Part shown: positions 1-5,723 of the stretch, piece by piece | How the letters are laid out: each line of letters starts with the position of its first letter | Numbering within the stretch: the first letter of the stretch is position 1 | Assembly: GCA_000004985.1 (NCBI GenBank) | Contig: GG739159.1 | Source: Naegleria gruberi | Taxonomy: Eukaryota | Length of the DNA: 5,723 nucleotides | Reading direction: 5' to 3' (one strand) | Made by a program: the position numbers and the translations under genes | Notes under the pieces: model-generated | Seen by the model: only the letters and a program-made list of their open reading frames with translations | Told to the model about the DNA's origin: nothing | Database searches by the model: none

Positions 1-1077
1 ATGCAGAGTACCAAAAAAAGTAAACATTATTATTCAATGTTTGCATTTGTTCAGGCATATTCAAAGGGTATATTGACATGGTTGGTTTCTTTGTTTACAA
101 AAGTATATTCCATTCCAATAGATAAATTTGATGATGAAAGTACATGGACTTCTTTACAGGAAGAGAAATTTCGAAAATTCATACAAGAGATGGAGAAAAA
201 TCCAACAATTGCTACATTATGTCATCTAATGAGATTAGGTTTAGATAATATTGAAATGAAAGAGTATATTCGAAATAATGATTCAAAATCATTGAGAGAA
301 TTATTGCCACAACGTTTGAAATTATATCTTGTACAGAAACGACGAAGATATTTCAATCTAATCAGTAATCAGATAAGACAAAATGTTTTCCTAGAATCCA
401 AATATCCAAATTTCCTGTCGTTTCTAGATAGAAACAAATCTATCTGTTTTTCCAATAATAATTATATGGCCAATGATGAATTTGTTGAGTTTGTACATAG
501 TGAAATCAAAGATGCACGGATTGCTAGAGATGAAAAGACTATTGGAAAGTCCATTCAAAAGAGAGTGTATGCAAATCAATTTGTTAGAGAATTGAAAAGT
601 TTCAAAACTTACAAAGAAACAGAATCATCTTGGGATTTGTCATCAAGTGTGAATGAAATTGTGAATTTACTTAATAAGCGTATAGGATTTGACAAGTCTT
701 CCATTTCTACATTTCATGCCAATCATAGGAAGAATATTGTTAATATTTTTACGTCCAACCATGCAGAGATTTTACCAAATGATGATCCTAAATTCAAATA
801 CGATAGCATCAGTGAAACAAAATTATTGGAATCTTTCACCAAAACAATTGAAAACACTCCCAATGACTCCACACAATCCAAGGATTTAAATTTAATTATT
901 TTAGATGATGATCCATTAAATACTAGTCAAGATTGTATCAGTAGTCCTTCAAAGAAGAGAAAAACACAAAGTGAACCATTGTTAATGGCCCCTCTCACAC
1001 AAGTAAACAAATCTAAACAGGGCCACAATGAATCAGCAACCTTCAATGTAGAGTTGCGAGGAACGATGCAACGTTAG
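1..1077 (+). CDS. Hypothetical N/K/S-rich protein of unknown function (358 codons). It flanks the retrotransposon, and the last 32 nt including the stop lie inside repeat A1. It may be 5'-partial at the window edge.
   Basis: Long open frame 1 over 1-1077, far longer than expected by chance in AT-rich DNA. It has a KKRK basic patch (SPSKKRKTQ) and an acidic-hydrophobic LIILDDD stretch. I recognise no conserved domain. It terminates at TAG 1075-1077, 30 nt inside the element's 5' repeat. Confidence 0.4.
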   Translation: MQSTKKSKHYYSMFAFVQAYSKGILTWLVSLFTKVYSIPIDKFDDESTWTSLQEEKFRKFIQEMEKNPTIATLCHLMRLGLDNIEMKEYIRNNDSKSLRELLPQRLKLYLVQKRRRYFNLISNQIRQNVFLESKYPNFLSFLDRNKSICFSNNNYMANDEFVEFVHSEIKDARIARDEKTIGKSIQKRVYANQFVRELKSFKTYKETESSWDLSSSVNEIVNLLNKRIGFDKSSISTFHANHRKNIVNIFTSNHAEILPNDDPKFKYDSISETKLLESFTKTIENTPNDSTQSKDLNLIILDDDPLNTSQDCISSPSKKRKTQSEPLLMAPLTQVNKSKQGHNESATFNVELRGTMQR

Positions 1078-1176
1078 TATTTCGACAAATTGTAAACAAT
1101 AAAATTGAGTTGATAAATAATTTTATGCTCAAAAAAATTAAGTATATTGAAATGGTTCAAACACCAAGCAAGGCGA
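1046..1176 (+). repeat. Split direct repeat A1 (131 bp), the 5' terminal repeat. It contains the gag 5' leader and the first codons of gag.
   Basis: Base-by-base comparison shows identity with 4984-5114 (131/131). The two copies diverge immediately after ...caagcaaggcga, continuing 'atatttcc' in one and 'cccaccca' in the other. Confidence 0.9.
1112..1119 (+). promoter_or_regulatory. TATA-like GATAAATA inside repeat A, about 30-40 nt upstream of the Kozak-context ATG at 1152. A second copy sits at 5050-5057 in A2.
   Basis: This is a sequence motif only and the genome is AT-rich, so the call is weak. Its position would place a transcription start just upstream of ATG 1152 (gaaATGg). Confidence 0.15.
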
Positions 1177-2177
1177 ATATTTCCAACATTCGTCAAAGAG
1201 TTTCAGCAAGCAAATCCTCAACTTCTACCTACAAGTCAGGTTACATCCCAGTAACTGACAATGGTAGCTCAGCTTCACTCCCCTCTGTGGTTGACCCAAC
1301 ATCCAAAACCTTGGATAACAACCAAGCTGGTTCTGAAAAGAACCTTGATGCTATTCTCAACGCCATCACTTCTTTGGGTGAGAGAATAAAGCATCTCGAA
1401 GCTGTTCCTCCTGTTCTGCAACAAGCTAATCAACTTGATGAAGACCCTGATGAGGAATCCGCTGATGAGGATTTCACTGGTAAACATTGGGGTCTAACTA
1501 CTATCAAGGAGATTAGACGTAACTACGAAGTTGGTGATAGACTATCCGATGGAGATGTCTTAAGTTTTGTCTCAGCCAAAACACTTCGTCATTACTCTTC
1601 CAATGAGGCGTTGTTGAATAGAGTTCAAGTTTTGATGGCTCGATTTGAATCTGTCATTCACAACTCTCGTAACTATCCTCGTCTGCAAGAAATTCAATCC
1701 AAAGGCTTGCAAAAGATGATGGAAATGTTACATTTGAAGTCTAAATTACTTCAGTTTGCTCTGAGCCATCCATTAAATGTAACCAACATCATTGAAATCA
1801 CTGAGTTGGTGTTTCTTCTCTCTGAGGTTGAGAAAATCTTTTTAGAAGAAGGTTTATTCGAAAGTAACTTTGATGTTGCGAACCAATTTATTCAACCCTT
1901 CATCCAAAGCAACACGTTTGCTGATATAACAGAAAAAGCTCGCCAAAAGAAGAGAGAGAAATCTGTAGTAAAGCATGCCATTACCAGCAAGATCCAAAAA
2001 CCTCTAAAGATGAAAGAAAAGTTTCAAAAACCGTCCTCTCATCAAGGTGGCATCCCTAACAGCTATTCAAAGCCATTCAACAATTACAACAAGAGTGGTT
2101 CCTCTTTTCAAAAGTCAGGAGATTCCAAGCCAAAGTACAATAACAATGGTGGAGGAGCTTTCAAACAAGACCTCTGA
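1125..2177 (+). CDS. gag-like ORF1 of the retrotransposon in frame 3 (350 aa). An alternative start at ATG 1152 has the better Kozak context.
   Basis: This is the first long ORF of the element, directly 5' of and overlapping the RT ORF, which is the position of gag in DIRS-type elements. It has a predicted helical or coiled stretch (LDAILNAITSLGERIKHLEA), an acidic tract and a basic K/N/S-rich C-terminal tail. There is no CCHC zinc knuckle. The ORF-track start at 1110 is a TTG, and the first ATGs are at 1125 and 1152. The stop is TGA 2175-2177. Confidence 0.55.
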   Translation: MLKKIKYIEMVQTPSKANISNIRQRVSASKSSTSTYKSGYIPVTDNGSSASLPSVVDPTSKTLDNNQAGSEKNLDAILNAITSLGERIKHLEAVPPVLQQANQLDEDPDEESADEDFTGKHWGLTTIKEIRRNYEVGDRLSDGDVLSFVSAKTLRHYSSNEALLNRVQVLMARFESVIHNSRNYPRLQEIQSKGLQKMMEMLHLKSKLLQFALSHPLNVTNIIEITELVFLLSEVEKIFLEEGLFESNFDVANQFIQPFIQSNTFADITEKARQKKREKSVVKHAITSKIQKPLKMKEKFQKPSSHQGGIPNSYSKPFNNYNKSGSSFQKSGDSKPKYNNNGGGAFKQDL

Positions 2178-4032
2178 CTTGGTAGGTTGCCGTCTCAACA
2201 AGTTTGTACCTCAGTGGGAGAGTTACAACTTCAACCCATTTATAGTGGATTGGATTCGAAATGGAGTCCCAATCTACTCAAATCCCACCCTTTGGAAAGA
2301 ATTCAAACAAAGGAAGAATTTCTCTCCAAAGGAAACCTCTTGGATGGATCAGGAAATCCAAGAGATGCTGAGTTCCAATGTAATAGAGATTGGAAACAGT
2401 TCAACAATATTGAACCCAATAAACATTGTACCCAAGAAGGGTTCGGATCAATTTCGCTTTATTCTAGACCTAAGGAAGGTCAATTTAGGAATAAAGGACA
2501 GTTCCTTCAAGATGGACAACATTCAAAGATGTTTGAAATTTGTTCAGAAGGGAATGTGGGCAACAAAGATAGACCTGAAGAAGGGTTACTTCCACGTTCC
2601 AATCAGGGAGAAACATCGCAATCTCCTTGGATTCAGGTACAAGGACAAGATTTATCAGTTCAAATGCCTACCGTTTGGGCTAAGTCAAGCTCCCAGAAAT
2701 TTCACAAAGATTATGAAAGAGTTAGTGACCAAGTGGAGAAAGCAGGGTATTCTAGTATTTATTTACATAGACGATATTTTGATTCTAAACAACAGCAAAG
2801 AAACTACCCAACTGCTCACAGACATAGTCATGAAGGATCTGGAGACATTGGGATGGATAATCCAGAAAGAGAAAAGCGTATTAGCACCGTGTCAACACAT
2901 AGAGTTTCTCGGTCTGGAACTGGATCTCGTACTTGGCCTTGTGAAAATCCCAGTCAACAAACAATCAACAGCCTTAGAAATGATTCAAAAATTCTTATCA
3001 GCAAACCAACGGAACAGGTTTGTAGCATGCAAGAAAGTAGCACAATTCCTCGGAAAGATGGAATTTCTAACTCTTTCAAACCATTACTTTGCTCCCTTTC
3101 TTGCTCGTCTTCGGAAGGATATGGTGAAAGTAGTAAACGACAAATCTTGGCACGCATCAATGAGAATATTCAGAGGTGCAGCGAAGGATCTAAATATTTT
3201 GAAAGATCTGATTCAGAAAAACAGTGGAATTCCCTTCGAACTGAATTCAACGAACCCAATTCGAGTGAATTCAGATGCCTGCCCAACAGGCTATGGAATT
3301 CACGCAGAGTCAACCATTACAATTGGAAGATTCACTTCCTCAGAACACATCAATGTGAAAGAGTTAAAAACACTCCTCATTTTCTTCACACAAGCAGATC
3401 GGTTAAACCTTTATGGTCCTGGACAAGCATTCGAAATCAGAGGCGACAATGTTACAGCAATTTCCTATATAAGGAGAGGTTACGGAGTCATAGAAGAACT
3501 CTCTCAAATCGCCAGAGACCTCTACAAGATCTTGATGAGAAGAAAATGGTGGATTTCAAAGGTGATTTACATTCCCTCAAAGGAGAACAATCTAGCAGAC
3601 AGACTGAGTCGCTTAACAGAATGGAAATCATCTCAAGAACTACTGCATCTAGTTCAGACAGAATTTGGAGAGCACCATGTGGACAGATTCGCGACATCGG
3701 AATCAACCACAACAATTCAATTCAACTCATGGATAGAGAACGACACATTCTTGAATCCATGGGAACAAAATCTGATGAGTTATTGTGTTCCTCCTCTGGG
3801 TCTGATATCTCAAGCTCTAGTTCATTGCATAAAATCAGAAGCGAAAGCGACATTTGTAGTTCCAGACTGGCCCTCTTCGATATGGTTTCCAGTCTTGCTA
3901 AAGATATCAGAAAGGATAATACCTGTTTCCCGAAAGATGCTTATAATAACGCCCTTGTCAGAGTTGCAAGACAAGTTCGAGACTTCCAATTTCCTGGTTG
4001 TTCAAGTGCATGGCAAGTTGTTCAAGCAATAA
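2146..4032 (+). CDS. Reverse transcriptase / RNase H polyprotein in frame 1. The frame is open from at least 2047, and the first ATG is at 2146 with an acaATGg context.
   Basis: RT blocks are present: NPINIVPKKGSDQFRFILDLRKVN, KIDLKKGYFHVP, FKCLPFGLSQAPRNF, FIYIDDILI (YIDD codons 2764-2775) and FLGLEL. RNase H has the catalytic Asp in RVNSDACPTGYGIH (Asp codon 3274-3276) and a C-terminal NNLADRLSRL motif. About 140 further residues follow before the stop TAA 4030-4032. Confidence 0.88.
   Translation: MVEELSNKTSDLVGCRLNKFVPQWESYNFNPFIVDWIRNGVPIYSNPTLWKEFKQRKNFSPKETSWMDQEIQEMLSSNVIEIGNSSTILNPINIVPKKGSDQFRFILDLRKVNLGIKDSSFKMDNIQRCLKFVQKGMWATKIDLKKGYFHVPIREKHRNLLGFRYKDKIYQFKCLPFGLSQAPRNFTKIMKELVTKWRKQGILVFIYIDDILILNNSKETTQLLTDIVMKDLETLGWIIQKEKSVLAPCQHIEFLGLELDLVLGLVKIPVNKQSTALEMIQKFLSANQRNRFVACKKVAQFLGKMEFLTLSNHYFAPFLARLRKDMVKVVNDKSWHASMRIFRGAAKDLNILKDLIQKNSGIPFELNSTNPIRVNSDACPTGYGIHAESTITIGRFTSSEHINVKELKTLLIFFTQADRLNLYGPGQAFEIRGDNVTAISYIRRGYGVIEELSQIARDLYKILMRRKWWISKVIYIPSKENNLADRLSRLTEWKSSQELLHLVQTEFGEHHVDRFATSESTTTIQFNSWIENDTFLNPWEQNLMSYCVPPLGLISQALVHCIKSEAKATFVVPDWPSSIWFPVLLKISERIIPVSRKMLIITPLSELQDKFETSNFLVVQVHGKLFKQ
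2178..3881 (+). other. Stop-free overprinted reading frame (frame 3). It runs from the gag TGA to the YR start, overlapping RT/RNase H in the -1 frame, and encodes an S/R/Q-rich low-complexity sequence.
   Basis: Frame 3 has no stop from 2178 to 4937 (916 codons). About 568 of these (2178-3881) overlap the frame-1 RT gene. In AT-rich DNA roughly 1 triplet in 13-20 is a stop, so this run cannot be chance. A dual-coding arrangement of this kind is known for the RT and recombinase ORFs of DIRS1. Confidence 0.5.
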
Positions 4033-4937
4033 GGGATCTTAGTATCCTTTCATCAATAGCTGAGAAAACATTCAGAACTTATAATAGAATTTATGGTGGT
4101 TTTCTCTGGTTTATCAATGTGTTTGATCTCACCATTGATGATCCTATAGCTATTGAATATTACATCTCATACCTCTTGATAAATATTCAAGGATACAAAG
4201 CAAAAACTGTGCAAGCAGCAATTCAATTCTTTGCTAACCTTGATGGCAAACCCATTACCATCTCTGCCTCCTACTCTAAGGTTAAAAAAGGTGTACTGAA
4301 ACTTTATACACTCTCGGATAAAGTTTCTCTTCAAAGAGATCCAATTACAGTCAAACATTTGACTGATTATGTGAAGTGCAAAGACAAAGTGGACAATTTC
4401 ACTTTTCGACTCACTTCTGCTATTCTAGTGGTTGGTTTCAGACTATTTGCAAGACCTGGTGAGGTTGCGCGCTTAAAATGGTCCTATATCAAGGTTCTCA
4501 AGAATGGAAAAATCAAAATTGACCTCAGTGGTCACAAAACTGATTTCTTCCTTATTGAAAAACCAATTACTATTGACAAGAATACAAAGAATCCAAGTCT
4601 TTGCCCAATAACCCTACTAAATTCGTATATGGATTTGGTTCGTGAATTTAAAGATGACGATTCTCCTTTGTTTTCCTACGAAAACAACAAATTCCTTGAT
4701 TCAAATGATATTTCTAAGATACTCAAGAATGCGGTGGGTATGGTTGACCAAGATGTGAGAGTTTCTGGGCACAGCATTAGAATTGGAGCCATCACAGAAG
4801 GACTTAGAAAAGGTGTTTCTACTTCAGATCTCATGGTTGGTGCAAGACATAAGAAAACCAACAGTTTATTTCCTTATCTACGATCTGAGGGTCTTGCTGG
4901 CAAGAATTTCACAGACACCTTATTTTCTCTGGACTAA
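3882..4937 (+). CDS. Tyrosine recombinase (lambda-integrase family) in frame 3. ATG 3882 is the nearest in-frame ATG upstream of the domain and would give a 351-aa protein. The frame itself is open back to 2178.
   Basis: The catalytic signature is present: Arg in FARPGEVARLKW (about 4452-4454), H-x-x-R in GHSIRIGAIT (His 4770-4772, Arg 4779-4781), His in GARHKK, and the nucleophile Tyr in NSLFPYL (codon 4875-4877). The stop is TAA 4935-4937, directly abutting repeat B1. Confidence 0.78.
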   Translation: MVSSLAKDIRKDNTCFPKDAYNNALVRVARQVRDFQFPGCSSAWQVVQAIRDLSILSSIAEKTFRTYNRIYGGFLWFINVFDLTIDDPIAIEYYISYLLINIQGYKAKTVQAAIQFFANLDGKPITISASYSKVKKGVLKLYTLSDKVSLQRDPITVKHLTDYVKCKDKVDNFTFRLTSAILVVGFRLFARPGEVARLKWSYIKVLKNGKIKIDLSGHKTDFFLIEKPITIDKNTKNPSLCPITLLNSYMDLVREFKDDDSPLFSYENNKFLDSNDISKILKNAVGMVDQDVRVSGHSIRIGAITEGLRKGVSTSDLMVGARHKKTNSLFPYLRSEGLAGKNFTDTLFSLD

Positions 4938-4985
4938 CCCATTGGTTTATCAACGATTGTTTTATTGTTTCTTTTGGAGAAATAT
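4937..4985 (+). repeat. Split direct repeat B1 (49 bp), the internal copy of the 3' terminal repeat. It lies immediately 5' of A2 and shares 'at' with it.
   Basis: Identical (49/49) to 5603-5651: acccattggtttatcaacgattgttttattgtttcttttggagaaatat. Confidence 0.85.
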
Positions 4986-5114
4986 GTAGAGTTGCGAGGA
5001 ACGATGCAACGTTAGTATTTCGACAAATTGTAAACAATAAAATTGAGTTGATAAATAATTTTATGCTCAAAAAAATTAAGTATATTGAAATGGTTCAAAC
5101 ACCAAGCAAGGCGA
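4984..5114 (+). repeat. Split direct repeat A2 (131 bp), the internal copy of the 5' terminal repeat. It includes a duplicated gag start codon at 5090.
   Basis: Matches 1046-1176 at 131/131 with an offset of 3938 nt. The duplicated ATG at 5090 reads MVQTPSKATHPPVPLFETSGIP and then reaches a stop after 22 codons. Confidence 0.9.
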
Positions 5115-5602
5115 CCCACCCACCCGTTCCCTTATTTGAAACTTCAGGAATTCCTTGAATTCCTTCAATTAGTATTTCACTCCTTGAGTGTTTTTCCTCT
5201 TTGTCTTTTAGATCGATCTTGGTAAGTGATCCTTCTATGGATGCAGGATTAGTATCACCTTGTGATACAATAATTTTTATTTCTAACTAACATCATTTGA
5301 ATAATTCGAAATATGCTCGTAAAGTAAGCCAGATTTATTTTTTCAAAAAATATTTCTGATGGAAATTACCAGGCATTTTTTTACAAGCAATTCACCTTTT
5401 AAAACTTTAATGGATTGGAGTTTTTACCGATTTTTTCCTGCAATGCAGGTTTTTTATAGGGGAGTTGTTCTACTTCAATCTCGATTTTGTAAACAACTTT
5501 ATTAACTCGGGACAATGCTGAATAAAGTCAATGACCTAAAAGGCAGCATTTCTGAGCAACATACCTCATCCTTTGGATGAAGAATATGTTGAGTGAGCTT
5601 CT
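5115..5602 (+). other. Unique 488-bp non-coding spacer between A2 and B2 (3' untranslated or structural region of the element).
   Basis: There is no ORF of 60 aa or more on either strand. The region contains CCCACCCACCC (5115-5125), a tandem 9-mer GAATTCCTT x2 (5148-5165), short hairpins (5252-5268, 5437-5449), T-runs and an AATAAA at 5521-5526. Confidence 0.5.
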
Positions 5603-5651
5603 ACCCATTGGTTTATCAACGATTGTTTTATTGTTTCTTTTGGAGAAATAT
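5603..5651 (+). repeat. Split direct repeat B2 (49 bp), the 3' terminal repeat of the element.
   Basis: Identical to 4937-4985. Similarity to the first copy ends at 5651/5652, with 'atata' here against 'atatg' at the B1/A2 junction. Confidence 0.85.
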
Positions 5652-5715
5652 AACAAATACAAAAGTACGTCTTTGCATTTGTTGTACACTGAGTAATCGT
5701 TAGTTCTGAGAGCAC

Positions 5716-5721
5716 AATAAA
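5716..5721 (+). promoter_or_regulatory. AATAAA hexamer in the 3' flank, a possible polyadenylation signal of the interrupted flanking gene.
   Basis: This is a sequence motif only, about 65 nt downstream of the element's end. AT-rich DNA makes chance occurrence plausible. Confidence 0.2.
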
Positions 5722-5723
5722 AA

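What the first reader, a model, noticed from the sequence alone, without database searches (positions are those of the whole stretch)
1046..5651. Apparently intact, young tyrosine-recombinase retrotransposon (DIRS/Ngaro/PAT superfamily)
A 4.6-kb unit encodes a gag-like protein, an RT with YIDD and all major RT blocks, an RNase H, and a C-terminal lambda-integrase-type tyrosine recombinase with a complete R/H-x-x-R/H/Y catalytic set. It has no DDE integrase or aspartic protease, and no LTRs. All three ORFs are uninterrupted, and the terminal repeats are 100% identical at 131/131 and 49/49. This suggests very recent transposition and a potentially active copy. YR retroelements are patchily distributed and poorly annotated. 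Each new family says something about how a recombinase, rather than an integrase, is used for insertion.
Basis: partly seen in the sequence, partly recalled or inferred. Interest (0 to 1): 0.8.

Follow-up and report, generated by a model that had tools for sequence, protein, structure and literature searches.

The report
Intact tyrosine-recombinase retrotransposon in Naegleria
The window holds a complete, apparently functional copy of a known but rare kind of jumping gene, a retrotransposon that inserts with a tyrosine recombinase, in the amoeba Naegleria gruberi; it is a new family of a known kind, and its recombinase is encoded in a 919-codon reading frame laid over the whole polymerase gene.

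Summary
Positions 1046-5651 are a 4.6-kb tyrosine-recombinase (YR) retrotransposon with perfect split direct repeats: A1 1046-1176 = A2 4984-5114, and B1 4937-4985 = B2 5603-5651. All coding frames are intact. The window is a whole 5,723-bp Naegleria gruberi scaffold.

- The polymerase (pol) also carries a Dam-like methyltransferase (MT) domain.
- The recombinase frame is open for 919 codons and overlaps all of pol. It has 0 stop codons where about 37 are expected.

Both are known marks of DIRS1/PAT-type elements and argue against Ngaro. The termini are PAT-type, with no inverted repeats. The reverse transcriptase (RT) is nearest to DIRS-like references (36% identity, against 26% for PAT-like). 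It is only 30% identical to the Repbase N. gruberi element DIRS-1_NGr. I call it a new family of a known kind.

One point may be new. In six independent related lineages, gag ends in TGA-C, the recombinase frame continues in the gag frame directly after that single stop, and pol lies at +1. This suggests one leaky stop that gives Gag, Gag-Pol and Gag-bridge-recombinase. That reading is inferred, not shown.

The parts
1..1047 (+). Host flank: an ORF of Naegleria gruberi, cut by the insertion near its 3' end.
   Evidence: The 358-aa ORF 1-1074 is 100% identical to 'predicted protein [Naegleria gruberi]', carried on a contig of exactly 5723 nt. Its last 10 codons come from repeat A1. GC is 29% here, against about 39% in the element. 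If the flanks are rejoined with one copy of 'AT', the ORF runs 14 more codons to a stop.
1046..1176 (+). Split direct repeat A1 (left terminus). It contains the gag start codons at 1125 and 1152.
   Evidence: 131/131 identical to 4984-5114. The start GTAGAGTT is conserved in relative L001.
1125..2177 (+). ORF1, a gag-like protein assigned by position. It has a Ser/Thr-rich N-terminus, a helical middle part and a basic, Asn-rich tail.
   Evidence: ORF. No Pfam family matches. It can be aligned with ORF1 of 6 relatives at 17-80% identity. The AlphaFold2 model is uninformative, with pLDDT 39.
2175..2178 (+). The gag stop codon in the context TGA-C; the proposed recoding site.
   Evidence: TGAC is the only invariant nucleotide block at the gag end. 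It is present in 6 independent lineages. The degenerate N. fowleri copy has TGA-A. The pol frame reads xxT-GAC (Asp) across it.
2014..4032 (+). ORF2, pol, at +1 relative to gag. Domains: RT (2428-2922, YIDD 2764-2775), RNase H (about 3271-3612) and a Dam-like methyltransferase domain (3619-3927).
   Evidence: RVT_1 E = 2.5e-24 and Dam E = 7e-6. RVT_1 is found in 6 of 6 members, Dam in 6 of 6 and RVT_3 in 3 of 6. PDB profile hits: Ty3 RT at 8e-27 and caulimovirus RT-RNase H 8r0s over positions 27-480. Invariant residues D366, E395, D423 and D474 are; coordinates are. The conserved motif GGRLxxFxxxW begins 3 codons after the gag TGA.
2178..4029 (+). 'X' region: 617 codons in the gag frame (-1 relative to pol), kept free of stop codons over all of pol. 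The proposed translational bridge to the recombinase.
   Evidence: 0 stops, against 36.8 +/- 4.4 expected from synonymous-codon shuffles of pol (minimum 23 in 1000 shuffles). The result is the same in 5 relatives. There are no stops in the 116 codons before the first ATG of this frame, where 8.3 are expected. Amino-acid identity to L004 is 73%, against 92% for pol. Substitutions follow the pol codon positions.
3972..4937 (+). Tyrosine recombinase at the C-terminal end of the 2178-4934 frame. Catalytic residues: R 4452-4454, K 4536-4538, HxxR 4770-4781, H about 4848, Y 4875-4877.
   Evidence: Alignment A2. Phage_integrase matches 5 of 5 members, best E = 5.5e-10. The profile hits XerA and Cre, with Y aligned to Cre Y324.
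4937..4985 (+). Split direct repeat B1. It starts at the YR stop codon and abuts A2. B1|A2 is an internal copy of the junction between the two ends.
   Evidence: 49/49 identical to 5603-5651. The start of B, CCCATT[AG]GTTTAT, and the junction AT|GT are conserved in L001, L002 and L004.
4984..5114 (+). Split direct repeat A2.
   Evidence: 131/131 identical to A1. Relative L002 has the equivalent A1 61-306 = A2 4079-4324 at 97%.
5115..5602 (+). Unique non-coding 3' region between A2 and B2. It begins with CCCACCCACCC.
   Evidence: No ORF of 60 aa or more, no tRNA or Rfam match, GC about 31%. Function not tested.
5603..5651 (+). Split direct repeat B2 (right terminus).
   Evidence: 49/49 identical to B1.
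5652..5723 (+). Right host flank. It continues the interrupted host ORF. There is no target-site duplication.
   Evidence: the left flank ends ...CCTTCAAT and the right flank starts AACAAATAC. Only 'AT' is shared with the B|A junction.

Best explanation
Identity. Positions 1046-5651 are an intact, autonomous tyrosine-recombinase retrotransposon of the DIRS order, in the genome of Naegleria gruberi. It has inserted near the 3' end of a host ORF without a target-site duplication. It combines PAT-type termini (split direct repeats A1 ... B1A2 ... B2) with a DIRS-like pol (RT, RNase H and a probably inactive Dam-like methyltransferase domain) and a Cre/Xer-like recombinase.

Replication cycle (inferred from the published model for elements with split direct repeats, not tested here). 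A transcript that lacks the outermost ends is reverse transcribed. The internal B1|A2 copy supplies the sequence needed to restore and join the two ends into a circle. The recombinase then crosses the B|A junction (...AAATAT|GTAGAG...) with a target that shares 'AT'.

Expression. What is shown: the recombinase lies at the end of a 919-codon frame that is held open across all of pol. This frame is the gag frame and starts directly after the single gag stop, TGA-C. Pol is at +1 and its conserved part starts three codons after that stop. What is inferred: most ribosomes stop and make Gag. Some shift +1 at or near the UGA and make Gag-Pol. Some read through the UGA and translate the unconstrained 'bridge' to make a Gag-X-recombinase fusion.
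For: Element structure:
- Repeats.
- Domains and catalytic residues.
- No protease or integrase family found.
- Host identity and the rejoined host ORF, with no target-site duplication.
- The same layout in L001, L002, L004, L005, L006 and L076, and in a decayed N. fowleri copy.
- An A1/A2 repeat in L002 and conserved junction motifs.

Overlapping frame:
- 0, 0, 2, 0, 0 and 0 stops in the overlap frame, against 29-41 expected.
- Ty3/gypsy-like pols from the metagenome scan mostly have alternate-frame ORFs of 70-260 codons (two outliers, 432 and 725), a negative control.
- The published literature lists the long pol/YR overlap and the MT domain as DIRS1-like features and SDRs as the PAT-type feature: PMC3266345 and PMC6681497.

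RT affinity.

Recoding:
- TGA-C in 6 lineages, while pol stops are always followed by G and YR stops vary.
- The frame is open before its first ATG.
- L004 has no ATG in the pol frame upstream of the conserved N-terminal motif.
Against: - There are no expression data of any kind.
- No conserved RNA structure and no CUAG-type motif follows the TGA.
- The last sense codon of gag is not conserved, so there is no recognisable slippery site.
- The C after TGA is also the third base of a conserved pol-frame Asp codon. GAC against GAT is a synonymous choice, but the two constraints cannot be fully separated.
- Openness of the pol frame upstream of the TGA is explained by composition, so it says nothing about where the shift occurs.
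- Other DIRS-like elements join the three frames differently (L010, L008, L009), so any mechanism is specific to a lineage.
- Deep nodes of the RT tree are unresolved, with less than 30% bootstrap support.
- Copy number and activity in N. gruberi could not be assessed.
Confidence: 0.85

Rival explanations
1. It is a Ngaro-like element. These also have split direct repeats and the order gag, RT/RNase H, YR.
For: The SDR pattern A1 ... B1A2 ... B2 is shared by the Ngaro, PAT and VIPER groups (PMC6681497).
Against: - A Dam-like MT domain is present in 6 of 6 family members.
- The pol/YR overlap is 617 codons long. Ngaro lacks MT and usually lacks overlaps (PMC3266345).
- RT identity to Ngaro references averages 25%, against 36% to DIRS-like references.
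Confidence: 0.03
2. It is a composite: a Ty3/gypsy-type or other retroelement lying next to, or nested with, an unrelated YR element such as a Crypton. It would then not be one unit.
For: The best solved-structure match of the RT is Ty3. Cryptons carry a YR alone.
Against: - The same gag / pol / YR arrangement, with the YR frame interlocked with pol, recurs in 6 relatives at 52-58% pol identity.
- The split repeats bracket the whole unit.
- There are no LTRs, protease or integrase.
- Relatedness of DIRS RT to Ty3/gypsy is expected (PMC3266345).
Confidence: 0.02
3. The 919-codon frame is open for a reason other than translation through it, or the recombinase is made without readthrough. It could start at an internal AUG (2529 or later), at a non-AUG codon, after a -1 shift out of pol, or on a spliced or subgenomic RNA.
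For: - The long pol/YR overlap is known in about half of DIRS1-like elements, with no established expression mechanism (PMC3266345).
- X evolves almost freely at the amino-acid level.
- No stimulatory structure follows the stop.
- L010 reaches its long frame at -1 from gag.
Against: - Chance or composition is excluded: observed stops lie more than 8 SD below the synonymous-shuffle expectation in every intact member, and gag and host ORFs show no such depletion.
- Internal AUG initiation does not explain why the 116 codons upstream of the first AUG are stop-free (8.3 expected, P < 1/3000), nor why the frame opens exactly at the gag stop in all members.
- A late shift out of pol would not need the whole frame to be open.
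Confidence: 0.45
4. The perfect repeats and intact frames reflect an assembly consensus of several copies on a small unplaced scaffold, and not one young insertion.
For: The window is an entire 5.7-kb scaffold. Repeats break assemblies: the related contigs end inside A or B.
Against: - Unique host sequence is attached at both ends and rejoins into one ORF.
- The model for SDR elements predicts A1 = A2 and B1 = B2 at insertion (PMC6681497).
Confidence: 0.15

Closest known systems
PAT-like elements (PAT of Panagrellus redivivus, Kangaroo of Volvox, SkowPAT; DIRS order)
   Same: - Split direct repeats in the order A1 ... B1, A2, B2.
- gag, then RT/RNase H/MT, then YR.
- No target-site duplication (PMC6681497, PMC3266345).
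   Different: The RT is only 26.5% identical on average to PAT-like references (maximum 34.5%) and does not group with them in the NJ tree. A 488-nt unique segment lies between A2 and B2.
DIRS1-like elements (Dictyostelium DIRS-1 and Repbase DIRS-n families with inverted terminal repeats)
   Same: - Nearest RT references: mean 35.9% identity, maximum 40% to DIRS2_DPu.
- MT domain present.
- Long overlap of the YR ORF with pol, with the catalytic part in the non-overlapping 3' end (PMC3266345).
- L007, a relative with ITRs, has the same gag - TGA - long ORF arrangement.
   Different: There are no inverted terminal repeats and no internal complementary region. The termini are direct and split.
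Repbase DIRS-1_NGr (Naegleria gruberi), classed as PAT-like by Ribeiro et al. 2019
   Same: Same host species and same order of elements.
   Different: RT identity is only 29.8% over 121 aligned residues, and the RNase H and YR segments are also divergent. It is a different family.
Recoding at a stop codon: gag-pol readthrough in gammaretroviruses, and +1 frameshifting at UGA in antizyme mRNAs (the yeast OAZ1 site GCG-UGA-C is recalled from memory, not checked)
   Same: A single in-frame UGA lies between gag and a downstream frame. Reading GAC after skipping the U gives the pol frame.
   Different: No downstream pseudoknot or conserved stimulator was found. Use of one stop for both outcomes is hypothetical.

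Membership tests
DIRS order (tyrosine-recombinase retrotransposons) | Reverse transcriptase with the catalytic YxDD motif | tested here: met
   RVT_1 E = 2.5e-24. YIDD lies at 2764-2775.
DIRS order (tyrosine-recombinase retrotransposons) | RNase H domain downstream of the RT | tested here: met
   Invariant D366, E395, D423 and D474. RVT_3 is found in 3 of 6 members. The profile aligns through the RNase H of 8r0s.
DIRS order (tyrosine-recombinase retrotransposons) | Tyrosine recombinase with R, K, HxxR, H/W and Y, in place of a DDE integrase; no aspartic protease | tested here: met
   No rve or RVP family was found at E <= 0.1-1.
DIRS order (tyrosine-recombinase retrotransposons) | Insertion without a target-site duplication | tested here: met
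   The flanks share no duplication. Only 'AT' is common to the target and the B|A junction. This rests on a single copy.
PAT-like | Split direct repeats A1 ... B1 A2 B2 | tested here: met
   131/131 and 49/49. The A1/A2 pair is also present in L002.
PAT-like | Methyltransferase-like domain in pol | tested here: met
   PF05869 is found in 6 of 6 members, best E = 2e-5, and at E = 7e-6 for the full ORF. All hits are below Pfam's gathering score. Motif IV reads C[VA]PP[LI], so the domain is probably inactive (inference).
PAT-like | RT groups with PAT-like reference elements | tested here: not met
   Mean identity is 26.5%, against 35.9% to DIRS-like references. The NJ tree puts the family next to DIRS-like references, but deep support is below 30%. 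PAT-like is itself not monophyletic in published trees (PMC6681497).
DIRS1-like (sensu stricto) | Inverted terminal repeats plus an internal complementary region | tested here: not met
   No terminal inverted repeat was found. There is only a chance-level complementarity: 27 nt, 81%, E = 7.4.
DIRS1-like (sensu stricto) | Long overlap of the YR ORF with pol, with the catalytic YR part in the non-overlapping 3' end | tested here: met
   The overlap is 617 codons, with 0 stops against about 37 expected. The YR domain lies at 3972-4934.
Ngaro-like | No MT domain and, as a rule, no ORF overlaps | tested here: not met
   Both an MT-like domain and the long overlap are present. RT identity to Ngaro references averages 25%.
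Ty3/gypsy LTR retrotransposons | Long terminal repeats, aspartic protease, DDE integrase | tested here: not met
   None was found. RT identity to Ty3/gypsy references averages 25.8%.
Repbase family DIRS-1_NGr | High sequence identity to the family consensus | tested here: not met
   29.8% RT identity over 121 residues of the published alignment row. The full consensus was not available.

The most novel reading that the evidence does not exclude
In this Naegleria lineage of DIRS-order elements, one conserved UGA-C at the end of gag acts as a three-way translational switch. Termination gives Gag. A +1 shift that skips the U and reads GAC gives Gag-Pol. Readthrough gives a Gag-X-recombinase fusion. 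On this reading, the 617-codon overlapping frame has no function of its own except to carry ribosomes past pol to the recombinase domain. This would explain the long pol/YR overlaps of DIRS1-type elements, which have been noted since the 1980s but never explained. It would also be a rare case of a reading frame selected only to stay open.
Probability: 0.25. Interest if true: 0.65.

Novelty: new member of a known kind. Interest (0 to 1): 0.4.

Why it matters
- It gives a complete, apparently functional reference copy for a YR retrotransposon family in Heterolobosea. Earlier work found N. gruberi copies too decayed to place in a tree (PMC3266345).
- It pairs a DIRS-like polymerase with PAT-type termini. 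This supports the view that the type of terminus is not a reliable phylogenetic marker within the DIRS order.
- The family offers a clean, testable case for how overlapping DIRS ORFs are expressed: a single conserved TGA-C at which the three frames meet.
- It also shows that an annotated N. gruberi 'predicted protein' is a host ORF fused to ten codons of the element.

Tried and rejected
- **gag fold.** AlphaFold2 on the single sequence gave pLDDT 39, which is unusable, so I ran no fold search. A family alignment could not be submitted.
- **RNA structure after the gag TGA.** RNAalifold on six relatives found nothing conserved.
- **Locating the frameshift from pol-frame openness upstream of the TGA.** Synonymous shuffles show that this openness is compositional, with P(0 stops) about 1 in three lineages.
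- **Scan of metagenome contigs with the pol alignment.** It returned 65 distant loci, mostly Ty3/gypsy-like, and no new family members. I used them only as a negative control for alternate-frame ORF length.
- **YR profile built from 5 family members.** It was too narrow to detect the YR of distant DIRS-like loci.
- **Homologue search with the whole 919-aa frame.** It found one protein, P0122 at 78% identity, which led to L004.
- **tRNA, Rfam and tandem-repeat scans of the window.** Nothing relevant was found.
- **Biopython NJ with bootstraps.** It timed out, so I replaced it with my own numpy NJ.
- **Copy number, empty-site allele and transcripts in N. gruberi.** No searchable eukaryotic genome or RNA-seq resource was available.
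- **Window against L004, looking for amino-acid constraint on X.** Third-position divergence of pol (24%) equals that of the non-overlapping YR (25%), so I found no clear constraint beyond stop avoidance.


Full report
**What is in the window.**
The window has two perfect direct repeat pairs: 1046-1176 = 4984-5114 (131/131) and 4937-4985 = 5603-5651 (49/49). A self-BLAST gives E = 1.5e-66 and 5.6e-21. B1 abuts A2, and the two share the dinucleotide AT. The order is therefore A1, coding region, B1A2, 488 nt of unique sequence, B2. [quoted passage not shown] Neither repeat finder nor a word-7 blastn finds terminal inverted repeats.

Under the standard code, gag runs from ATG 1125 to 2174 and stops at TGA 2175-2177. 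The pol frame is open over 2014-4029, at +1 relative to gag. The gag frame reopens directly after its stop and stays open over 2178-4934, which is 919 codons. The element has about 39% GC. The left flank has about 29%.

**Source and insertion site.**
The ORF 1-1074 is 100% identical to a 'predicted protein' of Naegleria gruberi, carried on a contig of exactly 5,723 nt. The window is therefore a complete small scaffold of that genome. The annotated protein is a chimera, because its last ten codons come from repeat A1.

If the element is removed and one AT is kept, the host ORF runs 14 more codons to a stop in the 72-nt right flank. There is no target-site duplication. Both points fit recombinase-mediated insertion. 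They rest on one copy only.

**Proteins.**
- *RT.* Pol matches RVT_1 at E = 2.5e-24, with YIDD at 2764-2775.
The match is below Pfam's gathering score, but it is found in all six family members and in many of the pol's more distant database relatives. Motif IV reads C[VA]PP[LI] and not (D/N)PP(Y/F). The domain is therefore probably inactive, as Iyer and Aravind state for DIRS1-type elements (PMC3537659). This point is an inference.
- *RNase H.* It is supported by invariant D366, E395, D423 and D474, by RVT_3 hits in 3 of 6 members, and by a profile alignment that runs through the RNase H of a caulimovirus polyprotein (8r0s).
- *Recombinase.* It is sub-threshold against Pfam for the window sequence alone (23-26 bits against 27.1). 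All five family members match Phage_integrase, best E = 5.5e-10. The family profile hits XerA and Cre, with the candidate tyrosine aligned to Cre Y324. R (ARPGE), K (GHKTD), HxxR (SGHSxRIGA), H/W and Y are conserved.
- *Absent domains.* No protease or DDE integrase family appears.
- *ORF1.* It has no family match and an unusable structure model, so 'gag' is a positional label.

**Relatives.**
The pol has no identical entry in the protein collection. Its best relatives are 52-58% identical proteins on 3-4.3-kb metagenome and Logan contigs, plus a decayed copy in N. fowleri. The long frame found one 78% identical protein.

I fetched the contigs L001, L002, L004, L005, L006, L076 and L003. All have the same layout: gag, a single TGA, a long ORF in the gag frame that ends in the recombinase, and pol at +1. 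L002 also shows the A1/A2 direct repeat, 246 nt at 97%. The start of B (CCCATT[AG]GTTTAT, directly after the YR stop) and the junction AT|GT are conserved.

**The overlapping frame.**
Across the 617 pol codons downstream of the gag stop, the gag/YR frame has 0 stop codons. Shuffling synonymous codons of pol, which keeps its protein sequence and codon usage, gives 36.8 +/- 4.4 stops, with a minimum of 23 in 1000 shuffles. The five relatives give 0, 2, 0, 0 and 0 stops, against 29-41 expected. The other alternate frame of pol, and both alternate frames of gag and of the host ORF, are full of stops. Ty3/gypsy-like pols from the metagenome scan mostly have alternate-frame ORFs of only 70-260 codons, with two outliers of 432 and 725.

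This feature is real, but it is not new. [quoted passage not shown] They note that Ngaro and VIPER lack MT and usually lack overlaps (PMC3266345). Three more distant DIRS-like contigs (L007, L008, L010) also have overlaps of 635-764 codons, always at -1 relative to pol.

**What constrains the overlap.**
I compared the window with L004, which differs by about 11% in nucleotide sequence across the overlap. Differences there fall 6.0%, 3.7% and 24.1% on pol codon positions 1, 2 and 3. The third-position rate is the same as in the non-overlapping recombinase, 24.9%. Amino-acid identity is 92% for pol, 73% for X, 87% for the recombinase and 82% for gag. X is Ser/Arg/Gln-rich. The frame is therefore kept open, but its sequence is nearly free. 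This is what one expects if ribosomes must pass through it, and not what one expects of a folded domain.

**Where the three frames meet.**
- In six independent lineages the gag stop is TGA followed by C. The decayed N. fowleri copy has TGA-A.
- TGAC is the only invariant nucleotide block in that region.
- Pol stops are TAA, TAG or TGA but are always followed by G. YR stops vary.
- The pol frame reads xxT-GAC across the site. GAC makes up only 32-50% of Asp codons in these elements.
- The conserved N-terminal pol motif GGRLxxFxxxW begins 3-13 codons later.
- L004 has no ATG in the pol frame before that motif.
- In the window and in L004, the X frame has no ATG for 116 codons after the TGA, yet it has no stop there, where 8.3 are expected (P < 1/3000).

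Together these points favour entry into both downstream frames from gag-translating ribosomes at this stop. One route is readthrough; UGA-C is a leaky context in eukaryotes (from my own knowledge). The other is a +1 shift that skips the U. This resembles antizyme; I recall the yeast OAZ1 site GCG-UGA-C from memory and did not check it.

Against this model:
- No conserved downstream structure exists.
- The last sense codon of gag is not conserved.
- Pol-frame openness upstream of the stop is compositional.
- L010, L008 and L009 join their frames differently.
- There are no expression data.
- A full-text search found no paper that discusses readthrough or frameshifting for DIRS ORFs, and the DIRS-1 mechanism paper does not mention either.

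**Classification.**
I took the RT alignment of Ribeiro et al. 2019 (PMC6681497, supplement 16) and added the window and its relatives. The window RT is on average 35.9% identical to DIRS-like (ITR-type) references, with a maximum of 40% to DIRS2_DPu. The averages for the other groups are:

| Reference group | Mean RT identity |
|---|---|
| PAT-like | 26.5% |
| Ty3/gypsy | 25.8% |
| Ngaro-like | 25.1% |
| VIPER-like | 18.7% |

In an NJ tree with 500 bootstraps, the Naegleria-type family is a 97% clade that sits beside DIRS-like references. Deeper nodes have less than 30% support, as in the published trees.

That alignment contains the Repbase entry DIRS-1_NGr from N. gruberi, which the authors class as PAT-like. 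The window RT is only 29.8% identical to it over 121 residues. N. gruberi was reported to hold seven DIRS1-like sequences in six families, too decayed for phylogeny (PMC3266345). N. lovaniensis has 89 DIRS fragments found by RepeatModeler (PMC6125883).

The element is thus a member of the DIRS order, PAT-like by its termini and DIRS-like by its polymerase. It is a different family from the one named Repbase element of this host. I could not check whether it matches another Repbase entry.

**Age and activity.**
The published model for SDR elements predicts A1 = A2 and B1 = B2 at insertion (PMC6681497), so identical repeats are consistent with youth. However, 180 bp of identity cannot exclude about 0.5% divergence, and a 5.7-kb scaffold may be a consensus of several copies. 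The stronger argument for a potentially active copy is that all frames are intact, including a 919-codon frame that any random stop would break, and that all catalytic motifs are present.

**Verdict.**
The element is a new member of a known kind. The conserved TGA-C junction of the three frames is a modestly novel and testable lead.

Noticed in passing
window 1-1077: The N. gruberi 'predicted protein' (P0121, 358 aa) is an annotation chimera. It consists of a host ORF whose last 10 codons and stop codon lie inside repeat A1 of the element. The ORF has no Pfam family and no other homologue among 5.8 billion proteins.
   Followed up: partly
L008:746-5260: This is a distant DIRS-like contig with 56% GC. 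Its gag, a 123-codon spacer ORF, pol and YR all lie in one frame and are separated only by in-frame TGA codons (TGA-G, TGA-C, TGA-C). This suggests either serial readthrough or a host that reads TGA as sense.
   Followed up: no
L010:28-4745: This is a distant DIRS-like contig in which pol follows gag in the same frame after TAA-ATG. A 1140-codon frame that ends in the YR starts 310 nt upstream of the gag stop, at -1. The wiring of the same three frames differs from the window's.
   Followed up: no
L007:236-5174: This DIRS-like contig (GCA_035092305.1) has true inverted repeats: 90 nt at 98% and 79 nt at 100%, consistent with ITR plus ICR. It has the same gag - TGA - 1083-codon ORF arrangement as the window, but its pol frame opens only 340 nt after the gag stop.
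   Followed up: partly
window 4030-4033 and the equivalent sites in L001, L002, L004-L006: The pol stop codon varies (TAA, TAG or TGA) but is followed by G in 6 of 6 elements. The gag stop is always TGA-C. The contrast fits strong termination at pol against weak termination at gag, but the overlapping frame also constrains these bases.
   Followed up: partly
window 5115-5602: This is the 488-nt unique non-coding segment between A2 and B2. It starts with CCCACCCACCC, which is a purine run on the minus strand exactly at the A2 boundary. It contains a short GAATTCCTT tandem at 5148-5170. It could hold priming or promoter signals.
   Followed up: no
window 1078-1104 versus 4960-4984 and 5626-5650: There is an imperfect 27-nt complementarity (81%, blastn E = 7.4) between the inside of A and the 3' part of B. 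It is at chance level as it stands, but it lies where a vestigial inverted terminal repeat would be.
   Followed up: partly
window 2179-4029 versus L004: Third-position divergence of pol is uneven along the overlap: 0.43 in 2479-2778, but 0.14-0.19 in 2179-2478 and 3379-4029. Parts of X next to the gag stop and next to the recombinase may be under some extra constraint. The sample is too small to judge.
   Followed up: partly
L003:8602-12460 (Naegleria fowleri VFQX01000017.1): N. fowleri carries a decayed copy of the same family. Its frames are broken, and no terminal repeats were detected within 7.5 kb. The family therefore predates the split of the two Naegleria species, or has moved between them.
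   Followed up: partly

What the first reader, a model, noticed from the sequence alone, without database searches (positions are those of the whole stretch)
2175..4937. gag and the recombinase share one frame across a single TGA, with about 568 codons overprinted on RT/RNase H
gag (frame 3) ends at TGA 2175-2177 and the same frame then stays open for 916 codons to the YR stop at 4937. The RT/RNase H protein is encoded over 2146-4032 in frame 1, so about 1.7 kb of DNA is stop-free in two frames. In AT-rich sequence this needs strong selection. The layout mirrors the overlapping RT and recombinase ORFs of Dictyostelium DIRS1. Two consequences follow. (1) The TGA is followed by C (UGA-C, then CUU), which is among the leakiest eukaryotic stop contexts, so a Gag-X-YR readthrough fusion of about 1270 aa is possible. 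(2) The overprinted S/R/Q-rich segment may be a functional disordered linker, or may simply be kept open so that ribosomes can reach the YR domain.
Basis: partly seen in the sequence, partly recalled or inferred. Interest (0 to 1): 0.75.

Follow-up and report, generated by a model that had tools for sequence, protein, structure and literature searches.

The report
Recombinase frame kept open through polymerase gene
A young Naegleria gruberi jumping gene keeps about 550 meaningless codons free of stops inside its polymerase gene, probably so that ribosomes leaking past the coat-protein (gag) stop codon can reach the recombinase; the overlap is already known in this transposon group, but this route is a new, testable idea.

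Summary
Frame 3 has one stop (TGA 2175) between the gag start and the recombinase (YR) stop at 4935. It overlaps the RT/RNase H/methyltransferase-like ORF (frame 1, open 2014-4029) for 617 codons. Synonymous reshuffling of pol predicts about 37 stops in that frame; there are none.

The window is a whole Naegleria gruberi scaffold. It carries an intact PAT-like (DIRS-order) tyrosine-recombinase retrotransposon at 1046-5651, with split direct repeats that are 100% identical.

Long pol/YR overlaps are already described for DIRS elements, so the overlap is not new. Three results are new here.
- The layout recurs in every relative found: gag, then TGA (followed by C in all intact copies), then an open frame to YR, with pol in the +1 frame. 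This holds down to 30% pol identity. Two distant relatives have no stop at all, giving one gag-X-YR ORF.
- About 550 overprinted codons ("X", 2178 to about 3834) show no amino-acid constraint of their own. Only stops are avoided. Real dual coding is limited to about 3835-4029.
- Neither pol nor X has a conserved AUG.

Best reading: ribosomes enter X from gag by UGA-C readthrough, giving a roughly 1270-aa Gag-X-YR, and pol is probably reached by a +1 shift at the same site. This is inferred, not shown.

The parts
1..1045 (+). Flanking sequence, not part of the element. It is an orphan ORF annotated as 'predicted protein [Naegleria gruberi]', interrupted by the insertion, and it resumes at 5652.
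   Evidence: P0122 is 99% identical, lies on a 5723-nt contig, and has no other homologue; joining 1-1047 to 5652 onward restores ...ESATFNNKYKSTSLHLLYTE*.
1046..1176 (+). A1, the 5' terminal half of the split direct repeat. It contains the gag start codon (ATG 1125).
   Evidence: 131 nt, 100% identical to A2. The string ATGCTCAAAAAAATT is also present in the A repeat of L003.
1125..2177 (+). Putative gag ORF (350 aa), assigned by position only. It has a low-complexity N/K/S/G-rich tail and ends at TGA 2175-2177.
   Evidence: It has no significant Pfam hit. It occupies the same position and frame relationship in all relatives.
2175..2178 (+). The gag stop with its +4 base (UGA-C). This is the proposed recoding site. 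In the pol frame it reads tcT GAC (Ser-Asp).
   Evidence: TGA in 10 of 10 lineages, and C at +4 in all 8 intact or nearly intact lineages. GAC makes up only 35% of Asp codons at sites where T is allowed.
2146..4032 (+). pol ORF in frame 1, which is +1 relative to gag. It holds RT (about 2428-2922), an RNase H-like region, and a Dam-like methyltransferase domain (about 3619-3927). Conserved pol sequence starts at the GAC that overlaps the gag stop. The ATG at 2146 is not conserved.
   Evidence: RVT_1 at E 2.5e-24; Dam at 26.2 bits. (267 homologues). (the ATG is GTG in L001). (alignment, YIDD motif invariant).
2178..3834 (+). X: about 552 overprinted codons in frame 3 (the -1 frame of pol). They are kept free of stops but show no amino-acid constraint of their own. 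X is hydrophilic and rich in S, R and Q.
   Evidence: stop avoidance. (X identity equals the null). (synonymous-site identity 0.755, the same as in the YR-only region). (composition). (only 14 weak hits among 1.84 billion representative proteins).
3835..4029 (+). True dual-coding zone. The conserved N-terminal part of the recombinase overlaps the C-terminal tail of pol.
   Evidence: X-frame identity 0.40 against a null of 0.27, z = 6.9; the 3715-3834 window gives z = 3.8; conserved KKDAYN..R..QQVR motifs upstream of the pol stop; third-position divergence falls to 0.146 in 3658-4027.
4033..4937 (+). Non-overlapping part of the tyrosine recombinase, in frame 3. The catalytic domain lies at about 4449-4883. 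The stop is TAA 4935-4937.
   Evidence: Phage_integrase: 25 bits here, 38.9 bits in L002. (ARPGE, GHK, GHSxRIG, H/W and Y motifs all present). (Cre box II to Tyr324 match, E 2e-3).
4937..4985 (+). B1, an internal copy of the 3' terminal repeat half.
   Evidence: 49 nt, 100% identical to B2. It abuts A2 with a shared 'AT'.
4984..5114 (+). A2, an internal copy of the 5' terminal repeat half.
5115..5602 (.). ORF-free spacer between A2 and B2.
   Evidence: stops in all six frames.
5603..5651 (+). [quoted passage not shown]
   Evidence: It ends ...GAGAAATAT, followed by the flank AACAAA.

Best explanation
The window carries a recently inserted, intact PAT-like (DIRS-order) tyrosine-recombinase retrotransposon of Naegleria gruberi. 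The layout is A1, gag, pol (RT/RH/MT), YR, B1, A2, spacer, B2.

The recombinase ORF extends 5' through the whole of pol, in pol's -1 frame, back to the gag stop codon. That frame is the one where stops can be avoided purely by synonymous codon choice in pol.

About 550 codons of this extension ('X') serve only as a translatable conduit. Selection removes stops but does not constrain the amino-acid sequence. Only the last 40-65 codons before the pol stop code for real recombinase sequence.

Proposed mechanism. All proteins come from one full-length mRNA, and ribosomes arrive at the end of gag. Most terminate at UGA-C and release Gag. A fraction read the leaky UGA-C as sense and continue through X to make a Gag-X-YR fusion of about 1270 aa, which would also tether the recombinase to Gag assemblies. 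Another fraction probably shifts +1 at or near the same stop, so that ...NNN U GAC... is read as GAC, giving Gag-Pol.

Shown: the frame structure, its conservation, the stop avoidance, the lack of X sequence constraint, the conserved UGA-C, and the absence of conserved AUGs.

Inferred: that X is translated, that entry is by readthrough, that pol is reached by a +1 frameshift, and that the fusion has a packaging role.

The confidence of 0.55 is for the composite claim that X is a translated conduit entered from gag by readthrough. That selection keeps X open is close to certain.
For: (1) Stop avoidance is extreme and old. X has 0 stops against 29-41 expected in W (this window), L001, L002, L004, L005 and L006, and 0 against 38.9 expected in L073, whose pol is only 30% identical.

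(2) gag and X-YR share a frame, with pol at +1, in all 8 elements and again in L008, L071 and L073. The gag stop is always TGA and sits at the same pol codon (nnT GAC, Asp), although the preceding pol residue varies among S, N and A.

(3) The +4 base is C in all intact copies. GAC makes up only 35% of Asp codons where T is permitted, so six or more independent lineages give P of about 0.002 or less. UGA-C is the leakiest tetranucleotide in yeast (PMC4748822).

(4) No stop ever lies between the gag TGA and the first X-frame ATG. That gap is 118 codons in W, where about 7 stops are expected, and 16-43 codons in the others. The ATG position is not conserved, and in W it is only the sixth ATG downstream of the stop.

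(5) L016, and L072 once one indel is allowed for, have gag-X-YR as a single ORF of about 1375-1400 codons with no stop, and pol at +1. Translation from gag through X to YR is the default there.

(6) X has no constraint of its own. In deep pairs, X identity of 25-36% matches the 24-29% that pol imposes. A sliding window shows an excess only from about 3715-3835 onward. W versus L001 synonymous-site identity is 0.755 in the overlap and 0.755 in the YR-only region. Substitutions fall on X codon position 1.

(7) The pol ATG at 2146 is absent even in L001. The openness of the pol frame upstream of the gag stop is a by-product of composition.

(8) No conserved -1 slippery heptamer exists in the overlap.
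Against: - There are no expression data of any kind.
- No consistent RNA structure lies just 3' of the UGA (z from -3.0 to +1.1), and no Rfam element matches.
- In L002, L004, L005 and L006 the pol stop overlaps an ATG in the YR frame (ATGA), which offers a different route to YR in those lineages.
- In other long-overlap DIRS-like families (L011, L017, L029) gag is not in the X frame. Readthrough therefore cannot be the general explanation for long overlaps.
- The conserved C could serve a +1 frameshift rather than readthrough. The conserved Asp codon makes the two hard to separate.
- A 550-residue unconstrained insert in a fusion protein is an unusual thing for selection to tolerate.
Confidence: 0.55

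Rival explanations
1. X-YR is translated on its own, not as a Gag fusion. Ribosomes would initiate at an AUG or near-cognate codon shortly after the gag stop, by reinitiation or leaky scanning. This would give a recombinase of about 800-900 aa with a long junk N-terminus.
For: Most relatives have an X-frame ATG 48-129 nt after the gag stop. In families where gag is not in the X frame (L011, L017, L029), the X ORF still begins near the gag end with its own ATG. Some route into X that does not use readthrough must therefore exist in the order.
Against: In W and L001 the first X-frame ATG is 354 nt downstream and is preceded by five ATGs in other frames. The 118 codons before it are still stop-free, with about 7 stops expected. 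The ATG positions are not conserved and are mostly by-products of pol Trp codons (nnA TGG). Reinitiation after a 350-codon ORF is normally inefficient in eukaryotes (general knowledge). This rival does not explain why the stop is always TGA-C, or why L016 and L072 lack a stop.
Confidence: 0.2
2. YR is reached from pol, either by a -1 frameshift late in pol or by termination-reinitiation at the pol stop (ATGA). Under this rival, the long upstream open frame is not itself translated.
For: The YR frame is -1 relative to pol. An ATGA stop-start overlap sits exactly at the pol stop in L002, L004, L005 and L006.
Against: It gives no reason for about 550 upstream codons to be kept open in every lineage, including those with ATGA. 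W, L001 and L003 have no ATG at the pol stop. No conserved slippery heptamer exists anywhere in the overlap.
Confidence: 0.1
3. X encodes a functional protein domain, or a sequence-specific linker, and is under its own purifying selection.
For: X is consistently hydrophilic and, in most lineages, basic at +0.10 to +0.18 net charge per residue. That could suit non-specific nucleic-acid binding.
Against: X identity between lineages equals the expectation imposed by pol across 2176-3475. Synonymous-site identity in the overlap equals that of non-overlapping YR. There is no Pfam domain. There are no homologues other than the same frame of related elements. Net charge is not conserved, being +0.03 in W.
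Confidence: 0.05
4. The open frame is a chance or compositional artefact.
For: The -1 frame is the easiest one to keep open. The short pol-frame openness upstream of the gag stop is indeed compositional.
Against: P is about 1e-30 in W alone. The result is replicated in 7 or more lineages whose synonymous sites are saturated. Distant DIRS-like elements are bimodal: either 0-1 stops or about the expected 18-44.
Confidence: 0.01

Closest known systems
Long pol/YR ORF overlap of DIRS1-like retrotransposons (Dictyostelium DIRS-1; Piednoel et al. 2011, PMC3266345; Ribeiro et al. 2019, PMC6681497)
   Same: The YR ORF overlaps most or all of the RT/RH/MT ORF, and the catalytic YR domain lies in the non-overlapping 3' end. 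The long overlap is present in about half of the elements: 14 of 28 in PMC3266345, and 7 of 13 distant loci here.
   Different: This element has split direct repeats rather than inverted terminal repeats plus an internal complementary region. The papers I could read describe the overlap but give no translation mechanism. They do not report co-framing of gag and YR across one conserved UGA-C, nor the lack of sequence constraint in the overlapped part.
PAT-like elements (Pat1, Toc3, kangaroo) of the DIRS order
   Same: gag, then RT/RH with a Dam-like MT domain, then YR. The repeats are arranged as A1 ... B1 A2 ... B2 (PMC4157794, PMC6681497).
   Different: The host is a heterolobosean amoeba. 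[quoted passage not shown] No zinc knuckle was seen in gag. Phylogenetic placement was not tested.
Retroviral gag-pol stop-codon readthrough (murine leukaemia virus type) and UGA-C / UGA-CUA readthrough contexts
   Same: A single leaky stop at the end of gag, followed in frame by the enzymatic ORF. This produces a minority Gag-fusion that would set stoichiometry and co-assembly. L002 even has UGA-CUA.
   Different: Here the in-frame downstream ORF is the recombinase rather than pol. It is separated from gag by about 550 codons overprinted on pol. No downstream pseudoknot or stem-loop was found next to the stop. Nothing has been shown experimentally.
+1 frameshifting at a stop codon (antizyme UCC-UGA-U, bacterial RF2 CUU-UGA-C, Euplotes AAA-UAR) and Ty1/Ty3 gag-pol +1 frameshifting
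   Same: pol is in the +1 frame and has no conserved AUG. Conserved pol sequence starts at the GAC that overlaps the UGA. Five lineages have AAA-UGA.
   Different: The P-site codon is not conserved (CUC, CAA, GAA, AAA, GGC). No known shift heptamer is present. This comparison rests on recalled knowledge plus frame geometry only.

Membership tests
DIRS order (tyrosine-recombinase retrotransposons) | Ty3/gypsy-type reverse transcriptase/RNase H ORF | tested here: met
   RVT_1 at E 2.5e-24. There are 267 homologues, many of which carry RVT_1 with RNase H and Dam domains. RNase H itself is seen only by alignment and position in the window.
DIRS order (tyrosine-recombinase retrotransposons) | A tyrosine recombinase in place of a DDE integrase, and no protease | tested here: met
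   Phage_integrase scores 25 bits in the window and 38.9 bits in L002. The R..K..HxxR..H/W..Y motifs are present. The match to Cre box II through the catalytic Tyr has E 2e-3. No integrase or protease Pfam hit appears in any ORF.
PAT-like superfamily | Split direct repeats arranged A1 ... B1 A2 ... B2 | tested here: met
   A1 1046-1176 equals A2 4984-5114, and B1 4937-4985 equals B2 5603-5651, both at 100% identity.
PAT-like superfamily | Methyltransferase-like domain downstream of RT/RH | tested here: inconclusive
   PF05869 Dam scores 26.2 bits, below the 28.1 cut-off. The same family is precomputed for many homologues.
PAT-like superfamily | Phylogenetic placement of RT/YR with Pat1, Toc or kangaroo | not tested
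DIRS1-like superfamily (sensu stricto) | Inverted terminal repeats plus an internal complementary region | tested here: not met
   The inverted-repeat search found only short pairs of 26 nt or less, at 77-93% complementarity, and none at the termini.
Long pol/YR ORF overlap (feature of DIRS elements) | The YR ORF is open across most of pol, with the catalytic domain in the non-overlapping 3' end | tested here: met
Programmed stop-codon readthrough | A leaky stop context conserved across relatives | tested here: met
   TGA in 10 of 10 lineages. C at +4 in all intact copies, against a 35% background. Leakiness ranking from PMC4748822.
Programmed stop-codon readthrough | The downstream in-frame region shows a protein-coding evolutionary signature | tested here: inconclusive
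   The frame is kept open. It shows no amino-acid constraint until about 3715-3835, and its substitution pattern follows pol.
Programmed stop-codon readthrough | A 3' stimulatory RNA structure close to the stop | tested here: not met
   Folding the 120 nt after the UGA in 6 lineages gave z from -3.0 to +1.1 with no shared structure near the stop. A hairpin at +70 to +102 has only weak covariation.
Programmed stop-codon readthrough | A readthrough protein product is observed | not testable with these tools
   This needs proteomics, ribosome profiling or reporter assays.
+1 programmed frameshift for pol | pol lies in the +1 frame, has no start codon of its own, and has a recognisable shift site | tested here: inconclusive
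   The +1 geometry holds in all members and the pol ATG is not conserved. However, the P-site codon varies and no known heptamer is present.

The most novel reading that the evidence does not exclude
One stop codon (UGA-C at the end of gag) acts as a three-way translational switch. Termination gives Gag, a +1 shift gives Gag-Pol, and readthrough gives Gag-X-YR. The 550-codon X segment would be a pure 'translational conduit', kept only to be stop-free and with no protein function of its own. This would explain why long pol/YR overlaps exist in tyrosine-recombinase retrotransposons.
Probability: 0.3. Interest if true: 0.75.

Novelty: new variant of a known kind. Interest (0 to 1): 0.55.

Why it matters
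The long pol/recombinase overlap of DIRS elements has been described since DIRS-1 was sequenced in 1985. None of the papers I could read explains it, or says how the 3' recombinase ORF is translated from the single full-length mRNA.

This family offers a concrete, testable answer. The overlap would be the price of delivering ribosomes from the end of gag to the recombinase, through a leaky stop in some lineages and through no stop at all in others.

If confirmed, it would be an unusually clear case of overprinting in which selection acts only on the absence of stops. It could also be a case of two recoding events sharing one stop codon.

Tried and rejected
- **AlphaFold2 on X-YR.** Only a two-sequence alignment was allowed. 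Mean pLDDT was 27 with every residue below 50, including the recombinase control region, so it says nothing about disorder in X.
- **RNA structure after the UGA.** No shared or significant fold was found. The Rfam E-value scan gave only two sub-threshold chance hits.
- **Hairpin at 2245-2277.** It has one compensatory change between W and L001, but the covariation test was weak (14-17 of 500 shuffles reach the observed value). I left it as a side note.
- **Search for a conserved -1 slippery heptamer in the overlap.** None was found.
- **pol-frame openness upstream of the gag stop as evidence for an upstream shift or start site.** Rejected. Resampling gag codons gives P(no stop) of 0.1-1.0, because the gag tail lacks hydrophobic codons.
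- **Viral-contig scan for more relatives.** It returned two irrelevant weak hits.
- **L070, a 98% identical copy with an X-frame stop, as a possible refutation.** Rejected. It also has 5-nt and 37-nt insertions in gag and an 18-nt deletion in pol, so it is a dead copy.
- **Key reviews not held.** Goodwin & Poulter 2001 and Poulter & Butler 2015 are not in the library. I cannot exclude that co-framing or readthrough was discussed there.
- **UGA as a sense codon in the host.** Rejected. TGA ends pol in L002, L004, L005 and L006, and N. gruberi is not known to use a variant code (general knowledge).

Full report
**1. Observation**

The frame map shows that, within 1029-5013, frame 3 has stops only at 1029, 2175 and 4935. 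Frame 1 is open from 2014 to 4029. gag (ATG 1125 to TGA 2175-2177) and a 919-codon frame ending at the recombinase stop therefore share one frame across a single TGA, and the next base is C. The stretch open in both frames is 2178-4029, or 617 codons. Pfam finds RVT_1 (E 2.5e-24) and a Dam-like domain (26.2 bits, just under the cut-off) in frame 1. It finds a weak Phage_integrase match at the 3' end of frame 3.

The open frame is not chance. In 5000 synonymous shuffles of the pol ORF, frame 3 gained 38.2 stops on average (minimum 21), against none observed. At the 179 sites where a T-ending pol codon would make a frame-3 stop, none ends in T. Elsewhere 32% of pol codons end in T. The third frame carries 66 stops over the same stretch.

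**2. What the window is**

Repeats give the layout A1 (1046-1176), ORFs, B1 (4937-4985), A2 (4984-5114), a 488-nt ORF-free spacer, then B2 (5603-5651). Both repeat pairs are 100% identical, and an 'AT' is shared at both ends and at the B1/A2 junction. This is the split-direct-repeat layout of PAT-like and Ngaro elements (PMC4157794, PMC6681497). Together with the MT-like domain it points to a PAT-like member of the DIRS order, not DIRS1-like in the strict sense. No terminal inverted repeats were found.

The recombinase has the ARPGE, GHK, GHSxRIG, H/W and Y motifs. It matches Cre from box II to the catalytic tyrosine.

Positions 1-1045 are flanking sequence. They form an orphan ORF annotated as a Naegleria gruberi predicted protein, on a contig of exactly 5723 nt. 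Removing the element restores 14 further codons and a stop. The window is therefore a whole N. gruberi scaffold with a young insertion.

**3. Relatives**

The full frame-3 protein has one hit among 5.8 billion proteins (P0001, 78% identity). Gene callers usually suppress overlapping ORFs, which may explain why. The pol protein has 267 hits.

I fetched the following relatives:

| Locus | Relation to the window (W) |
|---|---|
| L001 | 86.5% nucleotide identity |
| L002-L006, L008, L071 | pol about 52-58% identical to W in those measured |
| L007 | degraded copy in N. fowleri |
| L070 | 98% identical, but a dead copy |
| L073 | pol 30% identical |
| L016 | pol 27% identical |
| L072 | distant relative, similar to L016 |

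In every member of the family, gag and X-YR share a frame and pol is at +1. The gag stop is TGA, and it sits on the same pol codon pair (nnT GAC) even though the preceding pol residue varies among S, N and A.

The contexts of the gag stop are:

| Context | Lineages |
|---|---|
| CUC-UGA-C | W, L001 |
| CAA-UGA-CUA | L002 |
| GAA-UGA-C | L003 |
| AAA-UGA-C | L004, L005, L006, L073 |
| GGC-UGA-C | L008 |
| AAA-UGA-U | L071 (defective) |
| AAA-UGA-A | L007 (defective) |

GAC makes up only 35% of Asp codons at sites where T is permitted, so the C is conserved beyond codon usage. UGA-C is the leakiest tetranucleotide in yeast (PMC4748822).

After the TGA the frame runs uninterrupted to the YR stop in W, L001, L002, L004 and L073, and to the contig end in L006 and L008. 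X-frame stops number 0 against 29-41 expected in six members, and 2 in L003. L073 has 0 against 38.9 expected. Synonymous sites are saturated between these lineages, so the selection is old and continuing.

L016 has a single 1375-codon ORF running from the gag ATG through X to YR, with no stop and with pol at +1. L072 has the same layout once one indel is allowed for.

**4. Is X a protein with its own function?**

The evidence says no.

- Between W and L001, substitutions in the overlap fall at pol codon positions 1/2/3 at rates of 6.0%, 3.7% and 24.1%. They therefore hit X codon position 1.
- Synonymous-site identity is 0.755 in the overlap and 0.755 in the non-overlapping YR region.
- Between deep lineages, X identity is 25-36%. 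A null that keeps pol's protein sequence, its codon usage and the no-stop property gives 24-29%.
- In 40-codon windows, X identity equals the null from 2176 to about 3475. It exceeds the null only at 3715-3834 (z = 3.8) and 3835-4029 (z = 6.9). Conserved YR-frame motifs appear there.
- X is hydrophilic (Kyte-Doolittle about -1.0 to -1.1) and rich in S, R and Q. It has no Pfam domain.
- A search of 1.84 billion representative proteins matches X only to the same frame of related elements.

So about 550 codons are kept open and nothing more. True dual coding covers only about 40-100 codons.

**5. How ribosomes get there**

The pol ATG at 2146 is GTG in L001, and no pol-frame ATG is conserved. The openness of the pol frame upstream of the gag stop follows from the composition of the gag tail. 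Conserved pol sequence begins at the GAC that overlaps the UGA.

X-frame ATGs lie 48-354 nt downstream of the gag stop at non-conserved positions. In W the first one is only the sixth ATG after the stop. Yet no stop ever precedes it, across 118 codons in W where about 7 stops are expected. No conserved -1 slippery site exists in the overlap.

The simplest account is that translation enters X from gag by readthrough of UGA-C, giving a Gag-X-YR of about 1270 aa. In L016 and L072 translation would simply continue, because there is no stop. pol would be reached by a +1 shift at or near the same stop.

This is inference. No stimulatory structure adjoins the stop, and there are no expression data.

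**6. Counter-evidence and limits**

- L003 has open gag, pol and YR frames but two TAA codons in X. Its A repeats differ by 2.85%, so neutral decay is plausible but not proven.
- Four lineages have ATGA at the pol stop / YR start, which is a possible alternative route to YR.
- Among 13 distant DIRS-like loci the overlap is bimodal. Seven have 0-1 stops in the pol -1 frame and six have about the expected 18-44. This matches the 'half of 28 elements' reported in PMC3266345.
- In L011, L017 and L029 gag is not in the X frame. Readthrough cannot be the general solution there. Those elements share only the principle that the YR ORF reaches back to the gag-pol junction.

**7. Novelty**

The overlap itself is already known (PMC3266345, PMC6681497, PMC3783388, PMC3950715). 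In the papers I could search I found no report of any of the following:
- gag and YR sharing a frame across a conserved UGA-C;
- relatives with no gag stop;
- evidence that X is free of sequence constraint;
- any translation mechanism for the YR ORF.

I therefore rate this a new variant of a known kind, of moderate interest.

Noticed in passing
window 1-1077 and 5652-5696: The window is an entire 5723-nt Naegleria gruberi scaffold. ORF 1-1077 is annotated as a 'predicted protein', has no homologue elsewhere, and is really a flanking ORF cut by the element. Its annotated C-terminus (VELRGTMQR*) is read from the A1 repeat. Removing 1048-5651 restores ...ATFNNKYKSTSLHLLYTE*.
   Followed up: partly
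window 1046-1047, 4984-4985, 5650-5651: An 'AT' dinucleotide is shared by the left end, the internal B1/A2 junction and the right end. This would fit recombination between a circle junction and an AT in the target. There is no target-site duplication beyond this.
   Followed up: no
window 2245-2253 paired with 2269-2277: A hairpin formed by the DWI and PI codons of pol (GAUUGG...CCAAUC), 70-102 nt after the gag stop, is present in most relatives. Between W and L001 there is a compensatory double change (GAU/AUC to GAC/GUC). The covariation test was weak (14-17 of 500 shuffles), so this is inconclusive.
   Followed up: partly
L002 3061-3064; pol stops at L004 2814, L005 2961 and L006 2914: In four relatives the pol stop overlaps an ATG in the recombinase frame (ATGA), exactly where the conserved YR domain starts. 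This could be a termination-reinitiation site. It is absent in the window (gcaaTAAggg).
   Followed up: partly
L016 85-4209; L072 144-4359: Two distant DIRS-like elements from metagenomes encode gag, X and YR as one continuous ORF of about 1375-1400 codons with no gag stop, and with pol in the +1 frame. L072 needs one indel to be allowed for.
   Followed up: partly
L070 (ENA ERZ929261), aligned to window 1081-4876: A 98% identical copy occurs in an environmental metagenome, but it is dead. It has 5-nt and 37-nt insertions in gag, an 18-nt deletion in pol, and a cluster of 5 substitutions at window 3103-3120 that includes an X-frame stop.
   Followed up: yes
window 5115-5602: A 488-nt spacer between A2 and B2 has no ORF on either strand and drops to about 31% GC. 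Its role is unknown; it could be a 3' UTR or hold replication signals.
   Followed up: no
L011, L017, L029 (metagenome loci): Other DIRS-like families with a long overlap have gag in the pol+1 frame, the classical -1 gag-pol geometry. Their X ORF starts near, or 200-280 nt before, the gag stop in a third frame. Entry into X must use a different mechanism there.
   Followed up: partly

Follow-up and report, generated by a model that had tools for sequence, protein, structure and literature searches.

A stop-free frame overprinting pol links the gag stop to the tyrosine recombinase in a PAT/DIRS-like retrotransposon of Naegleria gruberi

The tyrosine recombinase (YR) of an intact retrotransposon in Naegleria gruberi DNA was found to form the C-terminal 300 codons of a 919-codon open reading frame (ORF; 2178–4937), which lies in the gag frame and opens at the codon directly after the gag stop, a TGA followed by C. 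Over its first 618 codons this ORF overprints pol; there it is kept free of stops by selection, while its amino-acid sequence is not preserved. Judging from the sequence, we put at roughly 40% the probability that most YR is produced as the C-terminal part of this long ORF, with ribosomes entering at UGA_C, and that a +1 shift at the same place gives access to pol.

The window analysed here is the whole 5,723-nt stretch of contig GG739159.1 (assembly GCA_000004985.1). It holds a Naegleria gruberi-type host gene split by a 4.6-kb PAT/DIRS-like YR retrotransposon, and the following features could be placed, all on the forward strand (+).

1046–5651 (+): PAT/DIRS-like YR retrotransposon, complete (4,606 bp), with split direct repeats at its ends and intact gag, pol and YR ORFs
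1046–1176 (+): repeat A1, 131 nt, 100% identical to 4984–5114; holds the gag start ATGs 1125 and 1152
1125–2177 (+): gag ORF, frame 3; stop TGA 2175–2177, then C 2178
2014–4032 (+): pol ORF, frame 1, stop to stop; reverse transcriptase (RT) about 2428–2922, RNase H (RH) region, Dam-like methyltransferase (MT) about 3619–3927, stop TAA 4030–4032
2175–2178 (+): TGA_C tetranucleotide, candidate recoding site; gag stop, pol-frame codon GAC (2176–2178) and, at 2178, the first codon of the long ORF
2178–4031 (+): "X", the stretch of the gag/YR frame that overprints pol (-1 relative to it), 618 codons; no stops, amino-acid sequence not conserved
3882–3884 (+): ATG put forward by the original prediction; present only in the window and the L001 lineage
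4029–4032 (+): ATAA at the pol stop; ATGA in relatives, a YR start codon overlapping the pol stop, its ATG lost in the window
4032–4937 (+): conserved tyrosine recombinase, N-terminal domain plus catalytic domain about 4449–4883, stop TAA 4935–4937
4937–4985 (+): repeat B1, 49 nt, abutting A2, with the dinucleotide AT common to both
4984–5114 (+): repeat A2, 100% identical to A1
5603–5651 (+): repeat B2, 100% identical to B1

The element was classified using published definitions of the PAT, DIRS1-like and Toc3-like groups (PMC4157794). Its repeats run in the order A1...B1A2...B2 with 100% identity within both repeat families (D1, D2), which is the arrangement of the PAT superfamily; terminal inverted repeats of the DIRS1-like superfamily were absent from the element, where the best inverted pair was internal (26 nt, 77%). 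As in the DIRS order, whose RT is of the Ty3/gypsy-related type, an RT was recovered (Pfam RVT_1, E = 2.5e-24, 86.6 bits), and a tyrosine recombinase takes the place of a DDE integrase, with no Pfam match to rve or protease in any ORF of the element. The MT of the DIRS group could be recognised by PF05869 Dam (E = 7.1e-6; 26.2 bits, slightly under the cut-off of 28.1), a family also precomputed for the relatives P0006 and P0009. RNase H gave no Pfam match in pol and was recognised by eye only, from the motif pattern SDA...KEL...GDN...NLADRLSR. The gag product contains no Cys and thus no zinc finger, which makes the element Toc3-like rather than Pat1-like in form. By these structural criteria it resembles Toc3-like PAT elements in the order gag, RT-RH-MT, forward YR, in the internal B1A2 pair downstream of YR and in the lack of protease, DDE integrase and Gag Cys, and differs from them in a 490-nt non-coding A2-to-B2 spacer and in its host, a heterolobosean amoeba. 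DIRS-1 and the DIRS1-like elements share the MT domain but carry inverted terminal repeats and an internal complementary region instead of split direct repeats. An identity as Ngaro was rejected, since Ngaro elements have split direct repeats but by definition no MT. The nearest named relatives were Naegleria predicted proteins, with pol homologues at 52–57% identity, and a metagenome scan for further family members returned two short loci only. Taken by itself, the element is for the most part an ordinary find, being an intact representative of a known class whose ORF overlap has been documented.

Analysis of the recombinase revealed a complete catalytic set, made up of the residues named in the original prediction and a Lys besides: Arg at 4452–4454 (ARPGE), Lys at 4536–4538 (GHKTD), His at 4770–4772 and Arg at 4779–4781 (HSIR), His at 4848–4850 (RH) and Tyr at 4875–4877 (FPY). 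Both Arg and the Tyr were invariant in an 8-sequence alignment, while the His of RH is Trp in several relatives. The single sequence scored 25.4 bits against Pfam Phage_integrase, under the cut-off of 27.1; the family profile matched XerA (1.3e-7) and Cre (3e-6), and the best Foldseek matches of the AlphaFold model were Cre (8e-7, top), followed by XerA and lambda Int. The comparison with Cre, Xer and lambda Int proposed earlier thus bore out the assignment, with the same two-domain fold and the R-K-H-R-H/W-Y residues at their usual spacing, although the element's YR is only 14–18% identical to these proteins, belongs to a eukaryotic retroelement and has His in place of the Trp of several relatives. 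The conserved, folded recombinase begins after the pol stop. In the 351-aa product that would start at ATG 3882, residues 1–50 had a pLDDT of 38–56, and alignment cover there was only partial, from P0054 alone.

YR is in frame 3 and pol in frame 1, in agreement with the -1 relation claimed earlier between YR and RT/RNase H; the same relation was seen in 10 of 10 elements examined. The overlap, which had been placed at 3882–4032, is far longer. Frame 3 is stop-free from 2178 to 4934, the sole stop between 1032 and 4935 being the gag TGA; the true overlap is therefore 1,855 nt (2178–4032) and covers all of pol. Chance comes nowhere near such openness. When pol was shuffled among synonymous codons, the X frame held 37.0 +/- 4.3 stops (minimum 23, n = 1000) against none observed in its 617 codons, while the +1 frame of pol holds 66. 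In the window's pol ORF (2014–4029), 196 of 672 codon junctions are one T short of a stop, and the only one that has the T is the gag TGA. The element's own gag ORF and YR-only ORF have 33 and 30 stops, respectively, in their -1 frames.

The open X frame was common to eight relatives, with pol identity down to 26–29%. No X-frame stop was present in L001, L002, L003 and L005 (29–39 expected) or in L006 (36 expected), and L009 had one (26 expected). A degenerate N. lovaniensis copy with a frameshift in pol has kept the X frame open before and after the lesion. Ordinary numbers of stops were counted in two DIRS-like elements that lack the long overlap (49 vs 50.5 and 45 vs 64 expected). The openness could in principle be functionless, either a relic or a by-product of composition; the X amino-acid sequence is not conserved, and the long overlap is missing from L007 and L008, as it is from half of the described DIRS1-like elements (PMC3266345). 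But between lineages the third positions of pol codons are nearly saturated (40–45% identity), and the frame has nevertheless stayed open in at least seven of them; together with the avoided T at the codon junctions and the stop-rich -1 frames of gag and YR, this leaves a functionless frame with scarcely any probability.

X as a conserved protein was likewise rejected. Its amino-acid identity was 0.73 in a close pair and 0.27–0.34 in distant pairs (five lineages), no higher than that of the stop-rich +1 frame. A homology search with the 916-aa ORF returned one close relative only, and Pfam recognised nothing in X. The product would be hydrophilic, basic and Ser/Arg-rich (GRAVY -0.96, pI 9.3), which, along with the low identity, is expected of a spacer that needs only to be translatable.

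A long pol/YR overlap is in itself already documented for DIRS elements. In DIRS1-like elements with a "long ORF overlap", the YR ORF overlaps pol extensively and has its catalytic domain in the non-overlapping 3' end (PMC3266345), and DIRS-1 of Dictyostelium carries three overlapping ORFs on one mRNA (PMC3950715). The present element is alike in its extensive overlap and in its catalytic domain in the free 3' end; it differs in that the overlap is selected for openness only and starts exactly at a conserved gag TGA_C. Neither of these two points was found in the DIRS papers examined, which record the overlap without giving a mechanism of expression.

The start of the long ORF was examined in the related elements. 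All 9 of them end gag with TGA and then C, though the flanking proteins vary in sequence and length (P = 0.01 if the pol-frame Asp is assumed to be constrained, about 1e-5 if it is not), and conserved pol sequence begins at GAC 2176–2178. The long ORF shares the gag frame and opens with the codon immediately 3' of the gag stop in the window, L001–L005, L010 and L011; that of L006 already opens 155 nt before the gag stop and is +1 relative to gag. The elements have no conserved start codon, and their first long-ORF ATG stands at codon 117, 117, 19, 41, 39 and 15; in the window, seven stops would be expected before this ATG and none is present (P = 9e-4). UGA is the leakiest stop, and C at +4 impairs eRF1 (PMC6614816); yeast antizyme shifts +1 at NNN_UGA_C (PMC5009743). 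As at a recoding site, a conserved leaky stop context was found, with the in-frame long ORF and the +1 pol ORF both contiguous with the stop.

The reading we favour is that ribosomes would traverse X in the gag/YR frame after entering at the gag stop, with the conserved, slowly decoded UGA_C as a putative branch point. Most ribosomes would terminate there and release Gag (341 aa from ATG 1152), some may shift +1 and read GAC onward to give Gag-Pol (341 + 618 codons), and others may read through to give Gag-X-YR (about 1,261 codons), in which YR would be tied to Gag by a long, disordered, basic spacer in an element without a protease to cut it out. The full three-way division between Gag, Gag-Pol and Gag-X-YR, with the roughly 618 X codons serving only as a translatable disordered tether, is rather doubtful as a whole. 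A short, AUG-started YR may also be made, from ATGA in relatives and possibly from ATG 3882 here, without being the main feature of the design.

The proposed +1 event resembles the "shifty stop" of antizyme (yeast GCG_UGA_C) and Ty3 in having NNN_UGA_C at the junction of the upstream and +1 ORFs and conserved sequence from the +1 codon GAC, a likeness drawn from sequence. It differs in that the P-site codons of the family vary (CTC, CAA, AAA, ACT, GGC, TTC) and no stimulator was found: the consensus structure of about 130 nt 3' of the gag UGA (-7.6 kcal/mol, positive covariation term) offered no convincing conserved fold, and a lone hairpin about 85 nt downstream falls in conserved coding sequence. 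The proposed read-through resembles that of MuLV gag-pol and of the alphaviruses (UGA-C) in that a single in-frame UGA followed by C separates gag from a long enzyme-bearing ORF; here, no downstream pseudoknot or hairpin was detected, and the product would cross 618 overprinted, unconserved codons. Several points weigh against the favoured reading. TGA_C cannot be separated from the pol-frame codon GAC, and a +1 shift by itself would suit it; read-through cannot be universal, because the long ORF of L006 is +1 relative to gag; the long overlap is wholly missing from L007 and L008; a 618-residue unconserved spacer would be an unusual design; and the independent lineages are few (about seven).

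A further such point is an ATG at the pol stop, which suggests a separately initiated short YR that the model does not require. ATGA was present there in 7 of the 8 lineages with a pol stop at this place, namely among L002–L005 and the lineages of P0052, P0053, P0056 and P0057 (with a rate of 0.26 expected by chance, P of at least 7/8 = 5e-4), and YR proteins called in these lineages begin M-R-[D/E/N]. Termination-reinitiation at an overlapping stop and start (AUGA/UAAUG) is known from caliciviruses, influenza B and SART1; the relatives are alike in that the YR ATG overlaps the pol TGA, while the window differs in having ATAA. The window and L001, which both have ATAA, uniquely carry ATG 3882, their nearest upstream in-frame ATG.

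The original prediction had proposed ATG 3882 as a candidate start of an independent recombinase. The in-frame ATG exists, in the context cgatATGg (G at -3 and at +4), and would give the 351 residues claimed, but it is not conserved, an outcome named beforehand as one that would refute it: among copies it was found only in L001 (92% pol identity), and L002–L005 have Leu or Ser at this position. It arises from a synonymous Ile codon (ATA) before a conserved pol Trp codon (ATA TGG). As 49 ATG triplets precede it within the element, a scanning ribosome would reach 3882 only by way of a subgenomic or spliced RNA or by reinitiation. Nor can an independent 351-aa ORF explain why the 1.7 kb of YR frame before this ATG is free of stops. 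Because the recombinase is the tail of a 919-codon stop-free frame across the whole pol gene, a start at 3882 is at best secondary and lineage-specific.

A separately initiated YR is credible as a family trait. That such a short YR, begun at an AUG near the pol end (at ATGA in relatives by termination-reinitiation or from a subgenomic RNA, at ATG 3882 in the window's lineage), should be the whole explanation is possible, though we consider it unlikely. The conserved fold beginning directly after the pol stop would suit it, as would the exchange of ATGA for ATG 3882 with its two flanking purines in the window and L001. It leaves the stop-free 1.7 kb, conserved in eight elements, unaccounted for; an AUG near the YR start is missing altogether from L007 and L008; and the Met could simply reflect the overlapping pol stop, which leaves room for few residues (M/I/V).

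Frameshift signals between pol and YR were sought as well. No pol-frame X_XXY_YYZ heptamer occurs in 3882–4032, as had been noted before, and the argument drawn from this against a classical -1 frameshift could be sustained at the pol end and extended to the relatives. Across the whole overlap (2178–4032) the only pol-frame heptamer was AAATTTC at 2697, which was not positionally conserved in five relatives. Folding around 3795–3920, including the inverted repeat 3801–3815/3897–3911 that brackets ATG 3882, was not significant (z = -1.07). A classical retroviral-type -1 shift from pol to YR was therefore rejected, there being no conserved heptamer and no significant structure, as was transcriptional slippage, since homopolymers of 6 or more are absent from pol. 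A non-canonical -1 (or +2) shift from pol into X and YR, at an early site or at many sites, which would yield Gag-Pol-YR or Pol-YR, is improbable. It would be in keeping with the -1 position of YR in all 10 elements, and a scan of four distant elements found one heptamer, the canonical U_UUA_AAC in the gag/pol overlap of L007, which indicates that -1 shifting is used in this class of element. But besides the missing signals, a shift near the pol end needs no openness back to the gag stop, and if pol is entered by +1 from gag, a -1 return would equal never having shifted.

Splicing could also be envisaged as the source of a YR mRNA, either by removal of a 71-nt GT...AG interval (4017–4087) or by a larger intron joining 5' gag to X. 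The N. gruberi gene model P0051 joins pol-frame MLIITPLSELQDKFETSNFLVVQVHGK to YR-frame IYGGF..., and the GT and AG of the interval are both kept in L001. The GT is missing in L002–L005, however, and the interval encodes YR-frame residues conserved at 50% divergence (R51, S58, T63 and Y67, alignment numbering); this "intron" was rejected as not conserved and within coding sequence, and the P0051 junction is probably an artefact of ab initio prediction that bridges two frames. Neither version accounts for the openness of X, and splicing appears very unlikely.

For annotation, these results mean that Naegleria gene models mis-splice or fuse the gag/YR and pol frames, as in P0051 and the N. lovaniensis protein C9374_003761. 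With an overprinted frame selected to be stop-free, an invariant TGA_C start and an alternative ATGA at the pol stop, the element family offers a clean quantitative handle on DIRS expression, and because Naegleria is culturable, the question of expression is directly testable there. If the three-way reading of UGA_C is true, it would be the first case of frameshifting and read-through at one codon for two alternative Gag fusions, and it would solve a puzzle of 40 years' standing, the long pol/YR ORF overlap in DIRS elements.

An intact tyrosine recombinase (YR) retrotransposon was located at 1046–5651 of the 5,723-nt window, the G+C content of which was 37%. The features of the element and its surroundings were as follows.

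From 1: ORF0, ATG at 1, 358 aa as listed, extending 32 nt into repeat A1
1046–1176: repeat A1, 100% identical to A2 (4984–5114)
1046–1051: upstream ORF 1, ATG-TAG
1066–1077: upstream ORF 2, ATGCAACGTTAG
1125 or 1152 to 2177: gag, frame 3, start ATG 1125 or 1152, stop TGA 2175–2177
2014–4032: pol, frame 1, open throughout
Ending at 4937: YR, frame 3
4937–4985: repeat B1, 100% identical to B2 (5603–5651), adjoining A2

The two upstream ORFs are tiny and lie in the presumed leader in repeat A1 (1046–1160), and the two gag ATGs share a frame, 9 codons apart. Profile analysis of pol revealed an RVT_1 match (E = 2.5e-24) and a Dam-like methyltransferase (MT) domain (26.2 bits), while no cysteine was present in the whole Gag sequence. 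By the published criteria for PAT and DIRS1-like elements of the DIRS order (PMC4157794, PMC3266345), the element is a PAT element of the Toc3-like form, because it combines the MT domain and split direct repeats with a Gag without zinc finger; it is not DIRS1-like, since no inverted terminal repeats occur in it. Both the element class and the pol/YR ORF overlap as a feature of that class are known. The complete identity within both repeat pairs, together with intact gag, pol and YR, suggests that this copy is a very recent insertion and possibly active. The approximately 490 nt between A2 and B2 (5115–5602) are non-coding, with no + strand ORF of at least 50 aa, and carry CCCACCCACCC directly 3' of A2; 3' UTR, terminator and replication signal are candidate roles for this interval.

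The flanks (1–1047 and 5652–5723) look like a single host gene split by the element. When 1048–5651 was taken out, ORF0 stayed in frame (...ATFN joined to NKYKSTSLHLLYTE) up to a TAA at 5694–5696, and an AATAAA was present at 5716–5721, 3' of the rejoined stop. ORF0 had no Pfam match, and no homologue of it could be found in the N. lovaniensis locus. The dinucleotide AT was shared by the junction of B with A and by each end of the insertion, which is the pattern that integration by a YR, with no target-site duplication, should leave.

Frame mapping placed YR in the −1 frame relative to pol, in agreement with the original prediction, which had also correctly described an ATG at 3882, a 351-aa product from it and the presence of the catalytic residues. 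The context of the ATG is cgatATGg, and the catalytic set is R 4452, K 4536, H 4770, R 4779, H 4848, Y 4875. Comparison with known recombinases revealed profile matches to XerA (1.3e-7) and Cre (3e-6), and the top Foldseek match of the AlphaFold model (pLDDT 64.8) was Cre (8e-7). Codon 4848–4850 encodes His (RHK), and Trp is found there in several relatives (RWK, NWA, GWT, DWS, SWK); either residue is found here among tyrosine recombinases, for example Trp in Cre and His in XerD. YR shared 98% identity with a 'predicted protein [Naegleria gruberi]', and two more N. gruberi proteins matched at 85% and 53%. With the degenerate copy in N. lovaniensis described below, these matches identify the host as N. 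gruberi or a species very near to it.

The pol/YR overlap had been placed at 3882–4032, which was incorrect. The original observation is confirmed in part, and its interpretation is supported in part. Since the gag TGA is the sole frame 3 stop between 1032 and 4935, the YR frame, which is also the gag frame, is open from 2178 over all of pol, and the true overlap is 1,855 nt. The −1 frame of pol contained 0 stops against 37.0 ± 4.3 in synonymous-codon shuffles of pol (n = 1000; lowest count 23). The +1 frame had 66 stops, and the −1 frame had 33 in gag and 30 in the YR-only region. At 196 pol codon junctions (2014–4029), a T in the third position of the first codon would create a stop; T was present at only one, the gag stop.

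Relatives were recovered from public assemblies, with pol identity to the window of 92% (L001) and 53–60% (L002–L005). The overprinting frame (X, 618 codons, 2178–4031) had no stops in L001, L002, L003 and L005 (29–39 expected) or in L006 (29% pol identity; 36 expected), and one in L009 (26% pol identity; 26 expected). Counts were ordinary in L007 and L008, which are without the long overlap (49 vs 50.5 and 45 vs 64 expected). In a degenerate N. lovaniensis copy, X was open on either side of a pol frameshift. Amino acid identity of X was 0.73 for the close pair and 0.27–0.34 for distant pairs among five lineages; the corresponding values were 0.73 and 0.29–0.36 for the stop-rich +1 frame and 0.92 and 0.53–0.60 for pol. 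As X identity did not exceed that of the +1 frame, its amino acid sequence is not conserved, and the long open frame is, on these comparisons, under selection for translatability and not for sequence. The X product would be hydrophilic (GRAVY ~−1), basic (pI 9.3–11.6) and Ser/Arg-rich.

A 'long ORF overlap' was described by Piednoel et al. in half of 28 DIRS1-like elements, with the catalytic YR domain in the 3' end outside the overlap (PMC3266345), and in DIRS-1 a single mRNA carries three ORFs that overlap (PMC3950715). No mechanism of expression for the DIRS long overlap was given in the literature reviewed, where quantitative evidence for X being selected for openness alone also appears unreported. 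The overprinted ORF of L006 (1083–4187) is longer still, with 1,034 codons that also cover the end of gag; relative to gag, this ORF is in the +1 frame and pol in the −1 frame, and an A_AAC_CCC heptamer lies within the 19-nt gag/pol overlap. The degenerate copy L010 (N. lovaniensis PYSW02000001.1, 5641–7710) is annotated 'hypothetical protein C9374_003761' (P0010); its pol homology leaves frame 1 for frame 2 at ~6500, so the 569-aa P0010 combines pol-frame and X-frame sequence. Downstream of L010 pol, no YR was present.

In the window, L001–L005, L010 and L011, the long ORF shares the frame of gag and its first codon directly follows the gag stop. The long ORF of L006 uses a different frame and opens 155 nt before the gag stop. 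No conserved start codon was present, the first ATG being at codon 117, 117, 19, 41, 39 or 15; the expectation for the window is ~7 stops ahead of this ATG (P = 9e-4). The gag stop was TGA followed by C in 9/9 elements with the gag-frame arrangement, and the nearby gag C-termini and pol N-termini differed in sequence and length. In the pol frame the stop reads xxT GAC, always with GAC although GAC:GAT usage is 124:114 in these pol ORFs (P ~0.01 for seven lineages; ~1e-5 if the residue is unconstrained). Conserved pol sequence (GGRL..F..W motif) begins a few codons 3' of this GAC. UGA is the leakiest stop, and +4 C impairs eRF1 (PMC6614816); the yeast antizyme +1 shift site, NNN_UGA_C, is intrinsically very shifty (PMC5009743), and the same motif stands at the gag stop here. 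From the conservation of UGA_C, its leaky and antizyme-like type and the onset of pol conservation just after it, we infer recoding at the gag stop. A +1 shift would yield Gag-Pol (341 + 618 codons), and read-through would yield Gag-X-YR (1,261 codons from ATG 1152). No stimulatory RNA structure was detected at the gag stop. The reading we favour, with a probability of about 0.4, is that YR is produced mainly as the C-terminal part of the long ORF in the gag frame, which ribosomes would enter at the conserved UGA_C. An invariant TGA_C at the meeting point of three reading frames appears unreported in the literature reviewed. Ahead of the gag stop, the pol frame contains no stop over 164 nt (2014–2177), and its ATG 2146 is GTG in L001, the closest relative, which argues against independent pol initiation there.

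Non-canonical −1 frameshifting from pol was also considered; 10/10 elements have YR in the −1 frame of pol, but neither a conserved site nor a structure was found. The absence of a pol-frame X_XXY_YYZ heptamer near the pol end was confirmed for 3882–4032, and scanning the full overlap revealed only AAATTTC at 2697, which is not common to relatives. Splicing of 4017–4087, a 71-nt GT-AG 'intron' in the N. gruberi gene model P0051, was rejected: as the GT is not conserved and the interval codes for conserved YR residues, an artefact of gene prediction is the most likely explanation. P0051, the model of the 98%-identical copy (window 3936–4091), is a chimera fusing the last 27 pol-frame residues to YR and dropping conserved YR N-terminal residues. 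Transcriptional slippage was rejected given no homopolymer runs of 6 nt or more in pol. In L007, a distant DIRS-like metagenome relative, pol is −1 of gag, a canonical U_UUA_AAC lies at 1670–1676 in the gag/pol overlap, and no AUG occurs within 258 nt of the YR ORF start.

The main rival, which we consider somewhat unlikely, is a short AUG-initiated YR, and this product and the long gag-frame one may coexist. The pol stop is TGA after A, so that a YR-frame ATG overlaps it (ATGA), in L002–L005 and in the lineages of the related predicted proteins P0052, P0053, P0056 and P0057, and the called YR proteins begin M-R-[D/E/N]. Among the four configurations compatible with the overlapping stop (ATGA, ATAA, GTGA, GTAA), ATGA occurred in 7/8 lineages, above chance (P ~5e-4 at p = 0.26; 0.035 at p = 0.5). 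This enrichment makes a short YR of 302–306 aa probable for a large part of the family, perhaps made by termination-reinitiation. The window and L001 have ATAA, and their sole nearby in-frame ATG is 3882, which arises from the pol Ile codon ATA before a conserved Trp codon. The proposal that YR starts at ATG 3882 thus stands as a plausible lineage-specific replacement but not as a conserved start, and it fails the conservation criterion that the original prediction set for it: only these two elements have it, and L002–L005 carry ATT or CAT there, so that the YR frame encodes Leu or Ser. Moreover, 49 ATG triplets lie upstream, the extra 50 residues overlap pol and were modelled at pLDDT 38–56 (weak evidence, the alignment being shallow there), and a start at 3882 leaves the long open frame unexplained. 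The openness-only selection on X and the invariant TGA_C make the question of how YR is expressed directly testable.

Follow-up and report, generated by a model that had tools for sequence, protein, structure and literature searches.

The window analyzed here is a complete Naegleria gruberi scaffold of 5723 bp, nearly all of which is a repeated element. This element spans positions 1046-5651 (4606 bp) and encodes, on the plus strand like all features described below, a gag-like protein, a reverse transcriptase/RNase H (RT/RH) with a Dam-like methyltransferase (MT), and a tyrosine recombinase (YR). The scaffold itself is a small, repeat-rich leftover, a circumstance that weighs against the interpretation of the locus favored below.

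The first open reading frame (ORF1, 1152-2177) encodes a gag-like protein of 341 aa from the ATG at 1152 (350 aa from the ATG at 1125), for which no Pfam match was found and which contains no cysteine and, therefore, no zinc finger. Its protein is identical to EFC41856.1, located on a 371-kb scaffold, and differs by one residue from EFC36893.1, located on a 196-kb scaffold. Using Pfam, ORF2 (2146-4032), which also covers RNase H, was assigned a reverse transcriptase (RVT_1, E=2.5e-24) and, at residues 525-627, a Dam-like methyltransferase (PF05869, E=7e-6), whose 26.2 bits fall slightly below the 28.1-bit cutoff; Dam was matched in nine of the 11 aligned family members (best E=1e-8). In the alignment of ORF2 with its relatives, D377, E406, D434 and D485 are invariant and would fit a putative RNase H tetrad. 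ORF3 (4029-4937) was recognized as the tyrosine recombinase by its Phage_integrase match (E=1.4e-5, 25.4 bits versus a cutoff of 27.1) and by alignment with relatives, in which the motifs ARPGE, GHSIRIG (HxxR) and a C-terminal tyrosine in PYLRSEG were identified. N. gruberi paralogues of this recombinase show 98% (P0056), 85% (P0057), 53% and 33% identity. The canonical start codon position of ORF3 reads ATA (4029-4031) in this copy, the frame being open 5' of it with the closest in-frame ATG at 3882; this start, too, has to be counted against an intact element. No Pfam match to a DDE integrase (rve) or protease domain was obtained within the element.

The 5' flank (1-1047) corresponds to an orphan N. 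gruberi ORF (EFC35548.1 / XP_002668292.1, exact protein match), which the element interrupts near the ORF 3' end, the AT at 1046-1047 being common to the flank and to the terminal repeat A described below. A search for homologues of this ORF returned only the ORF itself, and no empty site was recovered by this route. When 1048-5651 is deleted, the orphan frame runs on through 14 in-frame codons of the 3' flank (5652-5723) to a TAA at 5694-5696, followed by an AATAAA at 5716, and the empty site before insertion would have read ...CCTTCAATAACAAATAC.... At the local base composition, 14 codons without a stop are expected with a chance of ∼0.3, which makes the frame continuation weak evidence; its use as proof of the element boundary was dropped, as resumption at 5115 instead of 5652 likewise yields 14 open codons.

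Split terminal repeats and the internal B1|A2 junction

Repeat comparison within the window revealed two pairs of direct repeats at 100% identity, namely A1 (1046-1176, the 5' terminus) with A2 (4984-5114), 131 nt in length, and B1 (4937-4985) with B2 (5603-5651, the 3' terminus), 49 nt in length. All remaining direct repeats in the window are short (no longer than 30 nt) and diverged (64-77% identity), so that the A and B pairs lie far beyond chance. A1 contains the 5' UTR and an AATAAA (position 1098), and the gag gene starts within it, its first 8-17 codons falling inside the repeat (ATG at 1125 and 1152). The first base of B1 is the final A of the YR stop codon (TAA, 4935-4937); its last two bases, AT (4984-4985), are also the first two of A2, and B2 ends on the same dinucleotide, with which A begins. 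The positions that the sequence-only reading had given for A1, for the B1|A2 junction (4937-5114) with its shared AT, and for the start of B1 on the YR stop are exact to the base.

Since the window contains the B-start motif ACCCATTNGT just twice, no B precedes A1, and no A was found downstream of B2, where the 72 nt 3' of B2 differ from A. The repeats are thus split and not LTR-like. Inverted repeats pairing the termini were not found in the window, the longest inverted matches (14-26 nt at 77-93%) being located elsewhere. At B1|A2, the 3' end of B meets the 5' end of A with an overlap of 2 nt, as would be expected of an internal copy of the B2→A1 circle junction, and the earlier proposal that this segment is the template for a B-to-A junction is in line with these edges. 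An AT is present at both element/host junctions, nothing beyond it being common to these junctions and to the B1|A2 overlap, and this fits a recombinase crossover without target-site duplication.

For comparison, we used contigs of P0001, P0002, P0004, P0006, P0010, P0013 and P0060 together with one JGI metagenome locus, the nearest protein matches being unnamed metagenomic proteins and N. lovaniensis. The start motif ACCCATTNGT of B just past the YR stop and the start motif ATGTAGAGTT of A are kept in N. lovaniensis and in metagenomic relatives with a YR identity of ∼50%. L001 and L005, two independent metagenomic families, have B followed by ATGTAGAGTT right after the YR stop, which is also where B1 and A2 stand in the window, where ATGTAGAGTT also starts A1. 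L002, from N. lovaniensis, is degenerate and reads A...B, with one B and without A2. Among the contigs, the six closest (L001, L003, L004, L005, L009 and L010) end within 150 nt past the YR stop or within the YR, which is truncated in L009 and L010; no repeats were seen in L006 and L007, and L008 has DIRS1-like inverted/direct termini. Among viral and prokaryotic genome collections, neither YR alignment nor an exact 23-mer from the 3' end of repeat A gave a match, and an RT alignment scan of these collections returned one distant (28%) TE-rich contig (L011) and nothing else.

By structure, these features point to a PAT-like element of the DIRS group. The element combines a reverse transcriptase with a tyrosine recombinase, no DDE integrase was found, and, as read from one occupied site, AT is common to the junctions with no target-site duplication. 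Characteristic of PAT-like elements are the methyltransferase domain 3' of RT/RH (with Dam just under the cutoff) and split direct repeats arranged A1...B1A2...B2 instead of inverted terminal repeats (ITRs) plus an internal complementary region (ICR). The Gag zinc finger of the Pat1 subgroup is missing from the cysteine-free ORF1, and the termini lack the inverted pairing of DIRS1-like elements. Membership in Ngaro, which the sequence-only reading named together with PAT, is not supported in view of the Dam-like methyltransferase in ORF2, since Ngaro and VIPER are defined by the absence of an MT domain (PMC4157794, PMC3266345); in addition, 488 bp lie between A2 and B2, whereas the Ngaro layout A1-[ORFs]-B1A2B2 has these repeats adjacent. 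By sequence similarity, N. gruberi elements have been scored as DIRS1-like, being closer to DIRS1-like references (Piednoel et al., PMC3266345).

The 488-bp segment between A2 and B2

The spacer (5115-5602) is 488 bp long and contains many short perfect hairpins. Compared with positions 1-4936 on both strands, its best local alignment scores 17 (shuffles 15.8 +/- 1.6, with 25/100 scoring at least 17), and no similarity to the 11 related loci compared was detectable. The longest ORF wholly within it is 48 aa, Pfam searches at E<=1 with six ORFs in or overlapping the spacer matched no family, and neither a tRNA (ARAGORN) nor an Rfam family was found in it. The spacer is apparently non-coding, and its earlier description as unique, non-coding sequence holds. 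The spacer as a structured RNA, a tRNA or a coding segment was rejected on the missing Rfam, ARAGORN and Pfam matches, and its origin as a deleted copy of internal sequence or as the complement of the B|A junction was rejected because the similarity to either was not above that of shuffles. Joining the intron-like GTAAGT (5222) to TTTATAG (5458) extends no ORF.

The spacer contains a tandem repeat (GAATTCCTT, 2.6 copies, 5148-5170) and an AATAAA at 5521, 82 nt 5' of B2. Its start coincides with the end of A and its end with the start of B, with zero A or B bases lost. Fold z-scores relative to shuffles are about -3 to -4 for the spacer and about equal on both strands, which indicates palindromes at the DNA level and not a strand-specific RNA fold; several windows of the element reach -2 to -3.2, compared with +0.5 to +0.7 for the host flank.

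The reading that we favor, and to which we give about an even chance, is that 1046-5651 is one young, apparently intact PAT-like retrotransposon, laid out as A1 - gag - RT/RH/MT - YR - B1|A2 - 488-bp non-coding segment - B2, with the spacer most likely within the transposing unit, and inserted without target-site duplication at an AT dinucleotide close to where the orphan ORF ends. The 100% identity of A1/A2 and B1/B2, together with the identical gag elsewhere, argues that the insertion is recent and that later hits have had little time to occur, and a later random insertion exactly at the A-end/B-start would be expected ∼1 time in 1000. The folding of the spacer resembles that of other element windows and not that of the host flank, which likewise counts for an inherited spacer. 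If so, a transcript would start in A1 and extend across A2 and the entire spacer to reach into B2, since the unique spacer sequence has to be in the RNA, reading through the AATAAA at 5036 and 5521. The RNA would then be reverse-transcribed, and the missing outer ends (the 5' part of A and the 3' part of B) could be restored and joined on the B1|A2 template, like on the ICR in DIRS-1. The resulting B2→A1 circle junction would read ...GGAGAAATATGTAGAGTT..., and the recombinase would cross over between the AT of this B|A junction and an AT in the target.

Several points count against an inherited spacer. It is read from one copy with a 3' end, and the AATAAA at 5521, if used as a poly(A) signal, would cost the RNA the last ∼50 nt of the spacer. 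Moreover, the left edge of the spacer is CCCACCCACCCG, and the last A of A2 plus this edge rebuilds ACCCA, identical to the first 5 nt of B, which resembles the footprint of an insertion or a template switch in a once-abutting A2|B2.

This footprint is the core of a lesser possibility, in which this copy or its immediate lineage acquired the spacer secondarily, in a formerly canonical A2|B2, either (a) by an insertion after integration that duplicated 4-5 bp of target (ACCCA) or (b) by a template switch of the reverse transcriptase, which captured foreign RNA at the ACCCA microhomology with which B begins. The sequence would be parsed as A2 ...GGCG-ACCCA-(CCCACCCG ... GCTTCT)-ACCCA-TTGG, and CCCA has a frequency of 0.0033 per position across the window, corresponding to p ∼0.003 for its presence at any one site; however, the 5-nt match is post hoc and lies in low-complexity sequence. 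The left edge is slippage-like, (ACCC)x3, and the spacer resembles neither the rest of the element nor any relative compared, but it lacks terminal inverted repeats, TG..CA ends, a poly(A) tail and an ORF and is thus unlike known transposon classes. It is also unlikely a priori that a random insertion would strike the 5 nt with which B2 opens in an element as young as this, whose repeats are 100% identical. Reviews draw B1A2B2 adjacent in most families with the YR 5' of the internal repeats, an observation that speaks for acquisition and against inheritance. Other N. gruberi copies showing A2 directly followed by ACCCATTGG would indicate a secondary acquisition.

Less probably, the locus is a tandem composite of an autonomous A-X-B unit (1046-4985) and a short non-autonomous A-S-B unit (4984-5651, S denoting the spacer), the latter having been placed by the recombinase into the B|AT|host junction that the first unit had formed. 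Precedents are the SIRE of Trypanosoma cruzi, which consists of A2, ∼30 bp and B2 of VIPER (PMC6681497), and the frequent insertion of DIRS-1 and TATE into or beside their own copies (PMC6681497, PMC7192593). The two junction sequences are identical and would be acceptable to the recombinase, and the N. lovaniensis relative, although degenerate, has the single-B layout of such a first unit. On the other hand, no stand-alone A-S-B unit was observed, and B followed by A after the YR stop in L001 and L005 suggests that B1A2 is a fixed part of one element.

An assembly artefact, in which two loci were joined via the 131-nt A repeat and A2-S-B2 does not really follow B1, would suit a leftover scaffold made up almost wholly of one repeated element, but is improbable given that Sanger-era reads exceed a 131-nt repeat, that B2 ends on the AT that begins A1, as fits one insertion, and, weakly, that the flanking ORF resumes in frame past B2. 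That the locus is an ordinary LTR retrotransposon (1046-5114), in which A would be the 131-bp LTR on either side of the coding region and B2 a coincidental downstream duplicate, is already contradicted by the sequence and highly improbable, as the repeats are split, a tyrosine recombinase is encoded, neither a DDE integrase nor a protease domain was found, no 4-6-bp target duplication flanks A1/A2 (at 1046 and 5114) and no TG..CA ends are present, and a perfect 49-nt B2 whose end equals the start of A would be left unexplained.

Returning to an inherited spacer, the heritable segment, for which we again see the balance near its midpoint, could represent a cis-acting 3' module, hairpin-rich and specific to the lineage, or else foreign sequence that was captured by template switch at ACCCA and is now mobilized with the element. 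To our knowledge, the replication of tyrosine-recombinase retrotransposons is experimentally understood for DIRS-1 only, models alone being available for split-direct-repeat elements. A heritable spacer would provide a compact natural test case in which the junction copy is parted from the 3' terminus by non-coding DNA, constraining the transcript end and the workable models of end regeneration: the circle-junction template would lie ∼0.5 kb from the physical 3' end, and the transcript would have to end in the 49-nt B2. Split direct repeats could then not simply have arisen from a 2-LTR circle opened inside one LTR, and a splint/terminal-redundancy model, like that demonstrated for the DIRS-1 ICR, would be favored. 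With a heritable spacer, the termini of DIRS-group elements in Naegleria (Heterolobosea), represented so far by RT/MT/YR hits only, would also be described for the first time. Were the spacer a one-off insertion, the locus would represent an ordinary nested event.

Comparison with known split-repeat and DIRS-group elements

DIRS-1 (Dictyostelium) and DIRS1-like elements resemble the Naegleria element in carrying RT/RH/MT and a YR, and their short species-specific nucleotides common to circle junction and target find an analogue in the Naegleria AT. They differ in having inverted terminal repeats and a complementary ICR, which in DIRS-1 is an internal copy of the joined termini and experimentally essential for retrotransposition (PMC7192593), whereas the Naegleria element has direct split repeats without terminal inverted repeats. 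Ngaro elements share split direct repeats, the order gag, RT/RH, YR and internal repeats after the YR, but lack an MT and are described with B1A2B2 adjacent, the Naegleria element differing in both respects.

In VIPER/SIRE (T. cruzi), A1 likewise forms the 5' end and B1, A2 and B2 lie at the 3' end, A2 being separated from B2 by ∼30 unique bp, and the A2-unique-B2 block of VIPER also exists as a short non-autonomous element, SIRE (PMC6681497); in contrast to the Naegleria element with its 488-bp spacer, VIPER has no MT and its YR precedes RT/RH. Echinoderm-form Pat1 and Toc3-type PAT elements share the MT, a forward YR and internal repeats 3' of the YR, and Toc3 and Kangaroo also share a gag without zinc finger (PMC4157794); in echinoderm-form Pat1/Toc3, B1A2B2 is adjacent according to review schematics only, compared with the 488-bp spacer in Naegleria.

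Nematode-form Pat1 (Panagrellus redivivus, C. briggsae and P. pacificus) and Kangaroo (Volvox carteri) likewise combine RT/RH/MT and YR with A1...B1A2...B2, and in these elements, as in Naegleria, B1A2 is not adjacent to the terminal B2 and unique sequence lies between them (PMC4157794). [quoted passage not shown] Pat1 additionally has a gag with a zinc finger, in contrast to the cysteine-free Naegleria gag. Lying between B1A2 and the terminal B2, the spacer occupies the same topological place as the recombinase gene of nematode-form Pat1 and Kangaroo and the ∼30-bp stretch of VIPER/SIRE, which counts for a spacer within the transposing unit. The premise of the sequence-only reading, that PAT elements have B2 immediately after A2, is not supported, given Pat1/Kangaroo (PMC4157794), VIPER/SIRE (PMC6681497) and a curation guide, which states that 'other configurations exist' (PMC8969392). 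Overall, an A2-B2 gap is already known in this group of elements, and the Naegleria case is a modest structural variant.

Terminal repeats and element boundaries

Using a repeat search of the window, we reproduced exactly the repeat coordinates of the sequence-only reading: on the plus strand, repeat A is found at 1046–1176 (A1) and 4984–5114 (A2; 131 nt, 100% identity) and repeat B at 4937–4985 (B1) and 5603–5651 (B2; 49 nt, 100% identity). As also read earlier, B1 and A2 overlap by AT, and the first base of B1 is the final base of the TAA closing the recombinase ORF. All other direct repeats in the window are far shorter or weaker (≤30 nt at 64–77% identity, or shorter), so a chance origin of the two pairs is excluded. 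The motif opening repeat B, ACCCATTNGT, occurs in the window only at the two B copies (0.04 matches expected). By this motif search A1 has no B on its 5′ side, and A is absent from the 72 nt that follow B2. This is a split arrangement rather than an LTR-like one, and an LTR element with A as its LTR, a possibility raised beforehand, is effectively excluded.

The host/A1 junction reads CCTTCA-AT-GTAGAG, the B2/host junction GAAAT-AT-AACAAA and the internal B1|A2 junction GAAAT-AT-GTAGAG. These are the sequences that would be expected from a recombinase crossover at AT between the B|A junction of a circle and a target ...TTCA-AT-AACA..., without target duplication; the short species-specific nucleotides that DIRS elements have at their ends have been explained along the same lines (PMC7192593). 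The geometry further provides a strong argument that B2 is the true 3′ terminus, since the 3′ edge of B meets the 5′ edge of A at the internal junction, within the shared AT.

The window (5723 bp) is one entire small Naegleria gruberi scaffold, on which a flanking plus-strand ORF (~1–1077) matches EFC35548.1/XP_002668292.1 exactly. This protein (358 aa, or 363 aa with the element taken out; ATG exactly at scaffold position 1) is an orphan, with no Pfam family and itself as sole match among 5.8 billion proteins. Excision of 1048–5651 leaves its frame open for 14 more codons to a TAA (5652–5696), followed by AATAAA. The resumed frame is weak boundary evidence, because 14 stop-free codons have a ~0.3 chance at the local base composition and a restart at 5115 likewise yields 14 open codons. 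A 15/16-base near-identity between positions 68–83 of this ORF (GTATATTGACATGGTT) and repeat A (1142–1157 and 5080–5095; GTATATTGAAATGGTT) is probably meaningless, ~0.2–0.4 being expected by chance.

Coding content and related elements

The gag-like ORF1 (1125 or 1152 to 2177, plus strand, by ORF reading) is, over 1152–2174, identical to EFC41856.1 (371-kb scaffold) and one residue off EFC36893.1 (196-kb scaffold); it has no Pfam match and no cysteine. Both candidate start codons lie inside repeat A (1125–1176), and A2 duplicates the first 8–17 gag codons, creating a 31–36-aa ORF that runs into the spacer (5063–5158). ORF2 (2146–4032, plus strand) carries a reverse transcriptase (RT; RVT_1, E=2.5e-24) and a Dam-like methyltransferase (MT; E=7e-6, its 26.2 bits lying slightly below the curated 28.1-bit cutoff); of the 11 relatives that were aligned, 9 also match the Dam domain (best E=1e-8), and the alignment columns between RT and MT that are invariant as D/E/D/D would fit RNase H (RH). 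ORF3 (plus strand, to 4937) is a tyrosine recombinase (YR) that matches Phage_integrase at E=1.4e-5 and shows the motifs ARPGE and GHSIRIG as well as a Tyr near its C terminus. In a public gene model (EFC35549.1, 631 aa; 1152–4937), gag is fused to the recombinase via a false intron excising the entire RT/RH/MT ORF; this model is an artefact of annotating a retrotransposon.

[quoted passage not shown] Of the earlier Ngaro/PAT assignment, the PAT part thus holds (MT plus split direct repeats) and the Ngaro part falls (MT present), so that the element would classify as PAT-like, albeit without the zinc finger that is a feature of Pat1. Piednoel et al. counted seven DIRS-type copies in N. gruberi by RT/MT/YR similarity only (PMC3266345), and we found no account of how these copies end. 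The element in the window adds a well-preserved new member to the PAT-like kind.

In relatives (the N. gruberi YR paralogue P0057, 85% identity, and loci L001, L003 and L004), the recombinase starts with 'MR..' on an ATG overlapping the RT stop (ATGA). Positions 4029–4032 of the window read ATAA: the canonical start codon has become ATA, with the RT stop TAA kept. The YR frame is open upstream to 2187, the closest in-frame ATG being at 3882. The near-identical paralogue P0056 (98%), annotated with a spliced model, may carry the same change.

The nearest relatives are metagenomic elements (RT 52–57%, YR ~40–53% identity) and a degenerate N. lovaniensis copy. In L001 and L005, ACCCATTAGTTT... 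follows the YR stop, with ATGTAGAGTT ~55 nt further on; L003 has ACCCATTTGT a short way past its YR stop, and the truncated 3′ end of the N. lovaniensis copy holds ACCCATTGGT. These B- and A-start motifs after YR in L001/L005, together with the B-start motif in L003 and N. lovaniensis, show that the order recombinase, B, then immediately A is ancestral to the Naegleria-type clade. Constraint acts on the opening ~10 nt of A and of B alike. No related 3′ terminus was recovered by protein searches, from the relatives' contigs or from metagenome/genome scans.

The N. lovaniensis locus (PYSW02000001.1, 8447–11801) retains an A-like 5′ region, gag (8617–9813) and an RT ORF (9698–11710), with an internal deletion and its single B motif at 11760, followed by non-A sequence; this structure could be a B1×B2 recombination product, or mere decay. 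A common closer relative (YR 71% identity) was found independently in metagenomes ERZ4903137 (L009, 3560–3740) and ERZ27254754 (L010, 2380–2556) as the same truncated copy, its recombinase breaking off immediately past the HxxR motif, ahead of an unrelated ORF. Near each of its ends, L008, a more distant relative (JGI metagenome; RT 29% identity), has the 22-mer AGGCTTCCGTCCCACCTTTACT in both orientations (122–155, 4730–4760, 4814–4847 and 5014–5044); its termini are of the DIRS1-like ITR/ICR type, and it belongs to the broad RT clade that also contains the Naegleria element with its split repeats. L011 (IMGVR_UViG_638275880_000022, 1–21737), filed as viral, looks like TE-rich eukaryotic DNA: besides a long (TAA)n array and direct repeats (6058–6486/12669–13098 and 4673–4736/11917–11980), it has two kinds of RT, one LINE-like with zf-RVT and one of the DIRS type (28% identity).

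The A2–B2 spacer and its origin

The 488-bp interval between A2 and B2 (5115–5602; 34% GC) is unique and non-coding, as had been claimed: its similarity does not exceed that of shuffles when compared with the rest of the window, with the B|A junction (both orientations) or with any fetched locus; its longest fully internal ORF is 48 aa, and no Pfam, Rfam or tRNA match was obtained. It also lacks terminal inverted repeats, TG..CA ends and a poly(A) tail. Short perfect hairpins number 16 versus 4.4 ± 2.5 in shuffles (0/500 as high) and 1–13 in other 488-nt windows; they include AGGAATTCCTTGAATTCCT, CACTCCTTGAGTG, GTATCACCTTGTGATAC, TATTTTTTCAAAAAATA, CCTGCAATGCAGG and TCATCCTTTGGATGA. First in this run, in which several have CTT or TTT loops, is a tandem GAATTCCTT ×2.6 (5146–5170), an 8-bp-stem palindrome on two EcoRI sites. 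Fold z-scores of about −3 are similar on both strands, so that the hairpins are DNA palindromes and not an RNA fold specific to one strand. A control scan gave −4.2 for the spacer, −0.4 to −3.2 for element windows and +0.5 to +0.7 for the host flank.

The spacer is most likely integral to the element, as argued by its exact position between intact A2 and B2, the young insertion (100% identical repeats), the element-like fold bias and the precedent of Pat1, Kangaroo and VIPER. Counting against this are an AATAAA at 5521, the single copy seen and an ACCCA footprint: taken together, the final A of A2 and the four bases after it are identical to the first five bases of B, the left edge running on as (ACCC)×3 (CCCA frequency in the window, 0.0033 per position). 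This repetition of ACCCA favours a secondary acquisition into a formerly abutting A2|B2, by insertion with ACCCA target duplication or template-switch capture at ACCCA microhomology, which we regard as a less probable origin. That an autonomous A-X-B unit and an A-S-B unit (S, the spacer) resembling SIRE, the short T. cruzi element, form a tandem composite is unlikely, and misassembly of the small repeat scaffold is slightly less likely still.

Unique sequence is heritable only via RNA, so that an integral spacer must be contained whole in the transcript. The transcript would start in A1 and proceed through A2 and the full spacer into the 49-nt B2 or past it; nothing but the 5′ portion of A and the 3′ portion of B could be absent from the RNA, and A2 and B1 could supply both. 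Once the first strand is made, the A-complementary end would anneal to the A2 region and be elongated through B1, placing B at both ends and permitting closure into a circle with a B|A junction, which the recombinase would integrate at AT. Unlike the picture of a 2-LTR circle opened inside one LTR, such a scheme would tolerate any A2–B2 insert.

Comparison with known arrangements

The earlier premise of adjacent A2 and B2 derives from Ngaro descriptions, given as A1-[ORFs]-B1A2B2 (PMC8547959), and from review schematics. [quoted passage not shown] By these precedents, unique DNA between A2 and B2 is an established possibility. The earlier interpretation stands as regards the repeats being split and the internal copy of the junction, and was overstated in calling the spacing non-canonical, the PAT group being more varied. 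Particular to the Naegleria element is a 488-bp non-coding A2–B2 interval together with a recombinase upstream of B1. The end-regeneration scheme proposed for it would parallel the ICR-dependent step shown experimentally for DIRS-1 (PMC7192593).
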